DNA from: a virus | Taxonomy: Duplodnaviria > Caudoviricetes | Virus record (IMG/VR): IMGVR_UViG_3300037722_000284 | Span: 1 to 59,307 of that record | Direction: 5' to 3' (one strand) | DNA length: 59,307 nucleotides | Shown: piece by piece, positions 1 through 59,307 of the stretch | Numbering within the stretch: the first letter of the stretch is position 1 | Layout: every line of letters starts with the position of its first letter | The notes under the pieces: model-generated | What the model was told of the DNA's origin: nothing | The model's database searches: none | What the model saw: the letters and a program-made list of their open reading frames with translations, nothing else | Translations under genes and position numbers: made by a program

Positions 1-104
1 GACTCGCGGTGGCATCGAGCGAACCTAAATGCCGCCTTTGCTGTTGTGTGCCTGACTTTGGCAACCGGCTGGCCGTTCAACTGATCTAGTTCGCGATTTC
101 CCAC
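1..104. repeat. Terminal direct repeat, left copy (circular assembly overlap or genome terminal repeat)
   Basis: 1-104 is identical to 59204-59307. Confidence 0.97.
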
Positions 105-163
105 CCCTAGTCCCCACCCCCTAGCCTTCTTCTGTCCATCCCCCCTAGACCCAGGAGGATTCC

Positions 164-751
164 ATGCGCCCCAAACGTCCTCTGTCCCCCAAACATTTCG
201 CCAACTTCGCGATTTCCGTCCTTATCTTGTGCGCTGCCCTCTGGTTCATCCTCGTGCTCGGGACTCGGCCAGCGAGCGCCCATCCGCATGACGAGCTAAT
301 CGCTTGGCAGAACGCGTGGGTGGGGGAGGTCATGGCCGAAGGTGGGCTCACCCCCGAGATGGTCGAAGCCTGGGTCCACATGCGGGAAGCACACGGGTGC
401 GACTGGCCGAGAGCGAACTGTGTGTTCGTTCAGCCGCAAGCGAGGTCAGTCACTCCCCCGAGCGACCAGACTCACTCATACGATGTCGAGCAGTGGCGCC
501 CGTTGGTCGAGTCCTACTTCCAACCCGCGGACGTACCCTGGGCGATGCGTGTCATGGCGTGTGAGTCGAGAGGGGATCCGTATGCGAAGAATCCTCGCTC
601 AACCGCGTCTGGCCTTTTCCAAATGGTGCGTTATTGGTGGTCAGGGGCATCCGCGTATCCAGCGTTCGACCCGTTCAACCCGGAGGCGAATATCCGCGCT
701 GCTGCCTGGCTGTTCTACGAAGAGGGAGCTTCTCAATGGGTCTGCCGATGA
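164..751 (+). CDS. Secreted/membrane-anchored lytic transglycosylase (SLT domain)
   Basis: N-terminal hydrophobic segment ending ASA; catalytic CES motif (VMACESRG), ASGLFQ, NPEANIRAA; AGGAGG RBS. Confidence 0.85.
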   Translation: MRPKRPLSPKHFANFAISVLILCAALWFILVLGTRPASAHPHDELIAWQNAWVGEVMAEGGLTPEMVEAWVHMREAHGCDWPRANCVFVQPQARSVTPPSDQTHSYDVEQWRPLVESYFQPADVPWAMRVMACESRGDPYAKNPRSTASGLFQMVRYWWSGASAYPAFDPFNPEANIRAAAWLFYEEGASQWVCR

Positions 752-779
752 GCCAGATACCCAGAACCCCTATCCGACC

Positions 780-2231
780 TCAATATTCGTCCACCTGATC
801 GTCCCCGCTCATCGCCTCAACCACCCGCAGAATCTCATAGCCACCACTCAACCCGTCCACCTGATCGTCATGCACGTCTTTCAGCCCGAAGACTCTCAAC
901 TCATCCAAGAATGCTTCGTTCCACCCCCCCGCCAGGATGAACACTTTCCCTTCCCTCGCTCTTGCCGCGACCGGCTTCGCCCTCGTAGCCTTGTCCCCTG
1001 ATGGGATCAGACGCATGACTCGATGACCGTCGAGAACACTCGCTCGGTAGTGCGCCACCACGGTCTTGCCGCTCGCGCCCCTCTCCTGCTCGATCGACTG
1101 CACCGTCGAGGATCCATCCAAGGTCGCGGTCGCCCGGACCAGTTCTTCCACGCCGCCAGGGTCGCGCCGATCCCGCGCGACGTGTTCAACTATCCAGTAC
1201 GGCGGCGGCGGTAGCGAATGGCCCCCGGCGCGGAACTTCTCAACCATCGCGTCGCTCAACCTCGACCACTTGGACAGCTTCACCCCGGCAGTCCAGTCAG
1301 GATCCGGGTTGTCGTCGGTCGCCTTCGTCGCAGCGAAGTCCCAATGCCGGACCGTCGAAATCAGGTAGCTCCGATGTGGTAGCTCGCTTCGGTCGAGAAT
1401 CATCATCTCGTCCGGCTCGAAGAACCCACCGACTGATTCCGCGTCCCAGTCGCCCTTTCTCAGTTGCAGGAACGTGGTGGTCGAAAGTTCGCTCAGCGAT
1501 TGCTCATACACGTTGATGTCCAAGAACGGGTTGTCCTCGATGAACGCCGGGATGAACAGCCGGTTCGGATTGTCTTTCACCCCGACTGGCAGCCCGAACC
1601 GTTTCTTGACCCACAGATGCCCGCGCCCGCCAGGGTTGCTTGCGCCCCTCATCCTGATCGGCACGTTCGAGCCCAAGAGCCTTCTCAACCGCGAAAACAT
1701 ATACGTGTATTGCTCTTGGGAAAACTGGGTCAGTTCGTCAAACCCGATGAACTGGAACTCGGCGGACTGGTACCGCTTCTCGTCCCCGTCGTGCTCCATG
1801 TAGCCGAATTGGAGTGACGCGCCGGTCGAGAACCGCCAGACCTTTCCTTCGCCGTCCCAGGCTGCCTCCTTGTTCCCGTCCCACCATTGGTGTGACCGAT
1901 GCATCAGCGCGCCAGGGAGCGCGAGATCTCGGTACGTGCGGCGAAAGATCATCGCTGAATATCCAGGCACGTCGAGATATTGGGACGCGGCGCGAAGAAC
2001 CCCTTCGCTTTTCCCGCCCCCCGCCGCGCCCCCGTACAGGATCTCCAACACGTCGTCGAGCAAACAGAACGTCTGCTGTTTGACGTTGCGAACCCCAGTC
2101 TCGGGATTCACGAACCCAGTTTGGATGAACCTATTCGTCCTCGGGGTCAGCGACCGCGCGATACGGGATCGCTCGGCTTCCGACATCGACGACAACAGGG
2201 TCCGGTAGTCCGCGGTCCCTAATGACGGCAT
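780..2231 (-). CDS. terL: Terminase large subunit
   Basis: Walker A GGAAGGGKS, Walker B FIGFDELTQF, SNPGG, WDFA nuclease motif, HDDQVD; start may be 2186. Confidence 0.95.
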   Translation of the reverse strand: MPSLGTADYRTLLSSMSEAERSRIARSLTPRTNRFIQTGFVNPETGVRNVKQQTFCLLDDVLEILYGGAAGGGKSEGVLRAASQYLDVPGYSAMIFRRTYRDLALPGALMHRSHQWWDGNKEAAWDGEGKVWRFSTGASLQFGYMEHDGDEKRYQSAEFQFIGFDELTQFSQEQYTYMFSRLRRLLGSNVPIRMRGASNPGGRGHLWVKKRFGLPVGVKDNPNRLFIPAFIEDNPFLDINVYEQSLSELSTTTFLQLRKGDWDAESVGGFFEPDEMMILDRSELPHRSYLISTVRHWDFAATKATDDNPDPDWTAGVKLSKWSRLSDAMVEKFRAGGHSLPPPPYWIVEHVARDRRDPGGVEELVRATATLDGSSTVQSIEQERGASGKTVVAHYRASVLDGHRVMRLIPSGDKATRAKPVAARAREGKVFILAGGWNEAFLDELRVFGLKDVHDDQVDGLSGGYEILRVVEAMSGDDQVDEY

Positions 2232-2910
2232 TCAAGTTTCCTATCATTTCAGCCAACTCGTCGGTCGTCTGGATTATCACTTCATGCGACGAGACAGTCT
2301 GGTTCTGCGTGATCTCGGTCGGCATTCCGATAGCCAACCTCTCCGCGTTCATGAGAGCAGGGATCGCGCGTGCCGCGTCGCGCATGTACCGGTACAACTC
2401 TTTGGCGCCCAGCGCGGACAGTTCTTCCAGCATGGAGGCACCTTTCGCTTCCGCCGCCTCGAACGCCATCGCCAGTTGCTTGATCCCTTTGGCCGCGATG
2501 TCTCCATGCCTCGATGCCATCTCCATCGTCTTCTCAGCGATCGTCGCAGACCAGATCCGCTGCCTCCACTGGTCATACGCGCGGGCTCGTGCATTCCAGT
2601 CAAAGTCGGATCCCACCTTTCGCACATACGTTCCAGTCACGGCCATCTTGTCCGCGACCTCTTGCTTCGTCCGTCCCATCCCGAGAGACAAAAACGCGGT
2701 GAACAGTTCGTACTGCCGGTCTGTCTCCCCGTCGATCTGGTACCAGGCTTCGTTCTCGCCGGTTGAGTCAATCGCCTTCTGGGATACCTCGCGCCCGAAC
2801 TCGACCTCATCCCACGTCCCGATCTCGAAACCCTCAACGTCTACTTCAACTTCACGGTCAAAGTCGTCGACCGCGTCGATCACGGTCCTGAAGCTCGATG
2901 TCTTTCTCAC
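2131..2910 (-). CDS. terS: Probable terminase small subunit
   Basis: Directly upstream of terL; GET..YELF, HTH-like segment, WNARARAYD pattern. Confidence 0.7.
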   Translation of the reverse strand: MRKTSSFRTVIDAVDDFDREVEVDVEGFEIGTWDEVEFGREVSQKAIDSTGENEAWYQIDGETDRQYELFTAFLSLGMGRTKQEVADKMAVTGTYVRKVGSDFDWNARARAYDQWRQRIWSATIAEKTMEMASRHGDIAAKGIKQLAMAFEAAEAKGASMLEELSALGAKELYRYMRDAARAIPALMNAERLAIGMPTEITQNQTVSSHEVIIQTTDELAEMIGNLNAVIRDRGLPDPVVVDVGSRAIPYRAVADPEDE

Positions 2911-2917
2911 GGTCGAG

Positions 2918-2940
2918 ATGATAGGCCCGAACGAGTAGAG
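2918..2940 (-). promoter_or_regulatory. Leaderless promoter of terS with CTCTACTCG element
   Basis: Minus strand reads CTCTACTCG-N8-TATCAT-N7-GTG start. Confidence 0.6.
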
Positions 2941-2969
2941 TTATCTTGACACCGAGTGAGAGGAACCCC

Positions 2970-3173
2970 ATGGCCCGCAGTCGCATCTATCCGCGCATCT
3001 ACTCGTTCTGGATCAAATGGCGCCAACGACTCCTGCTCGCCAAGCGCGCCCTCAAAGGTCAGCCTGTGCTCGCGGTCCCCTCGGGAGGCGTCGTGGACGG
3101 GGTCACGGTCTACGGGGGCGTTTGGCTCGACCTGGGGTCCAGGTTCGAGAACAACACCATCCGCGTTGAGTGA
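2970..3173 (+). CDS. Hypothetical protein
   Basis: GAGAGG RBS before ATG 2970; first gene of the structural operon. Confidence 0.6.
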   Translation: MARSRIYPRIYSFWIKWRQRLLLAKRALKGQPVLAVPSGGVVDGVTVYGGVWLDLGSRFENNTIRVE

Positions 3174-3174
3174 G

Positions 3175-3492
3175 ATGTCAGCCGACTACCAGCCCGACCA
3201 TTTCCTCAACCCGGCGCCCCCGATCTGGCAGAACCGCGTCCGCTGTTTCGTCTTCTCCCATGATTGGACCCTCTACGCGTTCAACCATTGGACCCTGCAA
3301 GCGGACCTGATCTGCGTCGCCTGCTCTCGGACGATCACCTTCGACCTCGCTAGTCTCACGCCTGAAATACAGGAGGTCGGTTCGGTGGAAGAATTGATTG
3401 CGCCCCCGAACGGACCCGAGCGGATCGATCCCGGCGACCTTCATCGCCGAGCAAGGTTCGTCCCCGAAGACGCGACCGTTGAGGAACACTGA
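3175..3492 (+). CDS. Hypothetical protein (Cys/His-containing)
   Basis: ATG just after the previous stop; TGATG coupling to portal. Confidence 0.6.
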   Translation: MSADYQPDHFLNPAPPIWQNRVRCFVFSHDWTLYAFNHWTLQADLICVACSRTITFDLASLTPEIQEVGSVEELIAPPNGPERIDPGDLHRRARFVPEDATVEEH

Positions 3493-5087
3493 TGGCAACG
3501 ATCCTTCCCGCTAGCGCGTTCTCGCATCGTGTCCCCAATGATCTCGAACTGATCCGCCAGATCGTCCAGCACGAGGTCCAATACTTCTCGATGGAGAAGG
3601 GCGACCTTGAAATGTACCGCGACTACTACGAGGGCGAGCAGTTGCTCGTCTACGGATCCGAGAAGTTCAAATCCACTTTCGGTGACGACTTCAAGGGCTT
3701 CAAAGACAACTGGTGCGGGGTGGTGGTTGACGCGCTGGTCGACAAACTCGAAGTCGAGCATTTCGCCATCCGCGAGGACCAGGGTGAAGGGTCGTCCTCT
3801 CCCGAGTCAACCAACTCGACTCTCAACGACAAGTTTCAGCGCGCCCTCGAACTTTCCAATTTCGACTTCCAGCAGGACGAGCTACACGAATACTCGGTCG
3901 CCCAGGGACGCGGCTTCATGGTGGTTTGGCCGAACCCGATAACCGGATTCGATCTTCATTGGAACCCTGCGGAAATCATGCGGATCACCTACACGAACTA
4001 CGACCCGTTCACCCCCGCGTACGCGGTGAAGCGTTGGCAGGACGAATCGGGGGAGATTCTCGTCACGGTTTACACCGCGGATTTCGTCTACAAGTTCACC
4101 GAGTCGGCCGCGAGGCAAATCCTCCCGATCAACGACCGATATGGAATCATGTCGACCATTCCCGATAGCTCCGGTGTTGGGGGTTCTCTGGTCGAGCGGC
4201 GCGCCATCGACCCGCACACGAACCAGCCTGAACCGTGGCCGCTGCCCAACCCGCTCGGCGTCGTCCCGGTCGTCGAGTTCGCCAACAAGCGAGGTAGCGA
4301 GCTTTCCGACGTGATCCCCCAGCAGGACGCGGTCAACTACATCTTGATTTCCACTCTCGTCGCCGGGGAGTTCGCGGCCTTCCCCCAACGGGTTTTCTAT
4401 ACGCACGCGAAGGCACCCGCGGACGGATTCGATCATTCTCCGGGGAAAGTCTGGCGGTTCCCGATCGGGTTTGACGCGGAAGGAAAGCCGCTCCCGTTCC
4501 AGACCCACGAGTTCCGGCCCGCGACCTTGGGGGACTTCCGCCAGATCCACGACATGATGCTGCAAGACATGGCTTTGACCTCGAAAACCCCGGTGCGGTA
4601 TTTCATGCAGTCCGACCGTGGTGGACGCGGGGACGCGCCCAGCGGTGATTCCCTCATCGTCGACGACCAGCCATTGCTCGACAAGGTGGAAGACCGACAA
4701 GTCAGATTCGGGGTCGGGTACAAGCGACTGGCGCGGGTCGCCGCCCTCGCGTTGTCGAACACCAAGGCGACCAACGGACTACTCCCCCCAGTGATCGCAG
4801 ACGTACAGTGGAAGGATCGGCGCGCCGACTTCCGCTCCGTCCTGCTCGAAGACGGGTTGAAGATGAAGGAGATCGGCCTGCCCTTGTCCGTCATCATCAA
4901 GAAGCTCGGTCTGGGCCGCGACGAGGTCGCCGAACTGGAATCCATGATCGAGTCCGGCCAAATCCAAGACCTCCCGACGAAGTCTGTCCGCGTGATCGGG
5001 GACGAGGGGACGAGCGAGCCCGAGCCTGAGCCAGTCAGTCCTCCCGCCTCATCCGCGTCATCCGCTCCCTCTAATCGTGTAGACTGA
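3492..5087 (+). CDS. Portal protein (SPP1 gp6-like)
   Basis: YRDYYEGEQ, NWCGVVVDALVDKL, NPLGVVPVVEFAN, SELSDVIPQQDAVN, APSGDSL motifs; size and position. Confidence 0.92.
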   Translation: MATILPASAFSHRVPNDLELIRQIVQHEVQYFSMEKGDLEMYRDYYEGEQLLVYGSEKFKSTFGDDFKGFKDNWCGVVVDALVDKLEVEHFAIREDQGEGSSSPESTNSTLNDKFQRALELSNFDFQQDELHEYSVAQGRGFMVVWPNPITGFDLHWNPAEIMRITYTNYDPFTPAYAVKRWQDESGEILVTVYTADFVYKFTESAARQILPINDRYGIMSTIPDSSGVGGSLVERRAIDPHTNQPEPWPLPNPLGVVPVVEFANKRGSELSDVIPQQDAVNYILISTLVAGEFAAFPQRVFYTHAKAPADGFDHSPGKVWRFPIGFDAEGKPLPFQTHEFRPATLGDFRQIHDMMLQDMALTSKTPVRYFMQSDRGGRGDAPSGDSLIVDDQPLLDKVEDRQVRFGVGYKRLARVAALALSNTKATNGLLPPVIADVQWKDRRADFRSVLLEDGLKMKEIGLPLSVIIKKLGLGRDEVAELESMIESGQIQDLPTKSVRVIGDEGTSEPEPEPVSPPASSASSAPSNRVD

Positions 5088-5122
5088 CTCGCGGTCACCC
5101 TGGACAAGTGGCTGCTCAATCG

Positions 5123-5161
5123 GCCCCCCTGGAAGTCTCATCTCCTTCCAGGGGGGCTTTT
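5123..5161 (+). terminator. Rho-independent terminator after portal
   Basis: GCCCCCCTGGAAG/CTTCCAGGGGGGC stem followed by TTTT. Confidence 0.8.
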
Positions 5162-5238
5162 CGTTACCCAAACTACCGACTCGTTTCAACTTCCCTCTAT
5201 GCTCGATACCAGCACGAATAGACCCAGGAGGTTGTGCG

Positions 5239-5898
5239 ATGTACGGGAACAAAGGGATGGTCGACTCCAAGGCTCGGATCGAGAGGATCCGGCGCCTGTG
5301 GCTGTTCGGTAGCGAAGGCGAGTCGGGGACAGGGACGAACCCGCCCTCAGTTGACCCGCCAGCCACCGATCCGCCTGCTACTGATCCGCCCGCCCCAGTT
5401 GACCCGCCCGAACCGGACACGTTCGACCGGGCGTATGTCACCAAGATCCGAGAAGAGGCCGCGGCCAACCGCGTCAAGGCCAAAGAACTCGAAGCCAAGC
5501 TGAAGGAATACGAGGACCGTGACCTCAGCGAAATTGACAAGGCGAAGAAGGACGCCGAGGCAGCCGCAGCAGAACGCGACGGCCTGCGTGCCGAGTTGGT
5601 CGAGACAAGGCGCGAGAGTCTCGTTCACAAGGTGGCCGCTGAACTGAAGTTCAACGACCCGTACGACGCCCTCGCCCTACTCCCCGCCCTCGAACCCGGT
5701 GACGACGGACTCCCGTCCGAACGCGCCGTCAAAGGTGCGCTCGAAACGATCCTGAAAGCCAAGCCGTACCTCGCGGCCGTTCAATCCCCTGGTGGGGGCG
5801 ACGGCAACTTCCGAGGAAACCCACCGCCTCCGAGCGATGAACGCGCGAAGGCACTCGAAGAGGAATTCCAACGAAAGGGTGGCGTGCGAGTCAGCTAG
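5239..5898 (+). CDS. Capsid scaffolding protein
   Basis: Pro-rich N-region, YVTKIREEAAANR coiled coil, KAKPYL; lies between portal and capsid. Confidence 0.88.
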   Translation: MYGNKGMVDSKARIERIRRLWLFGSEGESGTGTNPPSVDPPATDPPATDPPAPVDPPEPDTFDRAYVTKIREEAAANRVKAKELEAKLKEYEDRDLSEIDKAKKDAEAAAAERDGLRAELVETRRESLVHKVAAELKFNDPYDALALLPALEPGDDGLPSERAVKGALETILKAKPYLAAVQSPGGGDGNFRGNPPPPSDERAKALEEEFQRKGGVRVS

Positions 5899-5988
5899 GA
5901 GAACAGATTCCCTAACCCTCGTGTATAGGTCGAGGGTCGGGTTCGGCTACTCTCCCAATCGACATACCCGCTCCCAGGAGGACACCAA

Positions 5989-6426
5989 ATGTCATATATC
6001 AGCGAAGCCCCCATCGGTGGCAAGTTTCGCGCCGTGGCCCACGCGGACCTGGACACGGATCCGGGTTTGTGGGGAGATGCCGACCTTCTTTGTGTCCAGG
6101 TGGGCGCAGCGGGAACGCTCGAAGCCGCGTCCGCGACCGTCTGCCACGGTGTCATTTGGACCCGTGAGGGTCGCAAGGGCGGCACCGACGACAATCTCAT
6201 CATCGGCGGTCGGACCTACACGGTCCTGACCCGCGGCATTCTCTCGGAGATGGAAGTGGGCGCCTCGCCTGCTCTCGCCGCTGGCGATCAGGTCTACGCA
6301 GCCGCATCCGGCGATGTCGTTGTCGGTGGCGCAGGCGCAGGCGCAGGTGCCAAGTACATCGGCGTAATGGTCAACGACTCTACGCTCGTGCTCGACATCG
6401 GCCTCGGCGCAGACGGCACCGTGTAA
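5989..6426 (+). CDS. Capsid decoration/cement protein (probable)
   Basis: Small Gly/Ala-rich beta protein with AGDQVYAAASG directly upstream of MCP; AGGAGG RBS. Confidence 0.65.
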   Translation: MSYISEAPIGGKFRAVAHADLDTDPGLWGDADLLCVQVGAAGTLEAASATVCHGVIWTREGRKGGTDDNLIIGGRTYTVLTRGILSEMEVGASPALAAGDQVYAAASGDVVVGGAGAGAGAKYIGVMVNDSTLVLDIGLGADGTV

Positions 6427-6448
6427 TCGACCCCGAAGGAGGACAACC

Positions 6449-7675
6449 ATGACCAAGACTCTCACGAGAGCCTCCATCGCGGAGGTTGCTCGCAATGCGA
6501 CAGAAATGTTCGCAACCGCCAAGGCAGTGAACGACGCGCGTCTCGCGCGGATGAACTCGCTGCGCCTGTCCGGTTCGGACCTCGCCCACCTGGCGCTGTA
6601 CGGCTCGGACGTGATCGGGGAAGCCCCCGCGGGTTACCACTCACGCGTCGATGCCATCGACCACGTTCCCGGTTCCCGACTGACCCGCGACGGTCAGCCG
6701 ATCTCCGAGATCTGGAACGAGATGCAGCAGCGGAACAACCTGTTCAACCAGCACACGTCGTTTGTCGTGTCGCTGCTCACCTTCTCGGTGACGCGACCGA
6801 CCGACAAGGTGGGCGTGTATTCACGCGCCAAGTTCGAGCAGGCGACTGAGTTCGGTCGTCCGTCGAAGATCCGTCTGGCCTACCAGACGCGCGGCTTCCC
6901 GCTCGATCACTTCGACCTGGGATACGGCTTCACCGTCGAATTCCTCGACGATGCGGACAGCCGCCAGATCACGCAGATGGCCGCACAGGCGGAATCCGCG
7001 TACTGGGATCTTCAGTACGAGACCGCGTTGCTTGCCCTGTTCGAGAACGTCAACGCGACGGACAAGGACGGCGTGTCCGTGTCGCGCCTCTACAACAACG
7101 ACGGCGAGGTTCCCCCCGCCTACAAGCGTTGGGAGCACGACGGAACCCACACGCACTACGCGGTGGGCGCGACCCTGACCGAAGCGGTGCTGAACTCGCT
7201 GGAAGAGCACCTGATCCATCACGGGTATGGGGACAACGGGGAAACCCTCGTCCTGCACATCCACCGGGATCAGGTGGCGACAGTCCAGGCGCTCGCCAAG
7301 TTCGTCCCTGCGTCCGAGGCAACGCGGCCTTCGATCATCGACGGTCCAGTGCGCGGCCAGGAGCGTTCGGCTCCCTCCGGGCTCGAAATCGTCGGCTACC
7401 ACAACAAGCTCGTGATCGTCGAGAACAATATGATCCCGACCGGATACATCGTTCTCGTCGCATCCGGTGGGGCACTCTCGGCCCAGAACGTGATCGGACT
7501 GCGTCAGCACGAGAACCCGTCAGCGCGGGGTCTCAGGTTGATCGAGGGTGGCCGGACGGAGTACCCGCTGGTCGACTCGGTCTACGACTGCTACATGGGT
7601 GCCGGTGTCCGGCATCGTGGAGCAGCCGCAGTGTTCCAGATCACGGCTGGTGCCTACGAGGTTCCCGAGATCTAA
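6449..7675 (+). CDS. Major capsid protein
   Basis: 408 aa, strong RBS, follows scaffold and decoration genes, followed by a hairpin terminator. Confidence 0.85.
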   Translation: MTKTLTRASIAEVARNATEMFATAKAVNDARLARMNSLRLSGSDLAHLALYGSDVIGEAPAGYHSRVDAIDHVPGSRLTRDGQPISEIWNEMQQRNNLFNQHTSFVVSLLTFSVTRPTDKVGVYSRAKFEQATEFGRPSKIRLAYQTRGFPLDHFDLGYGFTVEFLDDADSRQITQMAAQAESAYWDLQYETALLALFENVNATDKDGVSVSRLYNNDGEVPPAYKRWEHDGTHTHYAVGATLTEAVLNSLEEHLIHHGYGDNGETLVLHIHRDQVATVQALAKFVPASEATRPSIIDGPVRGQERSAPSGLEIVGYHNKLVIVENNMIPTGYIVLVASGGALSAQNVIGLRQHENPSARGLRLIEGGRTEYPLVDSVYDCYMGAGVRHRGAAAVFQITAGAYEVPEI

Positions 7676-7726
7676 GTGAGGTAAGCTGAAACCGGCCCCT
7701 GTAAGAGACCGGCCTCGGCGTGACAG

Positions 7727-7763
7727 GCAAAGGGGAGAGGGACCACCAACCTCTCCCCTTTGC
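7727..7763 (+). terminator. Hairpin terminator after MCP
   Basis: GCAAAGGGGAGAGG/CCTCTCCCCTTTGC 14-bp stem. Confidence 0.75.
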
Positions 7764-7808
7764 TATGCCTACTCGGGTATGCTGGACCCCACCACCCGAA
7801 AGGATCCC

Positions 7809-8168
7809 ATGCCGAACCTCTCCGACTCTGATCGTCATGCGATTGGCCTGCGCATCCGCGACCTTCGCAGGACAGGCAAACCGTTCGAGGCGGAAGCTCT
7901 CGAAGGCGCGCTCAGGAACGACGAGAACCCGCCTGCGAGCTTGATGGGCAAAGGCAAGTTCAAGCCCGAGAAGTCGATCAATGTCCCGCTCGCTGATCTG
8001 GTCATTCCCCCCAGGAGTGGGCGTGGGTCAGGCAAGAACGCGTGGGCGGAACTCGCGCTCACTGTCATGGACGTAGAGCCCCAAGTGATCGAAGCCCTGT
8101 CGCGCGACGAGGTCATTGATCTGCTCGAAGCACGCGGGATCATCGGCCCGGAAGACGAGGACGAGTGA
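7809..8168 (+). CDS. Hypothetical protein (post-capsid, possible small nucleic-acid-binding domain)
   Basis: AAGGA RBS; PPRSGRGSGKNAWAELA...SRDEVID pattern. Confidence 0.65.
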   Translation: MPNLSDSDRHAIGLRIRDLRRTGKPFEAEALEGALRNDENPPASLMGKGKFKPEKSINVPLADLVIPPRSGRGSGKNAWAELALTVMDVEPQVIEALSRDEVIDLLEARGIIGPEDEDE

Positions 8169-8248
8169 TTCGGGCGATAGCACCCTGTTCGCCTAGGGTT
8201 TCCCCCGCTTCTGTCACTACCATCGGCACCGACTCATAGGAGGGTCTT

Positions 8249-8788
8249 ATGCGAAATCTCAGTCAACTGACACGTAGGGCCGTCTCCGATGTGCTCGGCG
8301 TGCATGGCAACATCATCGCGCTGGTCAGGAACGAGGAAACGGGCTTCCTCCGCGTCTACCAGACGCACAATATCGTGACCGATGCGGGCGACATCTACTA
8401 CGCCCAATCCGCTGCCGGTGAAGCCGTCACCAACGCGTTCGACACCTTGTGGCTTGGTGATGGTGGTTCGGCCCCCGCCAAGGGCAACGACTCCGACGAC
8501 ATCACCCTGATCGCTTCGTCTGCGAAGCTGGTCAAGGCGACCTACCCGCTGACCGACGATGGGGACGCCGACAACACGGGTGCTGCTGCCGATGTCCTCA
8601 CCTGGACGTTCGAGTACGCGGCAGGCGACTTCAACCATGCTGCCATCACGGACGGCATGATCGGTGTCGGCGCCCACGGTGCTGCCGAACCCGCCCTCAC
8701 CCATTTCGAGTTCTCGGGTGGCGCGTTCGAGAAGACCGCATCGGACACTCTGAAGGTGATTGTCAACCACACATTCAACGGCGTCTGA
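8249..8788 (+). CDS. Virion structural protein, probable fibre/collar subunit
   Basis: AGGAGG RBS; beta-rich, HNIVTDAG...EKTASDTLKV pattern. Confidence 0.6.
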   Translation: MRNLSQLTRRAVSDVLGVHGNIIALVRNEETGFLRVYQTHNIVTDAGDIYYAQSAAGEAVTNAFDTLWLGDGGSAPAKGNDSDDITLIASSAKLVKATYPLTDDGDADNTGAAADVLTWTFEYAAGDFNHAAITDGMIGVGAHGAAEPALTHFEFSGGAFEKTASDTLKVIVNHTFNGV

Positions 8789-8801
8789 TAGGACTATCCC
8801 G

Positions 8802-8984
8802 ATGCCGAACGAACGGCTAGGGGCGCAAGAGAGGGTCACGGCCATTGTTGGTAGTGACCCTCTTTCTCGTCACCAAACCAAACGATGCTGCGTGGAGCGG
8901 TGTTGGCGGAAGACGTACTTCGATCACGTCATGAACTTCTCGTCTAGGTTCTGTCTGAAGCACACACCGAAGAGGAGGGAGTGA
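8802..8984 (+). CDS. Small Cys-rich hypothetical protein
   Basis: CCVERC...FCLKH; fills the gap between structural genes. Confidence 0.45.
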   Translation: MPNERLGAQERVTAIVGSDPLSRHQTKRCCVERCWRKTYFDHVMNFSSRFCLKHTPKRRE

Positions 8985-8987
8985 GCC

Positions 8988-10832
8988 ATGGCGATAATAT
9001 TGGATTCCTTCCGCTTTCGGGATCACGACAATGCCAACGTAGCGCTCAATGCATCTACCTTGTGGGGCATAGCCGTGAATACCAATGCCTCCTTCAATCC
9101 TGCACGACGATTTCGTCTTCGTGTTGATTTGCAAGCTGTGGATAGTGGGGCGACTTCTGCATATAAGCTTCAGTGGCGCAAAAACGCAGGTACTTTTGCT
9201 GATGTGGCTGTTAATTTCCCCGGCCAGTCCGACCTTCGTGCAGCGGGCCAGATCGATCCCGTAGAGATTGTCGCCAACACGGGGTATGTCGATCAAGATA
9301 GTACCGGTAACCTGATAGGGCCTGGTAGTGGATTTGTGACCGGAGATGGGATGGATATCACCAATTTGTCAGGGTCCATAACCATGTTCAGTACCTCAGA
9401 AACTGAACTCGAATGGTCCCTCTGGTATCACCTTTACGATGACGAGGGTGTCCCGTTTTTTGCTGATGGCGATACCATTGAGTTTCGAGTAGCGAGATCT
9501 GATGGAACTCCTCTTGCATCAACGGTGATCCCGACTGTCACCGTCGAAGTCCCAATCGGCTACATCGGTTTCAACCCCGCCGAATCTCCGGGCCATATCG
9601 GGCCGTTCGTTGACACCAACGACAATATGTACGCCCTGGTTGAAGCCTCAGCCCACAATCCGCTGCTGATCATGGTGAAGTCCACTGATGGGGGAGACAC
9701 CTGGGCGCCGGTCGACATGGCCGGTGTCCCGGCAGGTGAAGACCTCGAAGGTATCGACGCCGTACAGGAAGGCGATGTGGTCCACGTTGCCCACTGGGTG
9801 ACAGGGACACTGGCCGATGGCGTCTACTACCATCGGTTCAACCTCTCCGATCATTCCTCTCCCGACCAGTGGGCCGAGACCGACACTGTGATCGACAACG
9901 CGGGTGGAGCGGGGCTCGCGCGTCGGGATCAGAACTGCACGATCAGTGTCCTCTCCAACGGCGACCTCCGTGTGCTCTACCAGTATGAGGTTGCTCCGGT
10001 GGAGATCGGAATGCGATCCCGCATCTCGGGTACATGGGACACGTCAACTACGGTCATCTTCGACAACGCGAACGGAAGCTGGACGGGTGTTACTTCGGTC
10101 ATCGACCCCGCCACCGACATCATCTATGCGTTTGCTCACGACGATGACACGGAACATCTCCGGGGCAAAGCCATCCTCGCCAACGGGTCACGCCAGAACC
10201 TTTTCGCCGACACTGAGACGACTACTGGCACCCTGGTTGATACGAACACTGGTTCGTCGCTAGAAGAAGAGATGAACTTCACCCCGCCGATCTTGTGGGA
10301 TGACGGGGGCACCAAGCGTGTCTTCATAGCCTGGGTCGAGGACACCACCCTTGACCTGGAATCGGCCACCATCCAGGTCGGGTCTGGCGGGTCGGTCACG
10401 CTCAACGGTGGGGCGAACTCGACCACGTTCGTTAGCCGAAATGTTGGACAGGGCCGGATGCCCGATGTCACCGCCGCCAGGGACTCAACAGGTCGAATCC
10501 ATCTGATCTACGCTCTCGCCGCCGATGATGTTGGTGGGGCGAGCGAGCTATATCGGAATTGGTCTGACGATGACGGGGCCACCTGGGAGTCGACCGAAGT
10601 GTTGGCCGATACTCGTTCATGGGAGAACCGCATCTCCATGCCGCGAGCGTTCACATTTACTCGCGGTGGGGGCGAATACCTTGGCTGGGTCTATTACGAC
10701 GCCACCCTGTACGAAGAGGACGCTGATCCTGCCTTGCTCGGGAACGATGCAGCCGAGTTCATGGGTCACGTCTGGTACGAAGAAATCGCCTTTGCCATTA
10801 TCTTCGATATCGTCATGGTGGTGACGGAGTAA
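8988..10832 (+). CDS. Virion adhesin with BNR/Asp-box (sialidase-like) beta-propeller
   Basis: Asp-box motifs STDGGDTW and SDDDGATW; beta-rich; GAGGAGG RBS. Confidence 0.7.
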   Translation: MAIILDSFRFRDHDNANVALNASTLWGIAVNTNASFNPARRFRLRVDLQAVDSGATSAYKLQWRKNAGTFADVAVNFPGQSDLRAAGQIDPVEIVANTGYVDQDSTGNLIGPGSGFVTGDGMDITNLSGSITMFSTSETELEWSLWYHLYDDEGVPFFADGDTIEFRVARSDGTPLASTVIPTVTVEVPIGYIGFNPAESPGHIGPFVDTNDNMYALVEASAHNPLLIMVKSTDGGDTWAPVDMAGVPAGEDLEGIDAVQEGDVVHVAHWVTGTLADGVYYHRFNLSDHSSPDQWAETDTVIDNAGGAGLARRDQNCTISVLSNGDLRVLYQYEVAPVEIGMRSRISGTWDTSTTVIFDNANGSWTGVTSVIDPATDIIYAFAHDDDTEHLRGKAILANGSRQNLFADTETTTGTLVDTNTGSSLEEEMNFTPPILWDDGGTKRVFIAWVEDTTLDLESATIQVGSGGSVTLNGGANSTTFVSRNVGQGRMPDVTAARDSTGRIHLIYALAADDVGGASELYRNWSDDDGATWESTEVLADTRSWENRISMPRAFTFTRGGGEYLGWVYYDATLYEEDADPALLGNDAAEFMGHVWYEEIAFAIIFDIVMVVTE

Positions 10833-11128
10833 TGCTCCCTATCAAATCATGGAAGATCATCTACGCAGATGAGTCTGAGTTCACTTCTGAGGACGGAACA
10901 TGGGCTGAAGCGCCCCCATTCGGTGTCCAGTGCGTCGTCTACTACCACGTCCCTGAGCCGTACAAGACCATTGACGGTGGGCGGGATAACGGCAACATCT
11001 ACCTTTACTTCGGAGAGAGGATCCACCCTGACTATCAGGGGATCAAGATGGGGCTGTGGATGGACCGTGATGGAGCCTACCGGATACAGGATCTCGCTAC
11101 TGCGTCTACCGCTCCCGAGGTCAACTGA
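10832..11128 (+). CDS. Hypothetical protein
   Basis: Coupled on both sides (TAATG, TGATG). Confidence 0.75.
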   Translation: MLPIKSWKIIYADESEFTSEDGTWAEAPPFGVQCVVYYHVPEPYKTIDGGRDNGNIYLYFGERIHPDYQGIKMGLWMDRDGAYRIQDLATASTAPEVN

Positions 11129-13566
11129 TGCCCACAATCTATCGCAAGACCAACACGGACTCGGACCTCACTGGTGGGGCCACCTACAACAAGGCGATCC
11201 TTCCGCCATCGTCGGACACGTCAGGCACCACCGACATCGTTGTTGCCGCTAATACGACCGTCAACGACTTCGGATATACCGCGGCTGGTATCCCTGGGGC
11301 CGCTGGGATCACCGGGGACTACACGGTCGAAGTCGAGGTCGTCACCGCCCAAGGTGACCTGTTCGCATCCATCGCGGTAGCTCGGGTCAATTCGGCGGGC
11401 ACCCAGCAGGCCATTTCCTCATTCACGGCCGAGCAGGCGGTCGCGGTCGGAACTCTTACATTCAGCCTGTCGTCGATCAACCTTGGTACTTGGGTTGCCG
11501 GGGATCGACTCCGTGTCACCTACCGGATTCGCAACGCTCATCTCCACACTTCGCGTACCCAGACGATCCAACATGGAGGGGCCAACTCTGAGGTTGTCGC
11601 ACCGTGGACCCCGCCTCCGATCAACAAGGTCCAGAATGAATCCGTGTCTCTTTCGGATGATGATTTCTCCATAAAGGGACTCTTGCACTTGGTGTCGGAT
11701 TCCGTTTCCGTCTCTGAATCCGAAGCCCCCGTTGTGTTTAATACGCTGATTGTCGTTCAAGACGAGACTGTCAATATTGGCGTCAGTACCGCCGTTCCCT
11801 TTGACATCGTTCGGGTTGAGGAAGAATCCACTTCCCTGTCCGAAGCCACAGTCCGGTTCCTCGCGCTGGTCCGTTTGGAGGGCGAGTCGGTTTCTCTCAC
11901 CGAAGCCCACATCAGCCTCCGCAGGCTCGTCCGATTGGTGCTAGAGACTTCCGCCGTTTCCGAGTCGGTCGAGAGGGTTGCTGTCCTCCTGCGCACGATC
12001 ACTGAGTCCGTCGAGATCACTGAAGACGACACTCATCTCCGGTCACTGTTCCGGTTGGTCGCTGAGTCGGTTTCCGTCTCCGAAGCCGACTCTCATGTTC
12101 GCGGCCTTCTGCGCCTCCTGGCCGAAACAGTCGAAGTAGCCGAGGACTCTTCCGCGCTCAGATCCCTCCTACGACTGGTTCTCGAATCGGTGTCTGTGAT
12201 CGAAGTCGACCAGTCCCTTCTCGGACTCGTTCGGCAGGTTGGGGAGACGGTCGAGACCTCCGAAGATGCCAAGTCGTACCGGAGCCTGATTCGCCTTCTT
12301 GCCGAGTCGGTCGAGATCACCGAATCCGACGATCATGTGCGACAACTCTTCCGCTTGGTTGCAGAAACAATCGAGGTTGAAGAGTCGGTCACTCGCCTTC
12401 GTGGTCTTCTGCGACTCGCGGCCGAGGTTGTTTCCATCTCCGAATCCGATGAGATGTACCGCGGCCTCGCGAGAATCATCTCCGAGTCCCTGTCGATCTC
12501 GGAGACTTCCAACCGGCTCCGCGCCCTGGTTCGTTCCGAGGTCGATACCATCGCGATTGCCGAACTGGACCTTCGCCTCCGAACCCTCGTCCGCGCGGTG
12601 TCCGAGACGGTCGACATCTCCGAAGCATCCATCCGCGTTCTCGGGTTACTCCATCTGATCTCCGAGACAGTCGAGATCACCGAGGCTGATCTGCACGTCC
12701 TGGTCGAGATCGCGGAAGAACTCGTTCGGATAGTGAACGAGTCTGTTGACCTGTCCGAAGCCGACGACTGGTTCCGGGGGATCCTCGAACTTGTCTCCGA
12801 ATCCGTTTCAGTCACCGAGACTGTGGCGCGGCTCCGAACGATGGTCCGCGCGGTCACTGAGACAATCGACATTTCCGAGACGGTCGCCAACCTTCGTGAC
12901 CTCCTACGTCTCGCCTCCGACTCGATCTCCCTCACCGAGACGGATCTTCACTTCCGCGGCCTCATCCGCTCGATCACCGAGTCGGTTTCGATCTCCGAAT
13001 CCGCGCTCGAAATCTTGGTCACGATTGCAGAAGAGATCGTCAAGCTGGTGGCCGAGTCAGTTTCCATCTCCGAAACCGACGACTGGTTGCGCGGCCTCTT
13101 CAAGATCGAATCCGAGTCCGTTTCAATCACCGAACTGGTTGCCACGCTCCGCGCCCTCGCGCGCATCGAGTCCGAGGTTCTCGAAGTCGACGAATCCGAC
13201 GCGATCTTCCGGGCTCTGGTCCGCGCCATCCCCGAGTCAATCTCGATCACCGAAACCACCACGCGCCTCCGTTCCCTCATCCGCCTGTTCTCCGATGTTG
13301 TTGCCATCTCGGACACTCAGATCCACGCCCGTGATCGGATCCGCCTTCAGGCGGAACTCGCGTCCATCGTCGAATCCCCCGTCTGGATACGCGGGTTCTT
13401 CAAGATCGTGGCTGAGACGATCGAACTGTCCGAAACGGTCGCCTCTTTCGTCGCGGAGGCATACACCGGAGTTCTCCGCAAGTACCGGGATTTCCGAGCA
13501 CGGAACCGTGATTACAGCCAACGTGACCGGGACTACGACTCGCCGCGTGACCGCGACTACGACTGA
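11128..13566 (+). CDS. Long repeat protein (about 30 x 20-aa repeats), probable fibre/ruler
   Basis: Consensus xE[ST][VI]x[IV][ST]Exxxx[LF]RxLxRx[VI]; N-terminal beta domain; C-terminal RDRDY repeats. Confidence 0.85.
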   Translation: MPTIYRKTNTDSDLTGGATYNKAILPPSSDTSGTTDIVVAANTTVNDFGYTAAGIPGAAGITGDYTVEVEVVTAQGDLFASIAVARVNSAGTQQAISSFTAEQAVAVGTLTFSLSSINLGTWVAGDRLRVTYRIRNAHLHTSRTQTIQHGGANSEVVAPWTPPPINKVQNESVSLSDDDFSIKGLLHLVSDSVSVSESEAPVVFNTLIVVQDETVNIGVSTAVPFDIVRVEEESTSLSEATVRFLALVRLEGESVSLTEAHISLRRLVRLVLETSAVSESVERVAVLLRTITESVEITEDDTHLRSLFRLVAESVSVSEADSHVRGLLRLLAETVEVAEDSSALRSLLRLVLESVSVIEVDQSLLGLVRQVGETVETSEDAKSYRSLIRLLAESVEITESDDHVRQLFRLVAETIEVEESVTRLRGLLRLAAEVVSISESDEMYRGLARIISESLSISETSNRLRALVRSEVDTIAIAELDLRLRTLVRAVSETVDISEASIRVLGLLHLISETVEITEADLHVLVEIAEELVRIVNESVDLSEADDWFRGILELVSESVSVTETVARLRTMVRAVTETIDISETVANLRDLLRLASDSISLTETDLHFRGLIRSITESVSISESALEILVTIAEEIVKLVAESVSISETDDWLRGLFKIESESVSITELVATLRALARIESEVLEVDESDAIFRALVRAIPESISITETTTRLRSLIRLFSDVVAISDTQIHARDRIRLQAELASIVESPVWIRGFFKIVAETIELSETVASFVAEAYTGVLRKYRDFRARNRDYSQRDRDYDSPRDRDYD

Positions 13567-13584
13567 TTGGCTAGGATCCTTTTC

Positions 13585-13953
13585 ATGGCCCTCGACCCGA
13601 CGATCCTCCGCAAGATCCGACATGAGATCGGGCAGTCCGAGTTCGCGGACATCGATGACGACGATGCGCTAGAGATCATCTTCAACGATGTGGACGAAGG
13701 CAATTCGTCAGTCCTTTCCACCGCGCTGATCGTCTGGCGTTGGCGACTCGGTCAACTCTCCTCCCGCGCGTTCGACGTGTCGACCGAAGGCACTTTGCTC
13801 TCCCGCAACCAGCGGATCCGGTTCATCGAGCGGAGAATCAAAGAACTTGAAGTCCTCACCGACTTGACCGCGCGGGCCGAGAACATGGCCGTCAACCCGC
13901 CCTTGTCTGTCTCCGGCGACTTCACAATCAGCGGGAGCGCAGAGTTCTCGTGA
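13585..13953 (+). CDS. Probable head-tail adaptor
   Basis: About 120 aa helical protein (KIRHEIG...) at the start of the neck module; TAGGAT-N7-ATG. Confidence 0.6.
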   Translation: MALDPTILRKIRHEIGQSEFADIDDDDALEIIFNDVDEGNSSVLSTALIVWRWRLGQLSSRAFDVSTEGTLLSRNQRIRFIERRIKELEVLTDLTARAENMAVNPPLSVSGDFTISGSAEFS

Positions 13954-14435
13954 TGGAAGCGGAGACGAGCGCGGAGGAGGCCGTCACCCTTGACTCGTGT
14001 ACCGCGATGGTCGAGGCGATCGCACCCCGTGTTCGCGACACCGCTCCGATGATCCTCCCCCTGCTCGTTTCGGACCTCCCGAACGAGGGTGTCGGGTTCG
14101 TCTGGCTCCAGGGCATCTCGCACGTTCGCAACCAAGCTCAGTCCCCACACCGGTTCTCGTTCTCCCCAACGCGGCTGTCCGAACTGATTTCTGAGAACCA
14201 CGACGTTGATCCCCAATACATGTACCACTCGCACCCGTCCGGACAACTCAACCTGTCCTCGGACGACTGGATGGCCCTCCGACACAACTGGCATGAGGGC
14301 TTCCGTGTCCCCTGGGTCGTGTTCCCGATGCGCGCGGGGCGAGACAGCTACGACGACTGGAAGCTCGGAAAAGTCGCAGACACACGGGTCGGGATCTACA
14401 CCCCCGAGTACTACAGGACCATCGTTCTGAAGTAG
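13950..14435 (+). CDS. JAB/MPN+ (JAMM) metallopeptidase
   Basis: PNEGVGF catalytic Glu plus YHSHPSG-x4-S-x2-D motif. Confidence 0.8.
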   Translation: MMEAETSAEEAVTLDSCTAMVEAIAPRVRDTAPMILPLLVSDLPNEGVGFVWLQGISHVRNQAQSPHRFSFSPTRLSELISENHDVDPQYMYHSHPSGQLNLSSDDWMALRHNWHEGFRVPWVVFPMRAGRDSYDDWKLGKVADTRVGIYTPEYYRTIVLK

Positions 14436-14444
14436 CCTGTCATC

Positions 14445-14888
14445 ATGGCAGTCCCACTCACCGGCACCGTCCTGTCCGAGATCGAACTCGACGGGATTCG
14501 GGATGACGTTGAAATCATCTTCACCGATGAGGTCCGTTTCTACCGGCCTACCTCGCTCGGAACACTGAACACCGCGACCAGCCAGTTCGAGAACCCGACT
14601 TCGGGACTCATCTACGAGGGGCCGGGGCAAGTGACCCCGATCCGGTCACGCCGTGACAAGTTCGACGTGATCGGCGAAGGGACGATCTTCACCCGGCAGT
14701 ATCGAATCTCGATCCCGTGGGAGGCCGGGTTAGTCGATCCGCTGCAAGGGGTCCAGATTCGGGACCGCGCGGTGACCCTCACTTCGCGCGATCCGCAGTT
14801 GGTTGGCCGGATCTTCGAGGTCCGCGACGCGACCACGAGCACGAACATCGGATACCGCCAGATCACGGTTCACGACTTCAGGGAGTAG
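14445..14888 (+). CDS. Head closure protein (DUF6093-like)
   Basis: IYEGPGQV, YRISIPW, SRDPQLVGRIFEV patterns of actinophage head-tail joining proteins. Confidence 0.7.
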   Translation: MAVPLTGTVLSEIELDGIRDDVEIIFTDEVRFYRPTSLGTLNTATSQFENPTSGLIYEGPGQVTPIRSRRDKFDVIGEGTIFTRQYRISIPWEAGLVDPLQGVQIRDRAVTLTSRDPQLVGRIFEVRDATTSTNIGYRQITVHDFRE

Positions 14889-14895
14889 GCGAACC

Positions 14896-15771
14896 ATGGC
14901 CGCTGGGTTCCTGACCACCGCGCAGTTGAAGACGCGCAACCAGACCCTCGACCGGATGGACCGCGGGGGGAAACGGCAGTTTTCATCCCGCGTCGGCATC
15001 GACATCGAAGTCCAGGGCGTGACGGTCATGGCCGAACACCTAGACGCAGCGCGCGCGATTGTTACCCAGATCGCCCCCCAGATTGTCGCCGTGTCCGCGG
15101 TGCTCGGGATCTCCTACGCGCGCGAACTTGTTCCTTGGGACACGGGAGCTACCAACTGGTCGATCCACGCCGACCCGGTCAAGTCCTCCCCTGGTGGGGC
15201 GTTCTGGACTGACTACGGTCCAACCACGTACTACGCCCGGTGGCTCGAATGGGGAACCATCCGCATGGCCCCGCGCCCGTTCATGATCCCGTCCGCGGAC
15301 CTTGTCGCCCCCGCGTTCACATTGGCGATGATGGAACTCGCCTCAGTCGTCGACAAGCACACGGGGTCGAGCCTCAATTCACCTGGGCGGGCGGGCAACA
15401 TTCTGTCCGACCCTGGAATCCGTTCGACGTTCACTGGGCTGCGCTCCTTCCTGTATTCAGGCTCGAAGTACCTAGGAGATGTCGCGATCATCGGCGGGGC
15501 GGATTTCATCAACCCGGTTCGTTCCCAGATGCTCCAACTCGCGCGTGTGCTCGGGGACGTGAACGCATCAATGAAGGGTGCGCTCAACACGCGTATCCGT
15601 ACTCGACTGTCGGGCCGCGCGACTGCCCGCATCGTCGGGTTCGGACGTGCGTCCTTCTTCGGCTCAGGGATCTACTCGGCGAACGTGGCGACCGGGGCGG
15701 GCTCGCGTGTGTACCAAAGACTGGCTGGCTCGATCTCGGGCTCCGCACTCACCGGTCTGAACTTCCGGTAG
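14896..15771 (+). CDS. HK97 gp10-like neck/tail-completion protein with C-terminal extension
   Basis: VPWDTG...SI, YARWLEWGTIRMAPRPFMIPS. Confidence 0.85.
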   Translation: MAAGFLTTAQLKTRNQTLDRMDRGGKRQFSSRVGIDIEVQGVTVMAEHLDAARAIVTQIAPQIVAVSAVLGISYARELVPWDTGATNWSIHADPVKSSPGGAFWTDYGPTTYYARWLEWGTIRMAPRPFMIPSADLVAPAFTLAMMELASVVDKHTGSSLNSPGRAGNILSDPGIRSTFTGLRSFLYSGSKYLGDVAIIGGADFINPVRSQMLQLARVLGDVNASMKGALNTRIRTRLSGRATARIVGFGRASFFGSGIYSANVATGAGSRVYQRLAGSISGSALTGLNFR

Positions 15772-15786
15772 TCCTAGAATCATCTC

Positions 15787-16227
15787 ATGGCCCGAACTCA
15801 CCCCGTCATCCTCGACCACTTGAACGGGATCAGGAACGCGATCATCGCCGGGGGATTCAACTTCCCGATCGAGCAGTACCGGCGCCCGCAGGACGGAGAC
15901 ATGAAGTACGTCGACCCGCCGTACTTGGTCCTCAGAACCTTCCCGTCCGCGGACCAAACGGACGGGCCGCTGAGCGACTCTGACGCGGACATCATTCTCC
16001 GCTTTCAGACCATGGGCGTCGGGTTCGATGAGGACCAGGCGATCAACATTGTCGACCGTGTTCGGCCACGAATGCAGAGGGAGCTAATCACGATCACGGG
16101 CCGTCGTGTCATGGACGTGCGTGGCATGATCGTCACGGGCGGAGCGAATATCGACAACAACCTCCCTACTCCGTTCTACTACTCTCATGACATCTGGGAA
16201 GTTTGGACAACTCCAAGTTCGAGTTGA
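15787..16227 (+). CDS. Tail terminator protein (probable)
   Basis: PPYLVL, DGPLSD, FQTMGVG; precedes major tail gene. Confidence 0.7.
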   Translation: MARTHPVILDHLNGIRNAIIAGGFNFPIEQYRRPQDGDMKYVDPPYLVLRTFPSADQTDGPLSDSDADIILRFQTMGVGFDEDQAINIVDRVRPRMQRELITITGRRVMDVRGMIVTGGANIDNNLPTPFYYSHDIWEVWTTPSSS

Positions 16228-16273
16228 ATCTGACTATCCCAGCGCCAACCCAGCTAGCCGAAGGAGCAGTGCA

Positions 16274-16447
16274 ATGGCAGAGAAAGAAAAGAAGTCCGCG
16301 AACGTGGTGATGGTCCATCCCGTGAGCAAAGGCCGCGCTGTCGCCACTCGGCGCGCCTTCGACAACGTCTGGTCGAAGCGTGGCTGGACGATCGAGACGA
16401 AGGCTGCTGCGGCGAAGGAAGAAGCCAAGTCCGGCTCCAGCGAGTGA
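16274..16447 (+). CDS. Small hypothetical protein
   Basis: AAGGAG RBS; VMVHP...WSKRGW. Confidence 0.6.
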   Translation: MAEKEKKSANVVMVHPVSKGRAVATRRAFDNVWSKRGWTIETKAAAAKEEAKSGSSE

Positions 16448-16449
16448 CA

Positions 16450-16495
16450 TTTGGGCCGGGTGGCGACCCACTCCCCGCCGTTTACCCGGCCCAAA
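16450..16495 (+). terminator. Hairpin, probable terminator
   Basis: TTTGGGCCGGGT/ACCCGGCCCAAA arms. Confidence 0.6.
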
Positions 16496-16590
16496 CCTCA
16501 CCCTCTAGTTCAGGGTGAAACTTTCCCCCTGCGGTTACCAACCTTCTCGCCTTCCCGTCTACTCTCTGGATTGACTTCCGAAGGAGAAAC

Positions 16591-17064
16591 ATGGCCCGCT
16601 TGATCGCAGATGGTGAAGTCCGAATCCACTTCGCCCCCGCAGTTGCCGACCTGGATGCGCCCACCATTGCGGAGATCGTGACCGCGGGCGACAACATCAC
16701 CCCGTACCTATCCTCGCTCGACACTCCGCTCGAAGGCGAGGCCGTTCCGTCCGCCGACCTTTCGTCCGCCTTCAACAAGACGGTGCCGGGAACCTTCGGT
16801 GGGGAGATGATCGGTGAGTTCTACCGCGACGACACCGCGGACGATGCCTACGACCTGCTCCCCAGGAACACACTCGGATATGTGGTCGTCCGAAGGTTCG
16901 GCGGGTCGACCGTCGAACTGACCGCGGCGGACGTTGTCGAAGTGTGGCCTGTTCGTGTCATCACCCGGTCCCCGTCTCCGCTCTCTCGGGGAACCGTCCA
17001 GATGTTCACGGTGAACATGGCGACTCTCGACGACCCGGTGGTTGACGCGGTGGTCACCGCGTAA
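16591..17064 (+). CDS. Major tail (tube) protein
   Basis: DLDAPTIAEI, GYVVVRR, VEVWPV patterns of actinophage tail tubes; precedes the chaperones. Confidence 0.85.
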   Translation: MARLIADGEVRIHFAPAVADLDAPTIAEIVTAGDNITPYLSSLDTPLEGEAVPSADLSSAFNKTVPGTFGGEMIGEFYRDDTADDAYDLLPRNTLGYVVVRRFGGSTVELTAADVVEVWPVRVITRSPSPLSRGTVQMFTVNMATLDDPVVDAVVTA

Positions 17065-17160
17065 CGACCCTAATCGTGGCCTGACTTTCGCCTTCGGATC
17101 AGGTCGCCCCCGCAGGTGCCGGGGGATCCGCCCCAACGATCCCCTGCCGCCTGCTCCAGT

Positions 17161-17194
17161 CTCAGTCCCCATTGATGGCCCGATGGGGACTGAG
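17161..17194 (+). terminator. Hairpin terminator after major tail gene
   Basis: CTCAGTCCCCAT/ATGGGGACTGAG stem. Confidence 0.7.
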
Positions 17195-17227
17195 GCGCGT
17201 TCGGGGTGAACCATGAACCGGACGCCC

Positions 17228-17249
17228 CTCTACTCGATTCCGCTACTAT
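17228..17249 (+). promoter_or_regulatory. Leaderless promoter with CTCTACTCG element
   Basis: CTCTACTCG-N7-TACTAT-N7-ATG(17257). Confidence 0.65.
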
Positions 17250-17256
17250 GCCCTTC

Positions 17257-17919
17257 ATGGCAACACCACCAACCCCGTCCAAGTCCACCGCAGCGTCAAG
17301 GCTGACCACGTCCGAGATCATCGCCAAGAGGAAACGGAACCGGAAAAGCGCCACCGTTCTTCTCGACCCGGACCTGAAAGACGAGATCGACAAGCTCGCG
17401 GCGGACATCGCGGCAGAAGAGCGCAAAGGCAAGCGGCTGGGCGGTTCGTTGGCCGAGAACTCGTCGGTCACTATCCAGTCCATGCGGGAAGGACTCGCCA
17501 CCCTGTACGAGAACGCGAAAGCGCACTCTGCGACCTTCCTCTTCCAAGACATCGGGCGCCACGAGTTCGTCGAGCTTTTGAAGGAGCATCGCCCGACCGA
17601 GGAAACGCTGAAATACTACGAAGAGGAAGGCCAGGACCGTCCCGAGTTCGAGCCCGACACGTTCGTTCCCGCGCTACTCCACCTGTCGTCGTATGAGCCG
17701 AAGATCACCCCCGAAGAGGCTCAGGATATTTACACCACATGGTCCGAGGGCGACATCGAGACTCTCTTCATGGCCGCGTACATCGCGTGTAGAGAGAGAA
17801 CCTCTATCCCTTTCTCCGAAGCCGGTATCGAACAGATTGGGAGTACCGAGCCTTCCTCGACTACCGGCTCGACCGTGGCATTGGACGGAAGCGATGGGAC
17901 CGAGACTTCGACGAAGTAG
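17257..17919 (+). CDS. Tail assembly chaperone (G)
   Basis: Between tail tube and tape measure; LKEHRPT, FEPDTFVPALL. Confidence 0.8.
   Translation: MATPPTPSKSTAASRLTTSEIIAKRKRNRKSATVLLDPDLKDEIDKLAADIAAEERKGKRLGGSLAENSSVTIQSMREGLATLYENAKAHSATFLFQDIGRHEFVELLKEHRPTEETLKYYEEEGQDRPEFEPDTFVPALLHLSSYEPKITPEEAQDIYTTWSEGDIETLFMAAYIACRERTSIPFSEAGIEQIGSTEPSSTTGSTVALDGSDGTETSTK
17808..17814 (+). other. Programmed -1 frameshift slippery site C CCT TTC
   Basis: X XXY YYZ heptamer in frame; the -1 frame is open and continuous into ORF 17937-18251. Confidence 0.8.
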
Positions 17920-18251
17920 ACCATGACGAGATCCTCATGTGGCTGTCCGAAAGGGCCGTCGCGTGCGAGGTCTGTCATACCCGGCTCGACGAATGGGAAG
18001 AGGTCGACGAGAACGGGAAGGTGAAGTTCCTCAACCCGTATCTCCCGCATGTGTACGTCTGCCCAGGGTGCAAGGCGACCGGGGAAGCGTACGAAGCTGT
18101 GTCCAAGTCCGCGGGCAAGAACCATTCGACCCATGGGGCGAAGGTGCGGTTGATAACCCCCGAGCAAAAGAAGGCGATGATCCAGAACGACGCGCTCGCT
18201 CGGATCAAGGCGAAAGAGTTGGGCGGGTTGGCTGGCGGCGACGTTCCCTAG
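17814..18251 (+). CDS. Tail assembly chaperone, frameshifted C-terminal part (GT)
   Basis: -1 frame reads LRSRYRTDWEY...MWLSERAVACEVC...CPGC; two CxxC pairs. Confidence 0.75.
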   Translation, partial: LRSRYRTDWEYRAFLDYRLDRGIGRKRWDRDFDEVDHDEILMWLSERAVACEVCHTRLDEWEEVDENGKVKFLNPYLPHVYVCPGCKATGEAYEAVSKSAGKNHSTHGAKVRLITPEQKKAMIQNDALARIKAKELGGLAGGDVP

Positions 18252-18298
18252 AGACGAACCGGCCGAGGGACTAGTCACCCTCTCCTATCCTCTCTTCC

Positions 18299-21200
18299 GT
18301 GGACAAAACGATCTCCGTACGCCTCATCGCGAAAGTCGGTGAATACAACGCGGGGCTGGCGTCCGCATCGGGGACCACCCGCAAATTCGGATCCGATGTC
18401 CAGCAGTCAGGCAAGCGCGCTGCGAACGCGGCGACCGGGTTAGCTGCAACCGCAGCGATGGCCGGGAAGGCGATCCTTCTCGGCATCGGTGGGGCGATGG
18501 CCGTGTCCGCGAAAGCCGCGGTCGAGTTCGAGTCCTCGCTGACCGGGGTTGCGAAAACGACCAACCTCGCGGGTGGCGCGTTTGATCGAGCGAACTCCCC
18601 GCTCGCGCAGTTCGGGGACCAGTTACGTCGCCTCGCCCTCACTGAAGTTCCGCTCAACGTCAACGAACTCGCCAAGATCGCGGAACTGGGCGGGCAGTTG
18701 GGTGTGGCGGTCCCCGACCTGATCGACTTCACCGAGGTCGTCGCGAAGCTCGGAGTCACAACCAACCTGGCGACCCAAGAGGGTGCGACCGGGTTGGCCC
18801 GTTTCATGAACATCATGCGGACGGACTTCGCGAACGTCGACCGGATCGGGTCCGCGATTGTCGCGCTGGGCAACAACTTCGCGACGACTGAGGCTGAGAT
18901 CCTCGGGTTTGCTGTTCGCCTCGCCCCGATCGGCGCGACAGTTGGGGCGACCGAATCTGAGATCCTCGCGCTCTCAACTGCACTCACGTCTCTTGGCATC
19001 CCCGCCGAACGTGGTGGCACCGCGTTGCAACGCGTGTTTATTAAGATGAAGTCGGCGGTCGACGGTGGCGGGGATTCCCTGGCCGCGTTCGCGCGGGCCA
19101 CCGGCATGACCGAGGAAGCCTTCTCGAAGCTGTTCCGCACGTCGCCTGCACGCGCGTTCGCGGCGCTCGCCAAAGGACTCGACGACATCAACGAGTCGGG
19201 CGGGAACGTCTTCGGCACGCTCGATCAACTCGAACTGTCCGAACAAAGAACTGTCGCGACCCTCCTGGCCGTCGCATCCGGCTACGAGGTTCTCGACGAG
19301 GCGATCGGCATGTCGGACGACGCGTACCGGGAGAACATCGCACTCAACGAAGAAGCGGCACTCAGGTTTGGAACCAACGCGAGCCAAGTGCAGTTCCTTG
19401 CCAACACGTTCAACGATCTGAAGATCGAAATTGGGAACATGCTGATCGGGCGTGGCGGACTGATTGCATTCATCGATGGGTTGCGGGCGTTCCTGGAGAT
19501 CGTGACCGAGAACATCGACGCGGTTGGCGGCTTCACGAAGGTTCTCGGCGGGATCGCGTTCCTGTCGGTCGGACTGGGGCTGCAAAAGGTCATCGGGAGC
19601 TTGGTTGCCAAGGCGGTTGCGTGGAAAACACTCGGGACGGCGATCAAGACCGGGACCGCGACATTCGGGACCGCACAAAGGGCGCTGGCTGGGTTGGCTA
19701 TCACGATGAATGTCGCATTGGCCGCAGCAGCACTGGTCGCCGCAGCGTGGGCATGGCAGGCAGTCAAGGCAGCGGAACTGCGTGCCCAGGTTCGGCAGTT
19801 GAATGACGAGATCGAAGGCGGGAAGGATCCGGTCGATGCGCTCATTTCGTCCCTCCGCGAATCCGGCGACATAACGTCAGACTTTGAAGACGTGTTAGCA
19901 CGTCAGGGGATCTCGGTTCGAGAGTGGGCAACAGCCATGCTCGAAGGGAAGGGTGCAGTTGACGATCTGTTTGGGACGCGTCCGCAAGACGTTGGGTTGG
20001 CAGCGCTTCTTGATTTCAGTTTCCTCGCCCAAGACATAACGACAGATGTGAATTCCGTAGTAACGGCATCGCAAGCGGCCAATGAGGTCGTTGGTGAACT
20101 CTTCAGTAAGAAGAAGAACGAGATCCGTCAGCAGATCATGGACCTAGATTCCGCCGCCAATATGACCTACGAGGAAGTTGACCACCTGGCCCAAAAGATG
20201 CTCGACTTCTTCGGACTCAACGTATCCGCCTCCGAAGTCGGCAAGTGGCTCGCCGGGGATCAGCAACTCCGCGCGGACTTCGGATGGGGCGAAGGGTTCC
20301 TCGAAGAGACGCGCGAAGTCGAAAAGTCCTTCATGGAGATCATCAAGAACCTGGACGACGGGGGCACCGACATTCTCGTCGGGATCTTCGAGGATGCACA
20401 GGTAGCCGTCCAGAACTACCGGGAGTTCATGTCCGAGGCGTTTGGCGAGATCGCGGACTCGATCAGGGGCTCGTTCCCCGCATGGGATGAGTATGAGCGG
20501 ACGACAAGTTTGGGCCTCAATGCCGCAATGGCGTCCCAGCGGTTGTATCTCCTGGACCTCCAAGACTGGGTCGACAACCGACAGTCGATGTTGGCGATCG
20601 CTTCGCCCGAAACGAGAGAATTTATCGAAGCCATGTCCCTTCCCGATCGGGCAGCGATGGCTCGTGGCTGGGCCGCGGGGGACACGATCATCCGATCTTT
20701 CATCCTCAACACGAACGAGAGTTTCGATCGGATGAACGAACACATCGGGACCGTAATGATGCAGGAAGCGCCCGCGCTCGCCCGCGAGGGCATGAACCTG
20801 ATGTTGGCCGAAATCACCGGTACGGTCGTCGGGTCCGATATCCCCGGTGTGACCGGATATCAGCTTTACGAGGCCGTGTTGGAAGGGATCAAGTTCGCAG
20901 CCAACGAACTCGATGTCCCTGTCGACGAGTTCTTCGCTGGGATGAACTTTGAGGACAAGGTGGCGTTCTTCCGTGAGTTGGGTATCGATCTGGCGACCGC
21001 GCTCGGGCTCGGGTTGATTGAGGGACTGAACTCCCAAGGGAACGCGGTCGGCTCATCCGTCGACGCGCTCAACGAACGGCTGAAGAAGGAGTTCAAGGAC
21101 GGGGTGGAGGTCAAGTCCCCCTCCAAGTTCACGTACTACATCGGCGAGATGCTGGGCGAGGGATTGCGGCTCGGATGGGCAGACGGGGTCAGGGACTTCG

Positions 21201-21394
21201 ACATGACCCAACCGGTTCGACAGGCGATCCAGCCGAACGCGGCCTTCTCCCCGTCGATCACGCTCGAAGGCTCAGGCTCGTCTCGTTCGTTCACTCAGAA
21301 CAACCACATCTACAACCCGAAGACACGGAACCTCGACCGGGATCTCCGCAAGACTGCGGCCCTCGCGGGCGCCCATGCAGAGTTCGGAGGCTGA
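18299..21394 (+). CDS. Tape measure protein (TP901 family)
   Basis: 1031 aa, Ala-rich helical; FESSLTGVAKT, ELAKIAELGGQLG, LGNNFATTEAEI, VKSPSK. Confidence 0.95.
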   Translation: MDKTISVRLIAKVGEYNAGLASASGTTRKFGSDVQQSGKRAANAATGLAATAAMAGKAILLGIGGAMAVSAKAAVEFESSLTGVAKTTNLAGGAFDRANSPLAQFGDQLRRLALTEVPLNVNELAKIAELGGQLGVAVPDLIDFTEVVAKLGVTTNLATQEGATGLARFMNIMRTDFANVDRIGSAIVALGNNFATTEAEILGFAVRLAPIGATVGATESEILALSTALTSLGIPAERGGTALQRVFIKMKSAVDGGGDSLAAFARATGMTEEAFSKLFRTSPARAFAALAKGLDDINESGGNVFGTLDQLELSEQRTVATLLAVASGYEVLDEAIGMSDDAYRENIALNEEAALRFGTNASQVQFLANTFNDLKIEIGNMLIGRGGLIAFIDGLRAFLEIVTENIDAVGGFTKVLGGIAFLSVGLGLQKVIGSLVAKAVAWKTLGTAIKTGTATFGTAQRALAGLAITMNVALAAAALVAAAWAWQAVKAAELRAQVRQLNDEIEGGKDPVDALISSLRESGDITSDFEDVLARQGISVREWATAMLEGKGAVDDLFGTRPQDVGLAALLDFSFLAQDITTDVNSVVTASQAANEVVGELFSKKKNEIRQQIMDLDSAANMTYEEVDHLAQKMLDFFGLNVSASEVGKWLAGDQQLRADFGWGEGFLEETREVEKSFMEIIKNLDDGGTDILVGIFEDAQVAVQNYREFMSEAFGEIADSIRGSFPAWDEYERTTSLGLNAAMASQRLYLLDLQDWVDNRQSMLAIASPETREFIEAMSLPDRAAMARGWAAGDTIIRSFILNTNESFDRMNEHIGTVMMQEAPALAREGMNLMLAEITGTVVGSDIPGVTGYQLYEAVLEGIKFAANELDVPVDEFFAGMNFEDKVAFFRELGIDLATALGLGLIEGLNSQGNAVGSSVDALNERLKKEFKDGVEVKSPSKFTYYIGEMLGEGLRLGWADGVRDFDMTQPVRQAIQPNAAFSPSITLEGSGSSRSFTQNNHIYNPKTRNLDRDLRKTAALAGAHAEFGG

Positions 21395-21397
21395 CCC

Positions 21398-22183
21398 ATG
21401 GCGCACGATTTCAACTATCAGGTTGGGCCACTGGGCGCCTCCTTGACCGCGCTCTCCCTCTACGCCGAACGTGTCCGTTTGATCGAAGAGGGCACAGTCG
21501 GCAAGGTCGGCTCGAATGTGGTGATCCCTGGCCGCGGCGGCGCACGAGCCACTCCGTACAAACAGTACGACGAGGGTTCGATCACGCTCGAAGTCGTCCT
21601 CCGCTACACCGACGAGGACGGGATGATCGTCCACGCGGACGGGGCGGCAGGCCATGTGTATGAGAACAAGGAAGCGGTCGACGCCCTGTTCGACGGGGGG
21701 ATGGGCCTGATCGTCGTACGCCGGGCGGTACCTCACTGGGGAACGGTAGACGCGATCGGGGAGGTCACTTCCCCTGTCCGCCCATCCGGTCCGCAGTGGT
21801 TCATGCACTACGAGATGGATCTGCCTATCCCCGTGTGGAAGTCGACGACCGTGAACTCAGAATCTTCGTCCCCGTTGGTTGTCGGTGGGTCCGCACGAGT
21901 CCAGGACGCGTCGGTGGACTTCTCAGCGGGTGCGTCGAGCCCGATCTTCACCCACACCCCGTCTGGTGCGACAGTCAGCTACATCGGGACAGTCCCGGCA
22001 GGCGGCGCTCGTGTCTTCCCTTACAACGGCACGGCGATCGCCCTTTCGGGCGGGGCAGACCTGTCCGCGTTCGTGAGGTTCAACCGCGACTACGGCCTGA
22101 TCCTGGTCCCCGGCTCGAACGCATTCACGATTTCGTCCGGTACCGCGACCGTCAACTGGGCGAACCAGTGGAAAGCCGGGTGA
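21398..22183 (+). CDS. Distal tail protein (Dit-like)
   Basis: Immediately after TMP; NVVIPGRGG, LVPGSNAFTI. Confidence 0.75.
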   Translation: MAHDFNYQVGPLGASLTALSLYAERVRLIEEGTVGKVGSNVVIPGRGGARATPYKQYDEGSITLEVVLRYTDEDGMIVHADGAAGHVYENKEAVDALFDGGMGLIVVRRAVPHWGTVDAIGEVTSPVRPSGPQWFMHYEMDLPIPVWKSTTVNSESSSPLVVGGSARVQDASVDFSAGASSPIFTHTPSGATVSYIGTVPAGGARVFPYNGTAIALSGGADLSAFVRFNRDYGLILVPGSNAFTISSGTATVNWANQWKAG

Positions 22184-22191
22184 GCTAACCG

Positions 22192-25100
22192 GTGCCCCAA
22201 CGCGAAACCACACTTGAAGCCTGGACTTTGCCGAACCTCGCGGCCCCGTTCGCCCAGAAGTTCGCACTCACCCCGTACGTCAACTCGCGGACCTTCTCGA
22301 TCGACTATTCCGCGGGTGGGGACGGGTCGATGGAACTCAGCCGCGACTTCCCATACTTCGACTCCTTCGTCCATGTCGACTCGCTCGACCACACGAACGA
22401 TGTCGGGTCGCTGGTCCGCGTATGCAAAGACGGCACCCCGGTAGCTCACTACCTGGCGCGCCGGTTCGAGGACGACATCGACCCAACCGCGGTCCTCCGT
22501 CCGGTCACACTCCAGTCGCTCAACTTCTTCCTCGACCGAGCCCACGTCGCCCCGTACGACCACATTCCGGGCGATGATGCGAACTCGCCCAACCCGACCC
22601 TGGATCCTGACTGGGAGTACGGCGCCGAATCCGCCCTCCCGGTGCTCGGGAACGAGATCTCGAATGAACTGCACGAGGTCTGGCGTGGGTCCGATGTCAC
22701 GATGGGGACGTTCCGGCTGTCAGACGGAGTGGACGACACCGACGACATCGACTGGGACGCATCGAACTCGGAGATCCGCACGAGACTCGAAACGGACATC
22801 GCCTCGATCGTCGACGTGTCGGTCCGCGGTGACGGCTCACTCAAAACCCCGTGGGAGATCGAATACGTCAACCCGGCGGGGAATGTCCCGTTCCTGATCT
22901 CCGTCTCCACCAACGCGACAGACGGGAACTTCTCGACCTCGATCACGCGTAACGGCGGCACGCTCGACCCGTCCCCCTGGCACAAGTCGTACAACCCGGT
23001 GACGAAGACCGAGCACGGGAACTACCAGGGCTTCGAGATCATGCACCGTGACGACGTACCCGCAGGATTACAGGCCGCGTCCGCGGACGAGTATTTCCTC
23101 CGGGTCAACCTCGACTCGGTAAACAACTCGACCGACTACGGCGGGGCTCAGATCCTCCCGAACGTCGAGCCAGGGTCGCGGTACCGGTCCTCAGTTCCCG
23201 TCTGGGCGGCGTTCGAGTTCGGTGCGCGACACGTCCTGCGCCAGATGAACGAGGTCCACATCGCGGACGGGGGCGATGTCACGGTGGCGGCGAGCACGCT
23301 GACCGAACTGACCATCCCGACGTTCACTACTGGGACATCGACAACCGAGATCATCTACCGGGTCGGGATCTTGGAGACGACCGACATCGGGGACATCTAC
23401 ATCGCCATCATGTCCGCGGTGCTGGCCCCTGGTGAGCCCGCTGCCAACTACGGCAAGATCATGAACGATCAGCTTGTTCCGATCAACGCCCGCGGGATGC
23501 TCACTTGGGTCACGCCGACCTGGACTGACGACCTGGACTCAGCCGGGGTTGCTTGGGATCAGCCGCTCCAATGGACCGTCAGCCACCGGCAGTCACTTCT
23601 TCAGCTAGTCGAATTCGCCCGTCAGTGGGGATATGAGTCGAGTGGGATCTACTGGTCGGTCGCGAACGCGCGCTTCCAATGGGATCTGTTCAACCCTGGG
23701 GGGGGCGGGTCAGTCCTCACCGAACCCGTCATCACGGTCGGGGACATCGACGGCACGAGCCCAGTAACCCACGTTTCCCCCGCCCTCTCATCCGCTTGGG
23801 CGTTCGGACGCAACGGCATCTGGGGACGGTACGAGGATCCTGATTTGATCGCCGCGTTCGGGATCTTGGAGTCGATGGACTTGGACCGACAGGGGCGCGA
23901 GAACCTTGTCACGCACGCGATGGAAGCGGTTGAGGCAGCGAAGATGTCCGCGACGGGGCAGCGGTTGAGGCTCAGGACCGACCGTTTCACCGCGTTCGTC
24001 GATGTCAACCCTGGCGACTTCATCGAAGTGAACCTCGGCCCGCGGTTCATCAACGGGGTCTATCGGGTCGCCGGTATCACCGATGTCGTCGACGAAGAGG
24101 GCGACGAATATCAGGAGTTCCATGTCGGAACGTTGGTGAAGGACGCGAGTACCGCGGTGACGGATACGGTCAGAGAGTTGTACCGCAAGTTCGAGCTAAT
24201 CGACCAGGGGGACGGGTCGAGCGGGGCAATCAACCCGGCGCAGACGACGATCCCTGATCCAGTCCAAGGTCAACCCATCCTCATCGCCGCAGCCAACTCG
24301 CCGCAGGCATGGAAAGATGCCGCGTATGCGGTGGGGACAGGGACGGCGATTGCGGGTGGCGATGAAGTGACGATCAACACCGCTCGTGCCGACCATGACG
24401 CCCTCGGGATCGGCGCGCACATTCGACTTGCTCCCGGCACCTATTACGTGAGTCCCGAAACCAGCAGCATCGTTCTCACCAATTACTCTACCCTGGCTGG
24501 ATTCGGCCACGACACCATCATCCAAATGGTCAACCCGACCGATAACGCGATCGACGAGTTTGCGATCACTATGGGGTCACACTGCGCTGTTCGGGATCTC
24601 ACCATCAACGGAGCATGGCCCGCCAATTCCACCGAGTATGGAATCGACATTGGCGACTACTCGGTGATCGAGAATGTTCTGGGCGAGACCGGCAATGGCT
24701 GGCTCATTACCGGCATTGGCGACAATCCTCTGGTGCGTGGAGTCCGGTCCGAATGGGAGGGTGGGCTCGTCAATTACACCAACGCGTTCGGCGCTCGGAT
24801 TATCGGCTGCTACGCCAACTCGTTCGGGATTGATGGCACCGGAATCGTCACGGTGGTCCAAGGGAGCGATCTTGTTATCTCTGAGTGTGACCTATGGACA
24901 TACGGTTCCGGTTCCGATGTCATCCAACTTGGAGGAACCGGCCAAATCGACAAGGTTCGTATCGTCGGAAACCGACTCTTGCAGTACGGGTCTGGTGCCG
25001 CCACCACTTCCGTCGTCCGAGTCCTCGGGGCTATCGACTTCTTCGACAGCATCTTTGCCGACAACAGCATCACATCTTTTGATGGACTTGGTATCAGTAT

Positions 25101-25656
25101 TGACGGAGCCGGTTCAGCCCTTCTCGCTTACGACAACATCATCAGCGACAATGTTATCTCTGCCCCGGTCTGGGGGGTCAAGATCGCTGCCGATGTCGAT
25201 GTCCTTTCCATCGTTGGCAACTCCTTTTCCGGTGGTAGCGACGGGGGTCTCATCTGGTTTGATTGCGACATTGCATCAACCGACGCCCGTACCGTGCGAA
25301 TTGTCGGAAACTCTTTCGATGACTTCAGCGCCGATGGATTGGTTTTTGAGGGAACGATCGGTGATGTTCTTATTGCTGCCAACATCTTCGCGGATGGGGG
25401 GAGCAGTACGAATGATTACGTCCGCATCGCCGGGGACCATGATCATTTCTTCATCACGGCCAACCGGCTTTCCCCCCGAGTCGGAGGGTCGGTCCCGAGA
25501 TATGGGATCAACCCGACAGACGCCACCAACGCCCCCCAAGTGGTCGCTGTTGGCAACGACCTCCGGGGCACTTGGACTACCGCTCCTATCAACGTCACCA
25601 ACTCCCCCATCGTGGACTACCCAGCCGACGCGACTTTCGGAGACAACTTCACCTAG
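22192..25656 (+). CDS. Tail tip/baseplate hub protein fused to a C-terminal right-handed beta-helix (receptor-binding/depolymerase)
   Basis: After Dit; IRLAPGTYY, LAGFGHDTII and repeated I-x-G/D-N ladder (IVGNRL, ISDNVI, IVGNSF, IAANIF, ITANRL). Confidence 0.8.
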   Translation: MPQRETTLEAWTLPNLAAPFAQKFALTPYVNSRTFSIDYSAGGDGSMELSRDFPYFDSFVHVDSLDHTNDVGSLVRVCKDGTPVAHYLARRFEDDIDPTAVLRPVTLQSLNFFLDRAHVAPYDHIPGDDANSPNPTLDPDWEYGAESALPVLGNEISNELHEVWRGSDVTMGTFRLSDGVDDTDDIDWDASNSEIRTRLETDIASIVDVSVRGDGSLKTPWEIEYVNPAGNVPFLISVSTNATDGNFSTSITRNGGTLDPSPWHKSYNPVTKTEHGNYQGFEIMHRDDVPAGLQAASADEYFLRVNLDSVNNSTDYGGAQILPNVEPGSRYRSSVPVWAAFEFGARHVLRQMNEVHIADGGDVTVAASTLTELTIPTFTTGTSTTEIIYRVGILETTDIGDIYIAIMSAVLAPGEPAANYGKIMNDQLVPINARGMLTWVTPTWTDDLDSAGVAWDQPLQWTVSHRQSLLQLVEFARQWGYESSGIYWSVANARFQWDLFNPGGGGSVLTEPVITVGDIDGTSPVTHVSPALSSAWAFGRNGIWGRYEDPDLIAAFGILESMDLDRQGRENLVTHAMEAVEAAKMSATGQRLRLRTDRFTAFVDVNPGDFIEVNLGPRFINGVYRVAGITDVVDEEGDEYQEFHVGTLVKDASTAVTDTVRELYRKFELIDQGDGSSGAINPAQTTIPDPVQGQPILIAAANSPQAWKDAAYAVGTGTAIAGGDEVTINTARADHDALGIGAHIRLAPGTYYVSPETSSIVLTNYSTLAGFGHDTIIQMVNPTDNAIDEFAITMGSHCAVRDLTINGAWPANSTEYGIDIGDYSVIENVLGETGNGWLITGIGDNPLVRGVRSEWEGGLVNYTNAFGARIIGCYANSFGIDGTGIVTVVQGSDLVISECDLWTYGSGSDVIQLGGTGQIDKVRIVGNRLLQYGSGAATTSVVRVLGAIDFFDSIFADNSITSFDGLGISIDGAGSALLAYDNIISDNVISAPVWGVKIAADVDVLSIVGNSFSGGSDGGLIWFDCDIASTDARTVRIVGNSFDDFSADGLVFEGTIGDVLIAANIFADGGSSTNDYVRIAGDHDHFFITANRLSPRVGGSVPRYGINPTDATNAPQVVAVGNDLRGTWTTAPINVTNSPIVDYPADATFGDNFT

Positions 25657-25715
25657 AGTGAGGTTTCTCCCGACCTTTCCGCCTATCATCGCTCGAAGTC
25701 TGAAGGTAGGGAACC

Positions 25716-26267
25716 ATGACTGAAGCTGTAACGCCGCCCAACTCAGCCGGTAGTGCCCCCCCCTCTAACCGTGCGGTGGTTAATACCCCGGACCCGACGC
25801 TGCTGACGATCGACTCGATCCGGCGCGAGATCGCCACCCTGGAAAATCTGTTTGACGTTCGACTGAAGGACGCTGAGAAGCTGCGGAATGAGAAGTTCTC
25901 TTCCATCGACAAGTTGATGGACCGGGCCGAGGAACTCCGCAAGGAGCAGAAGGCGGATACGAAATCCGCGGTTGATGCCGCACTCCACGCCCAGGTTGAG
26001 GCCACGGCCAAGATGGAGCGATCGATCTCTGAGCAGATAGCGTCGCTCCGGTCGAACTTCGAGACTGAGATCCGGGGGATCAGGACCGTTGAGGATGACC
26101 TGAAAGGCCGGATGACGGCGGTCGAGTCGGTCAAACAGGGCCAGTCCGAACAGAGGTCTGAGTCGCGTCAGATGTCCTCTGGGGTGATCGCCACAGTCGT
26201 CGGCGCCTTTACGATCCTGGTCGCTATCCTGTCCATCTACGCCTTCGTGGCAGGATCGGGAACATGA
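25716..26267 (+). CDS. Coiled-coil protein with C-terminal TM helix (lysis cassette)
   Basis: Heptad charged region then VIATVVGAFTILVAILSIYAFV. Confidence 0.7.
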   Translation: MTEAVTPPNSAGSAPPSNRAVVNTPDPTLLTIDSIRREIATLENLFDVRLKDAEKLRNEKFSSIDKLMDRAEELRKEQKADTKSAVDAALHAQVEATAKMERSISEQIASLRSNFETEIRGIRTVEDDLKGRMTAVESVKQGQSEQRSESRQMSSGVIATVVGAFTILVAILSIYAFVAGSGT

Positions 26268-26359
26268 CCGACGCCATCATTTACATCGGTTTGCTGGTCG
26301 GAGTCGCCGCTGCCCTATGGTGGGGGTTCGGTCGTCGCCCACCACCGGATTTGCCATGA
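26264..26359 (+). CDS. 31-aa single-TM peptide (not in ORF track)
   Basis: MTDAIIYIGLLVGVAAALWWGFGRRPPPDLP; ATGA overlaps at both ends. Confidence 0.65.
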   Translation: MTDAIIYIGLLVGVAAALWWGFGRRPPPDLP

Positions 26360-26793
26360 CAATCATTCACCGCCGGTTTGCCGGTATGTTGGAGTTCGAC
26401 AGGAACGGCCCACCGCTGGAAGGCACCCCCGAGCAGCAAGCAGCGATCCGGGCGTCTGTTGAGCGGTATGCCCCGCACGACTCTCCGCTTCGTCGGGGGC
26501 TTCATGTTCTCGACCAGGCCGTCAACCGGGAAGGCAAGAACTTCATCCCCGTCTCGTTCGTTGATCTGGCATCCGAGAACAAACTAGGGTTCTGCTTCCC
26601 GACCGTTATGCTCCTTCACGAAGGACTGCACCCCGAATGGATCGAACGGACATTCTGGCATGAGGTCGGACACCTGATCGGATGGAAGACGCCCGCCTGG
26701 TCGCACCGGTCCGAGGATGCCGCCAACTATTTTCAGGAGTGGGCGATGGGCGGTCAACCGGATGGAGATGTGGCCGACCGACTACTCGCATAG
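26356..26793 (+). CDS. HExxH zinc metallopeptidase-like protein
   Basis: RTFWHEVGHL followed by SEDAANYF. Confidence 0.7.
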   Translation: MTIIHRRFAGMLEFDRNGPPLEGTPEQQAAIRASVERYAPHDSPLRRGLHVLDQAVNREGKNFIPVSFVDLASENKLGFCFPTVMLLHEGLHPEWIERTFWHEVGHLIGWKTPAWSHRSEDAANYFQEWAMGGQPDGDVADRLLA

Positions 26794-26807
26794 GTAGCAT
26801 CTAGTCC

Positions 26808-27650
26808 ATGACAACACCGATCGCAGTCAAAGGCCAACGTCTCGAACATGCGACCTGGAAAGGCGATGGGCGAGACTACGGCCCGTATCGGTCGGGTCCG
26901 TATCGGTTGGTCCTTCACTCGACGGAGACGCGGACCCTCCCTGGATACAACGACGGGAACTCGGCGCCGCACGTGACGTTCAACCCGCTCGATCTCGCCT
27001 TCACTCAACATCTCGGGTTCGACCGTTCTGCAGGGGCGATGAGGAACGCGGCCGGTGGGGTTGAGACGAACGCGGACGGCGCAATCCAGATCGAAGTCAT
27101 CTGTTATTCGGATCATCGGATCGCGGACGAAGTGAAGGGCTTGCGGTCCGACCAACTGTCCGACCGCGCTTACACCGCCCTCGCTGCCGCGGTCGCCGGG
27201 ATCGGACGGGCGTACTCGATTCCGATGACCCCCTACCCGCAGAAGATCACGGACGGGCGCTGCTACGGAACCAACTCGCCATGCAGAATGACGAACGGGG
27301 AATGGGACCAGCGCGTCCTTCTCGACGGAACACCTTGGGGCGTGTGCGGGCATCGCAACGTTCCCGAGAACACTCACTGGGATCCGGGCTCGATCGACAT
27401 TGTGCGGATCTGCAACGAGGCATACCAGATGTTGACGGCCCCTGTCCCCTCGACGCCGGAACTCCCGACCTCGCGTTTCTCCGATGTCCCGATCAACCAT
27501 TGGGCTCACGAAGACGTTGAGTTCTTGGCCGACATCGGGATCGTCAAGGGCCAGGGTCCGGGAATCTTCGACCCTGAGTCATCCCCGACGCGTGCCGAGA
27601 TGGCCGCTCTCATCGCCCGCGCAATCCGCTACACGAAAGGCACGCCATGA
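26808..27650 (+). CDS. Endolysin: amidase-2 domain plus C-terminal SLH domain
   Basis: LVLHSTE, APH, IQIE, GHRNVPENTHWDPG; FSDVPINHWA...GIVKG...FDPESSPTRAEMA. Confidence 0.9.
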   Translation: MTTPIAVKGQRLEHATWKGDGRDYGPYRSGPYRLVLHSTETRTLPGYNDGNSAPHVTFNPLDLAFTQHLGFDRSAGAMRNAAGGVETNADGAIQIEVICYSDHRIADEVKGLRSDQLSDRAYTALAAAVAGIGRAYSIPMTPYPQKITDGRCYGTNSPCRMTNGEWDQRVLLDGTPWGVCGHRNVPENTHWDPGSIDIVRICNEAYQMLTAPVPSTPELPTSRFSDVPINHWAHEDVEFLADIGIVKGQGPGIFDPESSPTRAEMAALIARAIRYTKGTP

Positions 27651-28057
27651 TCCGACTGGTACGAATCCTCATGACCCTGCTCATTGGGCGCCTACTCGCC
27701 TGGGGGCCGATCGCGGCAGCCTGGGACGAATGGGGTCCGAAGATCGGACTGACCCGTGACACGCTCTACGACTGGGCCACCGTGTTCGGCATCGGGTTGG
27801 TCGTCACCGGAACCGAGATGCTGAAACGGTCGGACAAGACCGCCAAGTTCCTGAACTTCTTCAACAGGATCCTGTCGGCGGGACTGTCGAACTCGGATCC
27901 GAGCTACGCGACCGGCCCGCAGACGATGGTGCGTGTCGACGTGATCGAGAACCCCGAGGGTGAGCACGAGGTCGTCGAGGCCGCTATCCACAACCTCGAA
28001 GTCAACCCGAACGAGCCACACCCGTTGGACAATCCCCCAGTCGACCCGGCAAACTAG
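27647..28057 (+). CDS. Putative holin / membrane protein
   Basis: Two hydrophobic segments; ATGA-coupled to endolysin. Confidence 0.55.
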   Translation: MIRLVRILMTLLIGRLLAWGPIAAAWDEWGPKIGLTRDTLYDWATVFGIGLVVTGTEMLKRSDKTAKFLNFFNRILSAGLSNSDPSYATGPQTMVRVDVIENPEGEHEVVEAAIHNLEVNPNEPHPLDNPPVDPAN

Positions 28058-28132
28058 CGGGCAGAAATTCTCCCGTCGCGAAGTATGGGCTATCCCCCCA
28101 ACGGGTAATATCGGGGTTGACTCCTGAAAGGA

Positions 28133-28357
28133 GTGACCGAAATGCTACGACGCATTGTTCTCGCTGTTGTCGTCGGGGTGGTCACGTTCCTAGCGTGCAT
28201 CCTTCTCGGACTGCTACTGACCGCCCTCGAAGTCTCCTTCGCCGTGGCAATTGGCGCCTTCCTCACCCAATGGGCGGGAGTGATCGGATTGCTCGCAGCC
28301 ATCTGGCACTTCTTCGGTGGCAGCACTTGGCTAGGGAGTCTCGGCAAGGCGGCTTGA
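28133..28357 (+). CDS. Two-TM membrane protein (holin-like)
   Basis: Almost entirely hydrophobic; AAGGAG RBS. Confidence 0.65.
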   Translation: MTEMLRRIVLAVVVGVVTFLACILLGLLLTALEVSFAVAIGAFLTQWAGVIGLLAAIWHFFGGSTWLGSLGKAA

Positions 28358-28411
28358 ATCTGATCGCGTGCCAAGGGGCCGGTTGGTCGTGTGTTAGCGG
28401 CTGACCGGCCC

Positions 28412-28903
28412 CTACTTTCTGCGCTTCTTCCGTTCCCCGACCCCGCGTAGCCTGACCATTTCGACCCGCATCCCCTCTTCGACGATCGCATGGGTCAGTT
28501 CGTCCAGGTCGAGCCGGGTGTTCGCCTGGACCCGTTTCCGCATTCGGCGCCGCTCCGTTTCGTCATACCCGCCCCAGATCCCGAACTGCTGACGGACTGA
28601 GGTAGCGAGGCATTCCCATCGGACGGGACAGACGCGGCACAGTTCGATCGCCTGAGCTTTCATGTCCGCAGCCTCGAACCGTGAACCCGTGGCCTGTGAA
28701 GAGAAGAAGACCGACCGGTTCGGGTGCTCGATGCAGGCCGCGTCTGCGCGCCAGGGTTCGTGGCTGAAGTCGTAGATGGTGAGATCGGGGTGCGGGGTAG
28801 TGACACCGTCCGTCAGCTTGATCGACCCGGACATTCGCAAGGTCAGGTTCGAGATCGGGTCTTCGACTTCGTAGCTCGGCGTGATGGGCGCTCGGTTAGC
28901 CAT
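28412..28903 (-). CDS. whiB: WhiB-family Fe-S transcription factor
   Basis: WRADAAC...CRVCPVRWEC...GIWGG..ETER. Confidence 0.93.
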   Translation of the reverse strand: MANRAPITPSYEVEDPISNLTLRMSGSIKLTDGVTTPHPDLTIYDFSHEPWRADAACIEHPNRSVFFSSQATGSRFEAADMKAQAIELCRVCPVRWECLATSVRQQFGIWGGYDETERRRMRKRVQANTRLDLDELTHAIVEEGMRVEMVRLRGVGERKKRRK

Positions 28904-28977
28904 GTGTGTCCAGAGGGTAGGGGAAAGTCTCAACTACAGGTTTAGGTCGACCTCTAGTAGAGGTCAAGGGTTGTGGG

Positions 28978-29649
28978 TCAGGTTTTCGCGAACAGCCAGA
29001 CGTGTTCGTAGGGGACGCGCGCGTCTGCGTTCTGGCCGTACCGCATCCGAGGGGTTGCGATGTCCTTCGCCCTGACGAGACTGAACCCGAGCGAGATCAG
29101 GGTCTTGCGATGCCATTCGGCCACAGGGACGATCTCGCCCGCGCGCACATGGTCCGAGATGTTCAGGATGAAGAACCCGTCGTCAGTGGTGACTCGCCTG
29201 CATTCAGCCCAGACGCGCCGATGTAGGGTCCGGTAGTTCGATCCCCATTGCATCTTCCCCGAGTTCCCGTCAGTGAGTTCGCGGCCGAGCTTGTGCCGGT
29301 ACGTGATCCTCTTCGACGCGTCTTTCGCGTCATGGTGGTCGGACATTCGGTTCCCGTAGACAGGACTGGTAATCACCCCGTCGAAGAACTTGCGCGGGAA
29401 GGGAAGGAACCGGGAGTCGCCCACGATCGTCTGCCGGTGCTGGTTCGCCCATTCGGGTTCGATCTCGACGCCGAGCGAGAGGATCCTTGGGAGTGAGTGA
29501 ACCCTCCCGATGCCCGCGAAGGGGTCGAGGACACGGAGTGGATACCGTTCCGCGTGGTAGTGCAGTCCATCCAAACATTCGACCACCGCGTCGAGCACAC
29601 GGTCCGAGAAGGTGGCCGGGTGGGGTACAGGTTTGGGATCTTCGCTCAT
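28978..29649 (-). CDS. Orphan amino-DNA methyltransferase (probably m4C)
   Basis: HPATF, VLDPFAGIG (motif I), GVEIE, ITSPVY (motif IV variant). Confidence 0.85.
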   Translation of the reverse strand: MSEDPKPVPHPATFSDRVLDAVVECLDGLHYHAERYPLRVLDPFAGIGRVHSLPRILSLGVEIEPEWANQHRQTIVGDSRFLPFPRKFFDGVITSPVYGNRMSDHHDAKDASKRITYRHKLGRELTDGNSGKMQWGSNYRTLHRRVWAECRRVTTDDGFFILNISDHVRAGEIVPVAEWHRKTLISLGFSLVRAKDIATPRMRYGQNADARVPYEHVWLFAKT

Positions 29650-29855
29650 TCCCTGGTCCGCTTCAGATACACAGTCACGATGGTTCGATCCTGAACGGCA
29701 AACACCACTTCGCTCACCCACGCGGACCCGCTGAAGAACTCAATGCAGTCCCCGACGCGCGGCACCATCGGCCAGTCCTCTTCTTCGTGATGGCGCCCAT
29801 TGGGTAACCGAGTTCCGTCTGCCATTTCTGATCGGACGTAGAAGGTCATGCTCAC
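29646..29855 (-). CDS. Hypothetical protein
   Basis: Coupled ORF; VPRVGDCI. Confidence 0.6.
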   Translation of the reverse strand: MSMTFYVRSEMADGTRLPNGRHHEEEDWPMVPRVGDCIEFFSGSAWVSEVVFAVQDRTIVTVYLKRTRE

Positions 29856-30127
29856 CAGACCCGCTCCCCCGTCTCGTCGTCAACCACGCTCATCTCGACA
29901 TCAATCATCTTTCCCGGCTTGTCCGCGGTCACCGGGAACACGTCACGGACGATCTCGCGGATGGCGTCGATCACCGCACGTTGAATCTCCCTCGTCTTCT
30001 CCCCACCGGCCAACATCTCATACGTCCCGTACGTGACCTCGGGCAGCCAAATCGACACTTCCGCGCCCATCCCTTTGCTGCCCCATTTGGCTGTCAACTT
30101 GCGAACCTTCATCCCATCTCCGTTCAT
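29852..30127 (-). CDS. Hypothetical protein
   Basis: Coupled ORF in leftward operon. Confidence 0.6.
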   Translation of the reverse strand: MNGDGMKVRKLTAKWGSKGMGAEVSIWLPEVTYGTYEMLAGGEKTREIQRAVIDAIREIVRDVFPVTADKPGKMIDVEMSVVDDETGERVW

Positions 30128-30492
30128 CCTTCAGTCCTGTCCACCTGCGCGAACGCACTCCGGTCATAGAACGCAGCCTTGTAGAACACGCTCCCTCGGC
30201 GGGCGCCAGTTTCATCCACGATCTCTGACCACATGCTGTGATCGGACGGGACCAGGCGCCACCCTTCGGGGAATTCCGCGTTACAGAACAGCGGATCGTC
30301 TGGGAGCGGGTCGCTGAACACGAAGCCAAGTGCCTCGAAATCCCCTTCCCGTTCGGTCGGGAACTGCGCACTGGCGACCAACTCTCGTTGCCCTCGCGCC
30401 TCCATGTTCTCGATGTAGTTGCCCTGGCCTTCCACCATGATCCCGGCCATGTGGTCGATTGGATTTCGGTTGCTCGTGTTTTCGACTGTCAT
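30124..30492 (-). CDS. Conserved-looking phage hypothetical protein
   Basis: IENMEARGQRELV...PEGW...DHSMWS...FYKAAFYDR. Confidence 0.7.
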   Translation of the reverse strand: MTVENTSNRNPIDHMAGIMVEGQGNYIENMEARGQRELVASAQFPTEREGDFEALGFVFSDPLPDDPLFCNAEFPEGWRLVPSDHSMWSEIVDETGARRGSVFYKAAFYDRSAFAQVDRTEG

Positions 30493-30674
30493 TTCCCATC
30501 CCCCGAATTCGCCAGATGGAACGCCCCACACTGGTAGCAGAACACGGCGTCCATCTTTTTGCCATGCGTCTCGTAGACCCGCTTCTGCGCCCACTTTGCC
30601 TCAGATGGCGACCTGTATCGGAGCTTCCCGGTCAGACATCTCCCTCGCTTCAGTTTCCGTCCGAACTTACCCAT
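30489..30674 (-). CDS. Small basic Zn-finger-like protein
   Basis: CLTGKLRY...CYQCGAFHL. Confidence 0.65.
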   Translation of the reverse strand: MGKFGRKLKRGRCLTGKLRYRSPSEAKWAQKRVYETHGKKMDAVFCYQCGAFHLANSGDGK

Positions 30675-31653
30675 AGATGATCTCCCCTCCCATCTCGGCT
30701 TTCACGTAGTGCAGCCGCCTCAGATCGTCCGCCGACCATCCGTGCTCCCGTTTCGCTCCCGCCTCACCGATCCGGGTCAGTTCCTCCAGCGTGTAACGCG
30801 GGACCGAGTCCAACTGTCTCGGGGGCTTCTTGCGCGAGTATTCATTGACGACCACGATCTGACTCCTGAGCGTCTTCGAGTCGACGAGAGCCCAACCTTG
30901 CTTCTTCATCTTCTCTTCAAGACTCCCCGCGTCCGCGTCCCCGAGCTTCACCACGTCGACCCACTTGTTCGGCTTCGGGAACATGGTGGATCCTTTTCTG
31001 ATAGCCAGGGCGAGCACGATGGCGTTCACCAAGACATCGGTGAAGTCATCAGGGTTGCGCGCCACGAACGCCGGGTGATAGCTCGCAACCCAGATCCGCC
31101 CGTCCGACCAGAACGGCTTGTCGAGGTATCGCTTCACCTTGACCTCGTTACGCCCGACACCCATGACTGCCGCGATCGCGTACCCCCCGAGGGCGACACC
31201 GACGAAGGTTCCAGCGAGGTTCATCTGGGCCTCGAAGTTGGGTCGACAGGCGGCAAGCTCGCCGGGCTCGGGATCTCGGTTGTTCGGTGGGCGGCAACAG
31301 AGGGTGTTCGCGATGAACACTTTGTCACGGCTCGTGCCTGCCATCGTGAGGGCGTAGTTCAGCATCTTGCCCGACTTCCCCACGAACGGCTCGCCGGACC
31401 GATCCTCGTAGAACCCAGGCGCTTCTCCGACGACGGAAATGTCCGCGCGACCGTGGGTTGGGCCGACGTAGGGGACCGCGCGGGTCCGAGTTCGGTTGAG
31501 ATCGCACGCACGGCAGGAGACGATCGACGACCTGATCGAGACTGCCTGGGCCTGTTCCTTCTCGCGAACCTTCTTGGCTCTGAACGCGGCGACGATCTTG
31601 GGGCGCGCGGAGGGGGGCGCCTTCGCGAGAAGATCGGGAAGACTTACGCCCAT
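30667..31653 (-). CDS. udg: Uracil-DNA glycosylase family 4 (Fe-S) with C-terminal extra domain
   Basis: CRACDL, VGEAPG..ED..GEPFVG, NTLCCRPPNNRDP, YHPA. Confidence 0.92.
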   Translation of the reverse strand: MGVSLPDLLAKAPPSARPKIVAAFRAKKVREKEQAQAVSIRSSIVSCRACDLNRTRTRAVPYVGPTHGRADISVVGEAPGFYEDRSGEPFVGKSGKMLNYALTMAGTSRDKVFIANTLCCRPPNNRDPEPGELAACRPNFEAQMNLAGTFVGVALGGYAIAAVMGVGRNEVKVKRYLDKPFWSDGRIWVASYHPAFVARNPDDFTDVLVNAIVLALAIRKGSTMFPKPNKWVDVVKLGDADAGSLEEKMKKQGWALVDSKTLRSQIVVVNEYSRKKPPRQLDSVPRYTLEELTRIGEAGAKREHGWSADDLRRLHYVKAEMGGEIIYG

Positions 31654-31946
31654 TTGGGCACCCACTCGTCTTCGCCACAAAGCTCCCGCACTCTCGCCTC
31701 GTCCCCCAGTACCCGGACTTTGATCTTGAACGACTCTCCGTCTTCGGAGTCGACGACGTTGATCGCATTCCCCGGTAGGCGTTCGTAGATGACCGCGCCG
31801 ACAAACTCCCCGGTGGTTTCGTCCACCACCACGCATCTCACGTCTTCGAGGTCAATGTCGCAGCTTTCCAGGGCGTACTTGATATGTGCCTGCTCGGGTT
31901 CGGACATAGCCGCGAAGACGAGGTAGTCGACAAGAAGGTCAGACAT
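31644..31946 (-). CDS. Hypothetical protein
   Basis: Coupled ORF. Confidence 0.6.
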   Translation of the reverse strand: MSDLLVDYLVFAAMSEPEQAHIKYALESCDIDLEDVRCVVVDETTGEFVGAVIYERLPGNAINVVDSEDGESFKIKVRVLGDEARVRELCGEDEWVPKWA

Positions 31947-32166
31947 CGCGCCCCCACTTCAGCTTGGAGAAGAACGACGGAAACTCCAATGAGTTCTTGT
32001 GTTCCTCCACCCACGCTCGTTGGCGCAGATGGCTTTCTTCCAAGCTCCGGTGCAACTCCCGCGCGTCGCGGCGATCCAAGTGCCATCTCGTGACGAGGAA
32101 CGTCAGGACGAACGCGGCCGCGAACCCCACGAACGCGGCCGCGAACCCTATGGCTAGCTCAAACAT
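31939..32166 (-). CDS. Membrane-anchored hypothetical protein
   Basis: N-terminal TM containing a GFAAAFV duplication. Confidence 0.6.
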   Translation of the reverse strand: MFELAIGFAAAFVGFAAAFVLTFLVTRWHLDRRDARELHRSLEESHLRQRAWVEEHKNSLEFPSFFSKLKWGRDV

Positions 32167-32467
32167 GAGGCGGGATCTTCCCCAAGAACCGCTCCATCGC
32201 GGCAACATTCCCAGCGTATTCCACCACAGCGTCGTTCCCCTCGACCACGATCTTGCCTTCGTCGTCGCGAACGTACATGATCGCCCCGACGAAGAACCCG
32301 AACGGACCGAAGCGGCGGATCACAAACGAGTGCATATGGCTCGTAGTCAGTTTGTGCCACGGGAACCTTTTGCCCCACTTGTCCCGCATGTCGTCGTCCC
32401 AGCGGACACCGCGTGAGTCAACGAAATGACCCCACCAGATGTCGCGTGTGATGTGTTCAAGTGCCAT
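32159..32467 (-). CDS. Hypothetical protein
   Basis: Coupled ORF. Confidence 0.6.
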   Translation of the reverse strand: MALEHITRDIWWGHFVDSRGVRWDDDMRDKWGKRFPWHKLTTSHMHSFVIRRFGPFGFFVGAIMYVRDDEGKIVVEGNDAVVEYAGNVAAMERFLGKIPPHV

Positions 32468-33116
32468 CGCTATCTCCCAACGCTCCGATCATCCGCTTCG
32501 CCTTTTCTTTCCCGATCCCTCGTACTTTCAACAGATCCTCCAATGTGATCGTCCACTTCAGCGGCAGTCCCAGTTCTCCATACATTCTCCCCGCAAGCTC
32601 CGGGCCAACCCCAGGGAAACTCTGCCAGATGTGTGACCCAAACGCGGCGTCATCGACCTTGCCCCACGAGTTCCTCTTCGGATTAGGCCGCGACCGCAAA
32701 CTCCCATGCCGCTCCTTCTCGGCCCAGGACTCCAAGCTGGTCAACAACCCGATCGTTTCCTTCATGCTCGCCACTTGGAAGACCTCGATGTTGTGCTCGA
32801 CGGAGAGTGACCAGATCAGTCCGTGTAGCTGATCCTTCGTGAAATGCGCCCGGTCGATCAGCACCCCGTCGTCAGTCCAAGTGCCGAACCCTTCGAGGAT
32901 CACGATGGCTTTGTCCAGTGCGACCATCTGGTTCACCTGTTGGTAGAGGCGACCGTCGTGAAGCGACGAGGTCAGGTCTTGCGGGAACGCTTTGCGCTGG
33001 ACGCCGAACCGACGACCGCGCGCGACAACCATGAAGTCGCAGCCGAACTTTTCAGGCAACGAGGACACTTTGCCGAGTTGGTTCAGAGGCGGGCGCTCGG
33101 TCGGGGAGACGAGCAT
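32457..33116 (-). CDS. ERCC4/XPF-family nuclease with HhH motifs
   Basis: GCDF...GVQRK...DL..SLHDGRL..Q, VILEG; FPGVGPELA and VRGIGKEKA HhH pairs. Confidence 0.85.
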   Translation of the reverse strand: MLVSPTERPPLNQLGKVSSLPEKFGCDFMVVARGRRFGVQRKAFPQDLTSSLHDGRLYQQVNQMVALDKAIVILEGFGTWTDDGVLIDRAHFTKDQLHGLIWSLSVEHNIEVFQVASMKETIGLLTSLESWAEKERHGSLRSRPNPKRNSWGKVDDAAFGSHIWQSFPGVGPELAGRMYGELGLPLKWTITLEDLLKVRGIGKEKAKRMIGALGDSDGT

Positions 33117-33311
33117 TCAGGATCCCTCGACAGGCGGGGTGAGTTCCTCGACCTCGACCTCTGGCTCGAAGAAGATCTCGGGCCACCGACGCCCTTGTGA
33201 CATCGGAGCACGGAACCCGTCCAACTCCGGTTCCGTCCATCCGATCACGCCTGGGATGAGGGGAGCTTGGAAGTACCGATCCCCGACCTTTGCGATCACC
33301 CCTGCTCTCAT
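33117..33311 (-). CDS. Hypothetical protein
   Basis: Coupled ORF. Confidence 0.5.
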   Translation of the reverse strand: MRAGVIAKVGDRYFQAPLIPGVIGWTEPELDGFRAPMSQGRRWPEIFFEPEVEVEELTPPVEGS

Positions 33312-33523
33312 GGCTGAACCTGAATCCAGGCCATGTCGCGGGAGAAGTGAATGGCACCCTCAACCGGAAGACAGACGACGCGGTCGGCATGGTGTGGGAT
33401 CCCCATTCGGTTCACCAGTTCTTGTGCGCCTTGTACGTTTACCGGGTTAACGGCCCAGGTCCGATTGTCCGCGACTTCCCATTTTCCTTCAACTCGGTAG
33501 AGCACATAGAAGGTTTCGTTCAT
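33308..33523 (-). CDS. Hypothetical protein
   Basis: ATGA-coupled ORF. Confidence 0.55.
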   Translation of the reverse strand: MNETFYVLYRVEGKWEVADNRTWAVNPVNVQGAQELVNRMGIPHHADRVVCLPVEGAIHFSRDMAWIQVQP

Positions 33524-34398
33524 CGCAGGGTCCAATCCGCGAACGGCATCAGATAGTCCTTCACGAACGCCATCGGGGAGTTACTCACCGGGATGCTCAA
33601 CCCGCTCCCGCCGCGCTCTTCCCAGATCGCCTCCCGCCCTCGGTCCTTGATGACCGACAGCGACCGTTCTTTCACACTCACGCGCCTACCACTCCGGTCC
33701 AGCACACGCTCGGCCCTCAGCACCGTGTGGAACCGGTGGGCCTGTTGCTTCTGTCCTCTGGCTCCGATTCCGCCTGTGTTGGCGTACACCCCTCTCAGCG
33801 TCCCATCTCGGTCGTTGAAGTCCGTGAACTCGGTTTCTGCGGCCAGGGCGATCACATGACAGAACGTGGTCTGGGTGAACATCTTCTCCCACGAGAGATA
33901 CGACTTCGAGATGTATTGCCAGTCGATCCCCTCGAACTCGCCGAATCGTTTGTCTTTCGCGTTCTCGTCGGCCTTCTTCTTCTCAACCAATTCTGCTCGG
34001 ATCTGCGACCAGTAGCTCGCCCCACTCGATCCGTACACCCGCTCCATCCACCAGGGCGACATCGAGTCCCACACGTTTGACTGCATGTCGACGATCAGCC
34101 AGTCGTCCGGGTCGGCCTCAGCCTTGGCACGCTCAGTGAACTCCACCGTTTCCTCAAACGCGGTGCCAGATGAGGGCCTGAAAAGCTCAACCGCGTCGCG
34201 AATGTGTGCGAACTGACCGCGCGGCCCCATCATCCGCCGCGTCGTGTTGTCGTTGTCGATCACCCAGAATCGAGTATCCGCCTTCGTCTTCACCGCCATG
34301 TGGGCGACACTCATCCACAGGTGGGTCTTCCCGGCGTCAGTCCCCCCGTAAATCAGGAACTTCTCAAAGTCCGCGTCGTCAGGGGCGTGTAATGGCAT
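33520..34398 (-). CDS. P-loop ATPase (AAA_24/Sak4/RecA-like recombination protein)
   Basis: LIYGGTDAGKT Walker A; WLIVD Walker B; near exonuclease. Confidence 0.75.
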   Translation of the reverse strand: MPLHAPDDADFEKFLIYGGTDAGKTHLWMSVAHMAVKTKADTRFWVIDNDNTTRRMMGPRGQFAHIRDAVELFRPSSGTAFEETVEFTERAKAEADPDDWLIVDMQSNVWDSMSPWWMERVYGSSGASYWSQIRAELVEKKKADENAKDKRFGEFEGIDWQYISKSYLSWEKMFTQTTFCHVIALAAETEFTDFNDRDGTLRGVYANTGGIGARGQKQQAHRFHTVLRAERVLDRSGRRVSVKERSLSVIKDRGREAIWEERGGSGLSIPVSNSPMAFVKDYLMPFADWTLR

Positions 34399-34642
34399 CG
34401 GTCTTTCCCATCATCTCGGTCCTTTGATCTTTCAGCTTCCACAAGAGGTCCGTTGCCTCTCGGATGAATTGAGCGAGTCGGTCGATCGCCTGGTCGATGT
34501 CAACGAAGGTGGCGTACCCGGTAGAAGGCACCCCGCCGCCGATGTCCCAGTCACTGCATTGGTGGGGCAGGAACACTCGCACCTTCTCACCCACCCACTC
34601 GGCCTCGAACTCGAACGGGGGGTAGTTTTCAGAATCGGCCAT
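34379..34642 (-). CDS. Hypothetical protein
   Basis: ORF in leftward operon. Confidence 0.55.
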   Translation of the reverse strand: MADSENYPPFEFEAEWVGEKVRVFLPHQCSDWDIGGGVPSTGYATFVDIDQAIDRLAQFIREATDLLWKLKDQRTEMMGKTDAITRP

Positions 34643-34645
34643 CGT

Positions 34646-34846
34646 TCATCTCTTCCTATCAGCGGCTTCTTCGAGCCGTAGTTCAAACGCGCACATCAAA
34701 TGGAACTGCGGGTATTCGTTGCCGACCTCGACATCGTTGTCGCAGTACGGGCATGTGCCGGTGTACCCGCAGTCGCCGCATTCGCCGTCTTGGAATAACA
34801 ACAGGTCGCACCAGGGGCAGCGAGTGAGGTTCTGCCCGTCGCTCAT
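34646..34846 (-). CDS. Small multi-CxxC zinc-ribbon protein
   Basis: CPWC, CGDC, CPYC, HLMC. Confidence 0.65.
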   Translation of the reverse strand: MSDGQNLTRCPWCDLLLFQDGECGDCGYTGTCPYCDNDVEVGNEYPQFHLMCAFELRLEEAADRKR

Positions 34847-35136
34847 TTCTCTTCCTCGAATTCGCCCCTAAAGTCGGCGTCCCTCACGATGAAGAAACCA
34901 CCTGGCACTTCACGCAGAACCCAGTCACCAGGGTTGGCCGTTTGCCGCTCTCCCTGCGTAGTGACGATGTTCAGCACCGTTTCGTCGCCCGTGCCCCCGC
35001 CGAAATGATCAAACTCGATCCCTGCGTCGTGCAACCAACTCCACATGAACCCGGCTGACCCCAAGTCCCCTGGGGTCCACTGGACTGCGAGGACTGGCGG
35101 CGGGGGCTTGCGGCGATACCATCCTGGCCCTCTCAT
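34843..35136 (-). CDS. Conserved-looking phage hypothetical protein
   Basis: YRRKP..VLAVQWT...ANPGDWVL...DFRGEFE pattern. Confidence 0.7.
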   Translation of the reverse strand: MRGPGWYRRKPPPPVLAVQWTPGDLGSAGFMWSWLHDAGIEFDHFGGGTGDETVLNIVTTQGERQTANPGDWVLREVPGGFFIVRDADFRGEFEEEK

Positions 35137-36164
35137 TTCTCTTCCCTCACGATCAGGTACTCGTAGCTGTATTCCTTCATGTATGAATCCACTTTCGCGT
35201 CCCCCAACTCGGCCCTTGCCTTCGCCTCGTCGAACGTCTTCCCGCCCCCTGGCGTCCTCGTCACCACGAACTTTTGACCGTTCACGTACGCGCGTACTTG
35301 CTTCCCCGAGATCATGTTGAGTAGCTCTTTCTGGACGCCCTTGCGCGCCGACTCGGCGGACTTCCCTTCCGCCTCTGTCTCTTTGAAGGTCAGGAACCGT
35401 TCGGTCAGCCGGTCCACGATCGCCTGCTCGTCGTCGTTGAGTTCGTCTGGCTTCAACTCAGGCTGGTCTTCGTCGTGCAGGTAGAAGAACGGACACCCGT
35501 ATGTGTTCGTGTCGCACGCCGGGTACTCAGTCCCGCGTTTGGCCTCATTCCGGCGCCGGTACTTTTCAGCCAGCACGATCTTTTGTCTGATCGTCTTGAA
35601 CTCCATTGGGGGAGTCTCTAAGCGATCGACCAGCAACAACCCGTCCTCGCGCCTCTTGACCGCGTACAGGAACGGGAGCCCGGTCGCTTCCATGTAGCTC
35701 GTGATCTGCGCGGAGTAATACGGGAAGGCACCGAACCGCTGGTTCATCCATTTCGCGAACTGTTTCGTCGACATGGATTTGACCTCGACGCCGTGCTCGA
35801 CGCCGGAGTAATCGCCAGGAGGGGACCATTGCCCGCCCTCGTAGGTGAACCCGCTCGGGGCCACCGCGCGCCCGTCTGTGTGGCCGCGGATAATCACCCC
35901 AGGAATGACCTTGACCGTGACGAGATCCTGGGTCGAGATGAAGGTCCAGCCGATCTCTTTCATCAAATCGGTGACCGCGCCTTCGTGGAGGTTGCCTTCC
36001 TCCGCGGACCGGTCCATCAACTCTTGCCGGTCCTTCGCCCGGACCTCCTGCTCGCCCATCGCGGACGCGACCAACGCGCGGACACACGATCCGGTTGAGG
36101 ACGCGCGGTACACCATCGCGTCGACTGTCTCGTCGAAGTAGACGGACGGGCGGTTATCGGCCAT
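35133..36164 (-). CDS. PD-(D/E)xK exonuclease (Cas4/YqaJ-like)
   Basis: RASSTGSC, GNLHE, GHTDG, VEVKS, QITSYM, C-terminal C..CPF. Confidence 0.8.
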   Translation of the reverse strand: MADNRPSVYFDETVDAMVYRASSTGSCVRALVASAMGEQEVRAKDRQELMDRSAEEGNLHEGAVTDLMKEIGWTFISTQDLVTVKVIPGVIIRGHTDGRAVAPSGFTYEGGQWSPPGDYSGVEHGVEVKSMSTKQFAKWMNQRFGAFPYYSAQITSYMEATGLPFLYAVKRREDGLLLVDRLETPPMEFKTIRQKIVLAEKYRRRNEAKRGTEYPACDTNTYGCPFFYLHDEDQPELKPDELNDDEQAIVDRLTERFLTFKETEAEGKSAESARKGVQKELLNMISGKQVRAYVNGQKFVVTRTPGGGKTFDEAKARAELGDAKVDSYMKEYSYEYLIVREEK

Positions 36165-36432
36165 CGAGCACCCTTTCATTGAGCGCCCTCTGCGCGTCCA
36201 GCATCGCTACCTTCTCGTCTTTGAGCGTGTCCTGGTCGATGCCGAAATAGAGCGCCAGGACATCTCGCATCTTCGGGCGAATCGGCATCATGCAAGTTTC
36301 TTCCCACTCGGCTAGATGCCATCCCCGTTCTTCGCACCACACGAGGAAGTCCCCGATTTCCTGGGAAAGCTCAGAGCACATGGCGAGCTTCTCGTGCTCG
36401 GGATACTTATTCATCGGTTCTTGTTCCTTCAT
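36154..36432 (-). CDS. Hypothetical protein
   Basis: YPEHEKL..SQEIGDFL..LALYFGID. Confidence 0.65.
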   Translation of the reverse strand: MKEQEPMNKYPEHEKLAMCSELSQEIGDFLVWCEERGWHLAEWEETCMMPIRPKMRDVLALYFGIDQDTLKDEKVAMLDAQRALNERVLDGR

Positions 36433-36899
36433 TTCCCTGTTCCCAACTGAGGCAGGAACGAAGGCATCTGCCCTGTCCGATACGCCTCTTCCAGTTGCGG
36501 CCGCAACCACATGCCAGCAGTCGTCCCATCGGGCAAGACGATGTGCGCGAGGAACTCGCTCTCGAATTCGGTGATCCCGGCTTCGACCGCTTCGAGCTTG
36601 GCCTTGATGACCAACGACAGAGCACGCCACCGTTGCCGCGTCGCCTGCTCCCATGCCTTCTGCTGGTCCTCTTTCGACCTCTCGTACCTTTTGGCCGGGG
36701 TGAACTTGAACTCAGGCGAGTCTCTGTCGGGCATCTCGATCCGAAACTCCACGAACCGATCCTCCATGCGGAAGCGGACTATCGCAACTGGGCCATTCCA
36801 CCCGTACATGAACCCATCGGCTCCATACTTCACCAACGTGGACTCGATCTCGGCTCGTGACTTCTCAGCCGAAACGCTGGTCTGCTCCGCGTATGGCAT
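36429..36899 (-). CDS. Conserved phage hypothetical protein
   Basis: YAEQTSVSAEKSRAEIE...RQRWRAL.LVIKAKLEAV..GI..FE.EFLAHI. Confidence 0.8.
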   Translation of the reverse strand: MPYAEQTSVSAEKSRAEIESTLVKYGADGFMYGWNGPVAIVRFRMEDRFVEFRIEMPDRDSPEFKFTPAKRYERSKEDQQKAWEQATRQRWRALSLVIKAKLEAVEAGITEFESEFLAHIVLPDGTTAGMWLRPQLEEAYRTGQMPSFLPQLGTGK

Positions 36900-37105
36900 C
36901 AGGGGGCGACCATGATCTCAGAACAGTATGCCTCAACCACCCCGTGCGCCCCCATTGCCTCCACGGGCGTCGCGGGAGTGACGCGCCTCAGCGCAATCGT
37001 GTCGGACAGCCACCAGATCGGGCCTTCGTAGACGAGCACGCGGATCACCTTGCCACGCTTCGTGTTCTTCTCCGCATCAATCATCTCGTTCATCTCATCT
37101 CCCAT
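36899..37105 (-). CDS. Hypothetical protein
   Basis: Coupled ORF. Confidence 0.5.
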   Translation of the reverse strand: MGDEMNEMIDAEKNTKRGKVIRVLVYEGPIWWLSDTIALRRVTPATPVEAMGAHGVVEAYCSEIMVAP

Positions 37106-37116
37106 CTAGGCCAATA

Positions 37117-37160
37117 GGGGGAGAGAGCACGGAGACGCGAATACCCGCGCCCTCTCCCCC
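37117..37160 (-). terminator. Hairpin after gene 37194-37967
   Basis: GGGGGAGAG/CTCTCCCCC arms. Confidence 0.55.
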
Positions 37161-37193
37161 CGGCCTGATCGTCAGCCTCTCAGCCCAACCCGC

Positions 37194-37967
37194 TCAGTGA
37201 GCCTCGGCCCAGATGTCGTCTTCGTCGAGTGCCGCGTTGGCGACTTCCTCGTCGGCTTCCAACTCCGCAGTACGCGGGAACACGTCCTCGTCGTAGATGT
37301 CGGCGATGAACGAATCGAAGTCTTCTTCCTCGTACTCGCCAGCGAGCGCAACCAAGGCGGTCCGCAGGTCGACCTCTGCCGCCTTCTTGGCCCGACCACG
37401 CGTCGCAGCAGGTTTCGCCGCGGCAGGCTTATCCGCAGGCTTCGCAGCAGCCTTCCCTCGTGCGGGCTTCTTGGCGGGCGCCTCGTCGGCGTCGTCGATC
37501 TCGCCCAGGTACTCGACGGGCTTCACGTAGGAATACTCGATCTTCTCCCCATCGCGCGTGAACGAACTCTGGACCCGCTCCAAGCGGAACCGCAGATTCT
37601 TCCAGACCTCGGCTTCGTATGCCTCGCCGCGAGACTCCAACAGTTCGAGCAGTTTGTCTCCACCGGACTCGACTGCCCCGTCGATGAACCGACCGAACGC
37701 CGAGTTCTTGTTGAACTGGCCCTTGCCTGACTTGTTTTTGACGGCCTCACCCGACTTGGACACTTCCCAGTCGTTGCCGCAGGACAGGTACAGCGTGTGC
37801 TGCTCATCCACGTCGCCGGATTCGAGGTCGACCATCCGACCGCGGATGACCGCGTTGATCCGGTCTGCCGCCTGCTCCGAGTTCGGGTTTTTCCCGAACC
37901 AGAACTCTTCGATGTCCTGCTCGAAATTGTCGGGCAGGCCGCTACTCGTCTTGAAAGACGATGCCAT
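37194..37967 (-). CDS. Hypothetical protein, possible ssDNA-binding protein
   Basis: Beta-rich N domain, PAK-rich linker, very acidic C-terminus; AGGAG RBS and own terminator. Confidence 0.5.
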   Translation of the reverse strand: MASSFKTSSGLPDNFEQDIEEFWFGKNPNSEQAADRINAVIRGRMVDLESGDVDEQHTLYLSCGNDWEVSKSGEAVKNKSGKGQFNKNSAFGRFIDGAVESGGDKLLELLESRGEAYEAEVWKNLRFRLERVQSSFTRDGEKIEYSYVKPVEYLGEIDDADEAPAKKPARGKAAAKPADKPAAAKPAATRGRAKKAAEVDLRTALVALAGEYEEEDFDSFIADIYDEDVFPRTAELEADEEVANAALDEDDIWAEAH

Positions 37968-38045
37968 GTGCTCTCCTATCTAGGTCGAGATGAGGGTTCT
38001 TCCCCCATCCCACAACTTGCCCGATCAGCGGGCGGATCCTGTCGG

Positions 38046-38435
38046 TCAGTCAAATGTCAGTTGGCCCCCCTCTCGTGGCGACTCATCTCTACTCATCTCG
38101 GCGTCTATACCGACAGGGGTAGGGATTGTAGCAACTTGTTCGTCTCCGAACAAGAACCTTGCGGCAGGGAGGGGAAGAGGGAGGTAGATATCGCGGAGGA
38201 ACCAAATGAGGACACCACCGAAAGGGAGAAAAGCTGTCCCCAGGAGGCCATCGACCCAGACCCCAGTTGACACGAACTCACCGATCCTGATGCGCGGATC
38301 GAATGACAGCGCGTCGACGACGTATCGGTTGGCGCGTACCGCTATCCCCCGCAGAACCCCCAATTGCACGGGCTCGTATTCAAGGTCGCCGAGGGCACTC
38401 GAAACCAATTCGTAGAGCTTGCCTTCCGTCACCAT
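38046..38435 (-). CDS. Hypothetical protein
   Basis: ORF with AG-rich RBS. Confidence 0.55.
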   Translation of the reverse strand: MVTEGKLYELVSSALGDLEYEPVQLGVLRGIAVRANRYVVDALSFDPRIRIGEFVSTGVWVDGLLGTAFLPFGGVLIWFLRDIYLPLPLPAARFLFGDEQVATIPTPVGIDAEMSRDESPREGGQLTFD

Positions 38436-38722
38436 TTCTTCTTCTCCGTTCCTGGGTGATTGAAAGCCGCCCCGCGCCTCCATGACCATTGCCATTCTTT
38501 CACCGCGCGGGTGTGCGCATCTCGGCATCCACACTTCGCCCCGCCTTCGTCTTCAGGAAACGGGACGCCCAGCCGCCTGTGCGCGTAGTACCCGCGATCC
38601 TTCCCGTGCTCGATCGACTGGGCTTGCGGGACCGGATCGACATGGGCGCTGAAGCAATGCTCCATTGTCTCCTTCTTTGTGGCGAATTCGTCTCCACATG
38701 CCACACAGCGGTAGAGGGGCAA
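38429..38722 (-). CDS. C2H2 zinc-finger protein
   Basis: YRCVACGDEF...MEHCFSAH; later H...CGC. Confidence 0.65.
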   Translation of the reverse strand: MPLYRCVACGDEFATKKETMEHCFSAHVDPVPQAQSIEHGKDRGYYAHRRLGVPFPEDEGGAKCGCRDAHTRAVKEWQWSWRRGAAFNHPGTEKKKW

Positions 38723-38723
38723 T

Positions 38724-39065
38724 TCACTTGTCTCCCTCTAGCCCTACGCGGTTTGCCACCATCGCGACGTGTTCCGAGAAGCACTCCATTGGATTAGGGA
38801 GGTCAGTCAGGTGGACCCAAGCGGCCAGAGCGGTGAGCGCCACGTCAAGTAGCTCAGCCTCTACGTCCTGCCAATCGTGGGTGACACCTTTCCGTGGGTT
38901 CTGACCGGTCGCGCCTATCAGGGCGGCAATGGCCTCACCTGCCTCTTCTTGGATCTTGGCTACTCGACCCCACGTTTGGGCTTCCCGATCTCGGGCCATG
39001 TTGGCGGGGGCAGAGTCGATCCATTCGGATATCGCGCACAGGAGCGTGTTGGTATCCCCGTTCAT
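38724..39065 (-). CDS. MazG-like nucleotide pyrophosphohydrolase
   Basis: KIQEEAGEA...GQNPRKG...EAELLDV. Confidence 0.85.
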   Translation of the reverse strand: MNGDTNTLLCAISEWIDSAPANMARDREAQTWGRVAKIQEEAGEAIAALIGATGQNPRKGVTHDWQDVEAELLDVALTALAAWVHLTDLPNPMECFSEHVAMVANRVGLEGDK

Positions 39066-41380
39066 CGGTTTCTCCCGACCACAACCGCGCCCCGCCACTT
39101 CGGATCGTTCTCGTCCCAGACGACAGCCTCGCTCCACCATGACGGGAACAGCCGCTTCTCTTTCTGCCAGAGCTTCTGAAACTGCGAGTCCAGCACGTAG
39201 GTCACGCACCAGTCATCCTCGCTTCTCATCCCGCGCCCGGTCATCTGGCACAGCGTCCTGATGCTCTCGATCGAGTACCACGTTTGGCCTTCTCGCCCAC
39301 CCCCATGCAACCGCGCCTTGACTTGCTTATCCTGAAACGGGTAGGGAATCTTGCAGACCACGATCACGCGGCAGAGATCGTCTTTGAAGTCGACCCCCCG
39401 GTCCAAGCTCGGCGCCAGAATGACCGCGTCCTCGGTCCGCTCGTACTTCGCGATCGCGGCAGTCCTCTCCCCGGCGTTGAAGTACGTCATGACTCGACTG
39501 CCCAGCCCGTCACGGTTCAGTCCACTCAGCACCGCTTTCGTCAAGTCGTAGCTCACCGTGTGAACCAGGATCCTCTCGCCCCGGTGTTCCTCCATGATCT
39601 GACCGACCTCATCGGCCAGCTTCGGGTACGCCTCCTTCTTCGTCTTGTAGGTCACGCTCGCCACGGTGCGCGGGATGATCGGGCGCTGCGTCACCGGGAA
39701 GGAGTAGTCAACCTCGACGTGCGCCCATTCGTGGTCTTCGAGCCCGAGCATCTTGGCTGTGTGTGAGACGGACACGAAGGTCGCGGAGAAGAGGACGAAC
39801 TGGCCCCCGCGGTCCCACAAGACCTCTCGCGCTTCCTCGGTCACGTACACCGGCTTGAAGGTCGCGACCACTTTCGACTCGTCCCAGTCTTTCATCCAGT
39901 CAGGCTTCTCGACCCCATCGAGCACCCAGTTTGCAGTGACTCTCGGGACCATCTCGACTTCCCCGTCGACTTCGCGTTCGATTGGCTCGATCAGGTACTT
40001 CATCTTGGTCAGGAAAGCGCGTAGTTGCTTCTTCCTCCGGTTGACCTTCACTTCCTCGTCCCCGTACCCGAACGACTGTTGCCCGCCGAACGACCTGAGC
40101 TTCGCCTGAGTCGCGGGGATGACTTCCTCTTCGATCCAGCGGACCCAGTCGTCTTCGACGGTCTTCTTCGGCAGTCCGATCCCGAGTTCTTTCCTTCGCG
40201 ATGGCCTGATCTCGACGGACACATGGGACATCAACTGTCTCTCCAACTGATCCGCCTCGTCCAACAACACCAGCGGCCACCCGCGGAACATCGACCCGAA
40301 CCCGGCTGTCTCGGACAGGAAGTACGCAAGGTTGAGGACCGCGAGGCGCGAATCCCACGCCTGGGTCTTCGCCACCTGATACGGGCAGTTAGCGAACGGA
40401 TGGCACCACGAGCAGTGTTTGACCGAGGCTTCTTCCTCGTCGTCACCCATCGCCCCCGTCCCGAACGACGAACCTTTCCCCCAGGTTGGGCAGCCCACGC
40501 ACGCGGGCAGCCGCTTCCTCGCCATCGTGCAGTCGTCGGTGGTGAGATCCGGCCGTTCGAGGGTCTGGTAATTCGCCCGCCCTTTGATCGTTCGCGCGTA
40601 CTCACCGAAGTCGCGCAAGATCTGATCTTGGAGCGTCTTGGTCGTGCAGGTGTAAATCCCCTTGACGCCCATCAGGCGCCTCACCGATTCCGCGATCATG
40701 GTCTTGCCCGCGCCAGTCGCCGCACTCACGAACACAACCTTGACCCCGTCGCGCAAATGCTCGACCGTCTCACAGATCGCAGGCCACTGATGGTCCCTGA
40801 ATGCCTCGTACTGCTCGGGCATGGGGGGCTCGATCGGATCAGTGTCGATAGACCCAGGGTGCGGGATCGTCTCCCAGTCAAGGTCGTCGAAGTCGAGGAC
40901 GGTTGGGTCAGGGGAGGGGGTGGGTATGGGGCTAGGCGCGGGTACGGCAGCCTCCCCCTCCCCTGGTTGTCCGGCGTCCTCCTTTCGCTCGACGGTGGTG
41001 GACTTTGAAATCTCAGAGATTTGCGAATCGTTGGGGACGAACTCGAACGCGTCCTCCGGCGCCTCTTCTTCCCAGCCTGGGGGCATCCTCTTGTCCGCGT
41101 ATTCGTGCTCCCCGGCGATCGCTAGCTCCACTGCCAGCGCGTGCGAGCACTTCCGCCGTGCTCGATACTCCCCCTTCGCGTGCGTCCAGCAAGAACACAA
41201 TCTTGCAACCCCATCATCGGCCTTGACCTCGTAGTCGTCGTACTGGTCGTTGAGCTTCTCTTCCCCGTGGACGATCCAGGATCCGTCGCCGACACGGGTG
41301 ACGCGCCGCTTCTTCGCACGCGCGATCAGACTCGCGGGGACAAGTGGAGCATCAGTGGTCACAAACGATGAGCGGCTCAC
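39062..41380 (-). CDS. DinG/XPD-family SF2 helicase with N-terminal SWIM finger
   Basis: CSC...CSH SWIM; ATGAGKT, LQDQ, KGRANY, Cys cluster, DEAD, SAT, GVDF, KIPYP, QMTGRGMRS. Confidence 0.9.
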   Translation of the reverse strand: MSRSSFVTTDAPLVPASLIARAKKRRVTRVGDGSWIVHGEEKLNDQYDDYEVKADDGVARLCSCWTHAKGEYRARRKCSHALAVELAIAGEHEYADKRMPPGWEEEAPEDAFEFVPNDSQISEISKSTTVERKEDAGQPGEGEAAVPAPSPIPTPSPDPTVLDFDDLDWETIPHPGSIDTDPIEPPMPEQYEAFRDHQWPAICETVEHLRDGVKVVFVSAATGAGKTMIAESVRRLMGVKGIYTCTTKTLQDQILRDFGEYARTIKGRANYQTLERPDLTTDDCTMARKRLPACVGCPTWGKGSSFGTGAMGDDEEEASVKHCSWCHPFANCPYQVAKTQAWDSRLAVLNLAYFLSETAGFGSMFRGWPLVLLDEADQLERQLMSHVSVEIRPSRRKELGIGLPKKTVEDDWVRWIEEEVIPATQAKLRSFGGQQSFGYGDEEVKVNRRKKQLRAFLTKMKYLIEPIEREVDGEVEMVPRVTANWVLDGVEKPDWMKDWDESKVVATFKPVYVTEEAREVLWDRGGQFVLFSATFVSVSHTAKMLGLEDHEWAHVEVDYSFPVTQRPIIPRTVASVTYKTKKEAYPKLADEVGQIMEEHRGERILVHTVSYDLTKAVLSGLNRDGLGSRVMTYFNAGERTAAIAKYERTEDAVILAPSLDRGVDFKDDLCRVIVVCKIPYPFQDKQVKARLHGGGREGQTWYSIESIRTLCQMTGRGMRSEDDWCVTYVLDSQFQKLWQKEKRLFPSWWSEAVVWDENDPKWRGAVVVGRNR

Positions 41381-41820
41381 CTGACGATCCTCACTCGCTC
41401 GGTCCCGTACCCGGCGACCAATGCCCCGTAATCGTCGTCGAGCGCGTTCTGGCTCGTGTAGACCTCGAAGAGAACCCAGCGTGAGTGGGTTTGTTCGCCC
41501 CTAGGCAGGTAGTGAACTTGGATCTTCCCGAGAACAGGAGGCGCCTGGGCTTCTCGCTCTGCCCTCTCCGCGTCGTCCTGTTGCCATAGCGCCCTACTCA
41601 GGGTTTTGTATTCGTCCGAGTCGGCGTCGATCCACCTGTCCGGTGTCTCTATTCCGTGAAGCTTCTCATAGCCGTGGTTCATTGAATCCTCGGCAGATTC
41701 AACCGCCGACTCGACATCGCGGAACATGGTGATCTGAAGGTTCCCGTACACCCAAGCCCATTTCAGGATCGGCCAGTCAGGAGTAGGAACAGACGACTCA
41801 GTGGTAGAAGACGAGGGCAT
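41377..41820 (-). CDS. Hypothetical protein
   Basis: GTGA-coupled to helicase; promoter-like element upstream. Confidence 0.65.
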   Translation of the reverse strand: MPSSSTTESSVPTPDWPILKWAWVYGNLQITMFRDVESAVESAEDSMNHGYEKLHGIETPDRWIDADSDEYKTLSRALWQQDDAERAEREAQAPPVLGKIQVHYLPRGEQTHSRWVLFEVYTSQNALDDDYGALVAGYGTERVRIVR

Positions 41821-41852
41821 GGACAGAACCCTTTACGTGGACAACAGGATCA

Positions 41853-41874
41853 AGGTTAGCAGAAACGAGTAGAG
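41853..41874 (-). promoter_or_regulatory. Promoter with CTCTACTCG element
   Basis: Minus strand CTCTACTCG-N7-TAACCT. Confidence 0.55.
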
Positions 41875-41887
41875 AGGGCGAATGACC

Positions 41888-42094
41888 TCATCCCTCCGCC
41901 TCCACGACACCGAAGCCACCGCACTCGGGACACTGGCGGTACATGGCGTAAAGCTCGTTCCCGGTTCCGTGACACCGGCCACACAAAGCCAAGCGGGGGT
42001 CATCTGCAACTATCCCCAGATTCTCGACTCGTCGCGCCTCGTCGCCTGCGATCCCTGCGTGACCCGAGATTCCCTTCGTGCTCCAACTTTCCAT
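41888..42094 (-). CDS. DnaJ-type CxxCxGxG zinc-finger miniprotein
   Basis: CGRCHGTG...CPECGGFG. Confidence 0.65.
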   Translation of the reverse strand: MESWSTKGISGHAGIAGDEARRVENLGIVADDPRLALCGRCHGTGNELYAMYRQCPECGGFGVVEAEG

Positions 42095-42096
42095 CT

Positions 42097-42783
42097 CTAC
42101 CTCCCCGACCCGATCGAGCGCACCTTCCCACCACTCCGGTTCGCCATCTCAGAGTCCCACTTCTGGTCGAACCGGTTCAGCATGTCCTCGAACGCAGGCC
42201 GATGTGCCTCCGGGATCACGCTCGCCCGGTCCCGTCTCGAATCCAGATACGGTTTGATGAACGCGTAGTCCTGGCGAGCGAACGCGTCCTCCAGGTTCTT
42301 TCTCACCACCGCGATGTACCCCTCCGCGTCGGCCTTCTTCTGGGCGATCATCTCTTCGTCCGCGATCATCATTTGGAGATCAATCTCACTCTTCAGATCC
42401 CCGTCGTCGATCCAGAGAGCCAACTGCCGACTGAAATGAAAGGTCGCGTTCCTGATCGCATCGTTGATCGTCCTCAACTCCGGGATCTGCCCCGACTTGC
42501 AGATCCTCGACAACTGTCCCACGAGGTTCTTCGGGAGCGTAACCCGCACCTGTGACGAATGGCCCCTCTTGTCTTCCGAATACGTGAAGAACTTCTTGAC
42601 CATGTAGAAGTCGTCGTCCTCGGCGGTCGTCTCGAACGAGCTTGCTGGGGCGTCCTGGCGACTCAGGTACTCCCTCAGCGCGTTCGTGACCAACGAACTC
42701 ACCGACATGCCCTGTTTGCTCGCCTCGTCCGTGATCTGCTCGTAGAACTCGTCGGTCGTTGACCATGATCTCGGACGGCGCAT
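42097..42783 (-). CDS. Ribbon-helix-helix DNA-binding protein, possibly two RHH units
   Basis: RSWSTTDEFYEQI..EA.KQGMSVSSLV..ALREYL; second unit QVRVTLPKNLV..L...RTINDAIRNA. Confidence 0.7.
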   Translation of the reverse strand: MRRPRSWSTTDEFYEQITDEASKQGMSVSSLVTNALREYLSRQDAPASSFETTAEDDDFYMVKKFFTYSEDKRGHSSQVRVTLPKNLVGQLSRICKSGQIPELRTINDAIRNATFHFSRQLALWIDDGDLKSEIDLQMMIADEEMIAQKKADAEGYIAVVRKNLEDAFARQDYAFIKPYLDSRRDRASVIPEAHRPAFEDMLNRFDQKWDSEMANRSGGKVRSIGSGR

Positions 42784-42859
42784 GGGGGATCCTCTTTCGT
42801 GGACGGGGGAGTCAATGTAACAGGGTGAGCACTCGGTCCGCGGTCATCCGAGCCCGTTC

Positions 42860-43330
42860 CCGTGTTCTTTGAGTCCCGTTCAAATCTCTACCCCAGTCCA
42901 CGAGAACGCGAAATCGAAACGAACACGCCCTCGACGCCCTGTCGTAAGGCCCAAAATGAGAATCATTCCCGTGAAACCTCCGTGAAACATCGAAATCTCT
43001 ACTCCAGTCGTGGATTTCCCTACTCCCCTAGTGAAATCCCTCTACCTGACTACACTCTACTCGTGTAGTTATTAAGATCCCCTTGCGCGAATACCACCCC
43101 GTGCGCGTATTTCGGCCCCCTTTGCGCGTTTTCGACCACCGAGAGTGAGATCGTACTGTAGTCGATTCAGTTGACCGCTCAATCTTATTAAGGTTGAGCA
43201 GTCAATCTTATTAACACATATGCTCTGACCAGGGCTTTCATAATATCATGTCTACATGACAGCGCTCAAAAGTCGTGGCTAGATACATATATATAATAGG
43301 GGGGTCAAGTTGCGGGTTCTCTCTACACGA
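42860..43330. other. AT-rich intergenic region with direct and inverted repeats; candidate replication origin / control region
   Basis: AAATCTCTAC[C/T]CCAGTC x2, CCGTGAAAC x2, CCC-x-TGCGCG x3, 35-bp imperfect palindrome 43171-43205, ATATATATAAT. Confidence 0.5.
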
Positions 43331-43343
43331 GTAAACTGGCCCC

Positions 43344-43604
43344 ATGAGCTACTACCGTGGGTTCGGGAAGGTCCGCAGGCTGAAATCGAAGCGAGCGTGC
43401 ACGACATGTTCACGCGCCGACGACTATCGTGGGAAACTCGAAGCCGTCTGGGAGGTTGAACTGGTCACTCAGCCGACCAACCCGGCTTCAGGCACGATCG
43501 TCCGCTCGTGGTGCGATGTCCATTTCAAATGGTGGCGCGACTACGACCAGGAGCGAAAACGGGAAGCGATCGGAGTGATCGAGCAGGCTGAGATCGCGGT
43601 TTGA
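43344..43604 (+). CDS. Hypothetical Zn-binding protein (isolated rightward gene)
   Basis: TAAACT-N6-ATG leaderless start; CTTC and CDVH. Confidence 0.65.
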   Translation: MSYYRGFGKVRRLKSKRACTTCSRADDYRGKLEAVWEVELVTQPTNPASGTIVRSWCDVHFKWWRDYDQERKREAIGVIEQAEIAV

Positions 43605-43890
43605 AAATCGGCCCGGAAATTCGCCCGGATATTGCCCCGGATATTGGAGCGGGTATTGGAACGGGGTCAGAGGGCCGAGCCGCGCCGACAGCCCGCACCC
43701 CCGCGCCGCCAATCTCGCCGCCAACCTCGCCGGGGTCGGGGCCAACTCGACGGATAGGGACCAGACTCGCCGGGGTCAGCACGTAGGTTTCTGCCAGTCG
43801 GATTCCGACAGTACCGCAAGGCTGGCATTGGATCGACTCAACTTCGCGGACAGTCAGGATATGGGTCGCCACGGCGCTTGCATCTCGCAC
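43525..43890 (-). CDS. Possible hypothetical protein with low-complexity tail
   Basis: Starts 3 nt after the DUF3039-like gene; CQPC; overlaps the convergent gene. Confidence 0.35.
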   Translation of the reverse strand: MRDASAVATHILTVREVESIQCQPCGTVGIRLAETYVLTPASLVPIRRVGPDPGEVGGEIGGAGVRAVGAARPSDPVPIPAPISGAISGRISGPIFKPRSQPARSLRSLPVFAPGRSRATI

Positions 43891-43893
43891 ACT

Positions 43894-44172
43894 TCACGAC
43901 TGACTCCCCATCATCCGGTCTCGGATCTTCCGGCAGTCGTGACACAAGGGGAACCGCGATCCGTCCCTGCTCGGGATCCAGACCTTCCCGCATAGCGCGA
44001 CGACTGGGATCCCGAGGATCATGGCGCGGGTGACGATCGCCCCGGCTTCCCTCCGGTTCGGCGAGTAAACGATATGGGCGAACCGATCGTGGTCGCCGGT
44101 CGCGGTGTCGACCTCGACGGGCGCGACGTTGGGCTCAACCTCGACCTCGGGCTCAACCTCGACCTCGCTCAC
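43894..44172 (-). CDS. DUF3039-like protein
   Basis: GDHDRFAHIV...GIPVVALCGKVWIPSRD..FPLC..C. Confidence 0.85.
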   Translation of the reverse strand: MSEVEVEPEVEVEPNVAPVEVDTATGDHDRFAHIVYSPNRREAGAIVTRAMILGIPVVALCGKVWIPSRDGSRFPLCHDCRKIRDRMMGSQS

Positions 44173-44447
44173 CAGGCACCTTCTCTCATTGCCTTGATTC
44201 CCTCCGTGAGACTCATCGGTTCACTGACAGGCTCGTGGTCGATCGTTCGGCAGATCGCCACCAAGGGACCACTGACGCGCAGTAGGGCGACCTCGGGGAT
44301 ATCGCGCCGGTCAGGGTGCGCCCCGTTGAATAGATTGCGCGACGAAGGGGGAACGGTAATCAACCGCCCCCCCGATGCCTCGCCCCATAGTCGTGACGCT
44401 TCGCGCACCAGATCCGGGTCGTGTTGAGTCCGTCGCTTGTCGACCAA
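44169..44447 (-). CDS. Hypothetical protein
   Basis: GTGA-coupled ORF. Confidence 0.5.
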   Translation of the reverse strand: MVDKRRTQHDPDLVREASRLWGEASGGRLITVPPSSRNLFNGAHPDRRDIPEVALLRVSGPLVAICRTIDHEPVSEPMSLTEGIKAMREGAW

Positions 44448-44457
44448 TCGACCTCCC

Positions 44458-44709
44458 CTAGATCCGCTTGAACTTTTTGTACCAACTCAGCACCCGCGAG
44501 TAGATCCAGACCGGGTACCTCCCCGGAATGACTGGCGGCGGCATTGGTGGATCGATCGACCCTGCCTTCGTGCGCTTCCACCAGTCATACGGGGTCCGTT
44601 CCCCGATCAGATCTTCGCCGACAAGGTTCAGGTCGCGGTTGATCCGCACCGCTAGCTCATTCAGCCGCGCGTAGATCGCTTCGTTGGTCGATCCCTTCGG
44701 TTTCGCCAT
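44458..44709 (-). CDS. Small basic DNA-binding protein (excisionase/AlpA-like)
   Basis: ERTPYDWWKR...MPPP...PVW...VLSW pattern. Confidence 0.55.
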   Translation of the reverse strand: MAKPKGSTNEAIYARLNELAVRINRDLNLVGEDLIGERTPYDWWKRTKAGSIDPPMPPPVIPGRYPVWIYSRVLSWYKKFKRI

Positions 44710-44719
44710 GTTCCCTTCC

Positions 44720-45271
44720 TCACTTGATCGAATCGAGTACGTACGCGGTGACCGCGACGATATGTTTGCAAACGCTTGTCGGGCTCCCCCGATGCCCCCA
44801 CCATGAGCACTCGCAGGACAAGGGGAGAATCGAGACTCGATAGTCTCGCCCTTCCCCTGGCACCGCGAACGTCAGATCGGTTGCGCTCGGGACTACCGAA
44901 GGCGCCAACTCGGCACCGCGTGCAGCTATCTCTCGACTCGATTCGATTGACTCGATTACTGGCACCAGGGAATGATACCTAATCGAATCGGGAATGGGGA
45001 CCCGAAGTAGCTCCCCGGATTGGGCGCTCAGTGGGTCGCTAACGGACTCGGGGGTCGACGCGGCTTCGTGGTGGGGGTCCGCGGCCTCGGGAGTGTCAGC
45101 GGCCTCGTGCGCGTCCCCTGGCCGTGCTCGGATCGTCCTGGCCGCGACGATCCCGACTCTCACGGTCGCGTAGATGATCCAGACCATGATCAGCGCGAAG
45201 ACGACGATCGCGGCCTTCATGTACGCGTACATGTTGGTTGAGGGGAGTGGCGACGCGGATAGCGCGATCAC
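44720..45271 (-). CDS. Membrane-anchored SWIM zinc-finger protein
   Basis: TM AAIVVFALIMVWIIYA; YRV...SCECSWW...CKHIVAV; start could be 45232. Confidence 0.7.
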   Translation of the reverse strand: MIALSASPLPSTNMYAYMKAAIVVFALIMVWIIYATVRVGIVAARTIRARPGDAHEAADTPEAADPHHEAASTPESVSDPLSAQSGELLRVPIPDSIRYHSLVPVIESIESSREIAARGAELAPSVVPSATDLTFAVPGEGRDYRVSILPLSCECSWWGHRGSPTSVCKHIVAVTAYVLDSIK

Positions 45272-45279
45272 TCCCCCGG

Positions 45280-45612
45280 TCAGTATCGGCACGTTTCGCC
45301 GTACGGCTTCGTCGCGTCGCTCAACTTCTCCCCAACCTCGCCCAACCCGCGATCCCAGTACCCCGCGCCGTGGTAATTCCGCGTTAGGTAGAAGTCGTGA
45401 CCCGCGGACTCGGGAGTGAGATCGGACCGCGTGAGTAACTCCCGGTTCGCTTCCACGAAGTCGCGACAGTCCGCTTCCCCTTCCGCGAGATATCCCGCGG
45501 ACGGTTCGATCTCGGATTCGGGAGTGTCGGATCCGATAACCCAGTCTTCGCACTCCCAGTAGCCAGCAACGAAACGGGCGAGATAGTCGTCGGTAGCCAC
45601 GATCACCACCAA
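45280..45612 (-). CDS. Hypothetical phage protein (acidic)
   Basis: AGHDFYLTRNYHGAGYWDRG pattern. Confidence 0.7.
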   Translation of the reverse strand: MVVIVATDDYLARFVAGYWECEDWVIGSDTPESEIEPSAGYLAEGEADCRDFVEANRELLTRSDLTPESAGHDFYLTRNYHGAGYWDRGLGEVGEKLSDATKPYGETCRY

Positions 45613-46292
45613 CCTTCCGTCCGCGGACTCGCCAACTCGCTCACGCGGTCTTCGTCATATCTCTCGATCGCCTGATCCGCGAGGTACGTGCCCCATTCCT
45701 CGCCCCCGTAGTACGCGACTTGATCGTCTAGCCACGCGGCCAACACGATCAATCCCTTCGCGTTCCAGCGCGCGACCTTCTCGGCACTCACTTGCACGTA
45801 CCCGCCCGATCGCCCGCACGAGAACACACTGCCCTCGTGGTCGATCCCCAGGTCCGCGCAGATCGCTTCCAAGGGATCGTTCCACCATTGCTCGCGTTCC
45901 CAATCGTCGTCACGTTGCGCAATCTCGCGAACCTCATCGGTGTCCATGAGCCCGCCGCGTAGTCGATCCTCGGTGTCGATCCGATGATTCAGTGCTCGGT
46001 ATGCGCCGGACCCGCGAACCTTCACGCTGTAGTGGAACATTCCTCGATCGTGGTAGCACCGCTCCCAACCGACTGACTCGATCGCTTCACGGATCCTCGA
46101 CCGCGCGGACACTTCACTCTCATTGTCCAGATCCCACGCGACATCAGGGTCCAGATCCCACCACGTAGACCCGCCCTCGGGCTCGGATTCCAGCATGAGT
46201 AGGTCCGCGATCGCGCCCTTGTGCCGGTCAGTCAGATCCACGTACTCGGCTTCCCCGGTCAGGGATTGAATGAATTCGCTCGTGGTCGTCAT
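45603..46292 (-). CDS. Acidic hypothetical protein
   Basis: ATGA-coupled; GRSGGY. Confidence 0.7.
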   Translation of the reverse strand: MTTTSEFIQSLTGEAEYVDLTDRHKGAIADLLMLESEPEGGSTWWDLDPDVAWDLDNESEVSARSRIREAIESVGWERCYHDRGMFHYSVKVRGSGAYRALNHRIDTEDRLRGGLMDTDEVREIAQRDDDWEREQWWNDPLEAICADLGIDHEGSVFSCGRSGGYVQVSAEKVARWNAKGLIVLAAWLDDQVAYYGGEEWGTYLADQAIERYDEDRVSELASPRTEGWW

Positions 46293-47104
46293 TCGGACAC
46301 CTTCCTCGCCTCGCGCGCGTCCTTCGCGGCTCGGACCTTTGCGCCCAAGTTCGCGTAATCGAAGATCCAACTCGCGTCGCCAGTGAACTCAATCGACTCA
46401 ATCTCGGAATCGGTCAGATCGACCAACTCGTTCGCGATCGCCTCAACCATGTAGTCGTCGCCGATGAACCCGCCGCACGAGTCAACGTGGTCCCAGTCGT
46501 CAAGCTCGCTGTCAACGTGGTCCCAGTCGTCAAGCTCGCTACCACAACTCGCGCACTCACTCGGGCCGGATCGGACTTCGATCGCGTAGTAGTAGCACGC
46601 GCCGTTTGACCAATCGGTGTAGACCTCGCAGATCGTGTTGAGAATGTCGGCTTTCTCGGGCTCGGACAGATCGGCCCACCACGCGCGCTCTGAATCTTCA
46701 CCCTGCCAGACGATCGCGCCCGCGGTCCGAACTGAATCCCAAGGTCCGAACGATCCGGTTCCCCCGTCAGCTACCCACCAACGCGACTGGCCGTGCTCAC
46801 CGTATGACAGAATCGCGAGAACGTCAGGATCGCGGACGTATTCGTGCGCAGGGACTTCGTAGATGTCCGCATCATCTAGACCATGCGGACCTTGCTCACA
46901 CCCGATGGCGTACCCATCTTCGTCCTCGCCCTCCCACTGGCACGCGAGAACCGTGTAGGGATCCTCGAAACCCTTGTGCCGATCGTTGAACGAAACGATC
47001 CGTCCGATCCCGTATTCGTTCGGTGATTCGCAGTCCTGATCGTATTCGATTGTGACGCGGAACTGCCGCGTGCTCGTGCTCATGTCGGTCATCTCGCTCA
47101 TCAT
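46289..47104 (-). CDS. Highly acidic hypothetical protein
   Basis: ATGA-coupled; YTDWSNG..Y, DSCGGFIG. Confidence 0.75.
   Translation of the reverse strand: MMSEMTDMSTSTRQFRVTIEYDQDCESPNEYGIGRIVSFNDRHKGFEDPYTVLACQWEGEDEDGYAIGCEQGPHGLDDADIYEVPAHEYVRDPDVLAILSYGEHGQSRWWVADGGTGSFGPWDSVRTAGAIVWQGEDSERAWWADLSEPEKADILNTICEVYTDWSNGACYYYAIEVRSGPSECASCGSELDDWDHVDSELDDWDHVDSCGGFIGDDYMVEAIANELVDLTDSEIESIEFTGDASWIFDYANLGAKVRAAKDAREARKVSE
46481..46540. repeat. Perfect 30-bp tandem duplication (SELDDWDHVD x2)
   Basis: GTCAACGTGGTCCCAGTCGTCAAGCTCGCT x2. Confidence 0.95.
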
Positions 47105-47271
47105 TCGCTCCCCTTCAACGGAATCGGCTTCACTTCCCAGTAGTCGATATCGACCAACCATTCGCTCGCGAGATCGTGGACGTACGCGGCGAGAGATTCG
47201 GCCGTGTCGCCGTCTTCGGGTATGACCTCAACGATGAAACTCACTTCGTACTCGTGTGGAACTTGCATCAT
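47101..47271 (-). CDS. Small acidic hypothetical protein
   Basis: ATGA-coupled on both sides. Confidence 0.6.
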   Translation of the reverse strand: MMQVPHEYEVSFIVEVIPEDGDTAESLAAYVHDLASEWLVDIDYWEVKPIPLKGSE

Positions 47272-47576
47272 TCGCTCCCAACTTCGTGTGGCGCGTAGAA
47301 CGCGTCGTGCTGATCGCAGACCTCGCGCCAGATCGAATCGTCGCCGGTTGCCTCGGGATCGACCCATCTCCCATCCGTGTCTAGGTAGACCGTCCGTTCA
47401 CAGTGAACGCATTCGCCCGACTCGCCGGTAAGGGGAGCGCTCATTTCGACAACCTCGCCGTCCGATTCGGTCAACCCTGTGTAGATCACTAACTGCCCAT
47501 CGTTGTCCTCACCGATCTCGGCACCGGGGAACGCGTTCGCGACCTTCGCCATGAACTCACTCATCGTCCCGCTCAT
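47268..47576 (-). CDS. Acidic hypothetical protein
   Basis: GGAG RBS; CVHC. Confidence 0.6.
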   Translation of the reverse strand: MSGTMSEFMAKVANAFPGAEIGEDNDGQLVIYTGLTESDGEVVEMSAPLTGESGECVHCERTVYLDTDGRWVDPEATGDDSIWREVCDQHDAFYAPHEVGSE

Positions 47577-47577
47577 C

Positions 47578-47967
47578 TCAATACCCTCTCCAGTAGTAGC
47601 TCGTATCACCGAACTCGACCATCGTGTAATCCATAGCTAGCTCTCGTGCTGCCCATTCCCAGTCGATGCAGTAGGTAGGCCACTGCCCCTTCTCGCCGAT
47701 CGCACCGATGTCTTCGGCGAACTCGCGCGCATAGGTCACGAAGTAGTAGTCCGCGATCATGGTGGGCTCATCGTTGGCCGCGTCGCGCAATCCGTCGATC
47801 CCTTGTCCGTACGCGATCTCATCGGCCAGCGCGATCACCGCGTCGATGAACTCGGATTCGGATTCGACCTCATCTGGATCGTCGTGGTCGATCGCGTCGA
47901 ATCGCGCGGCCACGTCACGAAGGTCGACGTACTCGCTTCCCGGTTCGGATTGTGAATACGTACTCAT
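47578..47967 (-). CDS. Short ArdA-like antirestriction (DNA-mimic) protein
   Basis: Very acidic; YAREFAEDIG...YCIDWEWAARELAMDY resembles the ArdA C-terminal YID[YW]ExxARDL motif. Confidence 0.6.
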   Translation of the reverse strand: MSTYSQSEPGSEYVDLRDVAARFDAIDHDDPDEVESESEFIDAVIALADEIAYGQGIDGLRDAANDEPTMIADYYFVTYAREFAEDIGAIGEKGQWPTYCIDWEWAARELAMDYTMVEFGDTSYYWRGY

Positions 47968-48167
47968 CGTCCGCCTCCCAGGATCTTCGCGACTTCCGCC
48001 ACGTCAGTCTTCTCCCATGCGAGAACGGTTGACTCGCCACCGTCCAGCCGCCGACGCGCGAGAACCGCCCCACCATCGGGATAGACGTAGAGGATCGTCC
48101 AGCCGCCGACTTCATGGCGCGCGGGCTCACCAGGGAATCGGGTTTCGGTGCCAGGATTCACGCTCAT
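47964..48167 (-). CDS. Hypothetical protein
   Basis: ATGA-coupled on both sides. Confidence 0.6.
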   Translation of the reverse strand: MSVNPGTETRFPGEPARHEVGGWTILYVYPDGGAVLARRRLDGGESTVLAWEKTDVAEVAKILGGGR

Positions 48168-48832
48168 CGTCCCCCTCCCGTCTGCCACCCTGCCCAGTGG
48201 TACGCGAACTCGCTCACCCCGCGCTTGCCTTCGTACGCAACCGAGTAGACCGGTACCACTGTCGCCGTGTACCGCGTTTCGTTATAGACCCTTGTGCCGA
48301 TCAGTCGGAACGTATCGGACGTGTGAACTTGATCGACGCTCACCAGATCGTCGGGAGGATTGAACTGGGACCACAAGCGCGACCAGTACCGCCCTAACCA
48401 TTCGCGCCCGAAGTCGGAATGCTCATCGGTCAGTCGGAATCCGAACCGCTCACCCTGCCTCGCGGCTTCGCGATCGAACAGTCCAACCAGAGTCGTCGCT
48501 TCCGATACCGAGATCGTGGTTGCCGCACCGCCATGCTCGTATCCCATCGCGCGCTTCGTCACCCCGTTGCACCATTGGCGCACTAGACCTCGCTCGATCG
48601 TGTTCGCAGTCGTCAGTCGGTTGTGCCAGATCCGATATGCGCGTAACCCCGCGGGCGCGCCCTTGACGGTACGGACCTCGCCCATACGGTGCTCATCCGA
48701 CCACTTCGCTCCGCAGTAAACGCACCAGTAGTCGGTGCCGAATAGTGGGAACCTCTCGCCACGGTGGTCCGCGACTTGGCCTCCGCACTCGCTCTCGGGA
48801 TCGACCATCCGGTGCAGTAGTAGGTCGCTCAC
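48164..48832 (-). CDS. Hypothetical protein
   Basis: GTG start overlapping the ssb stop (GTGA); CVYC. Confidence 0.6.
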   Translation of the reverse strand: MSDLLLHRMVDPESECGGQVADHRGERFPLFGTDYWCVYCGAKWSDEHRMGEVRTVKGAPAGLRAYRIWHNRLTTANTIERGLVRQWCNGVTKRAMGYEHGGAATTISVSEATTLVGLFDREAARQGERFGFRLTDEHSDFGREWLGRYWSRLWSQFNPPDDLVSVDQVHTSDTFRLIGTRVYNETRYTATVVPVYSVAYEGKRGVSEFAYHWAGWQTGGGR

Positions 48833-49257
48833 GTAACGGACCCCTCCCGCGCGCGATCGACCCCTCCCGCGCGTTCCGACACCCCTTGCGCGCGATCGTC
48901 TTCGCGCCGATCCAGGTCCGTGAACACTTCGGGCAGTCCGGCTTCCCCGCTTGAGAATCCGATGGTTGACGCGTAGATCCTCACCTTCGTATCGGTGCCC
49001 AACCATCGGGCCGCGATCCTGCCCACGGCCGATACGCGGTATCCGGCTCTCCCCCGCGTCACGTATTCCTCGATCGCGGCAACGTTGCGGACGATCACCG
49101 GAATGGTCTCGTTCGTGGTTGGGCCATCGACCGCGATCCAGACTGTCATTGTCCGTACTCCTTCCCACTCTCGGATCTCGGGAGGTTTCGTGGTTGCCAG
49201 TCGCCCGGTCAGGATCACCATGTTCGCGTCTATCACTCGATCCTCGCTTCCTACCAC
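48829..49257 (-). CDS. ssb: Single-stranded DNA-binding protein (OB fold, divergent)
   Basis: NMVILTGRLA..PEIR...IAVD...IPVIV...GYRVSAVGRI. Confidence 0.75.
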   Translation of the reverse strand: MVGSEDRVIDANMVILTGRLATTKPPEIREWEGVRTMTVWIAVDGPTTNETIPVIVRNVAAIEEYVTRGRAGYRVSAVGRIAARWLGTDTKVRIYASTIGFSSGEAGLPEVFTDLDRREDDRAQGVSERAGGVDRAREGSVT

Positions 49258-49281
49258 GGACCCTCCGCGGCTTGTCCATCC

Positions 49282-49321
49282 AGTTTACACTGATACGCTC
49301 GGTATGTCTAATCGAGTAGAG
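49282..49321 (-). promoter_or_regulatory. Sigma70-type promoter of the ssb operon with CTCTACTCG element
   Basis: Minus strand CTCTACTCG-N2-TAGACA-N17-TAAACT; A-tracts further upstream (49356-49413). Confidence 0.65.
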
Positions 49322-49416
49322 AAACTTTCGACCTCCTCTCCCCCTCGCTCGAAACTTTTCGTGCGCCTTTTTCGTTTGGCTCAACCTTCGCCCCGGTTTT
49401 TCGCCCGGTTTTTACG

Positions 49417-50030
49417 CGACCCCTATTAGTCACCCTGCCCCGTTTCAACCCTGCCTTTCGGCGCGCCCGATGGGTAGCCAACCTCGGCGCGATCGACCCC
49501 CACGCGACCCGATCCCGACCCGATAGTCGACCCGATTGTCGACCCCTAGGCGCGTCCGATTGTCGGTCGACTGATCGATCGATTGACCGATACCCAAGCG
49601 ATAACCTTCGGGCTCATTGATTGCACTACGGGAGTAGAGATCCACTAGGGGCGAGGTCGGACCCGCGCGGGGAGTGAACGCATCTAGCCAGTCTCCCGAA
49701 TGAGCACGCGCGCGGGTATGCGTATCAATCAAGTGTGAGCTACCTAGGCGCGCGTGCTCGATCTCGCCCAAAGTCCGCGGTCGACTGAGAGCACGCGGGA
49801 GGGTATCGGGCTCACTGGCGCCAGAATTCACGCGTGCGCGATCAGTCGACCCCTATGCGCACGCGGGCGCGTTCGGGTCACTACGGGCTCAGTGAGCGCG
49901 CCTACGTTCGGTCGTGGTCGCGTGCTAGTGATACAACTCGCTTGACTTCCGATCTTGCCTAGCAACTCGCTAGGCGCGTGGATTGTGCCGACTGGGTAGA
50001 TAGGTCACCGCGTGAGGTTGTCGACCCCTA
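49417..50030. repeat. Non-coding region with short direct repeats
   Basis: CGACCCGAT at 49505, 49516, 49528; GTCGACCCCTA at 49538, 49845, 50020; CGACCCCTA at 49417. Confidence 0.75.
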
Positions 50031-50031
50031 C

Positions 50032-50073
50032 GCGGTCACCTAGTCACCCTGGGCGGTCACCTAGTCACCCTGG
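50032..50073. repeat. 21-bp perfect tandem repeat x2
   Basis: GCGGTCACCTAGTCACCCTGG x2. Confidence 0.95.
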
Positions 50074-50086
50074 CACCCTGGCGCGC

Positions 50087-50123
50087 CGAAACCCTCCCAC
50101 GCGGTACACGCGGGAGGGTTTCG
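50087..50123 (-). terminator. Hairpin terminator of the leftward 50.1-51.3 kb operon
   Basis: CGAAACCCTCCC/GGGAGGGTTTCG 12-bp stem just past the stop at 50137. Confidence 0.75.
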
Positions 50124-50136
50124 AGACTTGGCGCGC

Positions 50137-50325
50137 TTAGGGTCGGAATCCCGCGGTCAAGTCGTCAACCGGCGCACATTGGAACGTTCCAACGATCGGC
50201 GCGTGAGACTCGATCACGATTACCCGCGCTTCGTCTTCCCAGCATGTAGGCGCGTCGACCATCTGGCCCGTGATGGATCCAAGCACGACTAGCGCGCCGA
50301 TCAGTATGCCGACTAGGTAGCTCAT
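50137..50325 (-). CDS. Small secreted/membrane protein
   Basis: N-terminal TM; PTCWEDE. Confidence 0.6.
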   Translation of the reverse strand: MSYLVGILIGALVVLGSITGQMVDAPTCWEDEARVIVIESHAPIVGTFQCAPVDDLTAGFRP

Positions 50326-50328
50326 TGC

Positions 50329-50706
50329 TCAATACCTCGCATTGTCGATGTAGTCCGCGAACCAATCCGGCCAGTAGTCGCCCGGGTCGGATTCGTCCGC
50401 GTGAGAATTCGCCCATTCGACCACTACAGCGCGCACCGCTTCCGCGGTCACTGGGATCGTTGCCCCACCGCGTTCGTAATCCCAAACGTTGATTACTTCG
50501 GTTGGCGCGAACGGTACGGACTCGCCAGGTTCCGCGGGCGCAAACGTCAATTCGACATACGCGCCGCCTTGATAGTCGGCACGGATTGTCCCGACAGTTC
50601 GACCCTGGCGCCTATGCGCGACTTGTACGCGGTCACCCGCGCGGTTCCGGATCTCGCCGACGCGCACGCGGATAGTTGTTGTTAGGTATTCGGTCGCATT
50701 GCTCAT
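50329..50706 (-). CDS. Hypothetical protein
   Basis: ATGA-coupled; PTEVINVWDY. Confidence 0.7.
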   Translation of the reverse strand: MSNATEYLTTTIRVRVGEIRNRAGDRVQVAHRRQGRTVGTIRADYQGGAYVELTFAPAEPGESVPFAPTEVINVWDYERGGATIPVTAEAVRAVVVEWANSHADESDPGDYWPDWFADYIDNARY

Positions 50707-50870
50707 TCGCTCATCCCTTCGTTTGTGTCGGTCATCTCGACCGACTGCCAGTAGTCAGCGTTGCGTACCCACGGGGCGAGACTGTCGACCGCGACGATTC
50801 CCGCGCTCAACGCGTCGCCTAGGGCGGAATCGATGTCGCGCCCTAGGTAGGCGAGCCCGCGTAGGATCAT
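50703..50870 (-). CDS. Small hypothetical protein
   Basis: ATGA-coupled, GGAGG RBS. Confidence 0.55.
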   Translation of the reverse strand: MILRGLAYLGRDIDSALGDALSAGIVAVDSLAPWVRNADYWQSVEMTDTNEGMSE

Positions 50871-51046
50871 CGGGAACCCTCCGCCGCGTGTGTTTCTGCC
50901 GCGGTAATCGCTTCTGACTTTCGACCGTAGGTAGCTAACTGGTGCCAGTGAGGCCCGAAGACGCAATCGCACCAATAGTTGAGTACGAACCAACGCGACC
51001 GTTGGATAATCGAATACTCACGCGGTCCAATGTGTAGCGTGGTCAT
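50867..51046 (-). CDS. 59-aa hypothetical protein (not in ORF track)
   Basis: MTTLHIGPREYSIIQRSRWFVLNYWCDC...; ATGA overlaps at both ends. Confidence 0.6.
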   Translation of the reverse strand: MTTLHIGPREYSIIQRSRWFVLNYWCDCVFGPHWHQLATYGRKSEAITAAETHAAEGSR

Positions 51047-51210
51047 CGCGCACCTAGCTCTCGTGCCACGCGTGCGCCGACTTCGATACGTTCGATGTCG
51101 ATACCGTGACCGGGTCCGCAGTAGATCAAGTAGTTGTCACCTACGGGATCGGAGTAGCCAACGATCGCGGCTACCGACTGATCCGCGTAGTAGTGGTGAA
51201 TTGTCGTCAT
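51043..51210 (-). CDS. Small hypothetical protein
   Basis: MTTIHHYYADQ...; ATGA-coupled. Confidence 0.6.
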   Translation of the reverse strand: MTTIHHYYADQSVAAIVGYSDPVGDNYLIYCGPGHGIDIERIEVGARVARELGAR

Positions 51211-51323
51211 CGCAATCCTTCCCACGCGCCCAGGATGATGGGCACCGCGACAATCGCGAGACCGATCACGGTCGCGGCTATCCATGCTGCCAACATTCCA
51301 ACGATTGCGCTCAGTGTGCGCAT
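51207..51323 (-). CDS. 38-aa hydrophobic peptide, first gene of leftward operon (not in ORF track)
   Basis: MRTLSAIVGMLAAWIAATVIGLAIVAVPIILGAWEGLR; AAGGTAGG RBS. Confidence 0.6.
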   Translation of the reverse strand: MRTLSAIVGMLAAWIAATVIGLAIVAVPIILGAWEGLR

Positions 51324-51409
51324 ACCTACCTACCTTCGCGTCACGGTCCGATTGTGTACCGAACCTGCACCATGCACACTACACGCGCCTATCTACTCAT
51401 GTAGAGATC

Positions 51410-52185
51410 TAGGTGACTACTGTCACAATGACACGTTCTGACTAGTCACTAGGTCAATCGATCAGCAAGCGCTAGCAAAATTCCGCGGCGCCGGACCCTC
51501 ACACTGGCGCCGATCCAACTCGCGGCGCGGTACCGCGTGAGTCTGTCCGATCCCATTGGAGCCCGATCTAGCTATTCGGGTGACTAGTCACTTAGGGTGC
51601 GACTTCTCTAGTGTGACTAGTTACCTAGTAGGTAGGTCGTTGTGCGCTGGCTTGCGCCAATAGACCCCCATACCACTCCACAATTACCAACAACTAGTCG
51701 ACCGATAACCTGGCCGATAGGGTGACTATAGGGTGAGGCTAACAGTAGCTCAATCGAGATAACCATACGCTCTCACTGGGAACGTACGCGACGCGGGTCA
51801 TTGAGCCCACACTAGGCTACCAATCCAATTCACTATCTAATCAATTGGGACACAATAACCTAGCCAACTATCTACTCAGTGATACTAAAGGCTAACTGAG
51901 TAGTTGAGTGTGGTTCAAATAGTTGAGATTGGGTCAGTCAAACCCCGGCGAAGAGGTGGTGAATGTTGTGCGGTCAGCCCCACCCGACATCTCAACAAAA
52001 CTCAACCCCTACTCGTATAGGTGACTAGTTATCTACTCGTCCAGGTGACTAGTCAGGTGTGCGGGCGAGTAGTCGAATAGAGAACAACCGGGCTCGGGGG
52101 AGGAAGAGGGGACTACGCGAAAGAATGACAAAGTGACTAGTCAGTGACTAGGTGGGTGGGTGACAAACTGACTAGTCAGTTAGTA
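51410..52185. repeat. Dispersed TGACTAGTCA palindrome family in divergent non-coding region
   Basis: Copies or variants at 51439, 51580, 51613, 52021, 52045, 52133, 52144, 52166. Confidence 0.9.
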
Positions 52186-52259
52186 GAGAGGGCGCCATGA
52201 AGTTTTCCACCCACGGGACTCCGGGGCGCCGCGAAGAATTTTGATGGTCAGAGTGGGTG

Positions 52260-52298
52260 CCTACTCGAATAGATGGCGGTAGAGATCGGTGGTATCAT
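52260..52298 (+). promoter_or_regulatory. Promoter of the right-arm operon
   Basis: CCTACTCG-N2-TAGATG-N17-TATCAT with TGn extended -10. Confidence 0.6.
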
Positions 52299-52330
52299 GG
52301 GAGGGCAAGATCGCGCGAAGGAGATGAGAG

Positions 52331-52714
52331 ATGGAAGTGCCGCTCTGCCCAGCCACCGGTCCGCAAGGGTTCATCTGCACCCTGACGGACGACCACGAGG
52401 GGGATCACGAAGCATGGGGCGCTTCCAACCGGACGCCCGTCGCGACCTGGCACGAGATGGAGGACGACGTGTACGCGAATGAGATCGAAGAGATGGGAGA
52501 CGAGGCGATGGGATATCAGTCGATGGGCTCGGGTCCGGAACCCACCCCCGCAGTCGACGTGGTCGAAGAGCTACTCGCACAGCGGGACAGGCTGATCAAA
52601 GACCGGGAGGCGTACTTCGAGAAGGCCGACATTCTGATCGGGCGGATCAACGCAGACCTGAGCCGGGCGCGAAACATGATCGCGGACGCGTTCCCGATCG
52701 GGGATGACGAATGA
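52331..52714 (+). CDS. Hypothetical protein (N-terminal C..C..H..H motif, coiled coil)
   Basis: AAGGAG RBS; CPA...CTL..DHEGDH. Confidence 0.65.
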   Translation: MEVPLCPATGPQGFICTLTDDHEGDHEAWGASNRTPVATWHEMEDDVYANEIEEMGDEAMGYQSMGSGPEPTPAVDVVEELLAQRDRLIKDREAYFEKADILIGRINADLSRARNMIADAFPIGDDE

Positions 52715-53004
52715 GTGCCGTCTACAAACACTCGGTGCGGGTCAATGGTCCAGACCATACGATTCCGATGCTGGAAGGCGCGCAGATCGTGCACGTCGCG
52801 TGCCAGTCTGATCCCTACTGGGTCGAACTTTGGGCAGTGGTGGATCAGAACGCACCGACAGAGGACCGGACGTTCATCGTGGTCGGGACTGGTCATAGTT
52901 GGAGCGAGCCGTGGCAGTATGTCGGGACGGCGATCGCGGCTGAAGGCGCGCTCGTTTGGCATCTGCTGGAACTGGGCGCCGAGAGGCATCTGGTGGACCG
53001 ATGA
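52711..53004 (+). CDS. Conserved-looking phage hypothetical protein
   Basis: LWAVVD...RTFIVVGTGH...YVGT....LVWHL. Confidence 0.75.
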   Translation: MSAVYKHSVRVNGPDHTIPMLEGAQIVHVACQSDPYWVELWAVVDQNAPTEDRTFIVVGTGHSWSEPWQYVGTAIAAEGALVWHLLELGAERHLVDR

Positions 53005-53228
53005 GCGTAGACATCGGCGACCCGCCGAGAATCCGCTTGACCATCCCAACCTTCTATGGGGAGGCCGTGATTGAAGGCGACCTCGGGGCAGGTCAAATGC
53101 GCGCGATCAACGACCACGAGTTTGAATCCGGGGAAGTTGAGCTAGCAGGCCCGGTTGTCGTCAAGCTCACCCACCTGTCAGTCCACCACCCACCGCCCGG
53201 TTTAGGGGCAAGATTGGAGTTCGTATGA
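53001..53228 (+). CDS. Hypothetical protein
   Basis: ATGA-coupled. Confidence 0.55.
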   Translation: MSVDIGDPPRIRLTIPTFYGEAVIEGDLGAGQMRAINDHEFESGEVELAGPVVVKLTHLSVHHPPPGLGARLEFV

Positions 53229-53569
53229 GCTATGCCGACTCCGACTGGACCCTCGCGCGCATCCACCGCACCATGCTCGGCTTCGAGGACCACGGGATCT
53301 TGACCTGTTTTCTCGACCTGCTCTACGCCGACCCTGGCGGCAAAATCGGATCGTCAGGCCAAGGGTTCGGGGGCTATGACCTGAGAGGGGAATACGCGGC
53401 CCAGCACATCGAGGCGATCCTGAAGGCAGTCGGGGTCCGCGAGTGGGGCGACCTCGTTGGCAAGATGGTTTGGGCCGAAGGCTCGCGGGGATTGATCGAG
53501 GCCATCAGGGGAGTGGATACTGGGGTCGAATTCCGGCCCAGGAGCTTGGTCGGACAGAAGGAAGGCTGA
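53225..53569 (+). CDS. Conserved-looking phage hypothetical protein
   Basis: ARI..TMLGFEDHGILT...QGFGGY...ILKAVGV..W.DL.GK. Confidence 0.75.
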   Translation: MSYADSDWTLARIHRTMLGFEDHGILTCFLDLLYADPGGKIGSSGQGFGGYDLRGEYAAQHIEAILKAVGVREWGDLVGKMVWAEGSRGLIEAIRGVDTGVEFRPRSLVGQKEG

Positions 53570-53605
53570 CCCATGTTGAAGAAGAACCTCGGTGAAGGAG
53601 TGACG

Positions 53606-53860
53606 ATGACAACCACACCCCCAGGCGGGGAGCCCCAACCGGTTCGAGGGAACCGACAGACCGTGACGTTGGAAGAGAAGATCGCGGCCGCGCGTGAGGC
53701 CGGTGCCAGGGCAGCGAACGGGGAAGGAACGATCGTCCGTGTCCACCCGCAGATCACCAGCCTGATCTTCGGGGAACTGAGAGGCAGGGGAGACGACCCG
53801 AAGGCCACGCTCGAAGCCGTCATCGCGATCGCACAGGCGGCGATAGAAGGGATGGAATGA
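53606..53860 (+). CDS. Hypothetical protein
   Basis: GAAGGAG RBS. Confidence 0.55.
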   Translation: MTTTPPGGEPQPVRGNRQTVTLEEKIAAAREAGARAANGEGTIVRVHPQITSLIFGELRGRGDDPKATLEAVIAIAQAAIEGME

Positions 53861-54114
53861 TGGAGACGAAGAACTGGCAGGCAGAAGTGAAGAAGCAGCG
53901 CGCGAATGTCGAGGCGCTCTACGCCAAGGAGATGGGCGCGGCCATCGCGGACCTGCCCCCTCGGCGATCAACCGAACAGGTATTCACCCGAGCCCTCCTG
54001 TTCGTCTCCGCGGTCCTGTGTGTGGGCGCGGCAATCGCGGGCCTCACCTTCGCAACATGGGTCGCCTTCGGGTCGTTCGTACTCAGCGGGTTGCTCTGGG
54101 TGACGGAGGAATGA
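53857..54114 (+). CDS. Membrane protein (two TM)
   Basis: Hydrophobic C-terminal half; ATGA-coupled. Confidence 0.6.
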   Translation: MMETKNWQAEVKKQRANVEALYAKEMGAAIADLPPRRSTEQVFTRALLFVSAVLCVGAAIAGLTFATWVAFGSFVLSGLLWVTEE

Positions 54115-54653
54115 GAATGGAAGATCACACCTGGCCCATTGACGATCGCACCTGGCCGGTGATCCAGCCGGGGCTCGCCAACATCTACTTCGCGCCGTCG
54201 ATCGACACGGACGGGAAAAGGTGGACCGAGCCGAAGAGGCGCGCGACGGACAAGAACGGGATCTCCGAAGACCGCCCCGTCGAGTTCCCAGACGTTGACC
54301 TGACCGTCATGGTCGGGAGGAACGCGGCTGTCGCCACTGTTGATGTCCACATTGCCGGGGAGACGATCGTTGCGACCGCGAGCGCGAAACGAAACCAAGG
54401 CGATGAGTTCGACTACGAGATCGGGGAGGGGTTGGCCGCGGGGCGGGCGCTGAAGGCTCTCGGGGAGGAATTGGAGCGTCGGATGAACGCGCGGGTGGAG
54501 GCACGGTCAACGCTGGATCTGCACGAGAACATCGCCCAGCGGTACTACGAAGAGTTGGAGCATGGGTACTACTCGCCGTTCCCTCATGACGACGACGACA
54601 ACCGCACCGCCGAGCACGACGCCGCGACAGAAGGATGGGAGCCAGGGTGGTAG
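54111..54653 (+). CDS. DUF1876/dsRBD-fold-like protein
   Basis: ATASAKRNQGDEFDYEIGEGLAAGRALKAL. Confidence 0.6.
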   Translation: MRMEDHTWPIDDRTWPVIQPGLANIYFAPSIDTDGKRWTEPKRRATDKNGISEDRPVEFPDVDLTVMVGRNAAVATVDVHIAGETIVATASAKRNQGDEFDYEIGEGLAAGRALKALGEELERRMNARVEARSTLDLHENIAQRYYEELEHGYYSPFPHDDDDNRTAEHDAATEGWEPGW

Positions 54654-54657
54654 CACT

Positions 54658-54819
54658 ATGAAGGACGCGCGTATCGACACCGTCTGGCGCGGAACCGAGG
54701 TCATCGAAGTCCCCGACGACTGGGAATGGGACGGGACGCTCGAATCGCTGTTGGAGTTCACGGACGTTCCCGCGGACAACGTTGAGTTGGTCGACTGGAA
54801 GGTCACGGTGAAGGCTTGA
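54658..54819 (+). CDS. Small acidic hypothetical protein
   Basis: MKDARIDTVW... Confidence 0.55.
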   Translation: MKDARIDTVWRGTEVIEVPDDWEWDGTLESLLEFTDVPADNVELVDWKVTVKA

Positions 54820-55079
54820 TTCACGAAGACCATCGTCACGTCAGCTACCACGTCACCCGGATCCTGCTGGTCAGCATGATCGCCGGGATGGCTGTCACCG
54901 TCGCAGGCGTCATCTTCTCAGGCGTGATCGAACTGCTCGGGCCGCTGACCGTCGTGTTCGCCATGGCGTTGACGTACCCGATGTCGGCGCGCGCGTACCA
55001 GCGAGCGTTCGAGGACCGGGTGGCGAAGGTGCGGGACCGGTGCGTGGTCTGTGAAGAAGAAAGGGCGGGCGCCAGGTGA
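54816..55079 (+). CDS. Membrane protein
   Basis: Two hydrophobic segments; coupled. Confidence 0.55.
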   Translation: MIHEDHRHVSYHVTRILLVSMIAGMAVTVAGVIFSGVIELLGPLTVVFAMALTYPMSARAYQRAFEDRVAKVRDRCVVCEEERAGAR

Positions 55080-55273
55080 GCTACATGCGGAACCGCAAAG
55101 TTCTCCGCATCTGCCGAGACAAGAAAACGTACTCGTCGAAGTACGAGGCAGAACAGGCGGCGAGGGCGTTGGTGCGCTCAGGCAAGGCGGTCGGCGCGCG
55201 AGCGTATCGCTGCAACGGGGCGAAAGGCCAGATCAAACACTGGCATGTGACGACAAAAGCGAGGGGAAAATGA
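55076..55273 (+). CDS. Small basic Zn-finger-like protein
   Basis: CRDKKTY...AYRC...HWHVT; similar layout to 30489-30674. Confidence 0.6.
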   Translation: MSYMRNRKVLRICRDKKTYSSKYEAEQAARALVRSGKAVGARAYRCNGAKGQIKHWHVTTKARGK

Positions 55274-55404
55274 AATACGCGAACGCGGTGGTCCTGATCC
55301 TCTGGGTCGTGTATTTCGCGCTCCTGTTCACGGCCAATGTGGTCGGAATCGAAGTGAGAGGCCCGTTCGAGTTCGCGCGTGATGTGATCGGAGAGATGAG
55401 ATGA
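55270..55404 (+). CDS. Small membrane peptide
   Basis: ATGA-coupled; one TM. Confidence 0.55.
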   Translation: MKYANAVVLILWVVYFALLFTANVVGIEVRGPFEFARDVIGEMR

Positions 55405-55604
55405 ACGAACGAAAGGTGATGGAAGGGGTCGGGGATCTCGCGGCCGCCGCGAACGAGGTCAAGAACGCGATCGAGAACGCTGGTCCACACGAGCAATACC
55501 ACTGGGCGCTCATGAACCGCCACAGTGAAGAGTGGCCGACCTTGTGGGAAGCGATCGCGAAGCTGATAGTCGCGCTGAGGAAGATCGAGAAGGGGTCGAA
55601 GTGA
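55401..55604 (+). CDS. Hypothetical protein
   Basis: Coupled ORF. Confidence 0.6.
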   Translation: MNERKVMEGVGDLAAAANEVKNAIENAGPHEQYHWALMNRHSEEWPTLWEAIAKLIVALRKIEKGSK

Positions 55605-55954
55605 GTTTGGAATACAGCCGAGGGATCGTCGAGGTTGAGGAAACCAAGCGGAGGGCCGAAGAAACGGTCAGCGCGAAGATCGTCAACGGGCCGACAAGGA
55701 AGGCGCCGTACTCGCGTCGAGAGGCGAGAGATCGCGCGATCGGAGTGCGGGCCAGTCGGACAGACGATGGGCCTTGGGAGATCTATGTCACTTGGAAGAG
55801 GTTGAAGATTGACGGTGATTTCGCCCAGCGGGGCGCGGACACCGGGAGACTCGGAGCTTCATGGAACCGCACGGAGAGTCCCGAGATGATCGCGTTCGGA
55901 AAGACGTTGGCGCGCGAACTGGGGATCGAATGGGAGCCAGAGGACCAAAGATGA
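55601..55954 (+). CDS. Hypothetical protein
   Basis: GTGA-coupled. Confidence 0.55.
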   Translation: MSLEYSRGIVEVEETKRRAEETVSAKIVNGPTRKAPYSRREARDRAIGVRASRTDDGPWEIYVTWKRLKIDGDFAQRGADTGRLGASWNRTESPEMIAFGKTLARELGIEWEPEDQR

Positions 55955-56358
55955 AGACAACAACGAGGACAACCATGAAGCGGATCATTGCCCTACTACT
56001 CCTGGCTGTCGCCCTGACAGCCTGTGACTCCGACGCCCAGATCGCGTCCAGAAACCTGTCGCTCGCGGCAGACCAGTTCGAGATCGAAAGACGGGTCATC
56101 TTCCTCAACGGGATCACTGATGAATACATGCTCGTGATCGAAGGCCGATGCTCGATCGAAGACCAGGGGAATCAACTCGAAGTGACCTGCAAGATCGGGC
56201 CGGATGAATACAAGAAGCATTTCCTCGGACTGTCCGACAATGTGACGTACTTCGTTGAGCAGTTGGAAACCGCGGACGTGAGCGAGTATCGGTACCGTGT
56301 CGTGTTCAAGCCTGCGGCGATCGTGCCTGACATCGACCCTGAGCTTGGGGATGGATGA
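55951..56358 (+). CDS. Conserved phage lipoprotein
   Basis: Lipobox LTAC; NLS.AADQFEI.RRVIF.NGITD...YKKHFLGLSDNVTYFVEQ. Confidence 0.8.
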   Translation: MKTTTRTTMKRIIALLLLAVALTACDSDAQIASRNLSLAADQFEIERRVIFLNGITDEYMLVIEGRCSIEDQGNQLEVTCKIGPDEYKKHFLGLSDNVTYFVEQLETADVSEYRYRVVFKPAAIVPDIDPELGDG

Positions 56359-56367
56359 GGGGGAGAG

Positions 56368-56577
56368 ATGAGCGCGAGAGAATTGGCGAGAAGCAGCGAT
56401 GGCTCTGTGATCCATCGTGCCGATTGCCGATATGCGAGGGCTCCGTGGCGGTGGGCCGACGAGGCGACCGACGATCAACTGCTCCGGGTGAAGCTCATTG
56501 TGGGCCTACGCGTGTGCAAGGTCTGTCAGCCGTCGTTTCGTCGGGTCGAGCCTGTAGAGGGTGAGTGGAAGCCATGA
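56368..56577 (+). CDS. Small Zn-binding protein
   Basis: HRADC...CKVCQP. Confidence 0.6.
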   Translation: MSARELARSSDGSVIHRADCRYARAPWRWADEATDDQLLRVKLIVGLRVCKVCQPSFRRVEPVEGEWKP

Positions 56578-56756
56578 AGGTTTATCCCTCGGTGCTGGAC
56601 TTGAAGGAGGCCCGTCAGAATCTCGGAGCGCCAGCCGATTTGGTTGAGGCGCTAGTGGCGACAGGCATTGACGCTCTGTTCGCTCTGCTCGACGGTGAGG
56701 CTGTGGAGATTGGCGGCGTGCGGTATGTGCTGGCTGTAGAAGGCGAGGGGAAATAG
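56574..56756 (+). CDS. Hypothetical protein
   Basis: ATGA-coupled. Confidence 0.55.
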   Translation: MKVYPSVLDLKEARQNLGAPADLVEALVATGIDALFALLDGEAVEIGGVRYVLAVEGEGK

Positions 56757-56978
56757 ATGGGACTGCGACCTGACTTTGAACGCACCATGCTCGGATGGTT
56801 CTGGTTAGACCGAATCACGGCACCGATCACACACCCGTTCTTGCGATGGGCGACCTATCGAGCGAAGAAGAGGCTCGACGATGTGCTTGGAATCTATGGG
56901 AGCGGAAAGGAGCGGGATGCTGCTCGGATTGAGTTCTGGGAGCAGGCTGTAGGGGTGAGGGACGATGAGCCTGCGTGA
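56757..56978 (+). CDS. Hypothetical protein
   Basis: Abuts the previous stop; GAGGGG RBS. Confidence 0.5.
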   Translation: MGLRPDFERTMLGWFWLDRITAPITHPFLRWATYRAKKRLDDVLGIYGSGKERDAARIEFWEQAVGVRDDEPA

Positions 56979-57285
56979 AGTGATGACCGTCGAACTGTGT
57001 GAGCATGGCGAGGGCGTTGAGCATCCTGGTTGTCCTGGTGGTCGTGTCCTGTCTGACGCCGAAGCCCTCGTTGCCCTCGGCGTCCCCGAAGATCGACTGT
57101 CACCCGACCACATCGTCACCATCAGAGACGACTCGTGGCATATGGCTCATCCGATCTTCTGCAAGCTGGATGAATGCGAGTTTGATGCAGCGGCGAGAGG
57201 ATGGGAGCAGCAACCCGCCGAGACGCTGGGTAAGTACCGGTGGTCTGCCGTGGCCGAACCTTTCAGGAGGATGGAAGATGCGTGA
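56965..57285 (+). CDS. Hypothetical protein
   Basis: GAGGG RBS; CEHG...CPGG. Confidence 0.6.
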   Translation: MSLREVMTVELCEHGEGVEHPGCPGGRVLSDAEALVALGVPEDRLSPDHIVTIRDDSWHMAHPIFCKLDECEFDAAARGWEQQPAETLGKYRWSAVAEPFRRMEDA

Positions 57286-57466
57286 TACCTCCATCTATAT
57301 GCGTGATATCCCCACCGCCGACCTAGTAGCGGAACTGACCCGCCGTCAGGCGCTCCCCCGATGCTCTTGCGGTAAATGGCAGACCTACATCGGCTCGTAC
57401 GATCGGGACGGGTACACGATCCGCTGTCACGGGTGTCTGCGAGCAATCGGAGCCTGCACATGTTGA
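57278..57466 (+). CDS. Small Cys-rich protein
   Basis: AGGAGG RBS; CSC...CHGC...CTC. Confidence 0.6.
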   Translation: MRDTSIYMRDIPTADLVAELTRRQALPRCSCGKWQTYIGSYDRDGYTIRCHGCLRAIGACTC

Positions 57467-57840
57467 AGGAGCAATTAGCCCGAGAGTGGATGCGCGACCA
57501 TCCCGCGGAAGCTCTCAGGGCGCTCCTGTACGACGTGTGCGGGGAGTGCAAGAGCAGCCCGGTCAAGGGTCGGGTCTGGCGCAGCATCAACACTCCGATG
57601 GATGCCCACTACTACCCCTGTCCTGTCTGTGGTGGGAGCGGACGGGTGCCGAAAGACGGGGCTTTCAGCGTGGAGGTCGTAACGCCATCCACTCCTGACG
57701 TGGGGCCACATGGCGAACCGATCCAGCCCTATCCGTGGCTGACGGCTGACGGTGGCCGCATTGAACCGACACGATGCACCTTACGGGACGGCACCTACTG
57801 GATCATCTCCGCTTCGATGCTGGAAGGAGAGAGCGAATGA
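57460..57840 (+). CDS. DnaJ-type Zn-finger-containing protein
   Basis: CGEC...CPVCGGSG. Confidence 0.6.
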   Translation: MLKEQLAREWMRDHPAEALRALLYDVCGECKSSPVKGRVWRSINTPMDAHYYPCPVCGGSGRVPKDGAFSVEVVTPSTPDVGPHGEPIQPYPWLTADGGRIEPTRCTLRDGTYWIISASMLEGESE

Positions 57841-58088
57841 CCGCGCCGACCCGAGAAGACATACGCATTGACACCCGAGAGTGGACGGGCTGCAAGACAT
57901 GCTGGTCGAACAAGAGCCACGTTGCCACCGATGCCGAACTCGCTGCGCTGGGCTACGTCAAGCTCGACGTGGACGTGGAGAAACTGAAAAAGATGGCTTC
58001 CGATCCTGATCCGAGGGAACACTTGATGGGGATGCTCAACTTGCTTTTCGTCGTTCTCGCAGCCCTCGACCCCGAAGGAGACACATGA
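57837..58088 (+). CDS. Hypothetical protein
   Basis: ATGA-coupled; CKTC. Confidence 0.6.
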   Translation: MTAPTREDIRIDTREWTGCKTCWSNKSHVATDAELAALGYVKLDVDVEKLKKMASDPDPREHLMGMLNLLFVVLAALDPEGDT

Positions 58089-58306
58089 TGAGCATCTTCA
58101 CGGTTTGCGATCACGGGTTAGTGCAAGATGCTTGCCGCCTCTGCAAGTGCGATCAATGCGGCGGCTCTGGACTCGTCGATGGTCACGGCCACCGCCCGCA
58201 TCCGAACGATACGGGAGAGTCCCACGACTGCTCGTCGTGCCCGTATCCATGCGGAACGTGTGGCGGTTCAGGCTTTACCGCCCTCGACCCGGAAGGAGAC
58301 TCCTGA
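58085..58306 (+). CDS. DnaJ-type CxxCxGxG Zn-finger miniprotein
   Basis: CDQCGGSG...CGTCGGSG; AAGGAG RBS. Confidence 0.65.
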   Translation: MMSIFTVCDHGLVQDACRLCKCDQCGGSGLVDGHGHRPHPNDTGESHDCSSCPYPCGTCGGSGFTALDPEGDS

Positions 58307-58497
58307 TGCCCCCTCATGAAGAAGCCCCGCTCGTCAGGCCGTGTTCTGCTAGCTCTGAGATATTCCGTGAAGGCCCAGAAGGGTTGCCGGTCCTCGCCGC
58401 CTCGTTCTACTGCATCTTAGAACTCGGCCATGACGGCTACCACCGCGACCTGTCTTGGGGCGTGTGGGAAGTGAATCCCGAAGGAGGCGCCAAATGA
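58306..58497 (+). CDS. Small hypothetical protein
   Basis: AAGGAG RBS; C..C.LELGHDGYH. Confidence 0.6.
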   Translation: MPPHEEAPLVRPCSASSEIFREGPEGLPVLAASFYCILELGHDGYHRDLSWGVWEVNPEGGAK

Positions 58498-58808
58498 GTG
58501 AACCAGTGAACCAACCAGTGAACCAACCAACCTGCGACGCCCGTTTCGGATGGGCGATCACGCGCCCCGAAGGAGTCCTGCTCGTCGACTGCGCCAAACC
58601 GCCCGCACACTTCGGATCCCATTCTGGGCCGTGGAATCACAACTATCCGGACACCGCGGGGCATACGACGATCACCTGGGAAGAGGACGACAGGCGCACG
58701 TTCCGCGGCGAATGGGCGCGGTGCGCGGAAGACGCGGCCAACCCGTTCGGGCATCCGACTACCTGCATCCTCCCGGCCAATCATCGCGGGGAGGAGCATT
58801 TCGGATGA
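58494..58808 (+). CDS. Hypothetical protein with repeated C..H.G.H motifs
   Basis: AAGGAGG RBS; CAKPPAHFGSH, CILPANHRG. Confidence 0.6.
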   Translation: MSEPVNQPVNQPTCDARFGWAITRPEGVLLVDCAKPPAHFGSHSGPWNHNYPDTAGHTTITWEEDDRRTFRGEWARCAEDAANPFGHPTTCILPANHRGEEHFG

Positions 58809-58918
58809 TGGGAGTGCGAACCGCGATCTGGAAGTTCATGGTGTTCTTCGATCTCGTCGAGCCAGTAGAAAGGATGATCATATGGGCGGTATCCAAGTTG
58901 GGGCACAAGGATGACTGA
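58805..58918 (+). CDS. Small peptide
   Basis: GAGGAG RBS, ATGA-coupled. Confidence 0.5.
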   Translation: MMGVRTAIWKFMVFFDLVEPVERMIIWAVSKLGHKDD

Positions 58919-59156
58919 CTGCATCCATGAGCTACCGAAACGCACCTGCTCGATCTGTCGGTCGAAGTCATCGTTCAAGTCGACAGTCCCGAACCTCCCT
59001 TCACGGTCGAGCGCGATGCGGGCGAGGATGGGTTCCCGCTGCTCCTACTGCGACGAGAGGATCGTCGAAGGGGACGAGATCTCGAACCTTGCGGGCGAAT
59101 GGGTTCATGCGGAGTGTGCGAGATGGCGGTCTGGTTCTACGCCATCGGGTTCGTGA
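58911..59156 (+). CDS. Small Zn-finger protein
   Basis: CIH...CSIC; CSYC...WVHAEC. Confidence 0.65.
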   Translation: MTDCIHELPKRTCSICRSKSSFKSTVPNLPSRSSAMRARMGSRCSYCDERIVEGDEISNLAGEWVHAECARWRSGSTPSGS

Positions 59157-59287
59157 TCCATACGATCCGCGCGGTCGGACTCGCGTTCGACCTCCCCGAC
59201 AGCGACTCGCGGTGGCATCGAGCGAACCTAAATGCCGCCTTTGCTGTTGTGTGCCTGACTTTGGCAACCGGCTGGCCGTTCAACTGA
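59123..59287 (+). CDS. Small two-TM membrane protein spanning the terminal repeat
   Basis: GGAG RBS; hydrophobic; its end is also present at 1-84. Confidence 0.5.
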   Translation: MAVWFYAIGFVIHTIRAVGLAFDLPDSDSRWHRANLNAAFAVVCLTLATGWPFN

Positions 59288-59307
59288 TCTAGTTCGCGAT
59301 TTCCCAC
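59204..59307. repeat. Terminal direct repeat, right copy
   Basis: Identical to 1-104. Confidence 0.97.

Follow-up and report, generated by a model that had tools for sequence, protein, structure and literature searches.

A shared N-terminal leader site on the scaffolding and major capsid proteins of an actinobacterial phage and a candidate JAMM/MPN+ metalloprotease for its cleavage

The window analyzed here, i.e., the whole 59,307-nucleotide stretch of IMG/VR record IMGVR_UViG_3300037722_000284, is a complete actinobacterial phage genome (59.3 kb). All genes discussed below lie on the plus strand. The portal protein (positions 3492 to 5087) was recognized by matches to Pfam SPP1_portal (E value, 1.5e-15) and phrog_104 (E value, 2.4e-57) and belongs to the head module. 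Downstream lies the gene for a 219-amino-acid scaffolding protein (5239 to 5898), which matched seven PHROG families, six of them scaffold families (best head scaffolding match, phrog_4708; E value, 2.4e-12). The match of this protein to Pfam Phage_scaffold (PF06810) fell below the 35-bit cutoff (32.8 bits; E value, 8.7e-8), and the scaffold role is supported by the position of the gene between the portal and major capsid protein (MCP) genes. A cement or minor-capsid-like protein follows (5989 to 6426; Pfam Phage_cement_2; E value, 0.002, below the cutoff); relatives carry a gene of about this length, in many cases labeled as a minor capsid protein, in the same slot between scaffold and MCP. 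The MCP gene (6449 to 7675; 408 amino acids) matched the major head protein profile phrog_3990 with an E value of 2.8e-76 over residues 61 to 407. This profile represents an actinophage MCP family found in mycobacteriophage clusters D, H, R, and U and in Gordonia and Microbacterium phages, and homologues with up to 39% identity were present in 162 phage records. Strong ribosome binding sites precede both start codons: AGGAGG (5226 to 5231) lies 7 nt upstream of the scaffold ATG at 5239, and GAAGGAGG (6435 to 6442) lies 6 nt upstream of the MCP ATG at 6449. The source gene call places the MCP start at M20 (P0008; 389 amino acids), which is still upstream of the motif described next.

The first-pass annotation had aligned scaffold residues 12 to 26 (ARIERIRRLWLFGSE) without gaps to MCP residues 30 to 44 (ARLARMNSLRLSGSD) under the pattern AR[IL]xR[IM]xxLxLxGS[DE] and had noted a repeat of the core in the MCP, LALYGSD. 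Letters and coordinates were correct on sequence check, and the repeat was found at residues 48 to 54. The ungapped 15-mer pair reached a BLOSUM62 score of 30, which was matched by only 5 of 5,000 shuffles of MCP residues 1 to 65 and by 1 of the 84 other N termini of the window. The score of the 7-mer core (LWLFGSE/LALYGSD) was matched by 382 of 5,000 shuffles and 13 of 84 other N termini; since the core is weak within the window alone, its weight is drawn from relatives. The two nearest scaffold relatives, which begin MNPMLAQMVNLRLFGSE and MMMDMVLKANRLRLFGRE, retained the core as L.LFG[SR]E but not the AR[IL]xR[IM] half. The MCP copy that aligns with relatives was the second one and not that at residues 30 to 44. 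LALYGSD was identical in both nearest MCP relatives (87% and 79% identity), and the first copy had drifted to LRLTGSD and LRLTGPD, respectively. In the MCP alignment, residues 48 to 54 are matched by LPFGG↓E in Riparian and by PIYGA↓E in NovaSharks (arrows mark the predicted cut), with G52 invariant. As judged from these alignments, the conserved element is a hydrophobic stretch followed by Gly-x and, beyond the cut, an acidic residue. The predicted scaffold leader thus comprises residues 1 to 25 (5239 to 5313), ends in LWLFGS, and would be cut at S25↓E26, as suggested by the Patience gp21 data given below. The proximal MCP site, LALYGS↓D (6590 to 6610), is the conserved copy, with a predicted cut at S53↓D54. 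The distal copy, LRLSGS↓D (residues 38 to 44; 6560 to 6580), is the one contained in the 15-mer alignment and is possibly a second cleavage site or a relic. Doubled cores also occurred in two other lineages (L027 and L028) and in 29 of 120 proteins of the MCP clade of the window. We also weighed a similar heptamer in the portal protein, LLVYGSE (residues 51 to 57), as a possible third substrate and rejected it: it lies inside the portal-profile match (residues 34 to 444), and no relative showed a third carrier.

We compared 29 dereplicated lineages (MCP core less than 70% identical). By eye, the hydrophobic-Gly-x site could be read in both proteins in 24 of them; three were ambiguous (L003, L023, and L059), and two had no leader. 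The two sites resembled each other within a genome, as in PPFGG↓E and LPFGG↓E, SIYGA↓E and PIYGA↓E, LALSGH↓D and VGLSGH↓D, ALHGR↓DG and SIHGH↓DG, SIFGG↓F and ATFGG↓F, or KFFAFGG↓DGG in both proteins. When the MCP leader and the scaffold N terminus were compared by their best ungapped 7-mer match, the score averaged 21.9 within genomes and 19.0 across genomes, and none of 10,000 shuffled scaffold/MCP pairings reached the observed mean; this best 7-mer coincided with the site in 15 of the 29 lineages. Lineage-specific site patterns, derived from the scaffold and MCP themselves, matched only these two among the plus-strand frames of at least 90 amino acids in 20 of 23 lineages. Within the MCP clade of the window (46 to 100% identity), 117 of 120 proteins matched the site regular expression 18 to 48 residues before the conserved core, and visual inspection of the three misses showed ..SGK↓A, ..RGA↓A, and ..RGA↓E. 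The motif is thus conserved in homologues and is a shared signal, as the first-pass annotation had supposed; it is kept across the MCP family and co-varies between the scaffold and MCP of one genome. Conservation was concentrated in the last 4 to 6 residues before the cut and in P1′, and leader length ranged from 15 to about 57 residues. P1 was not always small and was R, Q, H, or C in some lineages. The two leaderless MCPs (L031 and L033) begin with MAKGY.., about 4 residues past the predicted cut in L029 and L030, and the start of their scaffolds falls within the acidic/Gly-rich part.

Published data from two relatives bear on the position of the cut. In the available text of PMC4324244, the first peptides of Patience gp21 begin at residue 35 after a Gly, a nontryptic end that is left unexplained there, and gp21 is nearly missing from virions (3 spectra). 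The first modeled residues of the cryo-electron microscopy (cryo-EM) capsid structures are given in the available part of PMC11965321 as Thr20 for Patience and Asn28 for Adjutor. We located these positions in Madruga (same species as Patience), where they read ..LPIFGG↓T35 in the scaffold homologue and ..PIFGG↓T20 in the MCP, and in PBI1 (same cluster as Adjutor), where the site reads ..LSGH↓D27-N28. Mapped in this way, the experimental N termini reported in the available parts of both papers coincide with the shared site, and in Patience they lie exactly at it. New N termini at the motif had been anticipated, at S25 of the scaffold and S43 or S53 of the MCP; these residues are one position early. 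As the N termini of the homologue put the cut one residue past the invariant Gly, E26 of the scaffold and D54 (perhaps D44) of the MCP are expected instead. By analogy, cleavage at the shared site probably also occurs in the window phage. The available text of PMC4324244 further gives another MCP cut, between residues 82 and 83 of gp23, which conflicts with the later cryo-EM model (PMC11965321), and names gene 22 as the putative scaffold. As far as the available text goes, the Patience authors do not link the odd gp21 N terminus, the 19 missing gp23 residues, and gp19, the homologue of the peptidase described below.

The profiles of the S78, ClpP, and S49 peptidases (PF04586, PF00574, and PF01343) gave no match in the whole window genome at an E value of ≤0.1, and the same profiles matched in 4, 13, and 14 of 14 control genomes, respectively. 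Among the 25 Pfam families listed of the 31 matched by the 91 open reading frames (ORFs), there was no peptidase family. Hence, the lack of a prohead protease, first noted for the head module, extends to the entire genome for these three families. A 161-amino-acid ORF at 13950 to 14435, which begins with GTG and shares 4 nt with the end of the preceding ORF (13567 to 13953), encodes a JAMM/MPN+ (JAB) protein. It contains the zinc motif HSHPSGQLNLSSDD (H93, H95, S103, and D106; residues 93 to 106; 14226 to 14267) and, by alignment, the catalytic Glu E46 (14085 to 14087), so that the pattern E-x(n)-H-x-H-x7-S-x2-D is complete. In 18 JABs, E46, H93, H95, and D106 were invariant and S103 was nearly so, and the same was seen in 25 aligned homologues. 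The protein matched a hidden Markov model (HMM) of the JABs of relatives with an E value of 1e-29 and Pfam Prok-JAB (PF14464) with an E value of 0.006 (16.9 bits, below the 25-bit cutoff); all 25 family JABs matched Prok-JAB at an E value of ≤0.01 (best, 5.7e-16), and the family profile matched PfJAMM1 (E value, 2.1e-15). An AlphaFold2 model showed an MPN fold (pLDDT, 82; pTM, 0.76), for which Foldseek returned 45 PDB matches at an E value of ≤0.001, led by PfJAMM1 (5lda_A; E value, 2.5e-6), then Rpn11, CSN5, and Cap3, and also including BRCC36. Motif, fold, and family HMMs agree with the first-pass assignment of this ORF: on sequence and model, it is a JAMM/MPN+ metalloprotease with motif and fold intact and predicted peptidase activity. 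It is also the most divergent of the JAB set; tblastn found no match for it in the phage collection, and its link to the JABs of relatives rests on HMMs. The gene lies 7.5 kb downstream of the MCP gene among connector genes, outside the head module. A complex prediction with zinc and MCP residues 1 to 75, run without controls, scored 0.11 against a mark of 0.32 and counts neither way.

We propose that the scaffold and the MCP would be made with short N-terminal leaders (25 and 53 residues), each ending in a hydrophobic stretch, Gly-Ser, and then an acidic residue, and that these leaders would be removed during head assembly after the residue following the invariant Gly (S25↓E26; S53↓D54, perhaps also S43↓D44). 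The enzyme would most likely be the small zinc JAMM/MPN+ peptidase of the phage itself, which may treat the extended leader end as deubiquitinases treat the ...LRGG tail of ubiquitin and would replace the serine prohead proteases missing from the genome. On balance, we lean towards cleavage of the leaders at the shared site by the phage JAB. JAB homologues were found in 21 of the 29 lineages, namely, in 19 of the 24 with clear sites and in neither of the two leaderless ones; in most lineages, the gene lies within the head module, between the portal gene and MuF or the scaffold gene. The predicted co-occurrence of motif and JAB therefore holds broadly, but it is broken by one relative (G002, the record of lineage L012), which has the matching leaders PIWPVAGA↓S and IPNVAGGA↓K and no JAB by a search at an E value of ≤1 (positive control, 5/5), by hmmsearch --max at an E value of ≤50, or by motif scan. 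We considered that this record might be incomplete, as Pfam showed no portal or terminase, and ruled this out: after removal of a 127-bp end repeat, a 501-amino-acid portal ORF closes across the junction, behind a 479-amino-acid ORF that we take to be the terminase from its position. Being complete and circularly closed, this genome remains a true counterexample to JAB dependence, and it makes the enzyme assignment circumstantial; we put the JAB as the cutting enzyme at only a little above even chances. The divergence of the window JAB, its place outside the head module, and the larger P1 residues of some lineages, which contrast with the Gly-Gly of known JAMM substrates, also weigh against it.

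The counterexample fits a different reading, in which the leaders are cut at the shared site by a host protease or an unrecognized phage enzyme and the JAB acts elsewhere, e.g., in tail or connector assembly. In a second relative (G004; 50% complete), the leaders match as well, and no JAB was seen in the 9.7 kb before and the 10 kb after its MCP gene; the window JAB sits among connector genes; JAB domains are known from tail assembly clusters (available text of PMC1779556), and weak sequence matches link the JAB family to gpK-type proteins. Phage 80alpha, with its host protease Prp, provides a precedent in the accessible part of PMC5744158. However, phages of Mycobacterium smegmatis differ strongly in their sites (FGG↓E, SGH↓D, FGG↓S, and FGG↓T), and the sites co-vary per genome, so that one enzyme of this host would need to cut G↓E, H↓D, G↓S, and G↓T alike; such differences among phages of one host fit a phage-specific enzyme better than a single host enzyme. 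A tail role is at odds with the place of the gene in most lineages, away from the tail genes. A search of the JAB-less relatives for a substitute protease gave none: S78, ClpP, and S49 matched in 0 of 5 records, no peptidase was present among the 25 Pfam families listed of the 36 matched by the 89 ORFs of G002, the head-module ORFs of G002, L029, L003, and L031 gave only ADP-ribosyltransferase and HTH matches in Pfam, and a loose HxH..S..D scan of G001 to G005 returned implausible matches only. We regard this reading as a serious minority possibility, with about one chance in four.

Somewhat less probable, in our estimate, is that the leader serves mainly as an assembly or targeting signal to a common procapsid partner, with cleavage incidental or absent here. 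According to the available text of PMC5744158, the N-terminal sequence of the 80alpha scaffold is required for assembly, but cleavage of either protein is dispensable; leader conservation therefore need not reflect cleavage. The leaders stay matched in genomes without a JAB, and an N terminus missing from a cryo-EM model may also mean disorder. Against this stands the nontryptic gp21 N terminus right after Gly-Gly, known from the accessible part of the Patience report; such an N terminus is a chemical end and not disorder. Moreover, conservation of the residues flanking the cut combined with variable leader length is the typical pattern of a cleavage site, and the existence of leaderless relatives indicates that the leader is dispensable for assembly of this capsid fold. 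That the resemblance is due to chance, or that translation in fact begins past the motif, is very improbable and already contradicted. The nonsignificant 7-mer core within the window and the portal heptamer speak for chance, but few shuffles matched the 15-mer, the site is kept in at least 117 of the 120 clade members and co-varies across the 29 lineages, and the strong ribosome binding sites stand at both annotated starts, with none RBS-like before the first start codon past the site.

Like the window phage, phage 80alpha has the same short N-terminal leader on scaffold and MCP with one shared site (removal is predicted here), no classical prohead protease, a portal of the SPP1 type, and a separate scaffold for its HK97-fold capsid. 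The 80alpha site copies the processing site of a protein of the host itself, whereas the site of the present family ends in Gly-x and varies from phage to phage. Both 80alpha N termini are processed by host Prp (available text of PMC5744158), whereas the candidate enzyme here is a phage-encoded zinc JAMM peptidase. The JAB domain of lambda gpK is likewise encoded by a phage within a module for virion assembly; as described in the accessible part of PMC1779556, the JAB of gpK (TAPK) is fused to NlpC/P60 and encoded after the tape measure gene, beside the ubiquitin-like TAPI, whereas the window JAB stands alone and its gene lies in most relatives between portal and scaffold genes. Patience has homologues of the window MCP (about 31% identity via Madruga), scaffold, and JAB, the last being gp19, labeled "Protease"; the window phage is only distantly related to it and differs in having two copies of the site and a divergent JAB encoded at another place in the genome. 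JAMM/MPN+ peptidases such as PfJAMM1 (acting on SAMP2), Rpn11, CSN5, and the CBASS protein Cap3 cut after the C-terminal Gly-Gly of ubiquitin-like proteins. The window JAB has the same E..HxHx7SxxD motif and MPN fold, and its predicted cut likewise follows an extended tail that contains Gly after hydrophobic residues. Unlike in these substrates, the part removed would be a leader of 15 to about 57 residues and not a beta-grasp domain, the bond predicted to be cut is a peptide bond near the N terminus of a structural protein and not an isopeptide bond, and P1 may be A, S, R, Q, H, or C. S78 (HK97-type), ClpP-type, and S49 (lambda gpC-type) enzymes do the same job of trimming N-terminal parts of head proteins in maturation, but the candidate is a metallo- and not a serine peptidase, and the scaffold is a separate protein and not a delta domain.

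To our knowledge, capsid maturation proteases are few in kind, i.e., the HK97/herpes-type, ClpP-type, and S49-type serine enzymes and host Prp. We see roughly equal chances for and against the broader idea that an actinobacteriophage family, to which the window phage and more than 160 isolates from Mycobacterium, Gordonia, and Microbacterium belong, uses a fourth kind of prohead protease, a minimal phage-encoded JAMM/MPN+ zinc peptidase acting on a ubiquitin-tail-like site (hydrophobic-x-hydrophobic-Gly-x) in both leaders, with site and enzyme co-evolving per lineage. If true, this would add a class of capsid maturation protease, provide the first JAMM enzyme shown to process an N-terminal leader of virus structural proteins, and extend deubiquitinase-style recognition to a substrate without a ubiquitin fold. 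It would also explain the gp21 end and the missing N termini of the Patience and Adjutor capsid models as given in the available parts of those reports, and it would supply a rule for mature MCP N termini in more than 160 sequenced actinophages. The first-pass annotation had called such a JAB-dependent system unusual; we found no paper on the shared site or on a JAMM, JAB, or MPN head or capsid maturation protease, but the idea is not wholly new, as several GenBank records already label JAB homologues "Protease," "head maturation protease," or "capsid maturation protease." The hypothesis is directly testable in existing M. smegmatis phages. If it holds, annotations would change as well: the MuF-like "capsid maturation protease" of Microbacterium phages is not obviously a protease, and small genes labeled "metalloprotease" or "tail protein" probably encode proteases.

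The phage genome under study (59,307 bp; direct terminal repeats; completeness rating of 100%) carries TerL (780-2231) and TerS (2131-2910) on the minus strand and, on the plus strand, the genes for the portal (3492-5087), the scaffold (5239-5898), a cement-like protein (5989-6426) and the major capsid protein (MCP; 6449-7675). At the left end, on the strand opposite to the terminase genes, positions 164-751 (plus) encode an SLT-type transglycosylase predicted to be secreted or anchored in the membrane (Pfam SLT, E 1.1e-5). The first-pass annotation had described a 15-residue motif shared by scaffold and MCP, and the letters quoted for both proteins matched the window sequence exactly. Strong ribosome-binding sites adjoin both annotated ATGs on their 5′ side, so that the motifs fall within the proteins and true starts downstream of them, considered as an objection, can be set aside. 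In the source gene call, the MCP starts at M20 (P0008, 389 aa) and still includes the motifs; however, the upstream start (ATG 6449; region 6449-6505) is the one with the strong ribosome-binding site, and the gene calls of the MCP relatives P0009 (408 aa) and P0010 (409 aa) are full-length.

The 15-residue alignment of scaffold and MCP scored 30. When the MCP N-terminus was shuffled, 5 of 5,000 versions reached this value, as did 1 of 84 further N-termini in the window. The 7-residue core by itself was unremarkable in the window (382/5,000 shuffles and 13/84 N-termini scored as high), and the real weight of the site therefore comes from relatives and not from the window-internal score. MCP LALYGS/D (residues 48 to 54; the slash marks the predicted cut) is the copy that aligned to the site of phages Riparian and NovaSharks, with G52 invariant. 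It was unchanged in MCP relatives at 87% and 79% identity, whereas the upstream copy was drifting (LRLTGSD, LRLTGPD), and the two scaffolds closest to that of the window, at 62% and 66% identity, kept only L.LFG[SR]E, with short leaders that lack the ARIERIRR part. The 15-mer thus couples the scaffold site to the less constrained MCP copy, and the N-terminal half of the alignment is not conserved. MCP leaders from several distinct lineages contain the core twice (VPFGGD..VPFGGD in L027 and L028, LFGDE..GHKLFGAA, and LRLSGSD..LALYGSD at window positions 6560-6610), as do 29 of 120 proteins of the window's MCP clade, and such recurrent duplication might provide two-step trimming or a spare site. 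The window portal also contains a fitting heptamer, LLVYGSE (residues 51 to 57; 3642-3662), within the part of the protein that the portal profile covers; this is probably a chance occurrence.

The MCP family comprises 162 phage records (72 Mycobacterium, 46 Gordonia, 38 Microbacterium and 6 others). We examined 36 IMG/VR and 13 named phage loci, which with the window gave 50 sources; 49 of these contained both the scaffold and the leader part of the MCP and were dereplicated to 29 lineages (MCP core below 70% identity). When N-termini were read by eye, a hydrophobic-Gly-x site, mostly followed by D or E, was present in both proteins in 24 of the 29 lineages, three were unclear (L003, L023 and L059), and two (L031 and L033) lacked the leader in both proteins. 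In L023, Ala replaces the otherwise invariant Gly of the MCP site (TVFAR/E), while the scaffold retains VILGA/E. The site varies among lineages, yet scaffold and MCP agree inside one genome: PPFGG/E and LPFGG/E (scaffold and MCP, respectively) in Riparian, SIYGA/E and PIYGA/E in NovaSharks, KFFAFGG/DGG in both proteins of Sienna, LALSGH/D and VGLSGH/D in PBI1, ALHGR/DG and SIHGH/DG in Ajin, SIFGG/F and ATFGG/F in L029, and ISGS/E twice in L013. Co-variation was also tested independently of the eye reading by comparing the MCP leader with scaffold-frame residues 1 to 150 and taking the best ungapped 7-mer. The mean score was 19.0 across genomes but 21.9 for pairs from the same genome, the latter being reached by none of 10,000 shuffled pairings, and the best 7-mer was the site itself in 15 of the 29 lineages. 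For 20 of 23 lineages, no plus-strand frame of at least 90 aa other than scaffold and MCP matched the lineage's site pattern, a partly circular result because the patterns derive from these two proteins. Among 120 closer relatives of the window MCP (46 to 100% identity) from a large protein collection, 117 matched a site regex 18 to 48 residues ahead of the conserved core; the three misses read ..SGK/A, ..RGA/A and ..RGA/E by eye, and GA/E (48) and GA/A (28) were the commonest forms. Conservation in homologues is thus borne out for the site core, and the shared-leader finding is real and part of a large family.

Experimental protein ends from relatives place the cut. The accessible text of PMC4324244 reports residue 35 as the first peptide residue of Patience gp21, the scaffold homologue (only three spectra in particles), and offers no explanation for this non-tryptic start. 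In that text, Patience gp19 carries the label 'Protease' and gp20 is given as MuF-like. We used Madruga (the same species by taxonomy line) as sequence proxy for Patience, and PBI1 (same cluster) for Adjutor. The Madruga scaffold homologue reads ..KRVLPIFGG/TSPE; with the Patience start taken 12 codons downstream (genes of 786 versus 822 nt), positions 34 and 35 are G and T. In the Madruga MCP, MATKELKIGGVPVFPIFGG/TAPV, Thr20 comes directly after Gly-Gly, and the available part of PMC11965321 (2025) describes a cryo-EM model of the Patience capsid that begins at Thr20, contains residues 20 to 85 and names Glu26 and Glu85. This conflicts with the gp23 cut "between residues 82 and 83" stated in PMC4324244 (2014), as far as these texts go. 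The Adjutor model begins at Asn28, and PBI1 has ..VVGLSGH/D27-N28. By these sources and proxies, three independent experimental ends coincide with the predicted cut or fall one residue past it, which places the cut after the residue following the invariant Gly. By analogy, the window proteins would be cut at S25/E26 in the scaffold and at S53/D54, perhaps also S43/D44, in the MCP; the N-termini proposed earlier (S25, and S43 or S53) lie one residue too early. L031 and L033 constitute a natural control for the leader: their MCPs start MAKGY.., about four residues past the predicted cut of their relatives L029 and L030 (..FGG/FEMMARGY..), and their scaffolds start directly within the Gly/acidic-rich part. 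Taken together, it is probable that the leaders are cut at the shared site.

The absence of an HK97-, ClpP- or S49-type protease was confirmed by profile search (S78, ClpP and S49) of the whole window genome, and no peptidase family was present among the 25 listed of the 31 Pfam families hit by its 91 ORFs. The JAB peptidase attributed to ORF 13950-14435 was also substantiated. This ORF has a complete JAMM motif (E46 and H93-x-H95-x7-S103-x2-D106) and a confident MPN-fold model (pLDDT 82) with PfJAMM1 bound to SAMP2, Rpn11, CSN5, BRCC36 and Cap3 as best structural matches; it scores under Pfam's own cut-off, all 25 members of its family match Prok-JAB, and the family profile finds PfJAMM1 (E 2.1e-15). 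Homologues were detected in 21 of the 29 lineages, mostly with the portal on one side and a MuF-like or scaffold gene on the other. The gene lies at the left genome end in Microbacterium phages (x6 motif spacing), about 10 kb upstream in Shrew, at the right end in Wollypog (JAB domain with an insert) and 7.5 kb downstream, amid connector genes, in the window. In G007, the record of L023, the JAB match (48340-48687) contains one TAG. GenBank labels for the homologues range from metalloprotease, peptidase, M67 family metallopeptidase and tail protein to Protease, head maturation protease and capsid maturation protease. Several Krampusvirus (Microbacterium) genes carry the last label (L043 6456-7874, L044 6294-7199 and L045 6174-7592), some with a C-terminal extension; we take them to be MuF-like minor head proteins by their motifs ..ARTEINNAYH.. 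and ..HPNC.C, and gene 3, small, JAB-like and located at the left genome end, is likely the protease of these phages.

The expected co-occurrence of motif and JAB held in part: JAB was found in 19 of 24 clear-site lineages versus neither of the two leaderless ones, but five site-bearing lineages had no detected JAB. L018 and L036 are short fragments, G004 is 50% complete, and G003 is 77% complete, with a contig that begins inside the scaffold gene and an MCP nested among JAB-positive lineages. G002, however, is complete (127-bp end repeat; when circularized, a 501-aa portal ORF, preceded by a 479-aa ORF taken as terminase from its position, closes over the junction). Its scaffold and MCP leaders matched, while no search applied found a JAB, and the same search was positive in 5/5 controls. 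A relative without JAB thus keeps the motif, contrary to what the JAB proposal implied. A midpoint-rooted FastTree phylogeny of the MCPs puts the records without JAB in two or three groups beside the Microbacterium/Wollypog branch, in which JAB is remote and divergent.

Since G002 keeps its leaders without JAB and no substitute protease was seen in JAB-less relatives (S78/ClpP/S49 profiles, Pfam on ORFs), either another enzyme, perhaps from the host, does the cutting in such phages, or their leaders function uncut. The first option accounts for the matched leaders of the complete G002, but phages of one host, M. smegmatis, differ in site (G/E, H/D, G/S and G/T), which argues against a single host enzyme. 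Uncut leaders have a precedent in 80alpha, in which, according to the available text of PMC5744158, the scaffold leader is essential and its cleavage dispensable. Overall, we lean slightly towards the phage JAMM peptidase as the enzyme that cuts the leaders. This role was partly anticipated by database labels; our literature search found no paper that describes a head protease of JAMM type, or the site common to scaffold and MCP and how it co-varies. The accessible text of PMC1779556 treats phage JAB domains only in the context of tail assembly, whereas homologues of the window JAB mostly lie between portal and MuF-like or scaffold genes.

In JAB-less relatives, a large ORF upstream of the scaffold gene (L003 2582-4069; L029 6801-8483, MuF-like) has an ADP-ribosyltransferase domain (PF03496; E 1e-23 and 0.0015, respectively). 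In the window, an 812-aa protein (11128-13566, plus strand) consists almost wholly of repeats of about 20 residues of the type ..SE(S/T)V(S/E)(I/V)SE....R.L.RL.. and is flanked by a 614-aa BNR/sialidase-like protein (8988-10832; Pfam BNR_2) and the JAB gene, forming an unusual insert that separates head genes from connector genes.
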